From Planctomycetota bacterium (lineage in GTDB: Bacteria > Planctomycetota > Planctomycetia > Pirellulales > Lacipirellulaceae), in the NCBI GenBank assembly GCA_039190745.1, contig JBCCXZ010000007.1:33706-97705 (forward strand): 64,000 nucleotides of DNA. Direction: 5' to 3'. Within the stretch, counting starts at the first letter, position 1. The number at the start of each line of letters is the position of its first letter. The notes beneath the pieces were generated by a model that ran no database searches, was not told where the DNA came from, and was given only the letters and a program-made list of their open reading frames with translations. This document shows positions 1 through 64,000 of the stretch, one piece after another. The translations under genes were made by a program, and so were the position numbers.

Positions 1-1
1 C

Positions 2-3000
2 GACGACGGCCCCGAGGGCTCCCACGGCACCCACGTCGCCGGCATCGTGGGCGCCGACAGCGGCGTCGACAACGGCGTCGCCCCCGACGTCGACCTCGTG
101 GGCTTGCGGGTGTTCGACGACGCCGGCAACGGTTACTTCAGTTGGGTTGAGGATGCCCTGCAGTGGGTCCACGACAACCGCAACGCCTTCGAGAACCCCA
201 TCACCGCGGTCAACCTCTCGCTCGGCGCCGTTGGCTGGAACTCCGAGAGCATCCCCGCCTGGGCCAACCTAGAGAACGAGTTCGCCCAGCTCGAGGCCGA
301 CGGCATCTTCGTCTCGGTCTCGGCCGGGAATTCCTTCACCGATTACAACGCCACCGGGCTCAGCTACCCCGCCGCCAGCCCCTACGTCGTGCCCGTGATG
401 TCGGTCGACGATTCTGGCAACCTCAGCTACTTCAGCCAACGCAGCACGCGCGGCATCGCCGCCCCCGGGCGGTGGATCACCAGCACCGTCCCCGACTACG
501 TCGGCAACAACAACGGCATCACCGACGACTACGCCACGTTCTCCGGCACGAGCATGGCCGCGCCCTACGTCGCCGGCGCCAGCGTCATTATCCGCGAGGC
601 GATGGAGTTCGTCGGCTACACCAACATCACCCAAGACGTCATCTACAACCACATGAAAGCCACGGCCGAGTCGTTCTACGACTCCGCCACGGGCGAGTGG
701 TTCGACCGCCTCGACCTCGACGCGGCGATCGACGCCCTCATGCCGACCGACGAGTTCGGCTCGACCATGGGCACGGCTTTTGACCTCGGCACGATCAGCG
801 GCAACACGTCGACCAACGGCGTGATTGGCACCCTGAGCGACGCCGACTACTTCAGCTTCACCGCCGGCTCCACCGGCACGGTCACCTTCACCGTCGACAC
901 AACGCACGACCTCGACGCCGCTTGGGATTCCTCGGCGACGGGGTGGACCACCGGCGGCGGTACGGCGTACACCCTCGAAGTCGCCGCGGGCAATACCTAC
1001 ACCGTCGGGCTCTCCTCGGCCGACGGCATCGGCTACTACGATCTCGACATCACGACGGAGAGCACTTTCACGTTCACCGATTGGGGGGTTGTCGCCCAAT
1101 CACATGTCAACAACATCGCGAACACGGGCGATGCTTGGTATCGAGTTACCGCCGGCCAATCCGGCTACCTGACGGCCGAGGCATTCTTCGACGCCTCCGC
1201 GGGGAATGTGACCCTCGACGTCTACGACTCCGCGCTGAATCTCCTCGCGACTTCCGCTGTCCAAGACGGCGGTCAGCGCATCGACGTTATCGCGACCAAT
1301 GGGTCGGAGTACTACCTCAAGGTCTCCGGCAACAACAGCGACATCGACTTCCGCCTAACGAACTTGCTGGCGTTCAGCGGCTCTCAAGCTACCCTGAACG
1401 GTACTTCTGGCGACGACACAATCCAGTTCATTGCCGACCAAGCGCATCTCCTGAGCATCAACGAGACGACGTACTCAATTGATAGCGCGGCGGTGAATCT
1501 CGTATCGATTAACGGTTCGGCAGGCAATGATACGTTCGAGCTCGTCGGGACCGCCGAAAGCGAAATAGCCTACCTCGCTGTGGAGAACACCGCCTGGCTG
1601 GGGAACGGCGTAACGGTCTCGGCACTCGGCTTCGAACAGACCACCATAGAGGGCGGCGGCGGCGGCGACAGTGCCCACTTCTACGACTCAACTGGAAACG
1701 ACCAGTTCCAAGCCTACAGCAACCGCGCCACGATGACCGGGTCGGGCTTCGCCAACGAGGTCACTGGCTTTGCCAACACCTACGGTTACTCCAACGCCGG
1801 CGATGATTCCGCATTCCTATACGACTCCGACGGCGATGACCACTTCCGGTCCTACGAAGACCGGTCAGAGATGGTTGGAGTGGGACGCTTCAGTCAGGCT
1901 ATCGGCTTCGCAAGCAACACGGGCTACTCGACACAGGGGAACGATACAGCGTTCCTGTTTGACTCGGCGGGAAACAACACCTACGTCGCTTCCCCAACTG
2001 CTGCTTCGATGACCGGAGACGGACTGAACAACCGGGCAGAAGGCTTCTCGGCAACCTTCGCATACGCCAGCACAGGCAACGACTCTGCACATCTTGACGA
2101 CAGCACCGGAAACGACATCTACGCCTCATACGTCGGCGCATCGGTCATGAGCGGCGACGGCTTCTTCAACCAAACAAGCGGATTCTACACTACTTCAAGC
2201 ACGGCTACAGCGGGCTCGGACATTGCGCTGATGTTCGACTCGTCCGGGGACGACCACTACACGACCTACTCAGACCGGGTCGAGATGTCCGGCGGAGGGT
2301 TTCTCAACACAGCGCACAACTTCGATGTTTCGATCGGCCAAGCCTCTACCGGGACCGACTCGGTCACCATGTACGGCTCCGCGGGCAGCGACCACTTTAG
2401 GTCGTACTCAGGACAAGCGGAAACAGCCGGAACCGATTTCTTCAACATCGCACGCGGATTCGAAAGCGTTCTCGGGGTCTCGTCCGGCGGCACGGACGTT
2501 GCGTACATGAACGATTCTGCGGGGGCAAACACATACGTTGCTCACTCCGACCGGGTCACCATGACCGGCAGCGGAATGAACAGCGAGGCCCGTGGATTCA
2601 GCTATACTTTCGGCTACGCATCCGACGCCAGTGACATCGCAACCTTCTACGACTCGACTGGCGATGATCACTTCCGAACCTACGCGGACGTCTCGATCGT
2701 CGAGATGGCGGGCGACGGCTACCACAATCAGGGACGCGGGTTTGCTACGGCGACAGGATTCGCCTCCGACGGCAACGACGCCGCCTTCCTCCACGACTCC
2801 GCGGGCGACGACCAGTACGCCGCTTACGCAGACCGTGTGGAGATGACAGGAGGCGGCTACTTCTACCGCGCAGTCAGCTTCGAGGAGAGCTACGCCTACG
2901 GGTCCACAGGCGACGACTCGGCTATGCTCTACGACTCAGCTGGAGACAACCTGTTCTTATCCTATGCCCACGGCGCTCTAATGACCGGCGACGGGCTCTT

Positions 3001-3253
3001 CAACCAAGCCTCGGGTTTTGATACGGTTCTCGGATTCGCCACAACCGGACAAAACGTCGCTTACCTCTACGACTCGAACGGCGATGATGTCTTGACCGCA
3101 GCCGGTAGCGCCGTGCAACTGCTCTATGACAGCGGCGCCGAGGTCGAGCTAGAAGACTTCGGCGGAGTCGCCGCATTCGCAAGCAACGGCAACGATACGC
3201 TCAACCTTGCCGCGATCGACTTCTACTTTAATGACATCGGCGATTGGAGCTAA
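2..3253 (+). CDS. Subtilisin-like S8 serine peptidase with PPC-like domains and C-terminal 46-aa repeat region; 5' end lies outside the window
   Basis: Frame is open from base 2 (DDGPEGSHGTHVAGIV = catalytic His motif), with SAGN oxyanion motif and GTSMAAP catalytic Ser; followed by D-D-Y-F-S-F-type PPC-like beta domains and repeated (L/F)YDSxGDD units. Confidence 0.9.
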   Translation, partial: DDGPEGSHGTHVAGIVGADSGVDNGVAPDVDLVGLRVFDDAGNGYFSWVEDALQWVHDNRNAFENPITAVNLSLGAVGWNSESIPAWANLENEFAQLEADGIFVSVSAGNSFTDYNATGLSYPAASPYVVPVMSVDDSGNLSYFSQRSTRGIAAPGRWITSTVPDYVGNNNGITDDYATFSGTSMAAPYVAGASVIIREAMEFVGYTNITQDVIYNHMKATAESFYDSATGEWFDRLDLDAAIDALMPTDEFGSTMGTAFDLGTISGNTSTNGVIGTLSDADYFSFTAGSTGTVTFTVDTTHDLDAAWDSSATGWTTGGGTAYTLEVAAGNTYTVGLSSADGIGYYDLDITTESTFTFTDWGVVAQSHVNNIANTGDAWYRVTAGQSGYLTAEAFFDASAGNVTLDVYDSALNLLATSAVQDGGQRIDVIATNGSEYYLKVSGNNSDIDFRLTNLLAFSGSQATLNGTSGDDTIQFIADQAHLLSINETTYSIDSAAVNLVSINGSAGNDTFELVGTAESEIAYLAVENTAWLGNGVTVSALGFEQTTIEGGGGGDSAHFYDSTGNDQFQAYSNRATMTGSGFANEVTGFANTYGYSNAGDDSAFLYDSDGDDHFRSYEDRSEMVGVGRFSQAIGFASNTGYSTQGNDTAFLFDSAGNNTYVASPTAASMTGDGLNNRAEGFSATFAYASTGNDSAHLDDSTGNDIYASYVGASVMSGDGFFNQTSGFYTTSSTATAGSDIALMFDSSGDDHYTTYSDRVEMSGGGFLNTAHNFDVSIGQASTGTDSVTMYGSAGSDHFRSYSGQAETAGTDFFNIARGFESVLGVSSGGTDVAYMNDSAGANTYVAHSDRVTMTGSGMNSEARGFSYTFGYASDASDIATFYDSTGDDHFRTYADVSIVEMAGDGYHNQGRGFATATGFASDGNDAAFLHDSAGDDQYAAYADRVEMTGGGYFYRAVSFEESYAYGSTGDDSAMLYDSAGDNLFLSYAHGALMTGDGLFNQASGFDTVLGFATTGQNVAYLYDSNGDDVLTAAGSAVQLLYDSGAEVELEDFGGVAAFASNGNDTLNLAAIDFYFNDIGDWS
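1680..3200 (+). repeat. About 11 tandem ~46-aa (138-nt) Gly/Asp/Ser-rich protein repeats within the subtilase
   Basis: FYDSTGND, LYDSDGDD, LFDSAGNN, LDDSTGND, MFDSSGDD, MYGSAGSD, MNDSAGAN, FYDSTGDD, LHDSAGDD, LYDSAGDN, LYDSNGDD recur; the first two are 138 nt apart. Confidence 0.85.
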
Positions 3254-3272
3254 AGAAGGCCTCGGACGCACG

Positions 3273-4328
3273 TCACGCGGCCGAGGAAGCTGCGCGCCCC
3301 ACGCCTCCGGCTTGTGATTCGCGCCGAGCAATGCCGGGCCGGAGCATCTTCGGAAGCAAATCCGCGAAGAAGTCCCGCCGTCGAGCAAAGCGGAACAAAC
3401 GGTCCACCCGATCTGCTGCCTCGCATCCTAGCTCCCGAGACGCCTCCGGGTCCGCCAGCGCCTCCACGAGCCGATCGGCGATTGCTTCCGGGGTTTCGTC
3501 TTCCACATAGTATCCCGCGTCTCCAACCACTTCTGGGATCGCGGTTCGGCGATTGACGACCACAGGAGCCCCGCAAGCCATGGCCTCCGCGATCGCTAAC
3601 CCAAAACCTTCGTGGCGAGAGCATTGATAGTATGCGCCACACGACTGCATGTACCGAATCTTCTGCTCTTTCGATATCTTCCCTAAGAACTCGACATGTC
3701 CTTCCAGGGATCGCTCCTCGACCATGCGTTCCAACAAAGCCTGACCATCAACCGGCTCTCCCGCCAGCACTAGCCTTGCTTCAGGCATACGCTCCTTCAC
3801 CAAAGCGAACGCCTCGATCAACTCAGGCAACATCTTCCGTTTCATGTTCTCTGTCCGCTTCCACGCGACGTTGAACACTACGCGAGGCTCAGCGCGTTCG
3901 TTCGTTGGAGATAGCGGACGGTACTCGTCCATCACTACGTGCGGGCAGTAGAGAGGCCCATCCAGATCCATTAGTTTCCTCAGGCGTTCAATCATATACC
4001 TGCTCACGAACACGCTCTTGTCTGCGAAGCGCATGCCCCAGCGAACCAGCAGGCGCTGGTACCACCGATAGCCCTCGTAGATCTCTGGCTCGAGCGAACC
4101 GGTAACGCAGACGGGGATACCTCGAAGCTTCAGTACAGGCCCCACCAGCCACAACCACGTCCACCACCAAACGAACACCAGGTCGGTGCTGCGAGGCACC
4201 TCCTTTAGGCTCGTCGCGACCGTCACCTTACAACCGATCGATTCCAAGACCTCAAGATCCTGACGGTAGAACTCGGTCGTCATAAGTCGGTCGCGCTGCA
4301 GACGGTAAACAAGGAACGTTACGTGCAT
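3273..4328 (-). CDS. Glycosyltransferase family 4 (GT-B)
   Basis: EGFGLAIAEAMACGAPVV (ExFGxxxxEA) motif; likely start ATG 4328 (MHVTFLVY). Confidence 0.9.
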   Translation of the reverse strand: MHVTFLVYRLQRDRLMTTEFYRQDLEVLESIGCKVTVATSLKEVPRSTDLVFVWWWTWLWLVGPVLKLRGIPVCVTGSLEPEIYEGYRWYQRLLVRWGMRFADKSVFVSRYMIERLRKLMDLDGPLYCPHVVMDEYRPLSPTNERAEPRVVFNVAWKRTENMKRKMLPELIEAFALVKERMPEARLVLAGEPVDGQALLERMVEERSLEGHVEFLGKISKEQKIRYMQSCGAYYQCSRHEGFGLAIAEAMACGAPVVVNRRTAIPEVVGDAGYYVEDETPEAIADRLVEALADPEASRELGCEAADRVDRLFRFARRRDFFADLLPKMLRPGIARRESQAGGVGRAASSAA

Positions 4329-4366
4329 AGCCGATGTCCTCCGTAAGAAATACGCTCCGCAACGCA

Positions 4367-5176
4367 CTACTTGGCCTCAGAGGCCAACTGCGAGTGATCC
4401 CCGATCTCTCCGGGCATCCTAAAGTACAATGAGACGCCTAGGTGGCCGCCGTGGTCCGTGAACTCCACATGTGTGCGATCTATGCCGCTCATCTGCAAGA
4501 AATGAAAGACCCGGTTTAGGTCATAATCGTTCATCTCCATTGGAGGCGCTAAGAACGGTCGGCCGCGAGCAATGTTCACAAGACTGTTGGCAAACGGCAC
4601 GTGCTTTCGCGCCAGCGCGAGCCATCGAATGGCACTGTCTGACTTGGCATAGGTTATGTGAATGATGCCGGTCCCCGACGGGGCGATGGCATTCACCAGA
4701 CGCCTCAACAGTGTTTCACCCGTCCGCACCGGCACATGCTGGAGGACAATGTGGCTGTGCACCAACTCGAATCGATCGCTCTCACTCAGCGGCCAGGGCT
4801 TGCTGCAATGGAACTCGATGTTTGCTATCCCCGCTTCGGAGCAGTTGGCCTCGGCCTCGCGGAGCATAGCGGGCGAGATATCCAAGCCGACCACCCGATC
4901 CGCTTCGCGGGCCAAGGGTATTGCAAGGCGCCCGACCCCGCACCCAAAGTCGAGAACCGTGCCGAGCCGGTCTGGCATGCCGACGCGTTCCCTTGCTGTG
5001 CTGAGCGCTTCAGCCACATGGTACTCGCCCAAGCGGAAGAACTCTCGGCGATCCGCAGGCGTCATGGAGGCCCGGCGGAAACGCGGCTGGGTGAGTACTC
5101 CAAAATATGGGTCGTCTTTGCCGAACGCTCGCCAGGCGCGATCGGTTGTCGGTAACGCTAGTCGTGCGATAGACAT
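4367..5176 (-). CDS. Class I SAM-dependent methyltransferase
   Basis: VLDFGCGVGR motif I and GLDISPAML motif. Confidence 0.88.
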   Translation of the reverse strand: MSIARLALPTTDRAWRAFGKDDPYFGVLTQPRFRRASMTPADRREFFRLGEYHVAEALSTARERVGMPDRLGTVLDFGCGVGRLAIPLAREADRVVGLDISPAMLREAEANCSEAGIANIEFHCSKPWPLSESDRFELVHSHIVLQHVPVRTGETLLRRLVNAIAPSGTGIIHITYAKSDSAIRWLALARKHVPFANSLVNIARGRPFLAPPMEMNDYDLNRVFHFLQMSGIDRTHVEFTDHGGHLGVSLYFRMPGEIGDHSQLASEAK

Positions 5177-5232
5177 CGGGAGCTGTTCTCCATGGGGAGT
5201 GAAACCGATTGTTCGGAGGGGCGGCCTCTCTG

Positions 5233-6663
5233 CTAGCCTGCCGCAAAGGCTCGCCGCCGCAACGGCCGAGATGCTAAGGTCTTCAAAGGCAGCCGGGCCG
5301 ATGTCTGGCCTCGAACGTCAACGGTTCTCAACGGGCAAATGAGGTAGAGAACTACCATCGAAGGAACATGCCTCAGCCAATCGAACACCATATGACTGAG
5401 CAAAGCCGACTCAAAACTACTCGCCACCTGCAACCCAGCTACCGCTACGACAAAGCCCAATCGACCACCAGGTGATACGAGCAACACCGAAACAATCGCC
5501 GTAGAGGTCGCTAATACAATGGCCGCTATTGCGAAGCCGGCGCTCCGAAAGTTCCCGTAAGCGTCGGTCAGGATGCAGCTCTGGTAATCAGGCTGATTGA
5601 TCCCCGCGTACTCGTACATCAGGTAGTACTTCGGGGTGGTAGCCAAGCTGGCCTTGATCGCCTTTGCGCCCTCAGCGTCCCAGAGGTAGCCCACGGTCGC
5701 CAGCACACTTGGATACCAACTCCGCCCCCAGGAAGCGCCATCCGCAGCAATCGCAGGGCCCATCCGGGCGATCAGATCGATCCCGTCAAGTCGGCTCGCC
5801 GATTTCAGCAAGCCTCCGGTGAGCTCCCCATCCGTCTCGCCAGAACCCGAAACAACCGCAGCCAGAGTCTCGCCAATCGTACCCTGCCAGTGATCTCGAA
5901 ACTTGACAGTAAAAGCAATCCCCGCACACGCTGCGAGACCTGCTAACGCCAGTCTTAAAGAGGCCTTTCCAGAGCGCGGGCTCTGGCTCACCGACTCACA
6001 AAGCATGTAGACGGCCGAGAGCAGCGCGAAAGTAACCACTAAAGCGAATCGGCTATTGAGACAGACAACCAGCAGTTGACCACAGAGGGTGATCGCTAAG
6101 ACCGACCCCGTAAGCCGCTTGTTGGAGCGAGTTTTTGCGAAGTGGAAGGCGATATAGCTGACCATCACGAGGGATAGCAGCAGGCGATCGAAAGTCCGGA
6201 TGATGAGGTAAGCCGAACCGGGGAGGTGCAGGTACTCCGCAGCCAGAGCCTGGTGGCCAATCCGCCGGAAGAGCAAATCATACTGAAGCAGCGTGAACAC
6301 GTAGACGAAAGTACCGACCCCGGAGATCACCGCGAAAAACGGCAACGTCGACTCGTTCACTACAAGTGCCCGCCCGGCCCAGCGTTTTCCTGCCCAGGCT
6401 CGGACCGACGAATGGGTAAGGACGAACACAGGCAGAAAAACCAATAGACAAAGCAACTCGGCATACAGGTACCAATCTCCCAGGCCAGAGCCAGCCAAAC
6501 CTGTGTCGAACACTACGCAAGCCGGAGCCAGAAAGCAGTAAACAACCGCTTGGGCCAAGACAAACAGGAAGAATGCATCTCGCCGGAGCGACGACCCAGA
6601 AACCACAGCTGCTACGAACACCAGCGAGAAAAGTAACACAACTAGGTGAATCTGCAGTGGCAT
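5233..6663 (-). CDS. Polytopic membrane protein, probable Wzy polysaccharide polymerase
   Basis: About 10-11 hydrophobic segments with a large hydrophilic loop (SRLDGID...); lies next to the flippase in a polysaccharide locus. Confidence 0.6.
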   Translation of the reverse strand: MPLQIHLVVLLFSLVFVAAVVSGSSLRRDAFFLFVLAQAVVYCFLAPACVVFDTGLAGSGLGDWYLYAELLCLLVFLPVFVLTHSSVRAWAGKRWAGRALVVNESTLPFFAVISGVGTFVYVFTLLQYDLLFRRIGHQALAAEYLHLPGSAYLIIRTFDRLLLSLVMVSYIAFHFAKTRSNKRLTGSVLAITLCGQLLVVCLNSRFALVVTFALLSAVYMLCESVSQSPRSGKASLRLALAGLAACAGIAFTVKFRDHWQGTIGETLAAVVSGSGETDGELTGGLLKSASRLDGIDLIARMGPAIAADGASWGRSWYPSVLATVGYLWDAEGAKAIKASLATTPKYYLMYEYAGINQPDYQSCILTDAYGNFRSAGFAIAAIVLATSTAIVSVLLVSPGGRLGFVVAVAGLQVASSFESALLSHMVFDWLRHVPSMVVLYLICPLRTVDVRGQTSARLPLKTLASRPLRRRAFAAG

Positions 6664-6822
6664 CTAAGTGCTGCGACCTTACCGAATCGAACGAGGCGGC
6701 ACAGGGCGTACTGGCGAGGCATCCGGCGCCCAGAGACGGGGCGGAGACTGTAGGAGGCAAACAGCTGGTCGTCAACACGACTAGCAGCCCGTCAATCTAG
6801 CAACAACGAGAGCCCCCAACGT

Positions 6823-8454
6823 TCAAACCTTCTTCCTGAGCAGAGACCCCACGACGCCGAGGAGCGCACCGCGATCTTCCGCGTCCAGCACCCACCTCCA
6901 GGCGGCCAGCAGACACCCCGCCCAAAGGCAGCATACGACCGCTGGCTGGCCCTGCAGAGCAAGCGGTGTCGCGGCCCAGGCTAGTCCGGTCACAACCAGT
7001 GCGTAAATGATCGGCCTCGCTAGAAAGTGGTTCAAGTAGGAAGGCCAACCAAGGGCCAGGGCACGTTGCACCAGCGGCGGCACGGCGACAAATCCAAGGA
7101 TGCTGCCGAGCAAGGACCCCGCCGCGATGCCCGCCAATGGTTCAGAGCCCCAAGAGCCACATGCAAGAGCAAGCAAAGCTGCCAGGACGGCCTTCACGGC
7201 CACACAAACTGCCAAACGCTGATGGCAGTCCATAGCCATCAGGAAGAGCACGGGCGTGCAGAAGAGCGCGTCGCAAAGAAACGACATTGCAATCAACCAG
7301 AAAACCAAGTCCCCGGGGTAAGACCCTGGGCCCAGCCAGGCATCGACAAAAGACTCGGCAAAAGGCGCAAATACCGCCACTCCTAGCACAGAAGCCAACG
7401 CCGAGAGTTTCGTGAGAAGCTTAGCGCTAGACGCGAGCCTCGCCTGATCGCCGTGCGTAGACCACATCACAACGTAAGGCTGAGCAGCGCGGGGCAGTCC
7501 CGTGATCAGGCCCAAACCCGCACCCCGGGAGAGGTTAGTCAGGAGGAAGAAAGCCGGCGCGGCTGCTAGGGAGTCTAACCGCGGCACCATCAAAGCAGCC
7601 ACGCTCCGCTCGATTACTCCAGATGCGCTTATCAAGAAGAAAAAGAACGAACTCGAAGTGAGGCCACGCAGCAAAGATGGGTCAAAACGCGAAACTCGCA
7701 GCCGAGCCCAGTCCCCAAGCCGGTTGGAAGAAAAGGAAATTGCTGCTGCACTCACCAGCAGGACTGAATTAAACGCCACCGTCGCACCGAGTAAACCGAA
7801 GCCCGCAAGTATGGCAGCCGCCGTCGCCGCCAGCGAGGCCGCTGTACCGAGCAACTCCCACCACAAACGTAGCGGCAGCCGACGAGTCCCCATTAAAACT
7901 GCCGGGAAAACCAGCATGGGGATCCTCGACAACGCGAGTACCGTTGATACGACCAGACACACCCGCAGTGTCGACTCGTAGCCCAATTCAGAATCTGCGA
8001 GCAAGAGCCGCCCGATAGGAAACCAGTACACGCAAGCAACGGCTACCGAGCCGATCGATCCTACGAGAATCCAGTAGAGCACATGGGCGGTCGCCGTGAT
8101 CTGACCAACCGCTTCAAGACGCCCCTGTGTATAAGCCTGCCCAATCCTGTTCACGATTGTCTGGCCTAACCCCGACTCGGAGAGGCTCAGGTACATAGTG
8201 ACAGTGCAAATCGTGATCCAAAGCCCGCACTGCTGCGCGCCAAGCAAAGTTATCATCAGTGGCATCAGCAAGAGATGCCCGCCAGCGCGTAGCAGCGTGT
8301 TCGCAACGATCAGTGCGTTTGCGAGAATAGTGGCGAAGACCGCAGATTCGCCGGCCGCACCTAAACGGGACTCCACCGAAGGAAGCGCACCCGCAACCTG
8401 CGGATTGTCGAGACCAACGATTCGTCTCGGGCGTTTCTCGGCTACGGCTTCCAT
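6823..8454 (-). CDS. wzx: Wzx-like oligosaccharide flippase (MOP superfamily)
   Basis: About 12-14 TM segments; N-terminal 'P.MITLLGAQQCGLW...LSESGLGQ' pattern typical of Wzx; locus context. Confidence 0.75.
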   Translation of the reverse strand: MEAVAEKRPRRIVGLDNPQVAGALPSVESRLGAAGESAVFATILANALIVANTLLRAGGHLLLMPLMITLLGAQQCGLWITICTVTMYLSLSESGLGQTIVNRIGQAYTQGRLEAVGQITATAHVLYWILVGSIGSVAVACVYWFPIGRLLLADSELGYESTLRVCLVVSTVLALSRIPMLVFPAVLMGTRRLPLRLWWELLGTAASLAATAAAILAGFGLLGATVAFNSVLLVSAAAISFSSNRLGDWARLRVSRFDPSLLRGLTSSSFFFFLISASGVIERSVAALMVPRLDSLAAAPAFFLLTNLSRGAGLGLITGLPRAAQPYVVMWSTHGDQARLASSAKLLTKLSALASVLGVAVFAPFAESFVDAWLGPGSYPGDLVFWLIAMSFLCDALFCTPVLFLMAMDCHQRLAVCVAVKAVLAALLALACGSWGSEPLAGIAAGSLLGSILGFVAVPPLVQRALALGWPSYLNHFLARPIIYALVVTGLAWAATPLALQGQPAVVCCLWAGCLLAAWRWVLDAEDRGALLGVVGSLLRKKV

Positions 8455-8683
8455 GCAACACTCGATACCCGCGGTGTCTGCCTAGAACCCGCAGGCTCTC
8501 GGCGTCTCAGAGGCAGCGAAAAGGTATCGCCGCTGAATGCCCCCCGCAATGCCGGGCTGAACAACAAACCAGCTAGCAGCCCCAACAAGGGATTGACCTC
8601 GCGGCCTGTTCTGTCTGCATGTATATCCTCCTGCCCACCCGCGCTCTCGCTGTTCGCCGCCTGAAACCCTAGGGCTGCCGCCA

Positions 8684-9538
8684 ATGTTCGGTCCGCTCCA
8701 CGCACTCCACGCCAACCCACTGCTCCGGAAAGTGGCCCTGCCGCTGCTCCGAAGCCTCAATCCGGGGGACATCACCCTCCGACACCACTACACCGGCGCA
8801 CCGGTCCGGCTCCACAGCTTCCGCCACAAGGGGTACTGGTTTCACGGCAGACGCCGCGAGCAGGAGACCATGGAGTTCTTCCGCCGTTTGCTAGCTCCCG
8901 GTGACTGTGTGATAGAAGTCGGGGGCCACATCGGGTACATCTCACTCTACTTCGCCGACCTCGTGGGCCCCGCAGGCCGGGTGATGGTCTTCGAGCCTGG
9001 ATCGAACAACATCCCGTACATCAGGCAAAACGTAGCAAGCATCCAGCAGATCGATCTCAAGGAAGTTGCCGTGTCCGACCAAGACGGCATTGCTAGCTTC
9101 TTCGAGGAAGAACTGACCGGCCAGAACAACTCACTACACGCAGACTATGACGTCTTCCAAGAGAACCGCCACCGGGCCTTCGCAAGCGAGGAATACTCGA
9201 AAAGAAGAGTCGAAACCATACGGCTCGATACGCTACTATCCGGTGAAGGCCTGACGCCAGATCTGATAAAGATTGACATCGAGGGCGCTGAATTGATGGC
9301 CCTCAAGGGGGCACGTGAGACGCTATCCCGGGCGTGTCCGGTCGTCATGGTCGAGGTTACCCGTCAGAAAGCAGAGGTCTTCGCATTCTTCGAGGGCCTC
9401 GGGTACCAACTTTTCAACGACACAGGCGTAAGGCTCGACCGGCCCGATGCCATGGATTTCAACGTCTGTGCTCTACACCCGGAAAAGCACGTCGAGAAAC
9501 TCGACCAGCTCTCGTGGAACAGGGCTCAAGCGGCCTAG
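8684..9538 (+). CDS. FkbM family methyltransferase
   Basis: VIEVGGHIG, FEP and LIKIDIEGAE motifs. Confidence 0.9.
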   Translation: MFGPLHALHANPLLRKVALPLLRSLNPGDITLRHHYTGAPVRLHSFRHKGYWFHGRRREQETMEFFRRLLAPGDCVIEVGGHIGYISLYFADLVGPAGRVMVFEPGSNNIPYIRQNVASIQQIDLKEVAVSDQDGIASFFEEELTGQNNSLHADYDVFQENRHRAFASEEYSKRRVETIRLDTLLSGEGLTPDLIKIDIEGAELMALKGARETLSRACPVVMVEVTRQKAEVFAFFEGLGYQLFNDTGVRLDRPDAMDFNVCALHPEKHVEKLDQLSWNRAQAA

Positions 9539-9568
9539 GGAGAATCCCAACTTCGTTCCCAAAAGTGG

Positions 9569-10234
9569 CTATGCCAGCGCTTCGATCAAGTATGCGGGCA
9601 AAGCCTCATCGGGGGTGGAGCCGAAGTCCTGGGGATGGACGTTCCGACCGTCTGACAGCAAGCATACCGTTGTCCAACCGAGTTTATTCGGGGCGATGAA
9701 GTCTTTCCGCAGATTGTCTCCTACGTAGACGTACTGCCTCTTGCCGAAGCGCTCCTCCACGCGCTGGAAACCAACCGCAGCAGGCTTCCAGGCGCCGATC
9801 TCCTCAGCCACCACGATCTCTTGCACCCACTGTTCAAGGCCAAGGGCCTGGATCTTTTGGCGCTGGGTCACCGACCTGCCGTCGGTTATCAAGCCTAGTG
9901 GATGGCTGTTCCTGGAAAGTTGCTCGAGCAGCGCCCGGACCGAGTGGCTTAGCCGGATATCGGGACGGTGGGTACGCAGCACGCACACCAGCTCATCCTT
10001 CTGAAAGCCGAGCCTGTGTGAAGCGATAAGAGATGCTAAAACGTCGGGATCACCCGAGTCAAAACCCCGGTTCAAATCGGCCGAAAACAGTGCTGCCCGG
10101 TCAGAATCGACATGCCTTGCTACCGCGTGAAACCCCGACCGCACATAGTCCCGTTCTTTGTACAGCGTGTCGTCCAAATCGAACACAACAGCACAGCCTT
10201 CAGGCAGCGGAATCTCTGACAAACACCTGGCCAT
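9569..10234 (-). CDS. HAD-superfamily hydrolase
   Basis: FDLDDTLY motif I, ITDG, KP, YVGDN..KD motifs; start uncertain (10234 or 10291). Confidence 0.85.
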   Translation of the reverse strand: MARCLSEIPLPEGCAVVFDLDDTLYKERDYVRSGFHAVARHVDSDRAALFSADLNRGFDSGDPDVLASLIASHRLGFQKDELVCVLRTHRPDIRLSHSVRALLEQLSRNSHPLGLITDGRSVTQRQKIQALGLEQWVQEIVVAEEIGAWKPAAVGFQRVEERFGKRQYVYVGDNLRKDFIAPNKLGWTTVCLLSDGRNVHPQDFGSTPDEALPAYLIEALA

Positions 10235-11174
10235 CGTAACGCAGCATGGTAAGTCCTGCTTCCCAATCATGGAAATCCTCGAGAGGTTCATCTCGGCAGT
10301 ACTCGCGTAGCAACCAACCGGGGTAGTTTGCTCCCGCTTCGTAACTCAGGGGATACCCGCCGCCGAACCGCGGGTTGATCTCAATGCCGAGCAGCTCACC
10401 CGTTGTTGCATGACGGAAGACCTGAGCCGTCAGGCATCCACGGGCGCCTCGCAGTCCCGCAAAGCAATCCCACAGCTGACAGTACTCCGGTAATCGCGTG
10501 GTCCTGCCCTTACTCACCTCGCCGGCACGCGTTTCCAAACGGAGCCTCGGAACAAGACACTTCAGCGTGCCCTCTACGTCGTAGTAAAGATCGATCGTGA
10601 ACTCCTCGTAGACCGCGGGGTCGACGTACTCGTTCAGAACCATCTGTGGCTCTTCAGGCCCGAGAGCAAGCAGCTCGTCTCTAGACCGCAAGAGCCGTAC
10701 ACCTTGACTGCAGCTACCGCCGACTGGACGAGCAAAAAGCGGATAGTCCGATTCCGCCGGGTTCTCCACTAGGCGTGGGCTCTTGATGCCGATCCCGCCG
10801 AAGAGGTCTTCGGCACGCCTCTTATCTCGACATGCCTCCACAAGCGCAAGATCGGAAACCGCAACCGACACGCCGCGGTCTTGGAAACGCCGACGACTCT
10901 CGGCAAGCGATTGGAGCTCGGTGTCGATCGTGGGTACGACAAGCGCGACGTCGTGCTCCTCGCACAACTCAAGCAGCACCGGCACGTAGTCCAGCGAGCT
11001 GACTCTAGGTAGTGCAAATGCGCGATCAGCGAGCTTGCACGCGGCGGACATACCGGGACGCAAGTCGCCCGCAAAAACCTGGGCGCCCGGTAAGGAGCCG
11101 GCGGCTTCGCGTTGGAAGACCTGCACAAGCACACCCCGACGGCCAGCAGAAGTGATCAGAACGTTCCCTCGCAT
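10200..11174 (-). CDS. ATP-grasp domain protein (carbamoyl-phosphate-synthase-like, polysaccharide associated)
   Basis: NVLITSAGRR, VVPTIDTEL, EINPRFGGGYP motifs; likely start ATG 11174. Confidence 0.85.
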   Translation of the reverse strand: MRGNVLITSAGRRGVLVQVFQREAAGSLPGAQVFAGDLRPGMSAACKLADRAFALPRVSSLDYVPVLLELCEEHDVALVVPTIDTELQSLAESRRRFQDRGVSVAVSDLALVEACRDKRRAEDLFGGIGIKSPRLVENPAESDYPLFARPVGGSCSQGVRLLRSRDELLALGPEEPQMVLNEYVDPAVYEEFTIDLYYDVEGTLKCLVPRLRLETRAGEVSKGRTTRLPEYCQLWDCFAGLRGARGCLTAQVFRHATTGELLGIEINPRFGGGYPLSYEAGANYPGWLLREYCRDEPLEDFHDWEAGLTMLRYDGQVFVRDSAA

Positions 11175-11185
11175 ACGCCTCTCCC

Positions 11186-12403
11186 TTAAGCCGCTGCATG
11201 AGCATTTGTCGACAAACGTTCGGGCAGTGCCGCGATGGCGTCCACCCAAGACTGGACCTGCGCCTCTGGGATGGTCGGGTGTACCGGGATCATGAGACTG
11301 GTCTCCCCGAGTTCTCGGGCAACAAGATGACGCTCCGCAGGGCGCCAACTTAAGGGGAAGGCCTCCTCTAAGTAGATTTCACTACAACTACCAGAAAAGC
11401 ACGGTACACCCTCGTCTCGGAGAGTTCGTATCAAACGATCACGGTCCCAGCCGCGAGGGAGGCGGTCCGGTTCCACAAAGCAGTAAAACTTGTAGCCGGC
11501 GTGGCAAGCCTCGGGCCCGGGAAGCGGAGCCCTCAAGAACTGCGTCTCAGCACAGGCAGCCGCCAAACGCAAGAGATTTCGTCTACGCGTCGCGGACCAT
11601 TCCGGCATCCGGGTCAGTTGGACCCGGCCGATAGCCGCCTGCATCTCCGTCATCCGGAAGTTGGAACCAAACCCCTCGTGCAACCAACGGAACTTGCTGG
11701 ATGGGGGTTGTCGATCGTAGTACGCCGAAGGCGTCTTCCCGTGATCTTTGTACCTCCAAGCGCGATCCCAGAGATCTGAACGATTGGTGGTCAGCATGCC
11801 GCCCTCGCCTCCGGTCGACATAATCTTATCTTGGCAGAAAGAGAAAGCCGCGACGTCTCCGAGTGACCCGACCCGGCGGCCTTTGTACTCCGCCCCGTGG
11901 GCCTGCGCACAGTCCTCCACCACACCGATCCCCCGCCCGCGCACAAGATCGATAATCGGGGCCGCGTCACACGGCCAACCGGCCAAATGCACTAAGATCA
12001 CCGCTTTGGTCCTCTGCGAGAGTTGCGGCTCGACCGTGGCGGCGTTGAGCGTTTGGCTGTCCCGATCGACATCGGCACAAACCGGGCGGGCCCCGCGGGC
12101 GACCACGCTGCTGGCCGTTGCAATAAACGTGCGGCTCGGGACGACCACTTCATCACCAGGGCCAACCCCCAAAGAATGCAAAGCCAGCTCAAGAGCAAGC
12201 GTGCCATTGGCTGTTGCCACCGCGTGCCGACACCCGCAGTACGCGGCAAACTCTGCTTCAAACTGCCGGCCTTGGTTGCCGGTCCAGTAATTTACCTGCC
12301 CGGAACGGAGTACCGAATTCACCGCGGCGATCGATTCCTCGTCGTACTCAGGCCAAGCAGGAGGGGCGCTCCCAGCTCCGCGTTGACCAACCATCGCAAG
12401 CAT
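11186..12403 (-). CDS. DegT/DnrJ/EryC1/StrS PLP-dependent sugar aminotransferase (PglE-like)
   Basis: NGTLALELAL, EDCAQAHGA, FSFCQDKIMSTGGEGGM motifs. Confidence 0.92.
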   Translation of the reverse strand: MLAMVGQRGAGSAPPAWPEYDEESIAAVNSVLRSGQVNYWTGNQGRQFEAEFAAYCGCRHAVATANGTLALELALHSLGVGPGDEVVVPSRTFIATASSVVARGARPVCADVDRDSQTLNAATVEPQLSQRTKAVILVHLAGWPCDAAPIIDLVRGRGIGVVEDCAQAHGAEYKGRRVGSLGDVAAFSFCQDKIMSTGGEGGMLTTNRSDLWDRAWRYKDHGKTPSAYYDRQPPSSKFRWLHEGFGSNFRMTEMQAAIGRVQLTRMPEWSATRRRNLLRLAAACAETQFLRAPLPGPEACHAGYKFYCFVEPDRLPRGWDRDRLIRTLRDEGVPCFSGSCSEIYLEEAFPLSWRPAERHLVARELGETSLMIPVHPTIPEAQVQSWVDAIAALPERLSTNAHAAA

Positions 12404-12448
12404 GTCACTCCTCGTGAAGTAGGGACCAAGGGGATAATGGTCTCGCGT

Positions 12449-14335
12449 TCAAGCCGCGTGACTTTCCGTCGAATACTCTGTTTGGGCGACTCGTCTCGTC
12501 GAAGAGCCTTGGAAGACCGGCATCGTCGGATGGCCTTCGGCCGAAACGCCCGAGCGACTCAACACGTTCACTACCGTTTGGCACAAGATCTTCAAGTCCC
12601 CGCTTAAAGAAACCGCACGCGTGTACTGGACATCGAGCGCAAACTTCTCTTCCCAAGCCAGCCCATTCCGGCCCGAGACCTGCGCGAGCCCCGTGAGCCC
12701 AGGCTTTACGTCATGGCGACGGCGCTGCTCATCAGAGTATCGCGGCAAGTACTCGGGGAGTAATGGCCGCGGCCCGACTAGGCTCATATCACCGCGGACA
12801 ACGTTCCAAAGCCCGGGAAGCTCATCCAGGCTTGAAGCCCGAAGCCATTGCCCAAGCTTCGTCAAACGCACACCGTCGCTCAATGAATTCCCATCCGCAT
12901 CGTATGCGTCACGCATGCTTCGGAACTTCAGCATCTCGAACTGGCTCTCGTTCAGACCCGGTCGTTGCTGCCGGAAAAGTATTGGGGAGCCCATCCGTAG
13001 ACGGATCACCACGGAAATCAGCAACATAGGCAGTGCCGACAACGCCAGCGCGGGAACCGCAATCGACAAGTCGAACAGCCTCTTACCGCGTTTCGCATAA
13101 AACTTTGCCCATCTGGATTTCTGCTGTGCGCGCTCCAGTGAACCTTCGATTCGATCGATCTGCTCGGACCGACAAAAATCGCGCCGGAAGAGCTGCCGCG
13201 CAGCCGTTGCGTAGGATTCCCGCTCTTCCTCCGAGAGGCTAACAAACCCCCGAATCGCCGAAGCCATAGACTGTGCGTCGGAAGGAACCGCGACGACGCC
13301 GCATCCGTTCTCACGCACGAGGTCCGACGCCTCGCCGGCCACGGCCATCAACAGTGGACGACCACTAGAAAGGTAATCGACCGTCTTCGACGGGATCGAC
13401 ACCTCCGACATCGGGTCTTGCTTCAGGTGCACCAACAAGAGGTCCGACAGAGCGAACATCTTGGTTATTTCGCAAGGCTTGCGTCGACCAATAAAGCGGA
13501 CGTTCTGCAATCCCATCTCGGAAACACGGCGCGTGAGATCCTCTCGTTCGACGCCATCGCCAGCGATCGTGAAGAGAATCTCTGGTCGGTCTCGTAAGAG
13601 GTCCGCCGCGTCGAGCACAGTCTGCAACTGTTGGCACGGCCCGATCGCCCCGGCGTACAGGATGTTAAATCTTCCAGAGAACCCCTCATCCAAGGCAAAG
13701 GCCTCATCTTGAGCGACCTCTCCGAACAAACCCTTGGCAGGCCACCAACGCACAAGGTTAATCTTCGCGGGGTCAACCCCTAGCCCAATGAGGTTCTGTC
13801 GGTACCCCTCGGTAAGTACGTTTATCTCAGCCGCACCCATATATATGAACTTCGCTAACCTACGGATCAGGCTCAGGAGCCGCTGATCGCGGAGCATTCC
13901 GCTCGCCGCGACGCTCTCGGGCCAGAGATCAGCGAGATCGACGACATAAGGCACTCTCCTAAGCCGGCTGTAGGCCCATGCAGCTAGACCGGTCGGCAGA
14001 GCCGACTGGTAGACCATTACAACGTCAGGCCGTTCCGCACGGAGAAGACCGAGCCACACTGCGTTGAACGCAAATGAGAGGTAGTACAGAACTCGACGGA
14101 TGACCGATCGGCTGTGGTCTGGCATCTGCGGCACCCGAAGAACATCGACCCCGTCGAGCGTTTCACGACCACGAAGGGATTGCCGATAACCCGGGTAAGT
14201 CTTGCCGGCGGGGTAACAGGGAAAACCTGTTAACACCTGAACATCGTGACCTCGCTTCTTCAGCTCGCACGCCAAGTCAACCAGCCGGCCGGCCGGCTCG
14301 GGTGCGTAGTACTGAGTGAGCCACAGTATCTTCAT
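12449..14335 (-). CDS. Fusion of WbuB-like GT4 glycosyltransferase (N-term) and PglC-like phosphoglycosyl transferase (C-term)
   Basis: N-term TQYYAPE...PSK motifs of the WbuB group; C-term KRLFD, FRQQRPG, KFRSM, SLDELP, GDMSLVGPRP, KPGLTGLAQV of bacterial sugar transferases, all in one frame. Confidence 0.88.
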   Translation of the reverse strand: MKILWLTQYYAPEPAGRLVDLACELKKRGHDVQVLTGFPCYPAGKTYPGYRQSLRGRETLDGVDVLRVPQMPDHSRSVIRRVLYYLSFAFNAVWLGLLRAERPDVVMVYQSALPTGLAAWAYSRLRRVPYVVDLADLWPESVAASGMLRDQRLLSLIRRLAKFIYMGAAEINVLTEGYRQNLIGLGVDPAKINLVRWWPAKGLFGEVAQDEAFALDEGFSGRFNILYAGAIGPCQQLQTVLDAADLLRDRPEILFTIAGDGVEREDLTRRVSEMGLQNVRFIGRRKPCEITKMFALSDLLLVHLKQDPMSEVSIPSKTVDYLSSGRPLLMAVAGEASDLVRENGCGVVAVPSDAQSMASAIRGFVSLSEEERESYATAARQLFRRDFCRSEQIDRIEGSLERAQQKSRWAKFYAKRGKRLFDLSIAVPALALSALPMLLISVVIRLRMGSPILFRQQRPGLNESQFEMLKFRSMRDAYDADGNSLSDGVRLTKLGQWLRASSLDELPGLWNVVRGDMSLVGPRPLLPEYLPRYSDEQRRRHDVKPGLTGLAQVSGRNGLAWEEKFALDVQYTRAVSLSGDLKILCQTVVNVLSRSGVSAEGHPTMPVFQGSSTRRVAQTEYSTESHAA

Positions 14336-14336
14336 G

Positions 14337-15470
14337 CTAAGCCGCCAGAATCCCGTCCCATTGGTGACCGAGCTTCGCCGTACCCAACAGCAGCTTCACC
14401 ACGCGGTGCGAGGTGTTCGTCACCTCGTACTCCCGCGGGATCGCGTGCCCGCGGCCCGCCTCGCGGTTCTGCGTGACGAACCCGATCGAACGCAGCACCG
14501 TCTCTGTATCCAGCCCCGTCAGAACAATGTGCCCAGAGTCCATCGCCTCGGGCCGCTCCATCGCCGTACGCATCGTCACGGCCGGGAAACCCAAGATCGC
14601 CGACTCTTCGCTGATCGTCCCGCTGTCAGAAAGCGTGCAGAACGCCTCTGTCTGCAACCGCACGTAGTCGTGGTAGCCGAACGGCGGCAGGAACCGCACG
14701 CCGGCGTCCGCGTCGCGGCCCAACGACTCGAGCCGCTGGCGGGTGCGCGGATGCGTGCTGACAATCACTGGCATGCCGTAACGCTGGCAGACCGTATCGA
14801 TGGTCTCCAGCAGCTGCTCTAGCCGAGGCTTGATATCGACGTTTTCCGCCCGGTGCATACTCACCAGGAAGAATTTGCTGGACTCGAGCGAGAGCTCGTC
14901 CAGCACCCGCGAAGCGGCAATCGGCTCTCGGCACGAGTCGAGCACCTCACGCATCGGCGAGCCCGTCAGGTAAATCTTCCGCGGGTGGACGCCCTCGGCG
15001 AGCAGGTTCCGCCGGGCGTGCTCGGTGTACACCAGATTGAAATCACTGATATGGTCCACGATCCGGCGATTGAGCTCCTCGGGCACATTGAAATCGAAGC
15101 ACCGGTTGCCCGCTTCCATGTGGTACAGCGGGATGCGCATCCGCCGGGCGATCACCCCCGCGAACGCGCTGTTCGTGTCGCCCAGGATCAGCACCGCGTC
15201 GGGTTGTTCTTCTTGCAGCACCGCTTCGGTCTTCACGAGCACGTCGCCCAAGATACGGCCCAACGAGCTGCGGTCGATATTCAGAAAATGATCCGGCTGG
15301 CGGACCTTCAGGTCGCGGAAGAAGACCTCGTTCAACTCGTAGTCCGAGTTCTGCCCGGTGTGCACGACCCGATGATCGGCGTGCTCGTCGAGCAGCGACA
15401 TCACACGCGACAACCGGATAATCTCCGGCCGGGTACCCAAAACCGTCATTACCTTTAGAGGAGCCGTCAT
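14337..15470 (-). CDS. fnlC: UDP-2-acetamido-2,6-dideoxy-L-talose 2-epimerase (non-hydrolysing 2-epimerase family; FnlC/WbjD/CapG type)
   Basis: GTRPEIIRLS, HTGQN, GDTNS, HMEAGNRCFD, SDSGTISEE; follows fnlA and fnlB; start ATG 15470. Confidence 0.85.
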   Translation of the reverse strand: MTAPLKVMTVLGTRPEIIRLSRVMSLLDEHADHRVVHTGQNSDYELNEVFFRDLKVRQPDHFLNIDRSSLGRILGDVLVKTEAVLQEEQPDAVLILGDTNSAFAGVIARRMRIPLYHMEAGNRCFDFNVPEELNRRIVDHISDFNLVYTEHARRNLLAEGVHPRKIYLTGSPMREVLDSCREPIAASRVLDELSLESSKFFLVSMHRAENVDIKPRLEQLLETIDTVCQRYGMPVIVSTHPRTRQRLESLGRDADAGVRFLPPFGYHDYVRLQTEAFCTLSDSGTISEESAILGFPAVTMRTAMERPEAMDSGHIVLTGLDTETVLRSIGFVTQNREAGRGHAIPREYEVTNTSHRVVKLLLGTAKLGHQWDGILAA

Positions 15471-15519
15471 CGCAAGCCTCCCTGAACCAGCCTGGCAGTC
15501 CGTGCAGAACAGCGTCTGC

Positions 15520-16641
15520 TTACGCCACCTGCTCGTAAAACGTATCGGGGTCTTCCGCCTCAAAAATCTCGTTGCACCAGAACATCGTCAGCAGCTCGTC
15601 ATCGCCGACGTTCTCGATCTGATGGGTGTGCAGCACGGGGATCGAAACAAACTCCGGCTTCTCGCCCGAAATCCGGAACTCGTGGACACTGTCGTCGTCC
15701 ACACGGCGCATGCGGATCGCCGCCTCGCCGCGCAGCACGCAGAACCACTCGATCTTCCGCGTGTGGTAGTGGTTGCCGCGCACCACGCCCGGCTTGGTGG
15801 TCGAGTAGAACACCTGCCCGCCGCCGGCCAGCCGGATCACCTCGAACAGCTTGCCGCGGTCGTCCGCGTGAACCGTCGGCCGGATCGCGTGCGCTTCCGG
15901 CGGCAAGTAGTAGCGGTAGGTGGCGTACAGGCTCGCGTCGAGCGCGTCGTTCAAGTCGGGCACGACGTCCGACGCGTCGCTGTCGCGAAAGCCTTCGATC
16001 TTCGCGAGCAGCTCTGTAACCGAAAGCTCCGCCGTCCCGCTCACCCGGACGCTCCCGCCCGACAGGTCACGCCCCAATGCCGCCTTGCTGATCTGCTCGA
16101 CCAGCTGGTTGACCCAGACAAACTCGATCCGGCTGTCCTGGACAACCGTGGGCGACTCGCCAACGGCGACCTGATGGCAAAACGTGGCCACCACAGAATT
16201 GTAGAACGGTTTGCACCCGGGACCGTAGACGTTCGGTATCACCAGCGACGCCGACTCGCGCCCGGAGGCACTCGCGGCCCACTCGGCGACGCGTCGCTCG
16301 CCGTAGGCCTTCGACCGGCCGTAGGGGTTGTCTCGCTCACTCTGCGTGGAAGACGCAAAAACCACCCTGGGCGGATCGCCTGCCGCGGAAGCGGCGTCGA
16401 GTAGCAGGTCGATCAATCCGCGGTTCACACGCTCGATCTCGCCGTCTTCGCCTCGGTTCATCCCGGCGAGGTGAACGACCGCGTCGCAGCCCGCGACCCA
16501 ATCGGCCAAGGCCGAGTCGTCGGCCCACGCCTCACGAGGGCACTCGCGCACGTCGACGCCATCGAGCGAGCGCAAGCGCCGCACCAGATGGCTACCGACA
16601 AACCCGCCGGAACCTGTCACGCCCACAGTCTGATTGCTCAT
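15520..16641 (-). CDS. fnlB: SDR plus cupin bifunctional protein (FnlB/WbjC/CapF type)
   Basis: TGSGGFVG, YGRSK, PFYNSVVATFC, C-terminal cupin RGNHYHTRKIEWF; ATG 16641 overlaps the fnlA stop (ATGA). Confidence 0.88.
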   Translation of the reverse strand: MSNQTVGVTGSGGFVGSHLVRRLRSLDGVDVRECPREAWADDSALADWVAGCDAVVHLAGMNRGEDGEIERVNRGLIDLLLDAASAAGDPPRVVFASSTQSERDNPYGRSKAYGERRVAEWAASASGRESASLVIPNVYGPGCKPFYNSVVATFCHQVAVGESPTVVQDSRIEFVWVNQLVEQISKAALGRDLSGGSVRVSGTAELSVTELLAKIEGFRDSDASDVVPDLNDALDASLYATYRYYLPPEAHAIRPTVHADDRGKLFEVIRLAGGGQVFYSTTKPGVVRGNHYHTRKIEWFCVLRGEAAIRMRRVDDDSVHEFRISGEKPEFVSIPVLHTHQIENVGDDELLTMFWCNEIFEAEDPDTFYEQVA

Positions 16642-17696
16642 GCCGCAAGCCTCGGCTTGGTTTCTTCGGCCGACCGCGAAGCCCTCCACTGCTCGAGCTC
16701 CGCACGCACCTCCGGAAGACGGAGCAGCAACTGCTCGGTCTGTCGGACGCTCAACTGCGGCGCGTTCTCCGACGTGTAACCCTCGCGGGCCACCGCCTCG
16801 GAGATAGAACCCCGCAGGAAGTACTGGTCGTAGTCGCGGCCCCGCTCGGCGTGTATGCGGAAGTACTCGCCGCAGTCCTCCGCACGGGTGAGCTCCTCGG
16901 AGTTCACAAGCACTTCGTGCATCTTCTCACCGGCCCGGATACCGACGACCTCCATCGGGTTGCTCACCTCGAACAGATTCAAGAGCGCCTTAGCGAGCAC
17001 TTCGACCGTCGTCGCGGCCGCCTTACGAACAAAGATGTCGCCGCGCGATCCGTGCTCCAACGCGAACGCCACGAGGTCGACCGCCTCGGAAAGCGGCAGC
17101 AGCAGCCGCGTCATCTTCGGTTCGGTCAGCGTCAGCGGTCTGCCGGACTTGATCAAATCGATGAACAGCGGGATCACCGACCCCCGGCTGTACATCACGT
17201 TGCCGTACCGCACGCCGCAGTAGACCGTCGGAGAAGACTGGTCCCGCGAGCGGGAGAGCATCAGCTTCTCCATCAGGGCCTTCGTCTGGCCCATCGCGTT
17301 GATCGGGTAGACCGCCTTGTCGGTGCCGAGCACCACCAGCTTCTTCACCGAGTTCCGATCGGCCGCCTCCAGCACGTTGTTCGTCCCGATGACGTTCGTC
17401 TGGACCGCTTCCATAGGGAAGAACTCGCACGAGGGCACCTGCTTTAATGCCGCAGCGTGAAAGACATAGTCCACCCCGCGCATCGCCTGCATCAGGTTGT
17501 CACGGCTTCGGACGTCGCCGATCACGAACGACAACCGCGGGTCGTCGAACTTCAGCCGCATGTCGTGCTGCTTCTTCTCGTCCCGGCTGTAGACGATCAC
17601 CCGCTCGGGCTTGTGGCTCTCGAGGGCGAGCTTGATGAAGTCGTTACCAAAAGAACCGGTGCCGCCGGTAACCAGCAGCGTCTGGCCGTCGATCAT
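16638..17696 (-). CDS. fnlA: UDP-GlcNAc 4,6-dehydratase/5-epimerase (FnlA/WbjB/CapE type)
   Basis: TGGTGSFG, SRDEKKQ, HAAALKQVPSCEFFP, TDKAVYPINAMG, RYGNV..SRGSVIP. Confidence 0.9.
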   Translation of the reverse strand: MIDGQTLLVTGGTGSFGNDFIKLALESHKPERVIVYSRDEKKQHDMRLKFDDPRLSFVIGDVRSRDNLMQAMRGVDYVFHAAALKQVPSCEFFPMEAVQTNVIGTNNVLEAADRNSVKKLVVLGTDKAVYPINAMGQTKALMEKLMLSRSRDQSSPTVYCGVRYGNVMYSRGSVIPLFIDLIKSGRPLTLTEPKMTRLLLPLSEAVDLVAFALEHGSRGDIFVRKAAATTVEVLAKALLNLFEVSNPMEVVGIRAGEKMHEVLVNSEELTRAEDCGEYFRIHAERGRDYDQYFLRGSISEAVAREGYTSENAPQLSVRQTEQLLLRLPEVRAELEQWRASRSAEETKPRLAA

Positions 17697-17964
17697 GGGA
17701 GGGCTGTGGGGTTAAGGCCGGGTTGGGAGGGGGAGATCGCCGCCTAGGGCGATCCGGGCGGGGCGACCATCAGCGGGGAGCCCCGTGGGGGCGGGCAGAG
17801 TAGGACACGCCCACAAGAGGCCGCAATAGCAGTCGGGACGACCGGCGAATGGGCAGCGTTTCCGGCCTTGCCCCTCCCGAGCCGCTTCTGTACAAGCCCG
17901 AACCGGCCGCGAGACAACCCGCACGCGGCCCCCGCCCCCACCGACACACCAATCCCCCCCCAGC

Positions 17965-19071
17965 ATGAGCACACGGCCGGCCCTCAGCCTCCGGTTCCAC
18001 CTCTGGAATACCGCCCTCGCGACGCTCTTTTTCTGCGTCGCCGCGGGCGGTTGCCGCACAGGCGGCTACCAGGCCGCGAAGCTGCCCGACGCGATGCGTG
18101 CGCCATCTATCGCGTCGAAGCCCAAGATCGACCTAGCCAGCCTCGGCACCGCGGGAGACGCCGCTTCCAGGCTCTATCGCGGCGACTTGCTTGAGCTGAC
18201 GATCCTCAGCGGCGAGGACGGAGAGAAGAAAGAACCGACGCTCGCTCGTGTCGCAGAGAACGGCACGGTCGACGTACCCGTCGTGGGAGCCGTGCCCGTC
18301 GAAGGGCTTGAACCGACCGATGCCGGGGCCCGGATAGCCGCGGCCTCAGTCGAGCGGGGCTTCTACCTGCGGCCGCACGTCGCGGTAGAAATCAAGACCA
18401 AAGCGGTGAACAAGATCACCGTCCTCGGCGCCGTTCAGGAACCCGGTGTGCACGAGATCCCACGCAATGCGTGCGACCTCGTCAGCGCCATCGCCGCGGC
18501 CGGAGGCCTAGCCGAAGACGCCAGCACCGAGGTCGAAGTCCTCAGCCATCAAACCACATCCGGTACCGGCAACCCCTACGGGATCCCCAACCCCACGGCC
18601 GTAGTCACCGCCTCAGCGACCTCGGCGCCGGCGGGGCCGCGCATCGCCCGGCTCGACCTGGCCAAGGCCACCCGGCAGTCCATCAGCGAACAGCACCTCG
18701 CCGACCGAGACGTCGTGATGGTTCGCCCCACCGAAGAGCGGCTCATCCACGTCACCGGCGTGGTCGAGACGCCCGATCAATTCGAGCTCCCCGACGGACA
18801 AGACGTCCGCCTACTCGACGCGGTGGCCCTCGCCGGCGGCCCTAGCTCACCCGTGGCCGACAAGGTCATCATCCTCCGCAATCGGAAAGACGGAGGCGCC
18901 CCCGTGGTGATCAACGCAAGCCTAGGGCGGGCCAAGAAGAACAACCGTGAGAACTTGCGGCTAGCAGCCGGAGACATGGTCAGTGTCGAGCAGACGCCGG
19001 CGACCACTCTGCTCGATACGCTCGAGAAACTCTTCCGCATCTCGGTAGGCACCACCACCAACCTCTTCTAG
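17965..19071 (+). CDS. wza: Polysaccharide export lipoprotein (Wza/Poly_export with SLBB domains)
   Basis: Lipobox-like AGGC, GDLLEL..., ITVLGAVQEPG and IHVTGVV SLBB repeats; upstream of wzc. Confidence 0.85.
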   Translation: MSTRPALSLRFHLWNTALATLFFCVAAGGCRTGGYQAAKLPDAMRAPSIASKPKIDLASLGTAGDAASRLYRGDLLELTILSGEDGEKKEPTLARVAENGTVDVPVVGAVPVEGLEPTDAGARIAAASVERGFYLRPHVAVEIKTKAVNKITVLGAVQEPGVHEIPRNACDLVSAIAAAGGLAEDASTEVEVLSHQTTSGTGNPYGIPNPTAVVTASATSAPAGPRIARLDLAKATRQSISEQHLADRDVVMVRPTEERLIHVTGVVETPDQFELPDGQDVRLLDAVALAGGPSSPVADKVIILRNRKDGGAPVVINASLGRAKKNNRENLRLAAGDMVSVEQTPATTLLDTLEKLFRISVGTTTNLF

Positions 19072-19117
19072 CCCCCATAACAAGAGCGTCACAAACGACG
19101 CAGCCAACGCCCGGCCG

Positions 19118-21433
19118 ATGAAAAATCATCAAGACCTCAACGCACTCGCCAACGCCTCGGAGGACTCGGGGGCCGAGCTCGTCGCGACACTGACGAGGTT
19201 CCTGAAGCTCTTGCGCTTCCGCAAGAAAATCGTCTTTGCATGGCTCGCAGGAACTATGGTCCTCGGAGCCATCTACTACGGCGCAGCCCAGCGGCAGTAC
19301 GCCTCTACCGCAAAGCTGCTCATCGTCCAGCAACGAAAAGACCAGGTAGAAACCGTCGGAGACCACGAGAGCTCCGACAACACGATGGCCACCCAGAGGC
19401 TGCTCGTAACCAGCCCGAAGGTCGTCGAGCGAGCCATCAAGACCATCGACCCCAGATACCTGATCGACATCCGAGACAAACCGCCCCACAAGTGGACTCG
19501 AGAAGTGAGCGAACGCCTCAGCGCCTCGACTACTCGGAACACCAACTTCGTGACCGTCAGCTACCGTTCTGTCCACCCTGAAGCCGCCGCCGCCATGGTG
19601 AGCGCGGTCACCGACTCCTACCTGGGATTCGTCCAGTACACCCACAAAGGCACGGCCGCCGAACTCGTCGAAGAGCTTGAAGCGGCCCTCGAAGAGCGCA
19701 ACCAAGAACTCAACGCCAAGCATCAAGAACTCGACGCGATCCGTCGGGAGATGCTCCACCTGAACGTCGACTCTACCGACGGCGTCGTCGAGCCAATCAT
19801 CCAACGTGCCATCCGCGCCAACGAAGTCTACACCCAAGCCCAGGAACGGCGGCAGAGGCTCCAGGCAACCCTCACTGCGGTCGAGCAAGCCATAGCCCGC
19901 GGTGACGACGTCCACCAGTACCTGGCCGGCGTTGAAGAAGAAGTCGGGAAGCAGCTGATGCTCGCCGCAATGGGCCTGAGCTCGCAAGACTCCAGGACTC
20001 TCGCCGAGCAAGAAGAGAAGCTCTTCTCGACCCGCAACGAAATCCGCCGACTCTCGCAGTACCTGGGCCCCAACCACCCAAAGCTCCGCGGCCTGCAGAC
20101 CAAAGCCTCCCAGTTGCAGACCTACATCGCCGACTACCAGAAGAACGCCGGGCAGCGATTCAAATCCTCACTCGACAAGGAAGGAGCCGTCGCTGTCAAA
20201 GAGCTCCTAGCCCGACGTCTACGCCAGGCCGTCGAGGCCGAGAACCAGTTCGCCAAGAATTTCCAAGCCGCCCGGTCCGAGGCGGCCACCCGCAGCGCCG
20301 ACATCGACCGCCTCCAACGCATCGAGCGCGAGTTGGAACGGCTCGAAGCCCGACGCGATGCCATCGAAGAACGGATCGCCAACATTGACATCCGCCAGGA
20401 GCAGGCCCCGCTCCGCGTGACTGTGGTGCAAGACCCCGTGCCGGAGCGCGAGCCCATCTCGCCGAAACTGCAGATGGTAGTGCTGGGCAGCATCTTCGGT
20501 GGATTGATGCTCGGCTGCGGCGCCGTCTACGTCCAAGACGTCCTCGACGACAGATTCGGTTCGCCGGAAGAGATGACCGCCCAGCTGGACGTGCCGATCC
20601 TCTCGGTTGTTCGGCAACTCGACCCCCTCTCGGGCTCCGGCCTGCAAACCGTCTATACGAACGCGCTGCCCTCGTCGGTGGAATCCGAAGCGTTCCGCAC
20701 ACTCCGCACTTCGCTAAGCCTCACTGCTGAAACCTCCAACCGTGTGCTGGTCACCAGCTCCGAACCGGGCGACGGCAAGACCACCGTCACTGCCAATACT
20801 TCGGTCGCCTTCGCAAAAGCCGGCAAGCGCACCATCGTTCTGGATTGCGACCTCCGCAAGCCTGGACTCACAACGCTGCTGGAGCTCAAGGGGCAGCCTG
20901 GGGTCGGAGACATTCTGGCCGGCGACTTCCCACCCTCAGAGACGGCGCCCGGGCTCATCGTTCGTACCGAGGTCGAAGGCTTAGACATTATCCCCGCGGG
21001 ACCGCGGCGAGCCGACCCCGCCGAACTGCTCAGCGGCAAACAACTCACAGAGCTACTCGCGTGGGCCGAGGCAAACTACGACCAGGTTATTGTCGACTGC
21101 CCACCGGTGCTCGCAGTGAGTGACGCCCAGATTGTCGGTCAGCTAGTGGACGGCGCCATCCTCGTAGTCCGCCCCGAGAAGAATCATCGACGCATGGTCA
21201 TCCGGGCTATCGACAGCCTCTTTGGCACCGGCTGCCAAGTGCTCGGCGTGGTCGCCAACGGCGTCTCGCAACAGAGTGCGGGGTACGGGTACGGATATGG
21301 GTACGGGTACGGCGATGGGTACGGCGAACCGACCGAGACAAGTACGCTGCCGACCGCGTCGAAACCGCTCAGCACAGAGCCCGGGGCCGATCCCTATTTC
21401 TCCGAGACTCAGCAGCCTCGGCGTGCTGCCTAG
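19118..21433 (+). CDS. wzc: Polysaccharide co-polymerase / BY tyrosine kinase
   Basis: Two TMs flanking a coiled coil; EAFRTLRT, Walker A EPGDGKT, DCDLRKP, VDCPP; C-terminal GYGYGYGYGYG tyrosine cluster. Confidence 0.92.
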   Translation: MKNHQDLNALANASEDSGAELVATLTRFLKLLRFRKKIVFAWLAGTMVLGAIYYGAAQRQYASTAKLLIVQQRKDQVETVGDHESSDNTMATQRLLVTSPKVVERAIKTIDPRYLIDIRDKPPHKWTREVSERLSASTTRNTNFVTVSYRSVHPEAAAAMVSAVTDSYLGFVQYTHKGTAAELVEELEAALEERNQELNAKHQELDAIRREMLHLNVDSTDGVVEPIIQRAIRANEVYTQAQERRQRLQATLTAVEQAIARGDDVHQYLAGVEEEVGKQLMLAAMGLSSQDSRTLAEQEEKLFSTRNEIRRLSQYLGPNHPKLRGLQTKASQLQTYIADYQKNAGQRFKSSLDKEGAVAVKELLARRLRQAVEAENQFAKNFQAARSEAATRSADIDRLQRIERELERLEARRDAIEERIANIDIRQEQAPLRVTVVQDPVPEREPISPKLQMVVLGSIFGGLMLGCGAVYVQDVLDDRFGSPEEMTAQLDVPILSVVRQLDPLSGSGLQTVYTNALPSSVESEAFRTLRTSLSLTAETSNRVLVTSSEPGDGKTTVTANTSVAFAKAGKRTIVLDCDLRKPGLTTLLELKGQPGVGDILAGDFPPSETAPGLIVRTEVEGLDIIPAGPRRADPAELLSGKQLTELLAWAEANYDQVIVDCPPVLAVSDAQIVGQLVDGAILVVRPEKNHRRMVIRAIDSLFGTGCQVLGVVANGVSQQSAGYGYGYGYGYGDGYGEPTETSTLPTASKPLSTEPGADPYFSETQQPRRAA

Positions 21434-21447
21434 GGGGAGCGTTCGCT

Positions 21448-24126
21448 ATGCCCGCGACACTCGCTGTCTGGCAGACAGAAACACCAAGGATCGACGAGCC
21501 GCCGCTGGTGCGCTACGCACAGGGCGTCGTGGACGCGTCACTTGCCGGCGTCATCTTCGCCGTGCCGCTTGCGCTCGGAGGACGCCACGACCTGGGTCGC
21601 TTCCTATTCATTATCCTCGCAGCCGTCGCGTCGGTCGCATGGTGCGTTCGTCAGTCTGCTTGCAAGAAAGATTCTTTGCGCGCTAGCTGGGGCTACGCGG
21701 TACCCGTACTCGCCGCCTTGCTGCTCGTAGCACAACTCTGTCCTCTACCGCCTGAAGCCACGCGCGCCCTGCCACAGACCGCCGATCGTCTGCTGCCGCT
21801 CTGGCAACCCGGTGCAGCGATACGGCTAGGCTCCTGGAAGACGCTCTCCCTCGCTCCAGCAGAAACCCGGCTCGCCCTCGCAAACCTGGTGGCATACGCA
21901 CTGCTGTTTTTCACCGTTCACCAGAGGGCCAGGTGCGTCGACGATGCAAAACGGTTGATGCAGTGGGTGGGCTGCAGCGCAATCGTTTCCGCCGCATTCG
22001 GATTAGTGCATACCCTCTGTTCAAACGGGAAACATTTCTGGTTCTACGAAGTGCCGCACGCTAGGCCGGAGTACCATTTCAGCGGGGCGTTTACGAACCC
22101 AAATCACTTCGCCAATCTTCTAGTTCTCGGGGTCGGTCCGCTCGCGGCCTGGGTAGTCCTAAGAGACCGAGCGGATCGGCGAAGCGGCGAACGCGAACGG
22201 CGAGGAAACAGTAGCAATACGCGAGGCCTTTCAGCCGCGGCCATCCTGGGTTATGGGGCGCTAGGCTTGGTAGTCTTGACAATCACATTGACGGCTTCCC
22301 GTGGCGGAGTAATTGCGTTGGGAACCGCAACAGCGGCGCTGCTGGCGGGCCTACACTACCGCTCGCTCATGTCCGTTCGCCACGTGGCCGGCATCGGAAC
22401 GATCATCTTAGCCTTGCTGGCCACGGCGTCCCTCTATGGATTCGATCGGCTTGAAAAACGTCTCCAAACCCTCGTAGCCGGCAACATCGAAGAGGTCGAT
22501 TTCCGGAGCGGTCGCCGTACGGTCTGGCAAGCAAACCTTACCGCGTTTACAGAACGACCCGTCACCGGGACCGGAGCAGGATCCCACCGCGATGCACACG
22601 CCGCATTTGTGCCGAAACACAACGGTGTGGTCTACACACACGCAGAAAATGGCTACCTGCAGATCCTGTCCGAGACCGGTTTGGCAGGCGCGATCCTGCT
22701 GATGATCGGGGTCGGTTTCGTCGTGTATTGGTGCATGGCTGCGATCAGCCGCTCTAAAGAAGACGAATCAGCGGCCTACGCGGTCGCCGCTACAGCCGGA
22801 TTGGCCGCGAGCCTCACGCACTCGCTAGTAGACTTCGTGTGGTACATACCCGGCTGCATGGGGCCAACCCTGATACTAGCCGCCTGCCAGCTGAGGCTTG
22901 CGCAGATCGCCAGCCAAAACCGCCGCGCCCAAGGCGTCATTCTCTCAGGCTACGCCGGCTGGGCCCTAACCGCGTGCATCGTATTCATTGCCACTTGGTC
23001 GGTCGCTGCCTACTCCTCGGCCGCTATTGCCTCCGTTCACTGGGACCGCTACTCGCGATTGGCTATTGCGGATCAAGAAATCGCACGCAGCGAGTTACTC
23101 CGATCCAGCCCTCGACCGGAGACCCACGCCCTCCGCGTCGCCAACGCCGAAGCGATGATCCGCTGCCTCCGCGCTTTCCTGAGCTACCGGCACGATTCTG
23201 CGCGAGTGCATAGCGTGCTGGCCACACGCTACACGCAGTTGTTCGACCTCCGCCAAACAGACTCCGAGAATGCACTGTCCGTTGCCCAACTCAGAGACAC
23301 CGTCGATGCCTGCGGCTTCACCGATCTCCGGCAACTCCAGGAATGGCTCCAGAGGGCCATCGGAGAGAATCTGGAGTTGCTCGTCGCGGCCCGCAAACAT
23401 GCGTTGCTCTCGATCCACTACTGCCCTATGAACTCCGGTCCTTACCTGAAATTGGCCGACACCGGCTTCCTGGCGGGACAATCATCCGAGGTTAACGACG
23501 CCCTGCTTGAGCAAGCGCTCCGTGTGCGTCCGAAAAGCCCACGGGTTCTTTACACCGTCGGGGCCTACAAATTCAACCACGGGCAACCAGACCGCGGCGA
23601 AGAGCTCTGGAAACGCAGTTACGACACACCAGGCTCCCATCGGCTGCGGATCATCCGCACGCTCGCCTACCAAACTTCCGCCTCCTACTTCTTGGACACG
23701 TTCCGCCCAAGGTGGGATAGCCTGGAACACGTCTGGAAGTTCTTCCGAGAATCACAATCCGAAGCCGAACTCGTGCGGATCGTCGACTACGCCGCCCGGG
23801 CCGCCAGAAACGAACCCCCGCTAGAGCGGCTAGGCCTTGAAGGCCGCAAGTGGGTCAAGCTTAGCGAAATGCAAGCCGCAGTCGGCCGTCCTGAACTCGC
23901 TACTCGCGCGCTCGAGGAGGGCTACCGCAGAGCGCCCACCGTTTGGACACTCCGCCGTTCCCTTGGGATACACCTCGCCCAAGCCGAACGGCTCCGAGAA
24001 GCCGAGCCCCACCTCCGCTGGTGTCTGGGCCGCCAACCTCAAGACGAAGCGGTCCAGCAAGCGCTTGTTGAGGCCGCCAAAGAGCGGCTCGCCGCCATGC
24101 GGAACGACGACTCTGCTTGGAAGTAA
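21448..24126 (+). CDS. O-antigen-ligase-family (Wzy_C) membrane protein with C-terminal TPR-like helical region
   Basis: FTNPNHFA, TASRGG, R..VW, GTGAG, HAENGYLQ..ETG motifs; about 350-aa helical C-terminus. Confidence 0.85.
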   Translation: MPATLAVWQTETPRIDEPPLVRYAQGVVDASLAGVIFAVPLALGGRHDLGRFLFIILAAVASVAWCVRQSACKKDSLRASWGYAVPVLAALLLVAQLCPLPPEATRALPQTADRLLPLWQPGAAIRLGSWKTLSLAPAETRLALANLVAYALLFFTVHQRARCVDDAKRLMQWVGCSAIVSAAFGLVHTLCSNGKHFWFYEVPHARPEYHFSGAFTNPNHFANLLVLGVGPLAAWVVLRDRADRRSGERERRGNSSNTRGLSAAAILGYGALGLVVLTITLTASRGGVIALGTATAALLAGLHYRSLMSVRHVAGIGTIILALLATASLYGFDRLEKRLQTLVAGNIEEVDFRSGRRTVWQANLTAFTERPVTGTGAGSHRDAHAAFVPKHNGVVYTHAENGYLQILSETGLAGAILLMIGVGFVVYWCMAAISRSKEDESAAYAVAATAGLAASLTHSLVDFVWYIPGCMGPTLILAACQLRLAQIASQNRRAQGVILSGYAGWALTACIVFIATWSVAAYSSAAIASVHWDRYSRLAIADQEIARSELLRSSPRPETHALRVANAEAMIRCLRAFLSYRHDSARVHSVLATRYTQLFDLRQTDSENALSVAQLRDTVDACGFTDLRQLQEWLQRAIGENLELLVAARKHALLSIHYCPMNSGPYLKLADTGFLAGQSSEVNDALLEQALRVRPKSPRVLYTVGAYKFNHGQPDRGEELWKRSYDTPGSHRLRIIRTLAYQTSASYFLDTFRPRWDSLEHVWKFFRESQSEAELVRIVDYAARAARNEPPLERLGLEGRKWVKLSEMQAAVGRPELATRALEEGYRRAPTVWTLRRSLGIHLAQAERLREAEPHLRWCLGRQPQDEAVQQALVEAAKERLAAMRNDDSAWK

Positions 24127-24167
24127 GAATCTAACCACGCTTCAGCCCTCTATAAGACGAATTCTAT

Positions 24168-26042
24168 ATGAACAAGCTGACGCTAAACGGTCGCTCTCGT
24201 CTTCTCCGCGCGTTCACGGTAGGCGTCACGGTCGCTTTCACCAGCGTCTGTTCCTACCTGACAGCGTTCCTGCTCCGCTTCGCGGGCAGCGTTAGCGCCG
24301 ACCAATGGGACGTCTTCACCTCCACCGTCGGCGTCGTCGTCGGGGCCCGGCTGGCGACGATGGCCTGGTTCCGGCTCCACCGGCACTGGAACCGCTTCTT
24401 CTCGTTCCACGATCTCACCATCCTCGTGCAAGCCGTCACTGCCGGAACCGTCGCCGTGCTGATCATCGACGCCCTTGCGCTGCCCGGCTTCAGCATCCCC
24501 CGGAGCATCATCCTTGTGGACTGGGGCACCTCCCTCGTCCTGCTCGGCGCCGTCAGCGGCATGCCCCGCCTGCTGCACGACCTCCGCTGGAACCCCTTCG
24601 AGGCGCCCACCGGCAAGCCGGTCCTCATCGTCGGTGCCAACGACGCCGGGGCCGGCCTGCTCCACGCCATCCGGCGCTCCCCTCGACTCGACTACCGGCC
24701 CATCGGGTTCGTCGACGACCGCCCAAAAATGCACGCACGCCGCGTCGACGGCGTCGAGGTCCTCGGCACACTAGCCGACATCCCCACGCTCACCCGCAGG
24801 CACGGCGTCGAAGAGGTCCTCATCACGTCCGGCGAGCTCCCCGGCCGCAGCGTCCGCGAGCTGCTGCAGCTGACCGAAGAACACGCCTTCCGCGTCCGCG
24901 TGCTGCCTAGCTACGAGCAGCTCCTCCGCGGCAACGTCGCTGTCAAACCGCGTGACGTCGCGATCGGCGACCTGCTCCGCCGGCCCTCGGTCCAACTCAA
25001 CACCGCGGAGGTCCGCAAGTGGGTCCGCGGACGCATCGTGCTGGTGACCGGCAGCGCGGGCAGCATCGGCTCGGAGGTCGCCCGGCAGATCCTCGACCTC
25101 GACCCCGCCAAGGTCGTGCTCCTAGACCGCTCCGAGACAGGCCAGTTCTTCCTCGAACGCGCCATCCGCCGCGAGCTGCCCGACGCCCGCATCGAGGTGG
25201 TGCTCGCAGACCTCACCGACCGCCAGCGGCTCCACTCGGTCTACCAGCAGCACCGCCCGGACATCACGTTTCACGCCGCCGCCTACAAGCATGTGCCGCT
25301 GATGGAGGCCCACCCCGGCGAGGCGGTCAAGAACATCGTGCTCGCCACCCGCAACATCGTCGACATCGTCGAAGAGTACGGCGGCGAGAGCTTCGTGATG
25401 ATCTCCACCGACAAGGCCGTGAACCCCACCAGCGTGATGGGCGCCTGCAAACGGGTCGCCGAGAAGTACGTCCAGGCCAAGGCCGCCACCAGCGACACCC
25501 GGCTCGTCACGGTGCGCTTCGGCAACGTCCTCGACTCGGCGGGCAGCGTTGTGCCGATCTTCCGCCAGCAGATCGCCGCCGGCGGCCCCGTCACCGTCAC
25601 CCACCCCGACATGGTCCGCTACTTCATGCTCATCCCCGAGGCGGCCCAGCTTGTGGTGCAGGCCGGCGCAATGGGGCAGGGCGGCGAGATCTACGTCCTC
25701 GACATGGGCCAGCCGGTGCAGGTGATGAATCTCGCCCGCGACATGATCCGCCTCTCCGGCCTCCGCGAGGGCGAAGACATCGAGATCCAAGTCACCGGCC
25801 TCCGCCCGGGCGAGAAACTCTTCGAAGAGCTCTACGGCGACGCCGAAGAGCACCGACCCACGCCGCACCCGAAAATCATGGTCGCCGCGAGCACGCCGCA
25901 GAGCATGCTGCAAACCATCGCCGACGTGAACGACCTAGTCGCCGCCGCCAACGGCTCCCACGACGCAATCCGCGCGACGCTGAAGCAGCTCGTGCCGCAC
26001 CACCAGCCGACCAGCCAGCTCGCCATCCGCCGCGCCGCTTAG
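24168..26042 (+). CDS. Membrane-bound nucleoside-diphosphate-sugar 4,6-dehydratase (CapD/PglF/WbpM type)
   Basis: 4 N-terminal TMs, GANDAG, TGSAGSIGSE, HAAAYKHVP, STDKAVNPTSVMGACKR, RFGNVL, GLRPGEKLFEEL. Confidence 0.92.
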   Translation: MNKLTLNGRSRLLRAFTVGVTVAFTSVCSYLTAFLLRFAGSVSADQWDVFTSTVGVVVGARLATMAWFRLHRHWNRFFSFHDLTILVQAVTAGTVAVLIIDALALPGFSIPRSIILVDWGTSLVLLGAVSGMPRLLHDLRWNPFEAPTGKPVLIVGANDAGAGLLHAIRRSPRLDYRPIGFVDDRPKMHARRVDGVEVLGTLADIPTLTRRHGVEEVLITSGELPGRSVRELLQLTEEHAFRVRVLPSYEQLLRGNVAVKPRDVAIGDLLRRPSVQLNTAEVRKWVRGRIVLVTGSAGSIGSEVARQILDLDPAKVVLLDRSETGQFFLERAIRRELPDARIEVVLADLTDRQRLHSVYQQHRPDITFHAAAYKHVPLMEAHPGEAVKNIVLATRNIVDIVEEYGGESFVMISTDKAVNPTSVMGACKRVAEKYVQAKAATSDTRLVTVRFGNVLDSAGSVVPIFRQQIAAGGPVTVTHPDMVRYFMLIPEAAQLVVQAGAMGQGGEIYVLDMGQPVQVMNLARDMIRLSGLREGEDIEIQVTGLRPGEKLFEELYGDAEEHRPTPHPKIMVAASTPQSMLQTIADVNDLVAAANGSHDAIRATLKQLVPHHQPTSQLAIRRAA

Positions 26043-26114
26043 TCGCCAGCGAGATGCGTTCTCAACCGCCAACCTATACGCGTCGGCGGTCTGCGGTCCG
26101 CTCGGCGCCAGTAT

Positions 26115-26408
26115 CTAGAGGCGATCGCGGGGATCGTCCCCCAGTCGCTGCACGCGCCCATTTGGCCTCTGCCCAAGGCTCTCGATCAGACCGTCCCACA
26201 AGACAACCGCAGCGGCAAGTGAAGGCAGCAAGAACACGCCGCCAAACGACAAGGCGAGTGTCGCCAACGCAAGATCGAGCAGCCCCCACACGCCGAGCGC
26301 TACTAACAGATAGAACCCGAAGGAAGCGACAACCATACACAGCAAGAGACTCGCCACCGAAAATCGGAGTCGAGCCCTCCCGGCGGCGTTGATGCGTTTC
26401 GTTTTCAC
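26115..26408 (-). CDS. Small hypothetical membrane protein
   Basis: Two hydrophobic segments after an 'RLRFSVASLL' leader; GTG start with GAGGG upstream. Confidence 0.45.
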   Translation of the reverse strand: MKTKRINAAGRARLRFSVASLLLCMVVASFGFYLLVALGVWGLLDLALATLALSFGGVFLLPSLAAAVVLWDGLIESLGQRPNGRVQRLGDDPRDRL

Positions 26409-26495
26409 ACCGATTTCCCTCGCACCCGAGTCGCAACTAGGACGCGAGACCAAAAGCACCAGTTCCCGTATTCCCCGGGGTTGGAGGAGTCGAAC

Positions 26496-26864
26496 CTAGT
26501 AGGACTCGACGAACGCCTCGTAAATCACGGCCCCAGCAGAACCCGCCGCGAACAAGCCAACCGCGTGCAGCAAGGCCAACCCAGCCCCTTTCCAGCCGCG
26601 AGATGCGACCAGGTAAACCGGAAGCGCGACGAACCATAGCAGGACAGAAAGCATGATCACGACGCCCGGTAAGGGACGCCCCGAGCGGCGGGCGTCAACA
26701 CTCATCCAACTCACCGCGATCACCGCCATGAAGACGCACAGAGCGAACCCGGTCCGGCTGAAGAAGGGCTGCATCCGCAACGACTCGAAGCCCCAGCAAG
26801 CCATCGAACCATAAAGCAGCAGGACAAGCGCCCAGCGCCGGCCTGAGGGTCCCTCGGTTGACAT
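26496..26864 (-). CDS. Small hypothetical 4-TM membrane protein
   Basis: Four hydrophobic segments; W..VDARR and P.YLVASRGWKG patterns; 6 nt from the neighbouring ORF. Confidence 0.65.
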   Translation of the reverse strand: MSTEGPSGRRWALVLLLYGSMACWGFESLRMQPFFSRTGFALCVFMAVIAVSWMSVDARRSGRPLPGVVIMLSVLLWFVALPVYLVASRGWKGAGLALLHAVGLFAAGSAGAVIYEAFVESY

Positions 26865-26870
26865 CGGCGA

Positions 26871-27188
26871 TTACCCCGGTTGCTCCATAAGATCGTGGCG
26901 AACCATCACCGCCAACGAACGCAGCACGGCGCCGATCGCAAACCAGTACAACCCGCCAACGACCATCACCCGAAAGACGTACTCCGGCGAGCCGCTCGGC
27001 GTCATCCAGTCGCCCAGCAGCGAGTGAACGGGGTAGTCCGCAATCCACAGCCCCACCGGCAGCAGCATCAGCGGGCTCTGGTCGTGCGTCAGCGGCGTGT
27101 TCATCACCGCCGCGAGCACAAACACCAAGAAGGTGTGCACACCGGCCAACCAGAACGCAAGCTTGTAGCGGCTAAAGAATATTAGCAT
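26871..27188 (-). CDS. Small hypothetical 3-TM membrane protein
   Basis: Three hydrophobic segments, DYP and GGLYW motifs. Confidence 0.6.
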   Translation of the reverse strand: MLIFFSRYKLAFWLAGVHTFLVFVLAAVMNTPLTHDQSPLMLLPVGLWIADYPVHSLLGDWMTPSGSPEYVFRVMVVGGLYWFAIGAVLRSLAVMVRHDLMEQPG

Positions 27189-27315
27189 CGGGAGATCTCT
27201 ATCCGCGGCTCAGGAGAGGACAAGCGCAGTTCGCACATTCATCATCGAACCGACTAGATTCTAACTGCAAGGCTCACAAGAAGGTAATCACCCTCCGTAC
27301 ATAGCACGGTTATTG

Positions 27316-27339
27316 CTTTGCGTCTTTGCGGCTTTGCGA
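27316..27339 (+). repeat. Short tandem 8-mer repeat CTTTGCGN x3
   Basis: ctttgcgt ctttgcgg ctttgcga in intergenic DNA. Confidence 0.7.
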
Positions 27340-27372
27340 GAGACTCTTTCTCTCTCTATTCCAGCTCTAACG

Positions 27373-29034
27373 TCAACCGGAAACAACTTCCCCCCACTCC
27401 GCGACAAAATCCTCCCCGCACTTCGGGCACCGCACGCTCCGCCCTAAGAACCCCGCCGGGGCATTGCTGCTCTTCTCACAACTTGGGCACTCCAGCCGGA
27501 ACCGGTGCGGCCCGTCCTCGGCCAGCCCCTCAAAGTGCTCCGCCGCTACACGCTCGAAGTGTATGTCCGCTGCTTCTAGGGTCGTGAGCTGCTCGACCGA
27601 AAGCTCCGGCGTCTCCGCCACCCGGTCCGCCATGCGGCGGATCGCCCGCTCGAACAGGTTCCGCACCGCCCGGCCGTTGCCGAAGTGCGCGTCCCGGCCC
27701 GCGTACAACTGAGACAGACCCAGCATCGCCTTCGCCCGAGTCAGCGGCGGCAGGCGGTAGTGGTTCTTCTCGCACATAGCGCCGAAAATCTGCGCCAACT
27801 CCACGGGACCGTAGTCCGCGAACAACAGCCGCCTGCTGAACCGCGACTGCAAGCCCGGGTTCGACTCGACGAGCCGCTCCATCTCCGCCGGGTACCCGGC
27901 CAGGATCACGACCAGCCGGTCGCGGTCGTCTTCCATCCGCTTGAGCAGCGTCTGCACCGCCTCGCGGCCGAAGGCGTCGTCGCCCTCGGTCGAGATCAGC
28001 GTGTACGCCTCATCGATGAACAGCACGCCGTCGAGGGCCTCGTCGATCTTCTGGTTCGTCTTCGGCCCCGTCTGCCCCGCGTACTCGGCGACCAGCCCCG
28101 AGCGGTCCGTCTCCACGAGGTGCCCCTTCGAGAGCACGCCCATCGCCCCGAACACGCGGCCGAGCAGCCGGGCGACGGTCGTCTTCCCCGTGCCGGGGTT
28201 GCCGGTGAACAGCGTGTGCAGGCTCAGCGTCGTGCTCGGCAAACCGGCTCGCTCGCGCTCGGCCTGCACCTTGAGGAAGTTGGCCAGCGTACGCAATTCA
28301 CGTTTGACCGGCGCCAGCCCGATCAACCGGTCGAGCTCCGCGAGCACGTCGTCGAGTGACTCCGCCGGCACAGCGGGCTGTTCCGCCGGCTTCTCCTCCG
28401 CCTTCACGGCCGTCTGCACCTGCGAAGACTGCTCCAAGATCTGCTGGATCGCCGTCCGCCCCGCCTGGTCGGCCGCCTGGTGCTGATCAGGTCCGTCGAT
28501 GGGCACCGGACGGAGGTGGCCGATCAGCTCCTCGTGGATCGACCGCACCGCCCCGGCCTCCACCGAACCGACCGCCCCGTCGGCCCGCGCCACCACGTTC
28601 GCCAGCCGCACGGCGATCGTCTCCAACTCACCCACCCGGTCACGCAGCGGAGCGATCTCGTCGAACGGCCGCACCAGCTCGTACCAACGCAGCTTCGCCG
28701 CCCGACCAGACATGTCGAGGATCGTCTCACGCAGTTCGTCCCCCCGCAGCGTCTTCAGCCACAGGTGCTCCACCAGCACGCGGGCCAGCTCCTGCTCCTT
28801 GGTGCTCCATCGCCGGTCCGCCTCGCAGACCGAGACGAACACCTTCACGGCCAACGCCTTGTGAAGGTGGTCCATCGTCTCGGCAAAGCAGATCCCAGGA
28901 GACGCGAGCCCGCTCGCCTCCAGTTCGCGGGGGAACTCGTGCAAGCAGGTCTGCGCGCTGGTCGCGTACAACTCGCGGCAGCGGTGCAGCAGCCGCCGGA
29001 ACAGCGTCGGTGGGTCGTCGTGGTCGTCGGGCAT
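27373..29034 (-). CDS. CbbX/SpoVK/EccA-type AAA+ ATPase with TerB-like N-terminal region and C-terminal zinc ribbon
   Basis: LIGL..VK, GNPGTGKTTVAR, LFIDEAY, AGY, NPGLQSRF, FGNGR.VRN; N-term ADRRWS..E and ADG.V...E motifs; C-term CPSC...CPKC; likely start 29034. Confidence 0.85.
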   Translation of the reverse strand: MPDDHDDPPTLFRRLLHRCRELYATSAQTCLHEFPRELEASGLASPGICFAETMDHLHKALAVKVFVSVCEADRRWSTKEQELARVLVEHLWLKTLRGDELRETILDMSGRAAKLRWYELVRPFDEIAPLRDRVGELETIAVRLANVVARADGAVGSVEAGAVRSIHEELIGHLRPVPIDGPDQHQAADQAGRTAIQQILEQSSQVQTAVKAEEKPAEQPAVPAESLDDVLAELDRLIGLAPVKRELRTLANFLKVQAERERAGLPSTTLSLHTLFTGNPGTGKTTVARLLGRVFGAMGVLSKGHLVETDRSGLVAEYAGQTGPKTNQKIDEALDGVLFIDEAYTLISTEGDDAFGREAVQTLLKRMEDDRDRLVVILAGYPAEMERLVESNPGLQSRFSRRLLFADYGPVELAQIFGAMCEKNHYRLPPLTRAKAMLGLSQLYAGRDAHFGNGRAVRNLFERAIRRMADRVAETPELSVEQLTTLEAADIHFERVAAEHFEGLAEDGPHRFRLECPSCEKSSNAPAGFLGRSVRCPKCGEDFVAEWGEVVSG

Positions 29035-29219
29035 GGCCTCATTATCTGCTAGCAATCCGCCTCGGGAAGGGCAGGCTACACAACACTTCGACGGGGCCGC
29101 CAAATGCTTGCTAGCAGGCGTTTGTTTTTGAACGACTGAGGTTGTAAGCAGGCCCGAGCTGGGAAAGAATCCGCGCAGGCGTTGTCGATCGCGTGTTGCT
29201 TCCACTCACGAGGGGCCAG

Positions 29220-30050
29220 ATGCTGCTCAACCCGCCGCGGCTTTCTGTCAACGAGCTGACCACCTACCGCTGGTCGCTTGAAGAGGACGTCTTCCACTAC
29301 GCCGCCGCGGGGTACAACGCCATCGGCGTCTGGCGACGCAAGCTCGAAGACTTCGGCGAAGAGCGCGGGGTCGAGCTCATCCGCGAGTCCGGACTGCAGG
29401 TGACCCACCTCTCTTGGGCCGGCGGTTTCACCGGGGCCGAGATCGCCACCTTCGACGAATGCGTCGCCGACGCGAAGCACGCCATCCGCCTCGCCGCCGA
29501 CCTCAACGCGGGCTGCCTGGTCGTCCACCCAGGCGGACGCAACAACCACACCTTCCGCCACGCCGGTCGGCTGCTCCGCACTGCGCTCGACGAACTCGTG
29601 ATCGCCGCGGAGCTTCAAGGCGTCACCCTCGCCCTCGAACCGATGCACCCCGCCTGCGCCGCCGACTGGACGTTCCTCACCGACGTCGAGTCCGCCCTGG
29701 CGGTCGTCGAACACTACAACTCGCCGGCGCTCAAACTCGTGCTCGACACCTACCACTTCGGCCACGACCGCTCGCTCTTGGCGAACCTCCCCGAGGTCGT
29801 GCCCCACTTAGCCTTGGTGCAGCTCGCCGACCGCGAGCTGGCCCACGGCATCGACCACGACCGCTGCGTCCTCGGCAGCGGCCGCGTCCCGCTGGGTGAG
29901 GTCGTCGACGGCCTCCTCGACGCCGGATACGATGGCGACTTCGACATCGAGCTCCACGGAGCCGATATCGAAACGCGCGACTACCACTCCCTGCTCGCCG
30001 AAACCCAAGGCGTCCTCGACTCGCTCCTGAGGCCCGCGGCAACGGCTTAG
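29220..30050 (+). CDS. Sugar phosphate isomerase/epimerase (xylose-isomerase-like TIM barrel)
   Basis: LALEPMH, LDTYH, QLAD, G.G, GYDG..DIE metal motifs. Confidence 0.85.
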   Translation: MLLNPPRLSVNELTTYRWSLEEDVFHYAAAGYNAIGVWRRKLEDFGEERGVELIRESGLQVTHLSWAGGFTGAEIATFDECVADAKHAIRLAADLNAGCLVVHPGGRNNHTFRHAGRLLRTALDELVIAAELQGVTLALEPMHPACAADWTFLTDVESALAVVEHYNSPALKLVLDTYHFGHDRSLLANLPEVVPHLALVQLADRELAHGIDHDRCVLGSGRVPLGEVVDGLLDAGYDGDFDIELHGADIETRDYHSLLAETQGVLDSLLRPAATA

Positions 30051-30093
30051 CCCGCGCCTATGGCGTTTAGCCTCAGCACAGCGAGCCCCCCGC

Positions 30094-30522
30094 ATGTCCC
30101 GAGCACTGGTCGTCGAGCCCGGCTGGATCGTCGACGCCGCGGAGCTCTCTTTCTCGTTCGCCCGCAGCTCGGGCCCCGGCGGGCAGAACGTCAACAAAGT
30201 GAACACCAAGGCGACGCTCCGCTGGAAAGTCGGCGAGAGCGGCTCGGTCTCGCCGGCGGTCAGAGACCGCTTCTTGCAGCGTTACCCGCACCGGCTGAAC
30301 AAGACCGGCGAAGTCGTCATCACCAGCGACCGCTTCCGCGAGCAGGCCAGAAACCTCACCGACTGCTACGACCGCCTGCGTGAGCTGATCCTGTCGGTAA
30401 AGTCCCCGCCCCGCCCCCGCAAGGCGACCAAACCGACGCGGGCCTCGGTCCGGCGGAGACTAGAAGACAAACGCCACAACTCCCAGCGGAAGCAGTCCCG
30501 ACGCCCGCCCGGCTCCGATTAG
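30094..30522 (+). CDS. arfB: Alternative ribosome rescue peptidyl-tRNA hydrolase ArfB
   Basis: RSSGPGGQNVNKV motif and basic tail RKATKPTRASVRRRLEDKRHNSQRK. Confidence 0.95.
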   Translation: MSRALVVEPGWIVDAAELSFSFARSSGPGGQNVNKVNTKATLRWKVGESGSVSPAVRDRFLQRYPHRLNKTGEVVITSDRFREQARNLTDCYDRLRELILSVKSPPRPRKATKPTRASVRRRLEDKRHNSQRKQSRRPPGSD

Positions 30523-30801
30523 TGAGTTTCGCCGCTCCTCCCGCCTTAGACCTCCACCCTACTGAATTCGGCGCAAAACCCTTCTAAGGCATCGGTTACG
30601 GCAATCCTGGGCCCGATGTAGGCGGGGCGGGAGCAGAATCAGTGGCAGTGCACAGCCGCCGCGGGTTACGCTTGTGAGGCTGAGGATGGATGCGTGGCGA
30701 CGAGCAACCCGCTCGTTTCCCGCAGCCGCCGCTTCGGGTTGGCTCCCTCAGCACGACTGCTTCTCATCTCTTCAGCAAGTCGCAAGCGAAAGGAGGACCC
30801 C

Positions 30802-31266
30802 ATGTTGGGTATCGACGCGAGCCCGCAGGCGAACGCCGCCTGGATGGAGCACGAGATCCTCGACCACGTCAAGGACGCGCTCCGCGTGACCATCTCTTGG
30901 CGGGTGCCGTCGGTCGGAATCGGCCGCAAACGCTCCAGCGTGCTGTTCACGCTCGGCTCCTTCCGAAGGCACCTCGAGCGCCTCATGCAGCTCGAAGAAC
31001 GCGACGGCTACATGGGCCAGATCGCCGAGACCAAGCCTCACCTCTTCGATCAGGTCAACGACCTCATCTCCGAGCACCAGGAGTTCCGCAACCGCATGCA
31101 ACGGCTGGTGCCAGCACTAGAGGCGGCCGGCAACGCAGAAACGGGAGACTTCCAACGCGTTTGCGAAGAAATCCAGGAGCTGCTCGACCGGGTCGACGAG
31201 CACGACGAGCACGAGGTATGCCTCCTCCAAGAGGCGTTCCTCTCCGACGAGGGCGGCGAGGGCTAG
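30802..31266 (+). CDS. Hemerythrin-like (HHE) four-helix protein
   Basis: EH, HLERLMQLEE, EHQEF, HDEHE spacing; AGGAGG RBS before ATG 30802. Confidence 0.7.
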   Translation: MLGIDASPQANAAWMEHEILDHVKDALRVTISWRVPSVGIGRKRSSVLFTLGSFRRHLERLMQLEERDGYMGQIAETKPHLFDQVNDLISEHQEFRNRMQRLVPALEAAGNAETGDFQRVCEEIQELLDRVDEHDEHEVCLLQEAFLSDEGGEG

Positions 31267-31390
31267 CGGCCTCAACCGCTCTTCAATGACACCTTGCGAG
31301 GGACAGGGTGCCAACGTTCGCTGCGGCTGACTAGAATGTCGACAGCCCAGAGCTTGGCGCTCCCCCGACCCTCGCAAGCATTCCCCCGGC

Positions 31391-32146
31391 ATGGCCGAAC
31401 CCGTCGAGCACCTCGATCAACTCCTTGCCGAGTGGCGGTTCTCGCCCGGCGAGGTGCGCGTGCGAGAGGCCGTCGGGGCCGACGGTCGGGGCCTCCTGCT
31501 GCTACGCATCGACATGGGCACACTGCTCATGGAGACCGACGGCCGCCCCGACGGCGACAAGCCAGAGGGGTTCGACACCTACCACGAACTGCTCGAATCC
31601 GAAGCGCTCCTGCAAGGCGACGCCTTCACGCTCGACGAGGAGCGCTGCCGCGAGGTCGACCGCGAGTTCTACCAGTTCTACCACCGCCGCATCGCGTTAC
31701 TCTCACTCAAGCGGTACTCCGAAGCACTCCGCGACGCCGAGCACACTCTGGGGCTGATGGACTTTAGCACCCGCCACGCCCCCAGCCCGGCGTGGGCCGA
31801 GACGCACGAGCAGTACCGGCCGTTCGTCTACTTCCACCGCGTGCAGGCCGCCGCGTTGGTGGCGCTGGAAGAATCCGACGCCGCCGAAGCCGTCCGCGTC
31901 ATCGAAGAGGGCCGCCGCGTGCTGCAGGAATCCCCTCCGGCCGGCAACGACGACGACAGCGCGGCCGTGCACGCCGAGGAAATCGAGGAGCTACGCGACA
32001 AGCTCGGCGAGATGGTCGCCGCGATCAACGAGCACTACGAAGTCACGCCGAGCCTCACCGACCAACTCGCCGAAGCGATCGCCGCTGAGCAATACGAGCG
32101 GGCCGCACGCATCCGCGACCGCATCGACCAGGCCCGCAAGACCTAG
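31391..32146 (+). CDS. Conserved protein with C-terminal UVR (UvrB/UvrC) motif
   Basis: C-terminal LAEAIAAEQYERAARIRDRI; N-term RIDMG.L.ME.DGRPDG. Confidence 0.8.
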   Translation: MAEPVEHLDQLLAEWRFSPGEVRVREAVGADGRGLLLLRIDMGTLLMETDGRPDGDKPEGFDTYHELLESEALLQGDAFTLDEERCREVDREFYQFYHRRIALLSLKRYSEALRDAEHTLGLMDFSTRHAPSPAWAETHEQYRPFVYFHRVQAAALVALEESDAAEAVRVIEEGRRVLQESPPAGNDDDSAAVHAEEIEELRDKLGEMVAAINEHYEVTPSLTDQLAEAIAAEQYERAARIRDRIDQARKT

Positions 32147-32360
32147 CTGGTAAGAACCAGGCCGTAAGGCCCAGCCGCCAAGCTAGCACCGCAGGTTCTA
32201 CGCGACCCGCAAGGTCGCCCAATCTTGGCGTCTTCTGCTACCGGCCTTGCAAACTTTGCAGCGTGTACACCAGTTGGTGAACTCGCCCGCCCAGCTAGCA
32301 AATCCGTAAGCCCTTCGCGGCAGGCCGCTTACGCGAAGCACGCCCCGGCAGCCGGCCGAA

Positions 32361-32376
32361 CGGCACGCCGCGTGCT
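32361..32376 (+). promoter_or_regulatory. Putative sigma-54 -24/-12 promoter of csrA (1)
   Basis: CGGCAC-GCCGC-GTGCT, GG-N10-GC spacing, about 70 nt before the start. Confidence 0.55.
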
Positions 32377-32443
32377 TTAACCCTAGGCGTGTCCGTCAGA
32401 GTCTCTCGTCCAACTCAGCGTCTTGTCTACAAGGGAGTGTGTC

Positions 32444-32806
32444 ATGCTAGTCCTTACCAGGAAGCACGGAGAGCAGATCCGCATCGGCGACAACATCACC
32501 ATCACGGTGCTGCGGATGAAGGGCAAAGCCGTCCGCCTCGGCATCGAGGCTCCCGCCGACCAGAGCGTCCTACGCGGCGAACTCGCCTTCGAGGAGCGGA
32601 CCGCCCCAACCCCGTCCGCAGACGCACCAACCAGCCCCTCCCGCGATCACGCCGCGGCAGCGACCGAGTCCCGCGCGGCCGACCCCGACAAGCGCAAGCC
32701 GAGCCAGCCCTCCAAGCCGAAGGGCCCCAAGGCGGAAGAGGCGAAAGACGCCAAGCGCGTCGCCCCGCTGCGTGCGATGGTCCAGGCCCGCACCGTGACC
32801 GCATAG
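32444..32806 (+). CDS. csrA: Carbon storage regulator CsrA family protein with long C-terminal extension
   Basis: MLVLTRKHGEQIRIGDNITITV...VRLGIEAP...LRGEL. Confidence 0.92.
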   Translation: MLVLTRKHGEQIRIGDNITITVLRMKGKAVRLGIEAPADQSVLRGELAFEERTAPTPSADAPTSPSRDHAAAATESRAADPDKRKPSQPSKPKGPKAEEAKDAKRVAPLRAMVQARTVTA

Positions 32807-32847
32807 GCTATGGTGCTGCTCACGCGAGCCAGGGTAGAGCGACCACG

Positions 32848-34896
32848 TTATCGGGCTGCTGACTCTTCCGGTAACGTCGCCGTCATAGCCGGCTCTTCTT
32901 CACCCGATTCCTCAAGCGGCAACACCGCGTAAGTGCGCAGCGACTGGAGGTGCTCCATGAGGATCCGCCGCACTTCCAAGATGCTCTGCGGGTGACGGTG
33001 CACCGCGCTGTGGCTCGCGGGCACGATCACCTCAGAGACCGCGTCCTCAAGCCGTGCGCTCTCAATCGGCACCACGCCGTCGCCGTCGCCGCCCGCCACG
33101 AGCGACTTCACGCCGCTGGCGGGCTCGAGCCCCGCGATGTTGTGGAACCGCACCCAGGGCCCGGTCCGGGCGTCGATCAGCGTCGAAAGAAGCGGCGACT
33201 CCGGCGAGAGTGAGTCGATGCTCGTCGTCACGTCCAGCGGCGCGTCGGGCCGGAAGTAGTCCGGATTCCGGGCGACCAACTGGTTCCGCCCTTGGCTGAT
33301 CATAGTCGGCACGCGGATCAGGCTCCGGCCCAACCACCGCGTAAAGTCGTTGCTGAAGTCGCTCCCCCGGTGAGGCGTGCCGATCGTCACCACCCGGCGG
33401 ACCGAGGGGCTCGGGTCGAAGAAGAACGTCCGCTCAAGCCCGGCCCGTACCTCGGGGTCGGCGTCCAGCTTGGCGAACGGCTCGTCGCTCAACGTCTTCC
33501 AGAAACGGTCGTTGCTGTCGACCGTCTGCAGCTTCGAAACCAGCCCGCCCATGCTGTGGCCGACCAGCACCATCTGGTCGAGCGCCGGGCTCTGCTGGTC
33601 CGGGTCGAGCCGCTGCCGCATGTGCGCCATGTCCTGACGCATCCCCGCGGCGCTGAACCAGAACGGCTGGCCCGTCGGGTACAGGTAGAACCAGAACTGG
33701 TAGTACTCGCGGATGAACGGGTCGCTCCGCAGGTCGTTGAACATCTCCATCCACGTCGCCGGGCTGGACCACAGCCCGTGCACCATCACCACCGGGATGC
33801 GGTCCTTGCGGAACGGCTCGAGCATGTAGAGCCCGCGGAGCTCCTCAACCTTCTCCGGTTTCAAAAGGCCCGCGGTCGAGATGCGCGTGTCGTCGAGCGC
33901 CGGCTGGCTCAGGAAGTACGCCAGCGGCGTGCTCAGGTCCGATTCGAGGGGCACGCGCGTGCCGGCGATCTCGATGTCGCTGTGCTCCAGCGTGTCGTGA
34001 AGCTCAAGAGTCAGCTTCACCCGCTCCTTGCCGCCGCTTTCACCGTTAGCAGGCTCTGTGGAGCCGATCGACTCCGGCCGCAGGAACGCCGTGACCGCGA
34101 ACGATAGATCGTCGGGGTAGAACTCCTCTCGCGGGTCGGAGTCCTCGTGGCACCGCCGCAAGGCAATCAGCGGCACGCCCAAACCAAACCGCCGGTAGTG
34201 GTTCTGCAAACCGTGAACCTGGTAGTTCGAGACGAACTCGAAGCGGTCGAAGTCCTCCTCGTGCCAGCCCTCGCTGATCAGCTTGACTTCGAGCCGGCAA
34301 TCGTGATTGGCGGTCTCTACCTGCTGCGTCGTACCCGGTCGGATCGGGCCCTGCTTCTGCATCAACCGCAGAACGCCCTCGACCGAGGCGTTGTAGATGT
34401 CGCACGCCCGGCGGTAGTGGGGGTCGTAGGGGTTCGACTGCATCGGGTAAGCGTCGTCGAACAAGTAGCGGTAGGCGTGCACCGTCGCCGACCCGTAGAA
34501 CTCCAGCGACTCGACTGCTTTGCCGCCGCGCTCGGCCCGCGTGCCGTCGATGTAGGCCAGCTCGGCCAACGCGTAGAGGTGCTCCCGGTTGGGCTCCTCG
34601 ACGTCGATCTCCGTCAGACGATCCAAGACCGCCTGCGGGGTGGCCTTGCTCGACTTGGCGCCCAGGTCGTACCGGCGGAGCAGCTGCTCGGTGCGCTCGG
34701 TCGGCTTCGGGCCTTGGGCGCCCAGCAGCCCCAGCGTATCGGTGAGCGGGTTGTTGGGCGTTGAACGTACGCTGACCCACTTGTTGGAGGTCGCGCAGCC
34801 GCCAATCAGCAGCACCACAGCCATCAAGGCCGCGAGCCAATTGCGGGAGAACAGAGGGGATGTCCGGCCCTTCCAGTGAGCCGCTCGACGCATCAT
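32848..34896 (-). CDS. Alpha/beta-hydrolase lipoprotein (lipase/esterase-like)
   Basis: Lipobox IGGC, VHGLWS, GHSMGG nucleophile elbow, GTPHRGS, DGVVP, terminal His. Confidence 0.85.
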   Translation of the reverse strand: MMRRAAHWKGRTSPLFSRNWLAALMAVVLLIGGCATSNKWVSVRSTPNNPLTDTLGLLGAQGPKPTERTEQLLRRYDLGAKSSKATPQAVLDRLTEIDVEEPNREHLYALAELAYIDGTRAERGGKAVESLEFYGSATVHAYRYLFDDAYPMQSNPYDPHYRRACDIYNASVEGVLRLMQKQGPIRPGTTQQVETANHDCRLEVKLISEGWHEEDFDRFEFVSNYQVHGLQNHYRRFGLGVPLIALRRCHEDSDPREEFYPDDLSFAVTAFLRPESIGSTEPANGESGGKERVKLTLELHDTLEHSDIEIAGTRVPLESDLSTPLAYFLSQPALDDTRISTAGLLKPEKVEELRGLYMLEPFRKDRIPVVMVHGLWSSPATWMEMFNDLRSDPFIREYYQFWFYLYPTGQPFWFSAAGMRQDMAHMRQRLDPDQQSPALDQMVLVGHSMGGLVSKLQTVDSNDRFWKTLSDEPFAKLDADPEVRAGLERTFFFDPSPSVRRVVTIGTPHRGSDFSNDFTRWLGRSLIRVPTMISQGRNQLVARNPDYFRPDAPLDVTTSIDSLSPESPLLSTLIDARTGPWVRFHNIAGLEPASGVKSLVAGGDGDGVVPIESARLEDAVSEVIVPASHSAVHRHPQSILEVRRILMEHLQSLRTYAVLPLEESGEEEPAMTATLPEESAAR

Positions 34897-35037
34897 GCGT
34901 TCACTATCCGTCGGGTCATCGAAATGACGGCCGCGGCTGAATTCTGCCGCGGACGCAATCCGGCCCGGAGACTAGGAGAGAGCGGCTCGCGTCGTCAACA
35001 CCGCACCACGGGCGCGGGGCGAGCTGCCGCCCGACAG

Positions 35038-35319
35038 CTAGCTAATCGTGTGCGATGCGCCGAGCGTCTGCGTGTCGATCCGATGGTGCGAGACGATATA
35101 GGGTTCTGAGACCGCGTCCGAGGCCGTCTCGGGGGCCGCTTCTGCAGCCGGCTCCTCGAACTCTTCGGCGGCTTTCTTCAACTCGCCCCGCAAGATCCGC
35201 ACGCTCCGGGGAGCTTCCACGGCCAGGGTAACGCGGTTGCCTGAAACCCGACGCACTTCTACGACAATGTCGTCACCGACGTTGATCTTCTCACCGGTCT
35301 TTCGGCTTAAAACGAGCAT
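35038..35319 (-). CDS. csrA: Second CsrA family protein
   Basis: MLVLSRKTGEKINVGDDIVVEV...VTLAVEAP...LRGEL. Confidence 0.9.
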   Translation of the reverse strand: MLVLSRKTGEKINVGDDIVVEVRRVSGNRVTLAVEAPRSVRILRGELKKAAEEFEEPAAEAAPETASDAVSEPYIVSHHRIDTQTLGASHTIS

Positions 35320-35409
35320 CCTTACTTTCCTCCACAGCATTGAGATAAGTTATGAGCAGGCGTGGTCCCTTCGTGGGTTGCCATCGCGTGTTGCGACGGC
35401 TAGGCAATC

Positions 35410-35425
35410 TGCAAGCCCGGCGCCA
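35410..35425 (-). promoter_or_regulatory. Putative sigma-54 -24/-12 promoter of csrA (2)
   Basis: Minus strand TGGCGC-CGGGC-TTGCA, close to TGGCAC-N5-TTGC. Confidence 0.6.
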
Positions 35426-35658
35426 ATGGCCGAACCAAGGCTAAACCGGCAAGCCGCAACAAGCGTAACCGCCTTGCCAACATGCACTTGCACACGATTT
35501 ACCAGCACCGATAGCGGGGGCCGTTCCGGCAGATTCAGCCTCCGAATTCCGTCTCACAATGGGATGGGCTTCCGGTTTTGAGACCCGCTAGCACCGCGCT
35601 GAGAAGCACGTACCTCAGTCATGAAACACCTATCTCTATCTCTATCCAGAGCACCGGC

Positions 35659-36765
35659 ATGAGCAACGACGACTTCCGAGTGGACCCCGCTGGGTGTGAG
35701 AGCCGCAAGCAAGCGTTGCTTGCCGAGATGAACCTTCGCGGCGTCGAACTCGCCGTCCTCACGCGCAGCGAGTCGGTCCAGTGGCTCACCGGCGCCTACC
35801 TCGGCCCGCTGATGGCGGTCGGGGCTACGCTCGACGCCGGCGGCCACGTCGCCGTCATCCTCCCCGAGCGGAAGCTCGAGCTCGACTGCGTCGCGGACGA
35901 GCGCATCGGCTACCAAGCTAAACGGCACTCTACTATGCGCAACGATATGCACCGCGCGGTCGGCCAAACCCTTGCGTCCCACTGCGGTACGCTACCGGAA
36001 GCCACGGCGGTGGAGCAGTCATTCGCCGGAGGGTTTATCGCCGCAGCCGAGAGAGAAAACTTCCTCGACCTCGAAGACGCAATCGTCGCGCTCCGCAGAC
36101 ACAAGTACCCCGACGAGCTGCGGGTGATGGCCCACGCCAACCAAGCCAACCGCGCAATGTATGAAGCGGCCCGCGGGCTCGTCCAGCCGGGTATCAACGA
36201 ACTCCAGCTCTACTCGAAACTCCAAGCGGTCGCCGTTGAGGTGCTCCGCGAGCCCCTCACCTACTTCGGGCAAGACTTCCGCAGCGCCGCCCGCGGAGGC
36301 CCGCCGCGCGACCGCGTCGCCGCCGCCGGCGAGCTCTGCATCCTCGACCTCGGCGTCGGCTTCCGCGGCTACCACACCGATAACGCCCGAACGCTCGCCG
36401 TGGGCGGCGCGCCGACCCCGCTGCAGCTAGAAGCCCACGCCGCGTTGTGCTCCGTCTTCGAATGGATTGAGCAAACCGTCCGCCCCGGCGTCAGTTGCCG
36501 CGGTGCGTTCGAGCACGTCGAGCAGATGCTCCAGTCCGCTCCGGGCGAGTTCAACCACCACCTCGGCCACGGCGTCGGACTGGCCCCCCACGAGGGGCCC
36601 CACCTCAACCCGCACTGGGACGAGGCCTTCCAAGTCGGCGACTTTTTCACCGTCGAACCCGGGCTCTACAGCGACGAGCTCAACGCGGGGCTCCGGCTCG
36701 AGCAGAACTACCTCGTCACCGACGACGGCGTCGAATTGCTCACCGATTGGCCGCTCGACTTTTGA
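35659..36765 (+). CDS. M24 Xaa-Pro aminopeptidase family protein
   Basis: DLG...GYHTD..RT, HHLGHGVGL..HEGP, TVEPGLY, RLE metal ligands. Confidence 0.9.
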   Translation: MSNDDFRVDPAGCESRKQALLAEMNLRGVELAVLTRSESVQWLTGAYLGPLMAVGATLDAGGHVAVILPERKLELDCVADERIGYQAKRHSTMRNDMHRAVGQTLASHCGTLPEATAVEQSFAGGFIAAAERENFLDLEDAIVALRRHKYPDELRVMAHANQANRAMYEAARGLVQPGINELQLYSKLQAVAVEVLREPLTYFGQDFRSAARGGPPRDRVAAAGELCILDLGVGFRGYHTDNARTLAVGGAPTPLQLEAHAALCSVFEWIEQTVRPGVSCRGAFEHVEQMLQSAPGEFNHHLGHGVGLAPHEGPHLNPHWDEAFQVGDFFTVEPGLYSDELNAGLRLEQNYLVTDDGVELLTDWPLDF

Positions 36766-36793
36766 CCCCCCAGCCGAGTAAGAACGATCACCC

Positions 36794-36866
36794 TGTGGGA
36801 GGCCTCTCCGAGGCCGATTACGGTTTCCGAAGCGAAGTGAAATCGGGCTCGGAGAGCCCTCCCTCA
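36794..36866. repeat. REP family A inverted doublet (REPIN-like), copy 1
   Basis: TGTGGGAGGCCTCTCCGAGGCCGAT ... ATCGGGCTCGGAGAGCCCTCCCTCA. Confidence 0.85.
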
Positions 36867-36913
36867 GTGTGTTTTGCTTGACTGTCGACAGAGTAGCCCT
36901 TGCCGTATCCACG

Positions 36914-37483
36914 ATGCAAAAGACCCGCACCTTCATCTCCGTCCCCGCCGCCCCGGCCGTCTGCGACCGCGCCGCCGAGGCCATCCGCCTCCTCCGGCAA
37001 GACGATGACGGCGTGAAGTGGGTCGACCGCCACGCCATGCACTGGACCCTTCAGTTCTTGGGCGACCTCACCGACGCCGATATCGCCGAGGTCTGCTTCC
37101 GCGTGCAAGACGCCGTCGCCGGCTTCGCCCCGTTCCCGCTCGTCTGCCGAGGGCTGGGCGCCTTCCCCGCACCCGACCGGCCCAAAACACTCTGGCTCGG
37201 CGCCGCCACGGGCGGGCCCGAGCTGTGCGCCCTGCAGGCCGAGGTCGAATCTTCGCTCGACGACCTCGGGTTCCGCACCGACCGCCGGCAGTACCGGCCC
37301 CACCTCACCCTGGGCCGCATCGGCCGGGGAGCTCCGCCGGCCGCTCTGAAAGAAGCCGTCTCGGCACTGGAGGACTATGACGGCGGGGAGATGATTGTGG
37401 ACGAGGTCGCCGTCATGGCCAGCCGCCTCCACCGCGAGGGCCCCGCCCACACGGTCCTCGCCACCGCTCCGCTGGACGGCTAG
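36914..37483 (+). CDS. thpR: RNA 2',3'-cyclic phosphodiesterase (2H family)
   Basis: RTFI, HWTLQFLG and PHLTLGR (two HxT motifs). Confidence 0.92.
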   Translation: MQKTRTFISVPAAPAVCDRAAEAIRLLRQDDDGVKWVDRHAMHWTLQFLGDLTDADIAEVCFRVQDAVAGFAPFPLVCRGLGAFPAPDRPKTLWLGAATGGPELCALQAEVESSLDDLGFRTDRRQYRPHLTLGRIGRGAPPAALKEAVSALEDYDGGEMIVDEVAVMASRLHREGPAHTVLATAPLDG

Positions 37484-37647
37484 GGACGCACAACCCGCAG
37501 AAACCGCAAGCCTTCTCGCTAGCACCCCCGCGCGACCCGATTCTTGCTTGCAATCGCCTGCTCCAGGCTGTCCCGGGTCACCGATGAAACCGCGGGAGAC
37601 GGCGCATCAGGTGCGTCGAGAAGAAGACGAGCAACACGCACAATCGG

Positions 37648-39171
37648 ATGTCGCGGGAGGCTGCTGGGATGCGCCACAAGCTTTCAGAACGGACTTACTG
37701 GGAATGGATTGTCGCGGTGTCGTGCCTGCTCAGCTCGCCGGCCGGCGCTGAGGAGCCGCTCGGCACGGTGCTCGACGATGTCGGCGCCTACTGGTCGTCC
37801 GAGGCAGACAACGCGGTCCGCCCCGACCCCTCGCTCGAGCTCTCGATCGCACCCGCCTGGAACGAGATCGTCTCCGACACCGGCGACATCGTCCCGGCCC
37901 AGATGCTCGCCCCGCCGCGACCCACCGGCACGCGGGTGGCACAACGCAGCAACAGCCGTGGCTCGTCCCGCACCGGACGCGACAGCCGCCTGGCCAGCGT
38001 GCCGCTGATGATCGGCGACACCGGAGCCGGCACGTGCCTCTCCTTCGGGGGCCTGCTCGACATCGACCTCGCCCACCCCACGCTGCTCTGCAGCCGGCTC
38101 AACATCGCCGAGAACAACAGCCCGCTCCCCACCGACCGCCTCTACTACAGCTACCGCCACTTCGAGAACGTCACACCCTGGTCCTTCTACCAGTTCAGCA
38201 CCGACTACAGCGTCGACCGGCACACAATCGCCGGCGAAAAGACCTTCGCCGACGGAACGATGTCGCTCGAAGTGCGCCTCCCGCTGGAGAGCCGCCTCAG
38301 TTCGCAGCTAGAGTCCTACGTTGTCGACGACCCCGGCCCGCTCGGCAGCGGCTTCGCCCCCGGCTTCCAGCCCTTCTTGGGAGACACAAGGGTCGAGGTC
38401 GGTAACATCTCGATGACCTTCAAAGCGCTGCTTGCCGAACGAGAAGACTTCGCCGTCTCCGCGGGCGTCGGCTTCACGCTCCCGACGGCGCAGGACGTCA
38501 CCTACCTGATCACCACCGACACCACGCTGGTCTTCCCGGACTCACCCGGTGTGACCGCCAACAGCAGCTACATCCTCGACGTCTTCGCCAGCAACGAGAC
38601 GTTTTTCATCGCCCCGTTCGCCGCCTGGCTCTACCAGCCGTCAAGCCGTTTCTTCCACCAGGGCTTCCTGCAGTTCGAGGTCGCCGCCAACCCCTCGGCG
38701 ATCACCATCGCCGGGGACGGCATCAACGACTTTTTCGTCAACGGCGTCCCCGCCGGCACACTCGACTACGAGACGCTCTTCCCTACCGACCGCACCGAGC
38801 TGCTCGCCCAGACGCTCATGCGGCTCAACCTCGGCTTCGGCTACTACCTGAAGAACGACCCCCGGGCCGATTTCTTCCAGCAGCTCACCGCCATGTTCGA
38901 GATCCACTACACCAGCACGCTCAACGACGCCCCCATCCGCCAAGTGCCGCTGGACGTCACAGGCACGCTGGCCGGCATCGGGGCCGACGCCTCGACCATC
39001 TTCTTCGGCAACCTCGACAACCGCGTCGACATCGTCAACATGGTCTTCGGCCTCAGCGCCCGCCAGGGCAATTGGCTTTTCACTAACGGCGTCACCACGC
39101 CGCTGGGCGAGCAAGCCGACGAGCGGGCCTTCGACTTCGAGTACAACTTCCAGGCCCAGCGGATCTTCTGA
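37648..39171 (+). CDS. Exported hypothetical protein, probable outer-membrane beta-barrel
   Basis: Signal-peptide-like N-terminus (start may be 37669), alternating aromatic beta-strand pattern, C-terminal FDFEYNFQAQRIF ending in Phe. Confidence 0.6.
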   Translation: MSREAAGMRHKLSERTYWEWIVAVSCLLSSPAGAEEPLGTVLDDVGAYWSSEADNAVRPDPSLELSIAPAWNEIVSDTGDIVPAQMLAPPRPTGTRVAQRSNSRGSSRTGRDSRLASVPLMIGDTGAGTCLSFGGLLDIDLAHPTLLCSRLNIAENNSPLPTDRLYYSYRHFENVTPWSFYQFSTDYSVDRHTIAGEKTFADGTMSLEVRLPLESRLSSQLESYVVDDPGPLGSGFAPGFQPFLGDTRVEVGNISMTFKALLAEREDFAVSAGVGFTLPTAQDVTYLITTDTTLVFPDSPGVTANSSYILDVFASNETFFIAPFAAWLYQPSSRFFHQGFLQFEVAANPSAITIAGDGINDFFVNGVPAGTLDYETLFPTDRTELLAQTLMRLNLGFGYYLKNDPRADFFQQLTAMFEIHYTSTLNDAPIRQVPLDVTGTLAGIGADASTIFFGNLDNRVDIVNMVFGLSARQGNWLFTNGVTTPLGEQADERAFDFEYNFQAQRIF

Positions 39172-39199
39172 TTGCGGAATTCGGATTGCGGACTGCGGA
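39171..39199 (+). repeat. Heptamer tandem repeats (ATTGCGG-like)
   Basis: attgcgg aattcgg attgcgg actgcgg directly after the stop; reverse-complement versions near 59766-59785 and 60066-60086. Confidence 0.65.
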
Positions 39200-39222
39200 G
39201 TCACTCACGGCGCAAAGGTCTT

Positions 39223-39288
39223 GGGCGGCACTGGCGTCTCGCCAGTGCAGAACCCCGGAGAAACACTGGCGAAACGCCAGCGCCACCC
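39223..39288. repeat. REP family B inverted doublet, copy 1
   Basis: GGGCGGCACTGGCGTCTCGCCAGTG ... CACTGGCGAAACGCCAGCGCCACCC. Confidence 0.8.
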
Positions 39289-39375
39289 GCGCGAACGCCG
39301 CTCGCGTCCCCGTCGCCCTTGGCCTAAAATCCTACTTAGGCCCTGTCGACACCAGCACCACGCCCCACACGCCCT

Positions 39376-42312
39376 ATGGCCGGCGACTCCGCGGAACGTA
39401 ATCTCCTCTTCGGCGTGCTGGCCGTTCAGCTCGACTTCGTCACCCGCGACCAGCTCGTCGCCGCCACCAGCCAGTGGGTGCTCAACAAACAACGGCCCCT
39501 CCGCGAGGTGTTTGTCGACCTGAAGGCGATCAGCGACGACGAGGCCGTGCTGCTAGACGGCGTCGTCCAGAAGCACCTCGAGCGCAACGGCGACGACCCC
39601 CGCCAGAGCCTCCAGTCGATCGAGGCCTTCGACTCGGTCCGCGCCACCCTCGGTGAGCTCCACGACGACGATATCCGTTCCTCCGTCGAGTTCGACACCG
39701 TCGGAGCCGCTGGGGACGAGTCCTCGCCCGTTTTGCCGGCCGACGACGACCCGTCTCACGACACCACCGGCTTGCCGGCAAGCAGACGCCGCCCCCGCTC
39801 CGCCTCGCCCGACGAGCACTCAACCCAAGCGGCCCCACCCGAAGCGCAAGCAGCCTCGCAGCACCGCTTCACCGTGCTTCGCATGCACCAGAAGGGCGGC
39901 CTGGGCCGCGTTTCGGTCGCACTCGACGAAGAGCTCAACCGCGAAATCGCCCTCAAAGAAATCCTCCCCACCCACGCCGACAACGAGGAAAACCGCAATC
40001 GCTTCGTCCGCGAGGCCGAGATCACCGGAGCCCTCGAACACCCCGGCATCGTCCCCGTCTACAGCCTCGGTCACTTCGCCGACGGCCGCCCCTACTACGC
40101 CATGCGGTTCATCCACGGCGTGAACATGCAGCGGGCGATCGAAGACTTCTTCCATTCCAATGAGGCGGGCGCCCAGCGGCAGCTCGCCTTCCGCCAGCTG
40201 CTGGCCCGCTTCATCCACGTCTGCAACGCGATGGACTACGCCCACAGCCGCGGCGTCATCCACCGCGACCTCAAGCCCAGCAACATCATGATCGGCGAGT
40301 ACGGCGAGACGCTCGTCGTCGACTGGGGGCTCGCCAAGTCGCTCGGCGAAGACCTCTCGCAAACCTCGATCGACATCCCCTCCAGCGGGGCCATCCACGC
40401 CTCGACCGCGCCCGTCTCGCCAACCAAGCGGGCCATGTCCACCAGCACCCAGATGGGCCGTATCGTCGGCACAGCCCCGTACATGAGCCCAGAGCAGGCT
40501 GCCGGCCGGCTCGACAGCCTCGGCCCCCGCAGCGACGTCTACAGCCTCGGCGCCACGCTTTACCACGTCCTCACCGGACGCGTTGCGTTCAAGGGCACCG
40601 AGGAAGAAGTCATCGGCAACGTCCAGATGGGCCGCTTCCCCAAGCCACGCGAGGTCCGCCCCGACATCCCCCGATCGCTCGAAGCCATCTGCCTCAAGGC
40701 AATGGAGCGGCTCCCCAAAGACCGCTACGCCTCGGCACGCGAGCTGGCCGACGACATGGAGCGGTTCATGGGCGACGAGCGCGTCGCCGCCTACCGCGAA
40801 CCCGCCCCAGCCCGCCTCTGGCGCTGGACCCGAAACCACAAAGCATCGGTCGCCGGAGCCGTCGGCACGCTCACCGTCGCCGTCGCAGCACTCACCGCCG
40901 GCGTCATTTTGCTCGGCAACGCCAACGTCCGCGAACGCCAGCTGCGCGACCAGGTCGAGACCAACCTCGCCGAGGCCGAGCGCCAACGCGAATCCGCCGA
41001 AACCAACTTCCGCCTCGCCCGCGAGTCGGTCCGCGACTACTACCTCTTGGTCAGCGAAGACACCCTCCTAAAGCAACGCGGCCTCGAACCGCTCCGCGAC
41101 TCGCTGCTCGACCAGGCCCTGAAGTACTACCAAGAGTTCCTCGACCAACGCGAAGACGACCCCACGCTGCGGGACGAAGTCGCCTCCGCCCACTTCGTCG
41201 CCGGGCAGATCTCGACCACCACGGGCAAGTTCGAGGAGGCCCTCGGCCACTTCGAGCGGGCCGCCGAAATCCAAGGGCCTCTGGCCGAAGGCGAGTCGGC
41301 CGAGGTCGAGGCCATTGCCGAGTACGGCCGCACCGTCAACGCGATGGGGGACGCCGTCATCCGTCAGGGCCAGGTGGAGCAAGCCAAAGAACTTTTCGAG
41401 CAGGCCGTCGCCCTGCGCCGACGACTCACGACCGCCGAGCCCGGCAACCCCGAGCACGCCCGCGAGGTGGCCAGCAGCATGATGAACGTCGGCGTCGCCG
41501 ATTTCAATCTCGGCAACATCGATCAGGGCATCGCCCTGTTCGAGCAGGCGCAAGGCCTCCGCATCGCACACGTCGGCATTGACGATTCCACCGACGTCCG
41601 CCTCCAACGCGACCTCGGCATGGGCTACTACAACCTCGGCGTCACCCGCAGGCGCCTTGGCGAATACGCCGCAGCAGAGAAGAACCTCCTCAACGCCGTC
41701 GAGGCTTTCGGCAAGCTGATCCAGTCCGACCCGAACGATCTCGCCAACCAACGCCGCCTCGCCGCCTGCAAACGCATGCTGGGCGACTCCCGCGCCGACG
41801 AAGCAGACCCGGCCGGGGCCGTCGAGTTTTACCGAGAGGCGGTCGACCTGCTGAACCCACTCCGCATCCGCCACCCGTTCGTCCCCGAGTACGCCACCGA
41901 CCTCGCTGGCGTCTACCTGCACATGGGCGAGCAGCAGCAGGCCCTCGGCCAGCTCACCGACGCACTCGTCTCGCTCGAACAGGCGGTCCTCCGCCTCCGT
42001 AACCTCCCCGAGGAGAGCGCCGGCATCGCCCGCCACGCCCGCGACCTCGGCGTCGCCCTTCGCACCGCCGCGGCGGTGCTCGTGGAACTCGGCCGCCCTG
42101 AAGAAGCCCGCCTCCGCCTGGAAGAATCGCGCGACGCGCTCACCGCCCTCGTCCGCGCCGACACCACCGACGCAGACTCGCTCACGGCGCTCGACCGCAC
42201 AATGGCGGCCCTCGCCGACCTCGACGCCCCGCCGGAAGAGGAGTCGGAGGAAGCGGAGTCGGCGGAAGCGGAGCCAACTGCGGAAACGCCGGAAGAATCC
42301 CCGGCCGACTGA
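39376..42312 (+). CDS. Hanks-type Ser/Thr protein kinase with TM segment and C-terminal TPR repeats
   Basis: GGLGRV, IALK, HPGIVPVY, HRDLKPSN, DWGLAK, GTAPYMSPEQ, DVYSLG; hydrophobic segment followed by TPR-like helices. Confidence 0.93.
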   Translation: MAGDSAERNLLFGVLAVQLDFVTRDQLVAATSQWVLNKQRPLREVFVDLKAISDDEAVLLDGVVQKHLERNGDDPRQSLQSIEAFDSVRATLGELHDDDIRSSVEFDTVGAAGDESSPVLPADDDPSHDTTGLPASRRRPRSASPDEHSTQAAPPEAQAASQHRFTVLRMHQKGGLGRVSVALDEELNREIALKEILPTHADNEENRNRFVREAEITGALEHPGIVPVYSLGHFADGRPYYAMRFIHGVNMQRAIEDFFHSNEAGAQRQLAFRQLLARFIHVCNAMDYAHSRGVIHRDLKPSNIMIGEYGETLVVDWGLAKSLGEDLSQTSIDIPSSGAIHASTAPVSPTKRAMSTSTQMGRIVGTAPYMSPEQAAGRLDSLGPRSDVYSLGATLYHVLTGRVAFKGTEEEVIGNVQMGRFPKPREVRPDIPRSLEAICLKAMERLPKDRYASARELADDMERFMGDERVAAYREPAPARLWRWTRNHKASVAGAVGTLTVAVAALTAGVILLGNANVRERQLRDQVETNLAEAERQRESAETNFRLARESVRDYYLLVSEDTLLKQRGLEPLRDSLLDQALKYYQEFLDQREDDPTLRDEVASAHFVAGQISTTTGKFEEALGHFERAAEIQGPLAEGESAEVEAIAEYGRTVNAMGDAVIRQGQVEQAKELFEQAVALRRRLTTAEPGNPEHAREVASSMMNVGVADFNLGNIDQGIALFEQAQGLRIAHVGIDDSTDVRLQRDLGMGYYNLGVTRRRLGEYAAAEKNLLNAVEAFGKLIQSDPNDLANQRRLAACKRMLGDSRADEADPAGAVEFYREAVDLLNPLRIRHPFVPEYATDLAGVYLHMGEQQQALGQLTDALVSLEQAVLRLRNLPEESAGIARHARDLGVALRTAAAVLVELGRPEEARLRLEESRDALTALVRADTTDADSLTALDRTMAALADLDAPPEEESEEAESAEAEPTAETPEESPAD

Positions 42313-42394
42313 ACGGCTGCCTTCTCAAACGCAGGTGTTCGTAGCCGCCGACCTAGCGTCGGAGGTCAACTGTACGGATTGTCAGTATTTTCTC

Positions 42395-42423
42395 TTGCCC
42401 GGCGCGCGGACGGCCGATATAGT
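42395..42423 (+). promoter_or_regulatory. Sigma-70-like promoter of recA
   Basis: TTGCCC-N17-TATAGT. Confidence 0.55.
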
Positions 42424-42515
42424 GCTCGTGCGTACACCACACTGCGCTTACGCCGGCCGGTTCTGCTAGCGGCTGTTTCTTGCATCGATTTTTCCTGTAG
42501 ATTAGGGGCTCCCAC

Positions 42516-43673
42516 ATGGTCGCGACCGCCACCCAGCAGAAACCAGCACCCAAGCAGAACAGCATGGCCAAGAAAGCAAAATCCGGCGGAAAGAAGGCCG
42601 CCAAGAAGTCCCCCGTCGCCGCTGTGATGGAGGGCTCCCCCGAGCTGCGGCACACCGTCGCCGCCATCGAGAAGCAGTTCGGCGAAGGCTCGATCATGCC
42701 CCTGGGGGCCGACCAGGTCCGCCGCATCCAGGGCATCCCCACCGGCAGCCTCTCGCTCGACATCGCCCTCGGCGGTCAGGGCATCCCCCGCGGGCGGATC
42801 ATCGAAATCTACGGCCCCGAGTCCAGCGGCAAAACCACGCTCGCCCTGCACACCATCGCCCAGGCCCAGAAGTCCGAAGGCATCGCCGCCTTCATCGACG
42901 CCGAGCACGCCCTCGACCCCAGCTGGGCCAAGAAGCTCGGCGTCGACCTCGAAACGCTGCTCGTCTCTCAGCCCAACTGCGGGGAAGAGGCCATGCACAT
43001 CACCGAGATGCTCATCAAGAGCAACGCGGTCGACATCATCGTGGTCGACTCCGTCGCCGCCCTGGTGCCCAAGAAAGAACTCGACGGCGAGATCGGCGAT
43101 TCCCACGTCGGCCTCCAGGCCCGGCTCATGAGCCAGTCGATGCGCAAGCTCACCGGCGCCATCGCCAAGAGCAAGACGTGCGTGGTCTTCATCAACCAGA
43201 TCCGCGAAAAAGTCGGCGTCATGTTCGGCAGCCCCGAGACCACCCCCGGCGGCCGAGCCCTCAAGTTCTACTCCTCCTGCCGCATCGACGTCCGCCGCAT
43301 CGGCCAGCTCAAGGACGGCGAAGACGTCGTCGGCCAACGCGTCCGCGCCAAGGTCGTCAAGAATAAGGTCGCCCCCCCGTTCCGCTCCGCCGAGTTCGAC
43401 ATGATGCACACCGACGGCATCAGCTACGAAGGCGACCTCCTGGACATGGGCATGGAGCAGAAGATCGTCTCCCGCACCGGGGCCTGGTTCCGCTACGGCG
43501 AGATGCAACTCGGCCAGGGCAAAGAGAAGGCCCGCCTGTTCCTCAGAGAGAACCCCGAGCTCGGCGAAGAGATCAAAGACAAGATCCTCACCGCCGGCGG
43601 TTACAACGACCTGCTCGCCACCCCCGCCGCAGCCAACGGCGAAGCCGACGCCGAGGAGCTAGACGAGGAATAG
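42516..43673 (+). CDS. recA: Recombinase A (Lys-rich N-terminal extension; start may be 42564)
   Basis: [56 protein letters not shown]. Confidence 0.99.
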
Positions 43674-43699
43674 AAGAAACCACGTTTCTTCTGTTCTTC

Positions 43700-43772
43700 T
43701 GTAGGAGGCCTCTCCGAGGCCGATGACGGTCTTCAAAGGCAAGCGAAATCGGCCTCGGAGAGGCCTCCTACA
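43700..43772. repeat. REP family A inverted doublet, copy 2 (between convergent recA and phosphatase)
   Basis: TGTAGGAGGCCTCTCCGAGGCCGAT ... ATCGGCCTCGGAGAGGCCTCCTACA, perfect 25-bp inverted arms. Confidence 0.9.
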
Positions 43773-43816
43773 AGCGGTGCATGCCTGAGCCTTGTTGAGC
43801 AACAGGGCAGGGCCCC

Positions 43817-44500
43817 CTACCGGATACTCGCCCGCCGCCGCGGCAACTCCGTTTCCCGCGTCTCGCCGGTCTGCCGCGCCTGCCAGACCCGGCCGGTCGC
43901 CGGCTCGAACGCCGTCAGCCAACCGCCCCCGAAGCACCAAGTGTCGATGCACACCAGGTGCCCCAGGTTGATCACCTCGCCCCGCTTGTTCGCTGTGTGC
44001 CCCAGCACCGCCGTCTTCCCCGAAACGTGCGGCCCAGGCACCCGCGCCACCAGCGACTCCCAACGCAACTCCTGCCACGGCTGTCGGTCGAGCGGCAGCT
44101 CCGGGTCGAAGTTGCCGTGGGCGAAGAAGTGCTCTTCGGTCTCGTAGCAGTCGGCCCAGCTACGCAGAAACTCGCCGTGCTCGGGGTCGACCTCGCCGCC
44201 GTAGGATTCGAGCGTCTCCTGCCCGCCGTGGGTCAGCCAAACGCCCGTCGGCCGGCGGTCGAGATACTCCAGCAGCATCTGGTCGTGGTTGCCAAGAATC
44301 GGAACCAAAAAACCGGTTCTCTTCAGTTCAAGCAGCCGGTCGATCACGCCACGGCTATCGGGCCCGCGGTCGATAGCGTCGCCCAGCGAGACCAGCAGGT
44401 CACCCGGTTCGAGCGTCACTACCCCCAACAGCGCATCTAGCGCAGCCAGGCAGCCGTGGATATCCCCTACGGCGATCACCCGCCCCGTGTTGCTGACCAC
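43817..44500 (-). CDS. Calcineurin-like metallophosphoesterase (PPP Ser/Thr phosphatase family)
   Basis: GDIHG, GDAIDRG, GNHD, FFAHG, GHT, IDT motifs; likely GTG start 44500. Confidence 0.9.
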   Translation of the reverse strand: MVSNTGRVIAVGDIHGCLAALDALLGVVTLEPGDLLVSLGDAIDRGPDSRGVIDRLLELKRTGFLVPILGNHDQMLLEYLDRRPTGVWLTHGGQETLESYGGEVDPEHGEFLRSWADCYETEEHFFAHGNFDPELPLDRQPWQELRWESLVARVPGPHVSGKTAVLGHTANKRGEVINLGHLVCIDTWCFGGGWLTAFEPATGRVWQARQTGETRETELPRRRASIR

Positions 44501-44562
44501 CGTCTCTCTCCGCGATTCATGGCCGGGGTCCCCCCGGCAACGTCCTTGTTGAAGCACCGAGA

Positions 44563-46032
44563 TTGTCGCGGTTGCTACCCCGCGGTCAACGGCCCGCTAC
44601 ACTTGAGAAAACGCCACGAGTCACCCCGAGCCACTGGATCAATCCCGCCTTGCCCCCCGCTCCGCAACTACTCGTCCGGCTCTTGCTCTGCACAGCGCTC
44701 CTGGTCCTCTGCCGGAACGCGGCCGCGGAGGGCGTGGCCTCGCCGGAGGCCCAGCGCGGCTTGCACCTGCTGCTCAACAAAGCCTATGTCCCGCCCGCGT
44801 TCGATCAGCAAACGTTCGACGAAGCCTGGCAGTTCTGGGAAGAGCCCGCCCGCTCCCAAGCCGCGGCGGCCGACCCCGACCAGCGTCGCCGCCTCGCCTT
44901 CGTCCGCTACGGCCTGACCCCAAGGCCGGAAGACCCGACCAAACCGATGCAGTACGTCGTCGACGACGCCGGCGTCTGGACGCTCAACTGCTTCGGCTGC
45001 CACCAGGGCTCAGCCGCCGGGGTCGCCCACCCCGGCACGCCCAACGCCCAGTTCGCGCTTGAAACGCTCGTCAACGACGTCCGGCTCGCCAAGCTCCGCC
45101 AACGCAAGAAGCTGACCGACCTCGACATTGGCTCGATGATGATGCCGCTGGGAACCACCGTCGGCACCACCAACGCCGTGATGTTCGGCGTCGGCCTGAT
45201 GCACTACCGCGACGACGACCTCAACATCGTCCGCAAGCTCCAGCCCCCCCGCATGGTGCACCACGACCACGACGCCCCGCCGTGGTGGAACACCTCCCGC
45301 AAACAGCGGCTCTACATCGACAACTTCGCCCCCCGCGGCCACCGTGCCCTGATGCAGTTCATCGCCTCCGAAGAGAACGGCCCCGAGAAGTTCCGCGAAT
45401 GGGAAGACGACTACCGCCACATCGAAGCCTATATCGACTCCCTAGAGCCGCCGCCGTACCCGTTCGCGATCGACACGCCGCTCGCCGACCAAGGCCGCGT
45501 GGTATTCGAGAACCACTGCGCCCGCTGCCACGGAACGTACGGCCCGGGCGGCGAGTACCCAGAGTTGATTATCCCCATCGAGGAAGTCGGCACTGACCGC
45601 GTGCGGCTCGACTCGCTCACTGTCGAGCACCGCGCCGGCTACGGCCGCAACTGGATCAACGAGTACGGCGCCAAGGGCGAAGTGGTCGCCGACCCCGGCG
45701 GTTATCTAGCCCCGCCGCTCGACGGCATCTGGGCCACCGCGCCCTACTTCCACAACGGTAGCGTGCCGACGCTGTGGCACGTGCTGCGGCCCGACGAGCG
45801 ACCCGCCGTCTGGCGTCACCCCGACGACCCCGCCGACTACGACCAACAACGCGTCGGCCTGCCGGTCGAAACGTTCGACGAGTTGCCGGCCGACACGATC
45901 ACCAGCTTCGCCGTGCAAAGGCGCTACTTCGATACGGGCGTCACCGGCAAAGACGCGGGCGGTCACACGTTCCCCGCGTCGCTAACCGAAGACGAGAAGC
46001 GGACCCTGCTCGAGTATCTCAAAACGCTGTGA
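44563..46032 (+). CDS. Exported diheme cytochrome c of the RoxA/MauG-like superfamily (start uncertain)
   Basis: Two CxxCH (CFGCH, CARCH), PPWW, Y.APPLDGIWATAPYFHNGSVPTL, GH.F...L...EK..LLEYLKTL; signal peptide ending AAA. Confidence 0.85.
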   Translation: MSRLLPRGQRPATLEKTPRVTPSHWINPALPPAPQLLVRLLLCTALLVLCRNAAAEGVASPEAQRGLHLLLNKAYVPPAFDQQTFDEAWQFWEEPARSQAAAADPDQRRRLAFVRYGLTPRPEDPTKPMQYVVDDAGVWTLNCFGCHQGSAAGVAHPGTPNAQFALETLVNDVRLAKLRQRKKLTDLDIGSMMMPLGTTVGTTNAVMFGVGLMHYRDDDLNIVRKLQPPRMVHHDHDAPPWWNTSRKQRLYIDNFAPRGHRALMQFIASEENGPEKFREWEDDYRHIEAYIDSLEPPPYPFAIDTPLADQGRVVFENHCARCHGTYGPGGEYPELIIPIEEVGTDRVRLDSLTVEHRAGYGRNWINEYGAKGEVVADPGGYLAPPLDGIWATAPYFHNGSVPTLWHVLRPDERPAVWRHPDDPADYDQQRVGLPVETFDELPADTITSFAVQRRYFDTGVTGKDAGGHTFPASLTEDEKRTLLEYLKTL

Positions 46033-46064
46033 GCCCTCAGTGTGCGGCCGTCGCCGCCGGCGAA

Positions 46065-46092
46065 TTGACACCGCCGGAGAGCCCGATACGAT
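46065..46092 (+). promoter_or_regulatory. Sigma-70-like promoter of thiC
   Basis: TTGACA-N16-TACGAT about 105 nt before the start. Confidence 0.6.
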
Positions 46093-46126
46093 GAACCGAC
46101 TAAGGCGTTCCCAGCCTTAGGTTTAG

Positions 46127-47545
<1,419 letters not shown>

Positions 47546-47610
47546 AAGCCGGCGGCCCGCATGAAACAAAAACAAGGGAACGGAACCACCACTCGAAAGA
47601 GGCAAACAGC

Positions 47611-48027
47611 ATGCGTTATCAAATCTCAGCCTTGGCTTTAGCCGTCGTCATCTCCGGCTGCTCGCAGCAGACCGCAGAGAAAACCGAAACCGAGCCGGCC
47701 GCCGAAGCCGTCGAGTTCAACCTCACGGGCGCGCCCACGGTCGAGTTCGCCGTCAGCGGCATGACCTGCGAGGCGGGCTGCGCCTCGAAGGTCCACGAGA
47801 TCCTCGCCGGCCAACCCGGCGTCGTCGATGCTACTGTCGATTTCCCGGCTGAGCGGGCCACGGTGGCCATCGAGAAGGACGCTTTCGACCCCGAAGCCGC
47901 CCTGGCGGCTCTGGCAGATTACCAGTTCGAAGGCAAACTGCTCGACGGTTCAACCGCTCCAGCGACTAGCGAGCCCGTTGAGGAAACCGACGTGCCCGCC
48001 GTCGCGACCCCAGGCTCCGAGTCGTAA
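47611..48027 (+). CDS. Lipoprotein with heavy-metal-associated (HMA) domain
   Basis: Lipobox ISGC; V.GMTCEAGCASKV...L...PGV..A.VDF. Confidence 0.8.
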   Translation: MRYQISALALAVVISGCSQQTAEKTETEPAAEAVEFNLTGAPTVEFAVSGMTCEAGCASKVHEILAGQPGVVDATVDFPAERATVAIEKDAFDPEAALAALADYQFEGKLLDGSTAPATSEPVEETDVPAVATPGSES

Positions 48028-49374
48028 CTAGTCCTGGGCGTTGGCGTCGCTGGTAGTGCGCACCGAGTCGCCAGTGGGACGATAGAACAGCGCCACCGGC
48101 AGCATGATCAGCGAGGTCACCAGGAAGATCACCGACCTGGGGCCGCCGGTGGCGTCGAGCGTCACAACACACGCCTTGTAGACTAGCGCGCCGAGGATGA
48201 TGCCCACCCAGGTGCACTGGTTCATCAACGCGATCATCCGCCCCTTTTCCTCCCTGGGCGGCAGCGATTGCAGCGCCACCTGGATCGGCACAATAAAGAT
48301 GCCTGTGAAGATGCCCAGCAGCACCAGCACCGGCACGCTGCCCGGGTAGCCCAGTAGGTGCCGGTTCTCGCCGCCGGGCAGCGCCATCACGATCAGAGTC
48401 GTGCAGATGCCGATCGACCCGGTCCGTACGACGCCCGAGCTGATCGTACCTTTCGAGAGGAACCCCCCCAGCACGCAGCCGATCGCCAAGCCTAGGCCGA
48501 TCGAAGCGGCCATGATGCTGGTGGGCCCCTCGCCAAGCCCCAGCTGCGTCTTCCCCAGTGCGTTCACGCCCTGCTGGACGATGCCGCCGATCATCCAAAA
48601 CATACTGCACACGATCAACGCGCCCAACAAAGCCCGGTCCTTCCGCAGCAGGCTCACCATCTCGCCCGAGACGCCAGCCATCTTCCAGTCGAACCGCATG
48701 TCTGGCGCCGCAACGGGGACCCGGCGGATCAGCGTCGACGAGAGCGTCCCGACAACCGCAATGGCTACGCACACAATCGAAGCCAGCCAAACCTTGGACC
48801 CCAACGCCTCCAGCAGCAACCCCGCCACGGCGGTCCCGAAGATGATCGCCAAGAACGTGAACATCAAGAACACGCCGTTCGCCCGCGGCAGGTCGCCGTC
48901 GCGGAGCATCTCCGGCAGGATCCCGTACTTGGCCGGCCCGAAGAACGCGCTCTGCAAACCCATCAAGAACAGCACGCACAGCATGCCGGAGAAGCCGATC
49001 ACGTCGTAGTAGTAGAAGCCGGCCAGCCCGAGCAGCATCACGCAGATCTCGCCGACCTTCGACGCGACGATCACCGTTCGCTTGCTCAGCTTGTCTGCCA
49101 CGTAGCCGGCCGTCCCCGAGAAGAGCAGGAACGCGCTAGCGAAAATCACCATCGCCTCGCCCTGCAAGTCCCGGGCCTCCTCGCCCGCGGCGATGGCCGC
49201 GGCCGTCGGCGTCGCCAGCAGCAGCATCAGCTGCTTGAAGACGTTATCGTTGAACGCCCCCAAGAACTGGGTAACGTTCGCCCCCCAAAAACTGGAATCC
49301 CGCATCAGCGGGGGGAGCTGGCTGTGATCGACGTCGCCCGCGTGGACAGCGTCAGCGTCGTCGGTGCTGGTCAT
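48028..49374 (-). CDS. MFS transporter (LplT/Aas-associated type)
   Basis: TQFLGAFNDNVFK, G.VADK.SKR, QSAFFGPAKYGILPE; about 12 TMs. Confidence 0.88.
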   Translation of the reverse strand: MTSTDDADAVHAGDVDHSQLPPLMRDSSFWGANVTQFLGAFNDNVFKQLMLLLATPTAAAIAAGEEARDLQGEAMVIFASAFLLFSGTAGYVADKLSKRTVIVASKVGEICVMLLGLAGFYYYDVIGFSGMLCVLFLMGLQSAFFGPAKYGILPEMLRDGDLPRANGVFLMFTFLAIIFGTAVAGLLLEALGSKVWLASIVCVAIAVVGTLSSTLIRRVPVAAPDMRFDWKMAGVSGEMVSLLRKDRALLGALIVCSMFWMIGGIVQQGVNALGKTQLGLGEGPTSIMAASIGLGLAIGCVLGGFLSKGTISSGVVRTGSIGICTTLIVMALPGGENRHLLGYPGSVPVLVLLGIFTGIFIVPIQVALQSLPPREEKGRMIALMNQCTWVGIILGALVYKACVVTLDATGGPRSVIFLVTSLIMLPVALFYRPTGDSVRTTSDANAQD

Positions 49375-49422
49375 AGGGCGGATTATGGGCTTCCCCCCAG
49401 ACCGCCACAAGAGAAGCCCGCT

Positions 49423-49806
49423 TCAGAGCCGCTCGAACCCGCCCGCCTTGCCGCGGATCTTGGCGAGCACCTCCGGCAGCGGGTACTCGATAATCGGCAG
49501 ATCGCTCCCGGCAACCTCTCGCAGGCGGCGCCACCCGGCCGTCACCAACCGCTCTTGCTTCTCGACGAACGCCGGGTCGAGCGTCCGCTTGTCGAAGTCG
49601 CCCTCCAGCACCACCGGCTCGAACCCCGGGTCGACGATGTACTGCGCCACCGCGGGGTCGCAGCGGATGTGCCGCTCCGGAGAGGTGTGCAGCACCTCGG
49701 GGTCAACCATCCCGATGACGTACCGCAGGTAGAGATCGCTCTCGACGATGCTCGCCACGTCCTCGCCGCACACGTCGCAGAAGTAGCCTTCGTCGCACTT
49801 GGCCAT
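49423..49806 (-). CDS. Conserved hypothetical protein with Cys/His putative metal site
   Basis: MAKCDEGYFCDVCG...ERHIRC; co-oriented within the thrC-dapB-MFS run. Confidence 0.7.
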   Translation of the reverse strand: MAKCDEGYFCDVCGEDVASIVESDLYLRYVIGMVDPEVLHTSPERHIRCDPAVAQYIVDPGFEPVVLEGDFDKRTLDPAFVEKQERLVTAGWRRLREVAGSDLPIIEYPLPEVLAKIRGKAGGFERL

Positions 49807-49814
49807 TGGGAGAG

Positions 49815-49845
49815 GTCAGTGGTCCGTAGTCAGTTGTCAGTAGTC
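49815..49845 (+). repeat. Heptamer tandem repeats GTCAGTN
   Basis: gtcagtg gtccgta gtcagtt gtcagta gtc. Confidence 0.65.
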
Positions 49846-49873
49846 GAACCGTGGGTGGAACCCGGTATCAAAA

Positions 49874-50662
49874 CTACAGGCCTAGCACATCAGCCATGCC
49901 GTACACGCCCGGCATCTGTTTGACGACCCACGCCGCCGCCTGCAGGGCGCCCAGCGCGTAGCAGTCGCGGCCCGACGCGGCGACCTTCAGCTCGATCGTC
50001 TCGCCCAGCATGCCGAACACAATCGTGTGCTCGCCCGGGTTGTCGCCGGTGCGCACCGCGTGGTAGCCAACCTCGTTGTCAGAGCGGACGCCGGTCTTGC
50101 CGTGCCGGCCGTGCGTTTGGTTCTCAAGGCCCATCGCATTGGCGACGATTTCCCCGAACCGCAGCGCTGTGCCGCTGGGGGCGTCCTCTTTGAACCGGTG
50201 GTGCCGCTCGATAATCTCTACGTCCGCCCCGCCGGGCACGCCGCGGAGCGCCTTGCCCGCCGTCTCGGCGAGTTTCATCACCATGTTCACCGCCGGGCTC
50301 ATGCTGGGGGCCCACACCAGCGGGACCGTCGCCCCCGCCGCCTCGATCGCCGCCCGCTGCTCTGCGTCGAACCCAGTCGTCGCCAGCACCAGCGGGGTCT
50401 TGTCCGCTACGCAGGCGGCAACCGCCGCTGACGCCGGCTCGGGCAGCGAGAAGTCGACGACTACCTCCGCATCGGCGAAACCCGCTCCGCTGATCTGTAC
50501 GCCCAAAGCGTCCACGCCGGCGAGCGTCCCCGCGTCTTTGCCCAAGTCGCGCGAACTGGGTGAATCAACCGCCGCCACGATCTCAAACCGCGGGTCCGAC
50601 GCGGCGAGCGCAGTCACCCGCCGCCCCATCCGCCCCGCAGCGCCGTGTATCGCAAGCTTCAT
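49874..50662 (-). CDS. dapB: 4-hydroxy-tetrahydrodipicolinate reductase
   Basis: GAAGRMG, VDFS, TTG, EIIERHHRFKEDAPSGTA. Confidence 0.97.
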   Translation of the reverse strand: MKLAIHGAAGRMGRRVTALAASDPRFEIVAAVDSPSSRDLGKDAGTLAGVDALGVQISGAGFADAEVVVDFSLPEPASAAVAACVADKTPLVLATTGFDAEQRAAIEAAGATVPLVWAPSMSPAVNMVMKLAETAGKALRGVPGGADVEIIERHHRFKEDAPSGTALRFGEIVANAMGLENQTHGRHGKTGVRSDNEVGYHAVRTGDNPGEHTIVFGMLGETIELKVAASGRDCYALGALQAAAWVVKQMPGVYGMADVLGL

Positions 50663-50686
50663 GCTTGGCCTCAGCGGGGCGGGGGG

Positions 50687-52102
50687 TTAGCTGTTGAGCT
50701 GGATCGCCTGCACGATCGCGTCCAACTCGTTCACCACCGCCACCGCCCGGTTAGCGAACTCGGCCCGCGACACGCCCCGGGCGCCCAGCACGCGGTTGAA
50801 CTCGTCCTGGTCGGTCGTGTGGTAAGCAACCGTCGCGGTCGGGTCCTTGAGCTGGTGCCCGGTGAGCACACAGACAACGCGGTCGGAAGGAGCAATGACA
50901 CCCTGCTCGCGGAGCATCTTCGCCCCGGCAACGCTCGCGGCGCTCGCCGGCTCGCAGCCCAGCCCGCTGGCGCCGACCTGCGCCTTGGCGTCCAAAATCT
51001 GCTGGTCAGAAACCTCCCGCACCACGCCCTCACAGCACTCCAGCGCCCGGACGCACTTCATCAGGTTCACCGGGCGGTTGATCTCGATGGCGCTGGCGAT
51101 GGTATCCGCCTTGGCCGCGGCCTCATCCAGCTCGGCATAGTAGCCGTCCAGAATCGACATGTCAGGCCGCCCGCCGTTCCAGCGGAAGCCGCGGTTCTCG
51201 TACAACTCGTGCAGGGTGTTGGCGCCCGCCGCGTTGATCACCGCCAGCCGCGGCTTGCGGTCGATCAGACCCAGCTTGTGCAGCTCGTGGAAGGCCTTGC
51301 CGAACGAGCTGCTGTTGCCCAGATTGCCGCCCGGCACCACGATCCAGTCGGGCACTTCCCAGTTGAGGCTCTCCAGCACCCGCAGCATGATCGTCTTCTG
51401 GCCCTCGAGCCGGAACGGGTTCACACTGTTCACCAGGTAGATGCCCAGCTTCTGGCTCACCTGCCGCACGCGGTGCATCGCGTCGTCGAAGTCTCCCGCG
51501 ATCTGGATCGTCAGCGCCCCGTAGTCGAGCGCCTGAGACAACTTGCCGTAGGAGATTTTGCCCGACCCGATGAAGATCACCGCCTTCATCAGCTTGCTCA
51601 CCCCGCAGTAGAGCGCAAGCGAGGCGCTCGTGTTGCCGGTCGATGCACAAGCGGCCCGCTTGGCGCCAATGGTGTGGGCGTGCGTGAACGCGGCGGTCAT
51701 GCCGTTGTCTTTGAAGCTGCCCGAGGGGTTCATCCCCTCGTACTGCAGGTGCAGGTTGCCGTGATCGACCCGCACGTAGTCGGCCACGCCGTTGCATTGG
51801 TGCAGCAGGGTCTGCCCCTCGCCGATGGTCACGACGCGGTCGGCGGGCGCGAACGGCAGCAGCTCGTGGAACCGCCACACGCCGCTCTTGGGCAGCGGTT
51901 CGTTGCGGCGCGACCACTTCGACTCGAAGTACCGCAGCGAGTTTGGCGGCTCCAGCCGGTCCCAGTCGTAAGTCACGTCCAGGAGGCTGCCGCAATCGGG
52001 GCACGCCGTCAGCACCTGGCCCACATCGAACGTGGCGCCGCACGATTTCTCGATGCACTTCTGGTAGGCGAGATCGGTGGTGGTGCTGACCGTGGCGGCC
52101 AA
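50687..52102 (-). CDS. thrC: Threonine synthase (start uncertain, TTG 52102 or GTG 52150)
   Basis: N-terminal zinc ribbon, [53 protein letters not shown]. Confidence 0.95.
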
Positions 52103-52513
52103 GGCAAGTCTCCCAGCAACCCGGCGGCGACAGGCCCCGCCGGGCGGCACTAAGAATAACGCTCACAAAGAGTTATTCGCAAAACTTTACTTACGCGATC
52201 TTAGCCCGACCGCCGCTGTCGAGCAATCGACGGTTGCCGCTCAACGCCAAGCCCGCGGCAGGCCAAAGCCTCCTGGAGGTAGGCCGCGTAATGGGGACTT
52301 CGGGGATCGTGTACACCGCTCCATGCCCAACTCGATCCCCCCAACCGGAGCAATGGCCGGCCTTGAACCGGGCTTCGCCGGAACCTTCTTGGACACTATC
52401 CCGACAAAAGCCCGGCCCCCGGGATCGGTTCGGCTACTCGACGACCCGAGCCGCCTCGACACAAAGCGTTGCAGTAAAACGCCTTATATGTGAGCTGCCC
52501 AGCCCGGATACGT

Positions 52514-52542
52514 TTGACGTTCACGGGCGCCGGATTTACGAT
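52514..52542 (+). promoter_or_regulatory. Sigma-70-like promoter of the TraR/DksA-lspA unit
   Basis: TTGACG-N17-TACGAT. Confidence 0.6.
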
Positions 52543-52603
52543 GAAGAGTCTACCGGCACGTACTAGGCCCGGGTAGAGAGAAGAGGGACCTGAGGAGACC
52601 GAG

Positions 52604-52969
52604 ATGAAGAAGGCCGATACGCGTGTTTACAAAGACCGGTTGCTCGACCTGCGGGCGAGGCTCCGAGGCGATGTCTCTTCGATGGCAGACAGTGCTTTGA
52701 GGAAGTCCGGGCTAGAGGGCGGCGATGTCTCCAGCATGCCGATCCACATGGCCGAGTTGGGCAGCGAGAACTTCGAGCAGGAGTTCACCCTCAGCCTGAT
52801 GGCTACCGAGGAGCAAACCCTCGAAATGATCGAGAAGGCGCTGGAACGCATCGAGGATGGAGTCTTCGGCCTATGTGTCGAGTGCGGGAGCGTAATCCCG
52901 AAGACGCGGCTCAACGCGATCCCGTTCACGCCTCTCTGCGTCCGCTGTGCAGCGGCAAAAGACGCTTAG
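52604..52969 (+). CDS. TraR/DksA C4 zinc-finger family protein
   Basis: Coiled coil, ALERIEDG.FG.CVECG..IP..RL.AIP...LCVRC; tip motif HMAELGS instead of DxxDxA. Confidence 0.9.
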   Translation: MKKADTRVYKDRLLDLRARLRGDVSSMADSALRKSGLEGGDVSSMPIHMAELGSENFEQEFTLSLMATEEQTLEMIEKALERIEDGVFGLCVECGSVIPKTRLNAIPFTPLCVRCAAAKDA

Positions 52970-53018
52970 GCGCCGACTGGGCCTTTGAACGGCATCAGAA
53001 ACAAAGCCCAACCAGCTG

Positions 53019-53054
53019 CAAAACCTGACCTAAGGACAAAACCTGACCTAAGGA
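53019..53054 (+). repeat. Perfect 18-bp tandem duplication overlapping the lspA ribosome-binding site
   Basis: CAAAACCTGACCTAAGGA at 53019-53036 and 53037-53054. Confidence 0.9.
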
Positions 53055-53060
53055 GAGGTC

Positions 53061-53693
53061 GTGCCGGAATCCGCAAATCCGACGGTCGATCGGCCGCCGG
53101 TTACTGGGCCGCCGCTCAATGTGCAGCCGGTCGGTCGGCTACCCGTGAGCCGGTACCTCGTCTTCCTCTCCGTAGCAACGCTTGGCTGCGCTGCCGACCT
53201 CCTCACGAAGCAAGCGGTCTTCGACCACCCGCAGCTCTTCCGCGGCAGCGAGTGGTGGCTCTGGCAAGGGCGCCTTGGCATTCAGAAAAGCCTCAACGAG
53301 GGCGCGCTGTTCGGCATGGGTCAGGGCAAGGTCTGGCTCTTCGCGGCGTTCTCGTTCGCGGCGATGATAGGCATCCCCATCTGGCTTTTTCTTTTCAAGG
53401 CCGCGTCTCACCGCGGCCTCAACATCACCCTGGGGTGCGTGATGGGCGGCGTCCTCGGAAACCTCTACGACCGCCTGGGAATGCACGGCATGGACTGGGG
53501 CCAGTACCAGCCCTCACGAGCCGGTGAACGCATTTACGCCGTCCGCGACTGGATCCTCGTCCAGTGGAACCCCGATTGGGTGTGGCCGAACTTCAACATC
53601 GCAGATGCGTTGCTAGTTGCCGGCTCAATCTTGTTGGTGTGGATCTCCACGAGCGAAGGGGCGCCCTTTGGGCAAGCCCCAAACAACTCATAG
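53061..53693 (+). CDS. lspA: Lipoprotein signal peptidase II
   Basis: DLLTK, NEGALFG, GGVLGNLYDR, VRDWI, WPNFNIAD. Confidence 0.95.
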   Translation: MPESANPTVDRPPVTGPPLNVQPVGRLPVSRYLVFLSVATLGCAADLLTKQAVFDHPQLFRGSEWWLWQGRLGIQKSLNEGALFGMGQGKVWLFAAFSFAAMIGIPIWLFLFKAASHRGLNITLGCVMGGVLGNLYDRLGMHGMDWGQYQPSRAGERIYAVRDWILVQWNPDWVWPNFNIADALLVAGSILLVWISTSEGAPFGQAPNNS

Positions 53694-54205
53694 TCCCACG
53701 CCAGATCGCGAACGGTCTCGACCGGCTGAACACAAGACCGTCTCTCAAAGAACAGTGTTGACAACAACCGTCTGTCTAAGACGGTTTCTCAACCAAGCGG
53801 CAAGACTTGACGATGTCTAAAGTGGGAGCAATTGAATTTAGGCCGCTCACATTACCGAACATCGCCAAGGAAGTAGCTCGGAATGCAGTTGCGGGAACTA
53901 CTCTAAAGACCCGCGACAGGACGATAAAAAAAGCAAACAACGAACAAACCAAATAACGAACAAGTGTGTATTGAACGATGGCGGCTTGGATGAAAAACCC
54001 CAGCTCCTCGGAACCGAGGATAGATCGATCGATAGTTTTGGGGTTGTCGATGCATAGGTTTTATCTCTAACACTCGCAACTCTCTTGACTCTCACCTCAG
54101 CTAATCGAAACTAGCTAAGCCTCAATCCATGAGTGAAGCTCCCTAGTGGTTGCTTAAGCTAATCTGCTCGGTCCTTGAGAGATGCAGACGCATCTGGAGG
54201 GCGAT

Positions 54206-54682
54206 GTGAGGGTATCGAGAGCCGTCAGCTATGCCATCAGTGCACTGCTCCAACTGGAGAGTTTGAAAGTCAACGGCCCCGTGCCCTGCAGCCGAATCGC
54301 GCTGCAAGGCGACATGCCCGAGCGGTTCCTGCTCCAGGTCCTCCGCAGCCTTGTGAACGCGGGCTACCTAACCTCGACGCGCGGAGTCGAAGGCGGCTAC
54401 GCACTGGTTTCTAAGCTGGAAGAGCTAACCGTCCTCGACATCATCGAGGCGGTCGACGGCCCCATCTCAGCGGAACTCCCTGACGCCGGAGGGTTGAATG
54501 AGACCGCAAAGCAGAAGCTGCGCGTCCTCCAGGAGGAGGCCACCGACGCAACCAAGAAACTCGCGTCCGAGGTCACGCTGCGTTCCCTCGCACAGACCCC
54601 TCCATCCGCCAACCCACCGATACCGCACACAGACTTCGGCTCGTTCGAGTCCCCAAGCGACTCGGTCAAGCCGTCTTCGTAG
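54206..54682 (+). CDS. Rrf2 family transcriptional regulator lacking the Fe-S Cys triad
   Basis: YAI.ALL.L, PERFLLQVLRSL..AG...STRGVEGGY.L, TVLDIIEAVDGP; only one Cys; GTG start after GGAGGG. Confidence 0.88.
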   Translation: MRVSRAVSYAISALLQLESLKVNGPVPCSRIALQGDMPERFLLQVLRSLVNAGYLTSTRGVEGGYALVSKLEELTVLDIIEAVDGPISAELPDAGGLNETAKQKLRVLQEEATDATKKLASEVTLRSLAQTPPSANPPIPHTDFGSFESPSDSVKPSS

Positions 54683-54720
54683 GCCGGGCGGCGAACTTTG
54701 AGGCTAAGCCGACGGCAAGA

Positions 54721-55743
54721 TCACTGAGCGGCCGAAGCGGTGCCAAAGGTGCCCGCGGCGATGTGATCCTGCGGCCCCAACAATCGCACGGCCAGCGAGA
54801 ACCCCTCGTCCCACAAGTAGTTCTTCACCAGCCGCAGCTCTGAGAGGCTGTCTTCGTACACCCACGCGACCACAGCCCGCGTCCCGCGGCGGTGCTCCCG
54901 CAGATGAACCGCCAGCGGGCCGCCCGGCAGCAACGCTTGCTCAACAGCCGCCCCCATCTCAGGTGAGGCTGGCAGGAACGTCGCGTGCTGAACCAACTGC
55001 CTCCGGACCGACGCCCCAGCCATCGGGCCGGTGACCCGCCCGCCGGTGCGGGTCAATCGCAGACGCATCCGGTAGCCGTCGATCGGCCCGAACACCTCGA
55101 CCGCCTCGTCGCGAGAACGCAACTGGCGCCCCAGCCTCTCGGTCGCGAACTCGACCTCCGCCGCCAGCTCCTCAAACGGGACCACGGAGACCAACCCGTT
55201 CCGAAGACGCAGGTGGATTGCCGGGCCGTCGATCTTCTTAGCCATCGGCGTGGGGGCAGACTCGATCGTCTCGACTTCGGTTTCCATCGATGCCAACCGC
55301 AGCCGCTCGCGGTCTAACTCGTCCAGCTTGAGATTCAGCTGCAGGATCTCACGCTGCACGTCGTACTCCGACTGCTGCTTGGTGCTCAGCGCGTCACGCC
55401 GGGCCTGCAGGTCTTCCTCCATCAGCTGCTTGTGGATGTTCAGTTCGATCCGCTTTTGGTCGAACGCATCGGCTTCTCGGGCAACCAGATGCACCTTCTT
55501 CCGGACTTCCTGTAGACGGGCGGCCCGCTGGATCATCTGGTGCTTGGCCTCGTCCAAGCGGGCGGAAAGCTCAGTGGCATCGGGCCCGTCGCTGCTCTGC
55601 CGCACTGCCTCGACCACCGCACGCGAGGCCCCGGCCCCGACCACCACCACCAGGATGATCAGGATCCCGACAATGTTCGCCACGATATCCAGGAACGAGT
55701 CCTGGCCAGGCAAACCCTCGGCGCTCTCATCGTCTGGACGCAT
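54721..55743 (-). CDS. Single-pass ExbD/TolR/MotB-like partner with TM Asp, coiled coil and C-terminal globular domain
   Basis: N-terminal QDSFLDIVANIVGILIILVVVVG followed by about 110 aa of heptad-rich helix; overlaps the upstream gene by 17 nt. Confidence 0.75.
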   Translation of the reverse strand: MRPDDESAEGLPGQDSFLDIVANIVGILIILVVVVGAGASRAVVEAVRQSSDGPDATELSARLDEAKHQMIQRAARLQEVRKKVHLVAREADAFDQKRIELNIHKQLMEEDLQARRDALSTKQQSEYDVQREILQLNLKLDELDRERLRLASMETEVETIESAPTPMAKKIDGPAIHLRLRNGLVSVVPFEELAAEVEFATERLGRQLRSRDEAVEVFGPIDGYRMRLRLTRTGGRVTGPMAGASVRRQLVQHATFLPASPEMGAAVEQALLPGGPLAVHLREHRRGTRAVVAWVYEDSLSELRLVKNYLWDEGFSLAVRLLGPQDHIAAGTFGTASAAQ

Positions 55744-57514
55744 CCGACGCCTCCGTTCGCTGTGCCGTCCGGTCCACCCGCACCTCGACGCCGTGGTACT
55801 CGATCAACTTCGTCAGACGGGCTGCGTGCCGCTGTCCCTCCGGCAACACGTCGAGCACGACCACGGGTTTCCAATACAAGCTCTGCCCCGCAAGGCCCCA
55901 GCCCTCCACGCGTTCGTGGATCCAACTCCGCAGCCGCTCCGCGACCTCTTTGTCCGTCCCCAGGACGGAAACGCCCTCGGCGTCGGGCCCTTCGTCGTCC
56001 GGCCCGGCGACGGCTTGTTCTCCGTCCACCACCAGACGGATCACCCGCTGGATCGGCGTTGCCCCGCGTCGACGGCGGCCCGGTGCACCGACGCCCGACC
56101 CCTGCGAGGAACTCTGCCCTTGAGGTGACGAACTCTCCACGGGAGGTCCGGTCGGCGCCGCGGCCCCGACAGCGGCCATCTGCCCCGCGCCGCTCGGCGG
56201 CTCCGGTGCAGACCCGCCCGCCCCGGCAACCGCGTTCGACCGGTTGTCGTCGTACCGCGGCCCAGCAACGCTGCTCTCGGCCAGTTCTTGGTTAGGGTTG
56301 AGATACTCGTCAGGAGTCTCACCGGTCGGAGAGCCCGCACCGTCTCCACCCTCACCCGTCCTGCCCTCTTGTTGCTTCTCGACAAGCTGCCCGTAGCGGA
56401 GCTCTCCGCCCTCCGCCCCATCGACCCCCGACGCCGTCAGCTGGTCGCTCGTGGGAACGCTCCCCTGGCCTCCGGTTTGGTCGGCGAGCCCCGGGCTGTC
56501 GTCCACCATGCTGCCGATCCCTGCCCCCGCGGCTTGTGCCGCCAAGTGGTTGCGGTACCGGCTCGGCGCCGCGTTGACCCGGCTGGCCAAGCGCTCTCGG
56601 GCATTGATCACCGCGTGCTGCTGCGCCTGGGCAAGCCCGCCGTCGGGTTCGACCGGGTAAACCAGCTTCCGCTTCTGCTCCACAAACTCGTAGCCGTAAT
56701 CCGAGTCCCAAGACTGGATCGCGGTCCGCGCCAGATGGTACATCCGGTTGCCCTGCGGACGCACCACCAGCAGCGGGTAGGGGTCCGGAGGCTCGGGCTG
56801 ATTGGCTTGCAGGGCCCTGCGGTTCAGCAAATCCCGAGAGGCTCTCAACGCAGCCGCCAAAGGGTTGCCCGGCCACTGCGGGTCAACCAGATCCGAAGAC
56901 GTGATCCGGACGCCTTCGGGGTGGATGATCAGCTCCTCCGCTAAACACTCCACGTAGATCGGTTGACGCTGCGTGCCATTGGGCCCGGTGTACGGCACAA
57001 TCGCGTATGACTTCTCGCCCACGCCCTGCTCGCGCAGCGTTTCGACCTGCGCCTCGGTCTCGGCGAGGATGTCCCGCAGCCGGTCGCGCGCGGCCTCGGC
57101 CTGCCGCTGGTCGACGCTGGCGTCGTCCTCGGTCTGCTCGAGCTGCTGCGCCGTCAGGGCCAACTCGGCCAGCTCCTTTTCCAGCCGGCGTTGGTGCTCC
57201 TCACTGTGGGCGAGGCGCTCCTTCTCGTGGGCAAGACGCTCCTGGGCCTCCGCAAACAGCGACTCCGCTTGCACCAGCATGGCTTCGGCCGCTTCGAGCT
57301 GCCGGAGCAAATCCTCCGCCAACTCATTATTCGGTTCGGGCTCGGCCGCGACGGACTGTTCAGCCAGCGCACTCTTGCGCGCCTGCTCGGCCATCACCAC
57401 CAGCAACACAAGCAGCCCGCCCATGGTGCACAGCAGCACCGCCAGGAACGGCAGCAGCCCGACGCCGCCCCCCCCATCACCGCCACCGTTGTGCCCCCCC
57501 GAGCGGCGTCTCAT
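55727..57514 (-). CDS. Single-pass ExbD/TolR-like partner without TM Asp; coiled coil, globular domain, low-complexity linker, second globular domain
   Basis: MRRR...GLLPFLAVLLCTMGGLLVLLVV; E/L/A-rich coiled coil; ATGA overlap with the upstream gene. Confidence 0.75.
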   Translation of the reverse strand: MRRRSGGHNGGGDGGGGVGLLPFLAVLLCTMGGLLVLLVVMAEQARKSALAEQSVAAEPEPNNELAEDLLRQLEAAEAMLVQAESLFAEAQERLAHEKERLAHSEEHQRRLEKELAELALTAQQLEQTEDDASVDQRQAEAARDRLRDILAETEAQVETLREQGVGEKSYAIVPYTGPNGTQRQPIYVECLAEELIIHPEGVRITSSDLVDPQWPGNPLAAALRASRDLLNRRALQANQPEPPDPYPLLVVRPQGNRMYHLARTAIQSWDSDYGYEFVEQKRKLVYPVEPDGGLAQAQQHAVINARERLASRVNAAPSRYRNHLAAQAAGAGIGSMVDDSPGLADQTGGQGSVPTSDQLTASGVDGAEGGELRYGQLVEKQQEGRTGEGGDGAGSPTGETPDEYLNPNQELAESSVAGPRYDDNRSNAVAGAGGSAPEPPSGAGQMAAVGAAAPTGPPVESSSPQGQSSSQGSGVGAPGRRRRGATPIQRVIRLVVDGEQAVAGPDDEGPDAEGVSVLGTDKEVAERLRSWIHERVEGWGLAGQSLYWKPVVVLDVLPEGQRHAARLTKLIEYHGVEVRVDRTAQRTEASDASRR

Positions 57515-59214
57515 GCGGCCTTCTTCTGCTCGGCCGCCGACGCATCGTCGGCGGCGGTGGTCGTACCCTCGGTCACGCTGCCGCCGGTCAGCGAGAAGCC
57601 CGACTCGCCCAGCGGTTGGCCCAACCGGGCCGAGAGCAGCTGCATCACGGCCGACAAGCCCACCAAGGTTTCTTCGAAGTGCCGCGATTGCGTTACCGCC
57701 GCGAGGTTCGAGTTGAGCGACTCCTCAAGCTTCTGCACGTGGCTAGTCGCGTCGATCACCCGCAGCAGGATCTCACCCTGCTTCACGAGTTGCTCCTGCT
57801 GAGCCACCGTCGTGCCGGCCGACTCAACCAACGCCGTCTGCATGTCCCGCAGCAGCTGCTCGCTTTGCCGGATCAGCTTCTCCTGCCGACCCGCGGAAAC
57901 CAGCAGGGCTTCGCCCACGGCCGCCTCCACGTCGCTCAGATGGCGACGGTTCTCTTCGGCGATGCCTTCTTCGGCCGCGCTCAAACGCTCCGCGTGCTCA
58001 GCCAGCGACGACCGCAGCAGGTTTGTGTGTTCGTGTATCCCCGTCCGCACGGCCTCGCTGTGGCGGTCGGTGCTCGCGGTGACCGCATCGGCGTGCTTCT
58101 CAGCCCCCGCGTCGAGCGCGTCGCCGTGCTCGGCCACGCCCCGGGCGAGCGTGTCGGTGTGGTGCACCAAGCCTTCGTTCAGCAGCTCCGCGTGGCGGAT
58201 CATCGTCTGTTCCAGGTCGGTCGCAAACGCCGCGACGCTCTCGTTGAGCCCCTTCGCGTGCAACGCCAGCCCCTCGGCGATGCCGTCGGAGAGCTTCTCC
58301 GAGATCACCGACGTCGATCGGTCGACCACGTCCGACCACCGCCGGTTGGTGCTCTCCAGGGCGCCGCTCAGCAGCCGGCCCTGCTCTTCGCCGGTCTCTT
58401 TGACCGACGAGAGCACTTCCTCAGAAACCCGCCGGACCGCCGACACGTTGGGGTCGCTCGCCTCGCCGCGCTGCTGAAATCGCCCGATCATCTGGCTCTC
58501 GACGCTGGCGTCCACGCGGGTCAGCAGCCGCGACTCGGAGCGCTCGACGAAGAACTTCACGAACAGCAGCAGGATCGAGAGCGACAACGCGAGCGCTGTG
58601 GTATCGAACGCGACGCTCAGGCCGCCGACCACCGCGGGGAGCGACTCGTCGATCTTCGCCCCGTCGAGCTGAGCGATCGCCAGCGTGATGCCGATTACCG
58701 TGCCCAAGAAGCCCAGGATGGGGATCGTCGACGAGATCATCCGCACCGTGGCGTAGCCCTGGTGCATCTTCACCGCGTCGTTTTCTTGCAGGTGACGCAG
58801 GTGCGATTCGAGCGTGTCCGCCGAGCCCTTGCGTTTGACATAAAGCAACGCCTCGCGGAGCCGCGCCACCTGGTAGCTGTCCGAGAGGAACCCGGGGCCG
58901 TCGTCCAGGTCGAGGAGCAAAGAACCCGCCCGCCCGGCGGGCTCGCCTCCCTTGGGGACCCGCGGCAGCAGCGCCGTGTCGAGCGCGAGCGACTCCGTGG
59001 CGATCTCGATCAGCTTGATCCCCAGCGCAGCGACGCCCACGAAGAAGAGCGCGGTGGTGATGTACTCCACCGGGTGGCTCGCGAAGTAGCGCTCGACCTG
59101 CGAGCCCTCCGCCGCGCTCTGAACCACGAAGGCGTAAAAGGCCAGGCAGCTGAGCCCGCCCCAGACAAAGGGCTGCCGCAGCAGCCATTCGCACAGCTTG
59201 GTAATGCGAGACAC
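57511..59214 (-). CDS. MotA/TolQ/ExbB proton-channel family protein with ~340-aa C-terminal helical tail
   Basis: IPILGFLGTVIGITLAI and GLSVAFDTTALAL signature helices, then a long amphipathic helical tail ending KKAA. Confidence 0.88.
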   Translation of the reverse strand: MSRITKLCEWLLRQPFVWGGLSCLAFYAFVVQSAAEGSQVERYFASHPVEYITTALFFVGVAALGIKLIEIATESLALDTALLPRVPKGGEPAGRAGSLLLDLDDGPGFLSDSYQVARLREALLYVKRKGSADTLESHLRHLQENDAVKMHQGYATVRMISSTIPILGFLGTVIGITLAIAQLDGAKIDESLPAVVGGLSVAFDTTALALSLSILLLFVKFFVERSESRLLTRVDASVESQMIGRFQQRGEASDPNVSAVRRVSEEVLSSVKETGEEQGRLLSGALESTNRRWSDVVDRSTSVISEKLSDGIAEGLALHAKGLNESVAAFATDLEQTMIRHAELLNEGLVHHTDTLARGVAEHGDALDAGAEKHADAVTASTDRHSEAVRTGIHEHTNLLRSSLAEHAERLSAAEEGIAEENRRHLSDVEAAVGEALLVSAGRQEKLIRQSEQLLRDMQTALVESAGTTVAQQEQLVKQGEILLRVIDATSHVQKLEESLNSNLAAVTQSRHFEETLVGLSAVMQLLSARLGQPLGESGFSLTGGSVTEGTTTAADDASAAEQKKAA

Positions 59215-59564
59215 GGTCGATTCCTTTCGATGTCGGGCCGCCCGGTCGGGCCCACTTTACTCCTGAAGCGGAGCCCCGGCGCACTGCCTACACACACTCG
59301 CTCTCCCACAAAATCGGCGTAATCGGAACCGTTTATGAGCGGATTTACCGAAACAGAAAAACCGCTAGCACCGGCGTCCCCCGCAAAGCCGCCGCAATCG
59401 GCTCTACCTGCGGAATCACGCAACTTCGCCAAAGCCCGGAGGGCCATCGGTCGATAATCCCCCACAGGCCGGCCGCGACAACGACCGCAAGCAAGTCTCC
59501 TCAGCCAGCAGAGCCAAACGCCGCCCACAGAGCACGCCCAAAAGAATCACGCCAGGGGGGGACG

Positions 59565-59606
59565 GCAGCCCGGTTCGACTAGCTCGACCGGGCTGCTTTT
59601 CTTTTT
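59565..59606 (+). terminator. Rho-independent terminator-like hairpin (+ strand)
   Basis: GCAGCCCGGT...ACCGGGCTGC stem followed by TTTTCTTTTT. Confidence 0.65.
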
Positions 59607-59627
59607 GAGGTCTGCAGAATTCGGTGC

Positions 59628-59651
59628 CATGCCCACGCGCGCGTGGGCATG
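59628..59651. repeat. Perfect 24-bp palindrome (REP-like)
   Basis: CATGCCCACGCGCGCGTGGGCATG. Confidence 0.8.
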
Positions 59652-59680
59652 TGATTCATGCGTGACAGGCATACCCACTC

Positions 59681-59761
59681 GGGTGGCACTGGCGTCTCGC
59701 CAGTGCGGTCCCGGTGGAAAGCTCGCAGCGATACAGCACTGGCAAGATGCCAGTGCCACCC
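59681..59761. repeat. REP family B inverted doublet, copy 2
   Basis: GGGTGGCACTGGCGTCTCGCCAGTG ... CACTGGCAAGATGCCAGTGCCACCC. Confidence 0.85.
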
Positions 59762-59790
59762 CTCCGGCAATCCGCAATCCGAAAGCAAAC

Positions 59791-59989
59791 GGGTGGCACG
59801 GACTGTCGGCCGAAATCCGCCCGGCTAGCGTGAGAACTTCAACCGGCCGATTGTCCGTGTGCGCAGCACAAGAGGCGTTCAGGTCCGGTACCCAGCATCG
59901 ATTGCCTCCTGTTGCAAGCGACACCGACAATCGGCCGGTCTTCTCTCTCCCAAGGCAATGCTCTTTTCGGCCGACAGTCGGTGCCACCC
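59791..59989. repeat. ~200-bp nested inverted-repeat element (REP family C / MITE-like)
   Basis: Terminal arms GGGTGGCACGGACTGTCGGCCGAAA / TTTCGGCCGACAGTCGGTGCCACCC; inner arms ACCGGCCGATTGTCCGTGT / ACACCGACAATCGGCCGGT. Confidence 0.8.
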
Positions 59990-60088
59990 CAGTCACGGCA
60001 TGGATTGCCAGATAGCTCGGTACGCAAATCATGCCTCCCCATCTGCGTCCATCTGTGGCTAATTCCCGCAACCCGAAATCCGCAATGG

Positions 60089-60571
60089 CTACAGCACCAG
60101 CGTCCCGAACTGGTACGCAGAATCCGCCGCCTCGTCGCCGATCCCCCGGAAGCCCAGCGATCGGTAGAGCCCCATCGCCCGCGTGTTGTCTCGTCGCACT
60201 TCGAGCGTCACCCCGCAGCAGCCCTCACCCCGGGCGTAGTCAGCCACGTGCGACAGCAGCGCCCGGCCGACGCCCTTGCCCCTACTGCCCGCCGTGACTG
60301 CCAGGTCGTGTATGTTCACCAGCGGGGCGCCACGGAACGTGCTGTATCCCCAAAAACAGTTCGCTAGCCCCACCGGCTGCTCGCCGTCGTAGGCCAAGAA
60401 CGACAGCGCCGACGGCATCGCCGCCAAGTCGCCGACAACCCGGCCCTTCACGTCGTCGGCGAGCCCTTCGCCGCGGCCAAACGGGTCGGCGGCGTATTCG
60501 TCGAGCAGCGCAAGCACGGCCTCGGTGTGAACTGGATTGTTCAGGTCGGCTCGGACAATTTGGATCGGCAT
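60089..60571 (-). CDS. GNAT family N-acetyltransferase
   Basis: NIHDLAV...RGKGVGRALL, LEV..DN..A..LY..LGF. Confidence 0.92.
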   Translation of the reverse strand: MPIQIVRADLNNPVHTEAVLALLDEYAADPFGRGEGLADDVKGRVVGDLAAMPSALSFLAYDGEQPVGLANCFWGYSTFRGAPLVNIHDLAVTAGSRGKGVGRALLSHVADYARGEGCCGVTLEVRRDNTRAMGLYRSLGFRGIGDEAADSAYQFGTLVL

Positions 60572-60598
60572 GCGGGTCCTCGGGGGTTGGAAACCCTT

Positions 60599-60706
60599 TG
60601 TAGGAGGGCTCTCCGAGCCCGATTCCGGCTAGCCTTGTTGACCGAAATCGGCTTCGGAGAAGCCTCCCACAAGAAAATGCAATCGGGCTCGGAGAGCCCT
60701 CCTACA
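60599..60706. repeat. REP family A cluster (three units), copy 3
   Basis: TGTAGGAGGGCTCTCCGAGCCCGAT; ATCGGCTTCGGAGAAGCCTCCCACA; ATCGGGCTCGGAGAGCCCTCCTACA. Confidence 0.85.
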
Positions 60707-60722
60707 GAAGAAAAGACCGGGG

Positions 60723-60949
60723 CTACTTCGCATAAGTCGCAAAGCTCCGCGGCGTCTCCCACAAACGCACCTCCACAATCGGCACGCCCAGGTCTATCGA
60801 GGCGTCGTAGATCAGCTTCGCGAAGTTCTCCGCCGTCAGGGTCTAGTCGATCACACACAGCGGCTCGCCCATGGCCCGCAAGATGGGCTTTCCCGCAGGA
60901 TCAGCAACACCGGGTCGTCGCGGTTGAAAATCATTCGGTCGTCGAGCTT
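60723..60949 (-). pseudogene. queD: Remnant of a 6-carboxytetrahydropterin synthase (QueD/PTPS) gene, C-terminal half
   Basis: Manual translation: KLDDRMIFNRDDPVLLILR / frameshift / ILRAMGEPLCVID*TLTAENFAKLIYD...VEVRLWETPRSFATYAK*; matches PTPS LDH..., PTAEN.A and V.L.ET..S.A.Y motifs; in-frame TAG at 60843-60845. Confidence 0.75.
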
Positions 60950-61056
60950 CGCCTTCGAGTGTTTCTCGAAGGGCAGGGGGCGCCGGCGGCCCGACGCGGG
61001 GACTGAGTCTACCGCGGCACGGTCAGCCCGTCAGGCCGCGCCCAACCCGCGGCTTC

Positions 61057-61085
61057 TTGACGCTGCCAGCACCGGTCGCTAAACT
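61057..61085 (+). promoter_or_regulatory. Sigma-70-like promoter of accBC
   Basis: TTGACG-N17-TAAACT about 220 nt before accB. Confidence 0.55.
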
Positions 61086-61305
61086 TTGGCCCAAACTCAA
61101 GTTATCTCAAGAGTTGCGTTCATCGCACCCGCTCACCCCGGCGGCCCCATCGTGGATCGGTCGGGCAGATCGGTCGGGCATGCGTCGCCGGATTGCGTCT
61201 AAGCCCATACTCGGGCAATCGCGGGCAGTCCGCCGCAGGCTAGCGGCGTGGACGTACCCTAACTGATGAGCGGCCCCGACCGCGGCACTTAGAGAGCGCA
61301 AAAAT

Positions 61306-61800
61306 ATGACCAACGGCGGATCGGGCTCCGGCCCCGGCGACGTCTTCGATGTCCGCAAGGTACGTCGACTCGTCGAGTTGATGAACGACCACGACCTGGC
61401 CGAGATCGATCTCCGCCAGTCCGACCAACGCATCCGGCTCCGCCGCGGCGCCGACCCGGTCGTCACCGGCATGGCACCCATGCCCGCCGCGCCCGCCCCG
61501 GCGGCCGCCCCTGCTGCCGCGGCAGCCGCCACGCCGCCGCCGGCGACCGAGGCCCCCGAAGCCGAGGCCGCCTACATCACCAGCCCCATGGTCGGCACCT
61601 TCTACACCTCCTCAAGCCCCGAGAGCCCGTCGTTCGTAAACGCCGGCGACTCCGTCTCGGCAGACACCGTCGTCTGCATCATTGAGGCTATGAAGGTGTT
61701 TAACGAAATCACCGCCGACCAGTCCGGCAAGATCGCCGAGGTGCTCGTCAAGACCGGCGAGCCCGTCGAGTTCGGGCAGAAGCTCTTCCGCCTCGCTTAG
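61306..61800 (+). CDS. accB: Acetyl-CoA carboxylase biotin carboxyl carrier protein
   Basis: Ala/Pro linker, SPMVGTFY, EAMKVFN biotinylation motif. Confidence 0.97.
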   Translation: MTNGGSGSGPGDVFDVRKVRRLVELMNDHDLAEIDLRQSDQRIRLRRGADPVVTGMAPMPAAPAPAAAPAAAAAATPPPATEAPEAEAAYITSPMVGTFYTSSSPESPSFVNAGDSVSADTVVCIIEAMKVFNEITADQSGKIAEVLVKTGEPVEFGQKLFRLA

Positions 61801-61810
61801 ATCGCGCCTC

Positions 61811-61858
61811 GCCTCAACCGAGAGGCCTCAACGCAAAAGCCTCAACCCAACGGCCTGA
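61811..61858 (+). repeat. GCCTCAAC direct repeats with ~14-nt period in the accB-accC spacer
   Basis: gcctcaaccgagag gcctcaacgcaaaa gcctcaacccaacg gcctga. Confidence 0.65.
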
Positions 61859-61897
61859 GACGCCCCGCGAAGCGGCTCGGCCCCGGATAAAGAGACA

Positions 61898-63244
61898 ATG
61901 TACCAGCGAATCCTGATCGCCAACCGCGGCGAAATCGCCCTCCGCGTCATCCGCGCCTGCAAAGAGCTCGGCATCGAAACCGTCGCCATCTTTAGCGAGG
62001 CAGACCGCGGGGCCCACTACCTCAGCCTTGCCGACGAGGCCTACTGCGTCGGGCCCCCCCGCCCGGCAGACAGCTACCTCCGCATCGCCAACGTTATCAG
62101 CGCCGCTGAAGTTGGTAACGTCCAGGCCATCCACCCCGGCTACGGCTTCCTCTCCGAGAACGCCCACTTCATCGAAGTCTGCCGCAGCTGCAAGATCGAC
62201 TTCATCGGTCCGTCGCCCGAGGCCGTCGCCATGCTCGGCGACAAGAACGCCGCTCGCGAACTCGCCGTCAAAGCCGAGGTGCCCGTCGTCCCCGGCAGCG
62301 AGGGGCTCGTCGAATCGTCCGAAGAAGCCCTCCGCTTCGCCCACGAGGTGGGCTTCCCCGTCTTGATCAAAGCCGTCGCCGGCGGCGGCGGACGCGGCAT
62401 GCGCGTCGCCGCCAACGACCTCGTCCTGCAGTCTTCGTTCCAGCAGGCCCAGCAAGAAGCCGAGGCCGCCTTCGGCAACGGCGACGTCTACCTCGAGAAG
62501 TACGTCGAACGCCCCCGCCACGTCGAGGTCCAGGTGCTCGCCGACAGCCACGGCAACGTCGTCCACCTCTTCGAACGCGACTGCTCTGTCCAGCGCCGCC
62601 ACCAGAAGCTCATCGAGGAGAGCCCCTCGGTCAGCATCACCCAAGAAACCCGCGAGGCGATGTGCGAGGCCGCATGCCGGCTCATACGCAACGCCGACTA
62701 CGTCAACGCCGCGACCGTCGAGTTCATCGTCGACGCCGACCAGAACTTCTACTTCATCGAAGTGAACACCCGCGTGCAGGTCGAACACCCCGTCACCGAG
62801 ATGGTCACCGGCATCGACATTATCAAGCAGCAAATCCGCATCGCCGCCGGCGAGCCGCTGCCGTTCACCCAGGAAGACATCCGCCAGAACGGCTCCTCCA
62901 TCGAGTGCCGCATCAACGCCGAAGACCCGTCGCGCAACTTCCAACCCTCGCCCGGCAAGATCGACCGGCTCGTCTGCCCCGGCGGCTTCGGCGTCCGCTT
63001 CGACACCCACGCCCACAGCGGCTACGTGGTCCCGCCCTACTACGACTCGATGATCGGCAAGCTCATCGTCCACCGCCCCACCCGCGAGGAGGCCATCAAG
63101 TGCATGCTCCGGGCCCTGGCCGAGCTGCGCACCGACGGCATCAAGTCCACGCAGCCACTCCACCAGCGGGTCCTGCACGAGGCCGCCTTCTCCGAGGGGC
63201 AGGTCGACACCACCTACGTCGAGCGAGAGCTGCTCGCCGACTAG
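61898..63244 (+). CDS. accC: Acetyl-CoA carboxylase biotin carboxylase subunit
   Basis: [63 protein letters not shown]. Confidence 0.98.
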
Positions 63245-63475
63245 CCCGCCCATCCGCCGGCACGCCCGCAGCCTCGCAGAAACTGCCGCAACCAGCCGCT
63301 ATCGCTCCAGACGCATCCGCCTAAAATAGTCGGCGTCGCGAGGCGGAAAACCCCGGCTCCGGACGCACCCCAAGCACAACCAGCCCCAAGCACAACAAAC
63401 AGCCAGCCCGGGCCCCGGCTTGACCGGCGACCGGAACCCACCCAACCAGCGCCCACCCTCAGGGGGACCCCCGCC

Positions 63476-64000
63476 ATGGCCGAATCGACCCTCTCCCGAC
63501 CGCCCCGCCTAGAGCACAACTTCCACCGCGTGGCGATCCTCTTCGCCGGCGGACCCGCCCCGGCGGCCAACGCCGTCATCTCCGCCGCCGCCACCTCCTT
63601 CCTCCGCAACGAGATCGAGGTCGTCGGCGTCAAGAACGGCTACTCCCGCCTGATGGAGTACTCCGACGACAACCCCCTCGTCGAGGGCGACCACTACGTC
63701 CTCATGAACCACAAGATGCTCGGCCGCACCCGCAACTCGCAGGGCATCATGATCGGCACCGCCCGCGCCAACCCCGGCAAGCAGGTCTCCAGCCCCGACC
63801 ACCTGCAAGACCCCGAGCGCTCTGCCCCGCTCCAAACCGTCTACGAGGCCCTCCGCTCCATCGGCGTCGACGCGCTGATCTCCATCGGCGGCGACGACAC
63901 CCTCAAAACCGCCAATAAGTTCAAGCTCTTCCAGGAAAGCCTCCCCGCAAACGCTCCCCGCATCCCGGTCGTCCACCTCCCCAAGACCATCGACAACGAC
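63476..64000 (+). CDS. pfp: Pyrophosphate-dependent 6-phosphofructokinase, 3' truncated by the window end (absent from the ORF track)
   Basis: Manual translation: MAESTLS...AILFAGGPAPAANAVI...GTARANP...IGGDDTLK...HLPKTIDND; GGDD plus PKTIDND indicate PPi specificity. Confidence 0.88.
   Translation, partial: MAESTLSRPPRLEHNFHRVAILFAGGPAPAANAVISAAATSFLRNEIEVVGVKNGYSRLMEYSDDNPLVEGDHYVLMNHKMLGRTRNSQGIMIGTARANPGKQVSSPDHLQDPERSAPLQTVYEALRSIGVDALISIGGDDTLKTANKFKLFQESLPANAPRIPVVHLPKTIDND

Follow-up and report, generated by a model that had tools for sequence, protein, structure and literature searches.

A conserved three-gene operon of the Planctomycetia that probably encodes a member of the 5:2 ion-driven membrane motor class

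We analysed a window of 64,000 nucleotides from a planctomycete of the family Lacipirellulaceae (contig JBCCXZ010000007.1) and find that it carries a conserved operon of three genes. Judged from its sequence, gene 1 encodes a MotA/ExbB/TolQ-family subunit with conserved pore motifs. Genes 2 and 3 encode paralogous single-pass proteins whose transmembrane (TM) helices are related to each other. Our best explanation, which we consider probable, is that the locus encodes a housekeeping machine of the 5:2 ion-driven membrane motor class that is specific to planctomycetes.

Results

Three overlapping genes on one strand

An ORF check of the window gives three minus-strand genes, reading 59214-57511, 57514-55727 and 55743-54721.

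57511..59214, minus strand: gene 1, MotA/ExbB/TolQ-family channel subunit, 567 aa, GTG start
55727..57514, minus strand: gene 2, single-pass partner A, 595 aa
54721..55743, minus strand: gene 3, single-pass partner B, 340 aa
59215..60088, no strand: upstream intergenic region with dispersed palindromic repeat units, not a part of the machine

The gene 1 stop and the gene 2 start share a 4-nt ATGA overlap (57511-57514), and genes 2 and 3 overlap by 17 nt (55727-55743), with a GGAGG 6 nt before the gene 3 ATG. An earlier account of this DNA, made without database searches (the sequence-only reading), had given these coordinates and overlaps together with four motifs (gene 1, PILGFLGTVIG and AFDTTA; gene 2, PFLAVL; gene 3, SFLDIV), and all of them are present in the sequence. 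Because homologues of all three occur in 39/40 related genomes, we regard the genes as real. The intergenic region is likely the promoter region of the trio; a 421-nt probe from it has 47 matches in the same genome, as units of ~80 nt on both strands. An Rfam AS1726 match inside gene 1, on the opposite strand, was sub-threshold (39.3 bits vs 50) and was taken as chance.

The trio is a core operon among housekeeping genes

In 36 of 40 relatives the three genes lie collinear on a single strand. Among fetched loci it is collinear in 29/32, which include a second order-level family, and in 7/10 from five further families, so the expectation that the three genes would be syntenic across the class held. 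In most genomes searched of class Planctomycetia, the trio is a core operon.

Searches found 393 homologues of gene 2 and 387 of gene 3, and gene 3 was confirmed at 399 loci in genome contigs. Among the 80 of these 399 that were listed, all are planctomycete by title but two, which are filed as uncultured Granulosicoccus sp. and uncultured bacterium. A search of the phylum with the gene 3 profile gave full-length matches only in the window's own order and one other family (f19). This first tally under-reports the range, because local HMM searches later found gene 3 in five further families. In three loci fetched from family f122 (L140-L142), the gene 2/gene 3 pair lacks the FLD motif and has no trio-type gene 1 alongside; the upstream genes in two of them are unrelated enzymes by Pfam, and the best gene 1 match in five f122 genomes has an E-value of ~1e-10. 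Since this pair lacks both the motif and an adjacent motor gene, the stalk proteins may work without the trio motor. No paper describing the trio was found in the literature searched, which included part of PMC12505986, and MotA, ExbB and TolQ are mentioned neither in the main text nor in five accessible supplements of a transposon study of Planctopirus limnophila (PMC10632474).

The flanking genes are assigned by Pfam to Rrf2, signal peptidase II, a DksA/TraR zinc finger and a GNAT acetyltransferase; further out, the ORF translations read as threonine synthase, DapB, AccB/AccC and phosphofructokinase. By Pfam and ORF translations, no tonB, tol, pal, flagellar, OmpA-type or Zorya effector gene adjoins the trio, as the sequence-only reading had said; the flanks are housekeeping genes. 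Nor was a conserved fourth gene found in 33 loci. The flanking clusters scanned were PTPS (6-pyruvoyl-tetrahydropterin synthase), M24 peptidase, trypsin-like protease, Rrf2, LspA and DksA, and the rest match the window's housekeeping ORFs. Elsewhere in the genome there are other ExbB-ExbD loci, with 6 PF01618 and 7 PF02472 matches. The genome also has two OmpA-domain matches, one of them within ~1 kb of another PF01618 match (contig C55).

Gene 1 combines a conserved channel domain with a long tail

58519..58839, minus strand: MotA_ExbB domain with two pore-lining helices, residues 126-232
58690-58722, minus strand: PILGFLGTVIG; the DTT of AFDTTA lies at 58597-58605
57514..58536, minus strand: cytoplasmic tail, residues 227-567, ~340 residues, of variable length and with hendecad periodicity

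Gene 1 passes the Pfam MotA_ExbB model (PF01618; E 1.1e-13, 51.5 bits vs a cut-off of 22.9, residues 126-232), with sub-threshold matches to ZorA2 and to TolQ and ExbB (TIGR tolQ/exbB models). This pass and the ~340-residue tail agree with the proposal of a long-tailed member of the MotA/ExbB family. Across 31 aligned homologues, P165, G168, L170, G171, V173, A202 and F203 are invariant, and T172 (of LGT) and D204, T205 and T206 (of AFDTTA) are at least 90% conserved. By analogy, T172 and T205/T206 may correspond to the functional threonines of ExbB, TolQ or ZorA, as far as these are set out in the available part of PMC11946911.

The tail has a conserved segment at residues ~480-533, while residues ~343-396 are missing in most homologues; a Pfam Apolipoprotein match to the tail is sub-threshold. 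In 20 of the 28 tails analysed, the strongest hydrophobic period is 3.66-3.68 residues (11/3), and for 14 of these 20 the observed power was reached by 0-1 of 200 shuffles. The window's own tail has a period of 3.68, with its power reached by 11/200 shuffles. A period of 11/3 residues fits a right-handed coiled coil of the ZorA type; the part of PMC11946911 available describes the ZorA tail as a pentameric, right-handed coiled coil. The rod of ~50 nm suggested earlier survives as an upper bound; tails in homologues run from ~160 to 335 residues.

Genes 2 and 3 are paralogues that differ at the TM aspartate

57386..57454, minus strand: gene 2 TM helix, LPFLAVLLCTMGG, with the Ala25 codon at 57440-57442, where the paralogue has Asp
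57023..57331, minus strand: gene 2 periplasmic coiled coil, residues 62-164
56519..57013, minus strand: gene 2 first alpha/beta domain (D1), residues 168-332, pLDDT 84-93
56075..56518, minus strand: gene 2 Gly/Ser/Ala/Pro-rich disordered linker, residues 333-480
55760..56062, minus strand: gene 2 C-terminal alpha/beta domain (D2), residues 485-585, a diverged repeat of D1
55633..55701, minus strand: gene 3 TM helix, DSFLDIVANIVGILIIL, with the Asp19 codon at 55687-55689
55285..55581, minus strand: gene 3 periplasmic coiled coil, residues 55-153
54739..55272, minus strand: gene 3 C-terminal alpha/beta domain, residues 158-335

Both proteins follow a common plan of a TM helix, a coiled coil of ~100 residues and then alpha/beta domains. 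Aligned by hhalign, the gene 3 and gene 2 profiles match with a probability of 94% (E 1.5e-7) over the TM helix and coiled coil, and the TM segments alone match at 88% (E 3e-6). The two unequal, stalked partners of the sequence-only reading are thus paralogues.

The TM aspartate of gene 3 is conserved as had been predicted: D19 is found in 120/120 homologues, as are F17, N23 and G26, and D15 in 119/120. The gene 3 TM motif is also retained in families f123-f127. At position 25 of gene 2, the alanine noted in the window is the usual state, present in 110 of the 118 homologues that have a residue there; the other eight have Asp, always accompanied by Thr at position 22. Other families of the class have Ala, Ser or Thr at position 25.

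In the structure models, the gene 3 stalk is a single helix (56-152, pLDDT 81-91) and the gene 2 stalk comprises helices 63-131 and 136-164. The conserved motifs of the gene 2 family sit in D1. The linker, with pLDDT <50 over 332-439 and 441-480, varies among homologues in length and sequence. D1 and D2 align by hhalign with E 0.005 and a probability of 7%, and the other globular-domain comparisons were worse; nothing significant was found by hhalign for the globular domains against each other or against ExbD.

Neither partner could be placed in a named family by sequence. Gene 2 has no family above threshold and gene 3 no family match in Pfam, PADLOC and NCBIfam. A gene 2 profile search of 1.84 billion representatives returned 5278 cluster representatives at E <= 1e-3, and the best 150 of these 5278 are close relatives only, with no bridge to known families. 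The chlamydial UPF0242 N-terminus (PF06785) is matched by 15/20 gene 2 members, all below the cut-off (best E 1.4e-4); the match spans the TM helix and coiled coil, and the window's gene 2 scores 15.2 bits vs a cut-off of 33.5. Pfam ExbD (PF02472) is matched by 1/20 gene 2 members at E 0.026, with none at the cut-off, and by 0/20 gene 3 members, and hhalign of genes 2 and 3 against the seven ExbD proteins of the same genome gave probabilities <1%.

Structural comparison gives a faint resemblance. The neighbour of D1 in the ESM Atlas is an ExbD/TolR cluster (TM 0.55 over 103 residues), and TolR or ExbD was the first family-bearing structural neighbour of the partner domains in three independent looks. 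Foldseek of the gene 2 and gene 3 models against the PDB gave no match at E <= 0.001, their alignment profiles met only coiled-coil noise among PDB sequences, and a wide VIA-align search with the gene 2 model was dominated by helical hairpins, with nothing on the globular domains. The label 'ExbD/TolR-like' given earlier to the partners therefore fails by sequence (Pfam, hhalign) and is left with a weak resemblance of fold.

Genes 2 and 3 are predicted to pair

Complex prediction for gene 2 with gene 3 scored 0.63, compared to 0.00 for the best control; the mark it passes is reached by 116/157 solved complexes and by 2/215 mismatched pairs. At least 88% of contacts are common to the runs, and partner pLDDT is at least 76. 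The predicted contacts are parallel and in register, with the gene 2 coiled coil against gene 3 residues 55-153, and they reach into the globular domains. The prediction supports a parallel gene 2/gene 3 heterodimer, which is the part of the previously proposed 5:(1+1) motor that it bears on; the pass could also reflect generic pairing of paralogous coiled coils.

Discussion

A proposed motor with one protonatable axle helix

In the motor we favour, the axle would be a heterodimer, with one TM helix from gene 2 and one from gene 3, inside a ring of five gene 1 copies. Protons would travel via gene 3 Asp19 and the ring of Thr172 and Thr205-206 of gene 1, and their flow would drive either a rotation of the parts relative to each other or a power stroke. 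A single helix of the axle would be protonatable in most lineages. We know of no characterised precedent among 5:2 motors for a single protonatable Asp per axle, and continuous rotation is for this reason not assured. In the periplasm, a parallel heterodimeric coiled coil of ~100 residues (~15 nm) would raise the TolR-like alpha/beta domains toward the wall, and gene 2 would extend further outward through its ~150-residue disordered linker to the second copy of the domain, in a TonB- or TolA-like layout. On the cytoplasmic side, the gene 1 tails may form a ZorA-like right-handed bundle of up to ~50 nm, whose conserved tip could engage a cytoplasmic partner. The output is most likely a constitutive envelope function, for example outer-layer remodelling, division or uptake.

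It is tempting to speculate further that the trio is a constitutive two-sided trans-envelope drive, in which a heteromeric 5:1:1 motor with a single Asp turns both a ZorA-like cytoplasmic shaft and a 15-nm periplasmic stalk with a TonB-like tether. Such a drive would be the missing energiser of a planctomycete-specific process, for example FtsZ-less budding or constriction, or the uptake of macromolecules at crateriform structures, and would represent the housekeeping lineage behind the tail-signalling motors of the Zorya type. We rate this elaboration as rather doubtful.

Other readings of the locus

The trio could instead be a functional analogue of Ton/Tol, in which the gene 2 linker and C-terminal domain pass force to an outer-membrane or wall partner and replace the TonB/TolA proteins that the genome appears to be without. 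This is a specific version of the envelope output described above, and we consider it possible, if on the unlikely side. The layout of gene 2 (TM helix, stalk, ~150-residue disordered linker, conserved C-terminal domain) would suit such a transducer, and TonB_C (PF03544) was not found in the window's own genome (95.5% complete), nor was TolB_N (PF04052; 95% complete). Other non-TonB force transducers are predicted beside tolQ-like genes of the PVC (Planctomycetes-Verrucomicrobia-Chlamydiae) group, according to the part of PMC12204202 available. However, the Plug domain of TonB-dependent receptors (PF07715) was not found in the genome either (95.5% complete), none of the adjacent genes encodes Pal, TolB or a receptor, the C-terminal domain of gene 2 is a D1 repeat rather than TonB- or TolA-like, and the genome's other ExbB-ExbD loci could fill such roles.

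We think it unlikely that there is no rotary motor at all, and that the complex is a static envelope tether, scaffold or gated channel with structural stalks and a MotA-like ring that anchors or regulates. The missing Asp of gene 2 in most lineages would suit such a complex, as would the persistence of the f122 stalk pair without the FLD motif or an adjacent motor gene and the lack of a demonstrable ExbD sequence signal in the globular domains. Yet Asp19 of gene 3 and the gene 1 pore motifs (Thr, Pro/Gly) vary little or not at all over a deep divergence of 28-55% identity, and we favour ion coupling because this is hard to explain otherwise.

It seems quite improbable that two separate complexes form, in which gene 3 homodimers serve an active 5:2 motor and gene 2 homodimers an inactive or regulatory complex. 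To our knowledge, the axle is a homodimer in every characterised 5:2 motor whose structure is solved, and paralogues often retain self-pairing. The axles of ZorB and MotB are homodimeric as described in the part of PMC11946911 available. Against this, the heterodimer prediction passes with in-register contacts into the globular domains, genes 2 and 3 are always together and translationally coupled, and the same two TM types co-occur in a paralogous trio.

A Zorya-like anti-phage system with the tail signalling to effectors is the least credible reading and is largely refuted by scores, partners and context: the best PADLOC matches of gene 1 are ZorA2 models (E 4.2e-15) and its tail has the period of a right-handed coiled coil, but NCBIfam ZorA2 gives 28.1 bits vs a cut-off of 700, genes 2 and 3 match no PADLOC family beyond coiled-coil noise, neither an OmpA-type ZorB domain nor ZorC/D/E-like neighbours were found at the locus, and the defence signalling once suggested for the trio is unlikely because, unlike a defence island, it is a core locus, single-copy and nearly universal, with conserved housekeeping surroundings.

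Relation to known systems

Profile tests and neighbours agree with the earlier view that the trio lies outside the characterised Ton, Tol, flagellar and Zorya systems. ZorAB (E. coli ZorA5B2, from the part of PMC11946911 available) shares with it a MotA/ExbB-family subunit, a long cytoplasmic C-terminal tail and a partner TM Asp. The PADLOC ZorA2 match to gene 1 covers mainly the channel helices, with scores far below family cut-offs. ZorB is a homodimer with an OmpA-type peptidoglycan-binding domain, whereas the trio has two unequal partners with long periplasmic coiled coils; Zorya is a patchy defence locus with effectors, and no ZorC/D, E or F/G genes are adjacent to the trio, a core housekeeping locus.

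ExbB-ExbD(-TonB) and TolQ-TolR(-TolA) resemble the trio in their LGT and TT pore motifs and in a single-pass, N-in partner TM with Asp, and TolR/ExbD is the nearest named fold of the partner domains, though the likeness is weak. In contrast to ExbD/TolR partners of ~140 aa, genes 3 and 2 encode 340 and 595 aa with coiled-coil stalks of ~100 residues; the trio also has one partner without Asp, a gene 1 tail of ~340 residues and no ExbD sequence signal. Genes 2 and 3 differ from the flagellar stator MotAB in being without an OmpA domain by Pfam.

The AglRQS gliding motor of myxobacteria likewise has one TolQ-like and two TolR-like subunits. AglQ and AglS are small, both bear the Asp and are not known to have stalks, and AglR is not known to have a long tail. 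A precedent from the same superphylum is a PVC cluster of a TolQ-like gene followed by two different TolR-like genes, with vWA/TPR (PMC12204202, 2025, as far as available), which has in common with the trio the notion of a periplasmic transducer other than TonB. Neither a vWA nor a TPR gene lies next to the trio, whose partners are unclassified stalked proteins rather than tolR-like ones, and the available part of PMC12204202 describes no long tail on the channel subunit. A paralogous planctomycete trio (L052, L053) agrees in gene order and in its two TM types, LFPFL[S/D] and DSLLD, and differs in its patchy distribution, its MotA-like protein with an N-terminal zinc ribbon and its partners of ~270 and ~370 aa.

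The 5:2 ion-driven motors (MotAB, ExbBD, TolQR, GldLM, ZorAB) are a small set that carries energy from the inner membrane elsewhere. The trio family would combine a heteromeric axle with one Asp-keeping helix, long rigid periplasmic stalks and a cytoplasmic tail of the Zorya type, and may serve as a natural test of whether a single Asp is enough for a 5:2 motor to run. Planctomycetia are without FtsZ and divide by budding, according to the parts of the planctomycete literature available. Because the trio is a core operon in this FtsZ-less, budding class, its family is a candidate for energy coupling in the envelope biology of planctomycetes that is open to genetic tests.

Gene layout and flanking sequence

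The trio consists of gene 1, a MotA/ExbB/TolQ-family channel subunit, and genes 2 and 3, its two unequal, stalked, single-pass partners. An ORF check bore out the positions that the sequence-only reading had given for all three.

Genes of the trio in the window
59214-57511, minus strand: gene 1, ORF, 567 aa, GTG start
57514-55727, minus strand: gene 2, ORF, 595 aa
55743-54721, minus strand: gene 3, ORF, 340 aa

Both coupled overlaps of that reading can be seen in the sequence, and the peptide motifs it quoted were all found, with their coordinates checked. The gene 1 stop and the gene 2 start share ATGA; the gene 2 stop lies 17 nt past the gene 3 start, and GGAGG precedes that start by 6 nt.

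The 870-nt gap upstream of gene 1 (window 59215-60088) is made of dispersed palindromic repeat units of ~80 nt that look like REP- or MITE-like intergenic repeats. A 421-nt probe from this gap gave 47 matches, on many contigs of the same genome and on both strands; on contig C44 one copy of the repeat adjoins an ExbD gene. On the plus strand at 57544-57616, antisense to the gene 1 3' end, Rfam gave a sub-threshold match to the AS1726 sRNA (39.3 bits, gathering score 50, E 0.001), which is probably due to chance.

Gene 1 channel and tail

Gene 1 belongs to the MotA/TolQ/ExbB family, as had been proposed, scoring 51.5 bits (cut-off 22.9) with Pfam MotA_ExbB over residues 126-232. Its NCBIfam matches (TolQ, ExbB and ZorA2) are all sub-threshold, ZorA2 reaching 28 bits against 700, and its top PADLOC matches are ZorA2 models (E 4.2e-15), chiefly across the channel helices. 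Hydropathy shows strong TM segments at 51-74, 159-184 and 198-226, preceded by a weaker hydrophobic stretch. Among 31 homologues from fetched loci, P165, G168, L170, G171, V173, A202 and F203 are invariant, and conservation is at least 90% at T172, D204, T205 and T206.

The C-terminal tail, which by homology would be cytoplasmic, was described as helical and ~340 aa long. This extent (residues 227-567) stands for the window's own gene. The tail is poorly conserved and variable in length, the analysed stretches measuring ~160-335 residues. Residues ~343-396 are absent in most relatives, and a segment near 480-533 is conserved. In 20 of 28 analysed tails (three of the 31 homologues, in which the motif anchor was not found, were left out), the top hydrophobic period was 3.66-3.68 residues (11/3), and in 14 of these 20 the observed power was reached by 0-1 of 200 shuffles. 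The window's own tail has a period of 3.68, with 11 of 200 shuffles reaching the observed power. Such a period is compatible with a coiled coil that is right-handed or untwisted, which is how PMC11946911 describes the ZorA tail.

Architecture and kinship of genes 2 and 3

For neither partner did Pfam, NCBIfam or PADLOC give a family match above coiled-coil noise. Genes 2 and 3 are paralogues: their profiles match each other across TM helix and coiled coil (hhalign, 94% probability, E 1.5e-7), as do the TM segments alone (88%, E 3e-6).

Predicted segments of genes 2 and 3 (residues)
Gene 3 model, mean pLDDT 78: TM helix 15-47, helix 56-152, alpha/beta domain 175-331
Gene 2 model, mean pLDDT 63: TM helix 21-56, helices 63-131 and 136-164, first alpha/beta domain (D1) 185-332
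Gene 2 model, C-terminal part: disordered Gly/Ser/Pro-rich stretch 332-480, C-terminal alpha/beta domain (D2) 486-581

Among 10 loci of other families, 8 show a match of the D1 part of the gene 2 profile to the C-terminal domain as well, so D2 is a diverged repeat of D1. In the alignment of gene 2 homologues, 15 of 20 members have sub-threshold matches to PF06785, the chlamydial UPF0242 N-terminal family (best E 1.4e-4), spanning TM helix and coiled coil, a possible sign of related stalked proteins in Chlamydiota. One locus (L031, G017:C45, 5992-9051, minus strand) reads genes 2 and 3 as a single 1019-aa frame, with the gene 3 motif DSFLDIV from residue 688. In a fused protein the gene 3 stalk would lie on the incorrect side of the membrane, so loss of a stop codon or an error in the assembly seems likelier than a functional fusion.

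The partners had also been called ExbD/TolR-like. At the sequence level their globular domains are not: of 20 members of each gene, Pfam ExbD picked up one for gene 2 (E 0.026) and none for gene 3, and hhalign found no match between either gene and the seven ExbD proteins of the same genome. At the fold level the likeness is only suggestive. In the ESM Atlas structure search, the sole family-bearing neighbor of gene 3 was an ExbD cluster (TM 0.44). For D1, an ExbD/TolR cluster (TM 0.55) was one of two rows with any Pfam family, the other carrying SHD1 on 13% of cluster members. Foldseek with both models against the PDB returned nothing at E ≤1e-3.

The TM acidic residue

Conservation of the gene 3 TM Asp, singled out for checking by the sequence-only reading, is complete: Asp19, F17, N23 and G26 are each present in all 120 of 120 homologues. 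The Ala noted at the equivalent gene 2 position (Ala25) recurs in 110 of 118 sequences that have a residue at this site. The remaining 8 of 118 carry Asp, and in all 8 Thr replaces Pro three residues earlier. Within fetched loci this position is mostly Ala, Gly, Thr or Ser, with Asp in G029, G040 and G031. Gene 3 retains the D-S-F-L-D motif in families f123 to f127, and the two TM types recur in a paralogous trio as LFPFL[S/D] and DSLLD. Taken together, these comparisons indicate that one TM helix type always carries Asp and the other is variable there, an asymmetry that is old and systematic. At one locus (L046, G295:C5, 2871-4961) a 696-aa protein that corresponds to gene 2 in length and position has a gene 3-type TM helix (GSFLDVLCNMVGILIIL); gene 1 was not detected within 2.9 kb upstream.

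Predicted pairing of genes 2 and 3

Complex prediction of gene 2 residues 1-335 with gene 3 scored 0.63 against 0.00 for the best control. Of 157 solved complexes 116 reach that mark, as do 2 of 215 mismatched pairs, although this calibration is only rough because custom alignments were supplied. At least 88% of contacts were common to runs, with partner pLDDT of at least 76. The predicted contacts place gene 2 62-164 and gene 3 55-153 in register in a parallel coiled coil and continue into the globular domains. Homodimers of paralogous coiled coils might pass such a prediction too. Binding of gene 2 to gene 3 is backed by the complex prediction, short of proof.

Distribution and neighborhood

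Of 40 relatives of the order, 39 have each of the three genes, and the one without a match is 90% complete and in 600 contigs. Synteny elsewhere, another check named earlier, was found: by coordinates 36 of 40 relatives have the trio collinear on a single strand, the exceptions being a contig break (G009), an inverted gene 1 (G031), a gene 1 located elsewhere (G040) and the genome with no match (G035). Fetched loci gave a collinear trio in 29 of 32, including 9 of 10 from f19, a family of another order, and among 10 additional loci drawn from five more families, 7 have the full overlapping trio. Across the class, the gene 2 profile matched in 129 of 151 genomes, and a profile search put family size at 5278 cluster representatives (E ≤1e-3). 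Among the gene 3 matches listed, 78 of 80 loci are titled planctomycete, including Rhodopirellula baltica and Bythopirellula polymerisocia; the remaining 2 are filed as uncultured Granulosicoccus sp. and uncultured bacterium. In the flanks of fetched loci no further gene conserved with the trio across families was found; PTPS, M24 peptidase, AccBC, Rrf2, LspA, DksA-like, ThrC and DapB are common to the own family only.

Three loci of family f122 (L140-L142, from G406, G399 and G387) have only the overlapping gene 2/gene 3 pair, which lacks the FLD motif (the gene 3 TM motif with Asp19) and any Asp there, and has a conserved Glu at the start of the gene 2 TM helix. No trio-type gene 1 adjoins in any of the three; the genes scanned upstream in L141 and L142 are Fe-ADH and RsmB. 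The top gene 1 match in five f122 genomes is weak (E about 1e-10), and in G399, the single case compared by coordinates, it lies >2 Mb from the pair. Two other loci (L052, G037:C14; L053, G230:C2) hold the paralogous three-gene set that shows the two TM types described above. Its MotA-like protein has 517-572 aa, in one case with a zinc ribbon at the N-terminus, and the gene 2-like and gene 3-like proteins have ~270 and ~370 aa; an ammonium-transporter/histidine-kinase fusion gene adjoins one set.

Comparison with known systems

Apart from the trio, the window's genome (95.5% complete) contains five PF01618 loci and seven ExbD genes. These ExbD genes are canonical (TPMIDV motif) and belong to four ExbB loci on contigs C3, C21, C44 and C55, in three of which ExbD is paired. 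A defence role, which had been considered, is disfavored: a near-universal, single-copy, syntenic trio argues against a defence island, and the ZorA2 score is far below its cut-off. That the locus is not a Ton, Tol, flagellar or Zorya system was upheld. TonB_C, TolB_N and the TonB-dependent receptor Plug domain were not found in this genome, and one of its two OmpA domains lies within about 1 kb of another MotA-family match, so the locus is without the defining partners of these systems.

ZorAB is the closest described system with respect to the gene 1 tail, and ExbBD/TolQR with respect to the pore motifs and nearest partner fold. Also among the closest is a PVC cluster predicted in PMC12204202, with a tolQ-like gene, two heterologous tolR-like genes and vWA transducers, but its partners differ. 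The trio is not described in the passages of PMC12505986 that survey non-flagellar MotAB relatives, and our literature search found no description of it.

In the mechanism we propose, five copies of gene 1 would encircle a single helix from each of genes 2 and 3, and movement would come from protonation of Asp19 against the gene 1 Thr ring. Some 100 residues and 15 nm long, the coiled coil in the periplasm would hold the TolR-like domains outward, the gene 2 linker and D2 would extend further still, and the gene 1 tails would bundle in the cytoplasm over a length of up to about 50 nm. The trio is a conserved, real locus, best read as a variant of the known 5:2-type motor machines.
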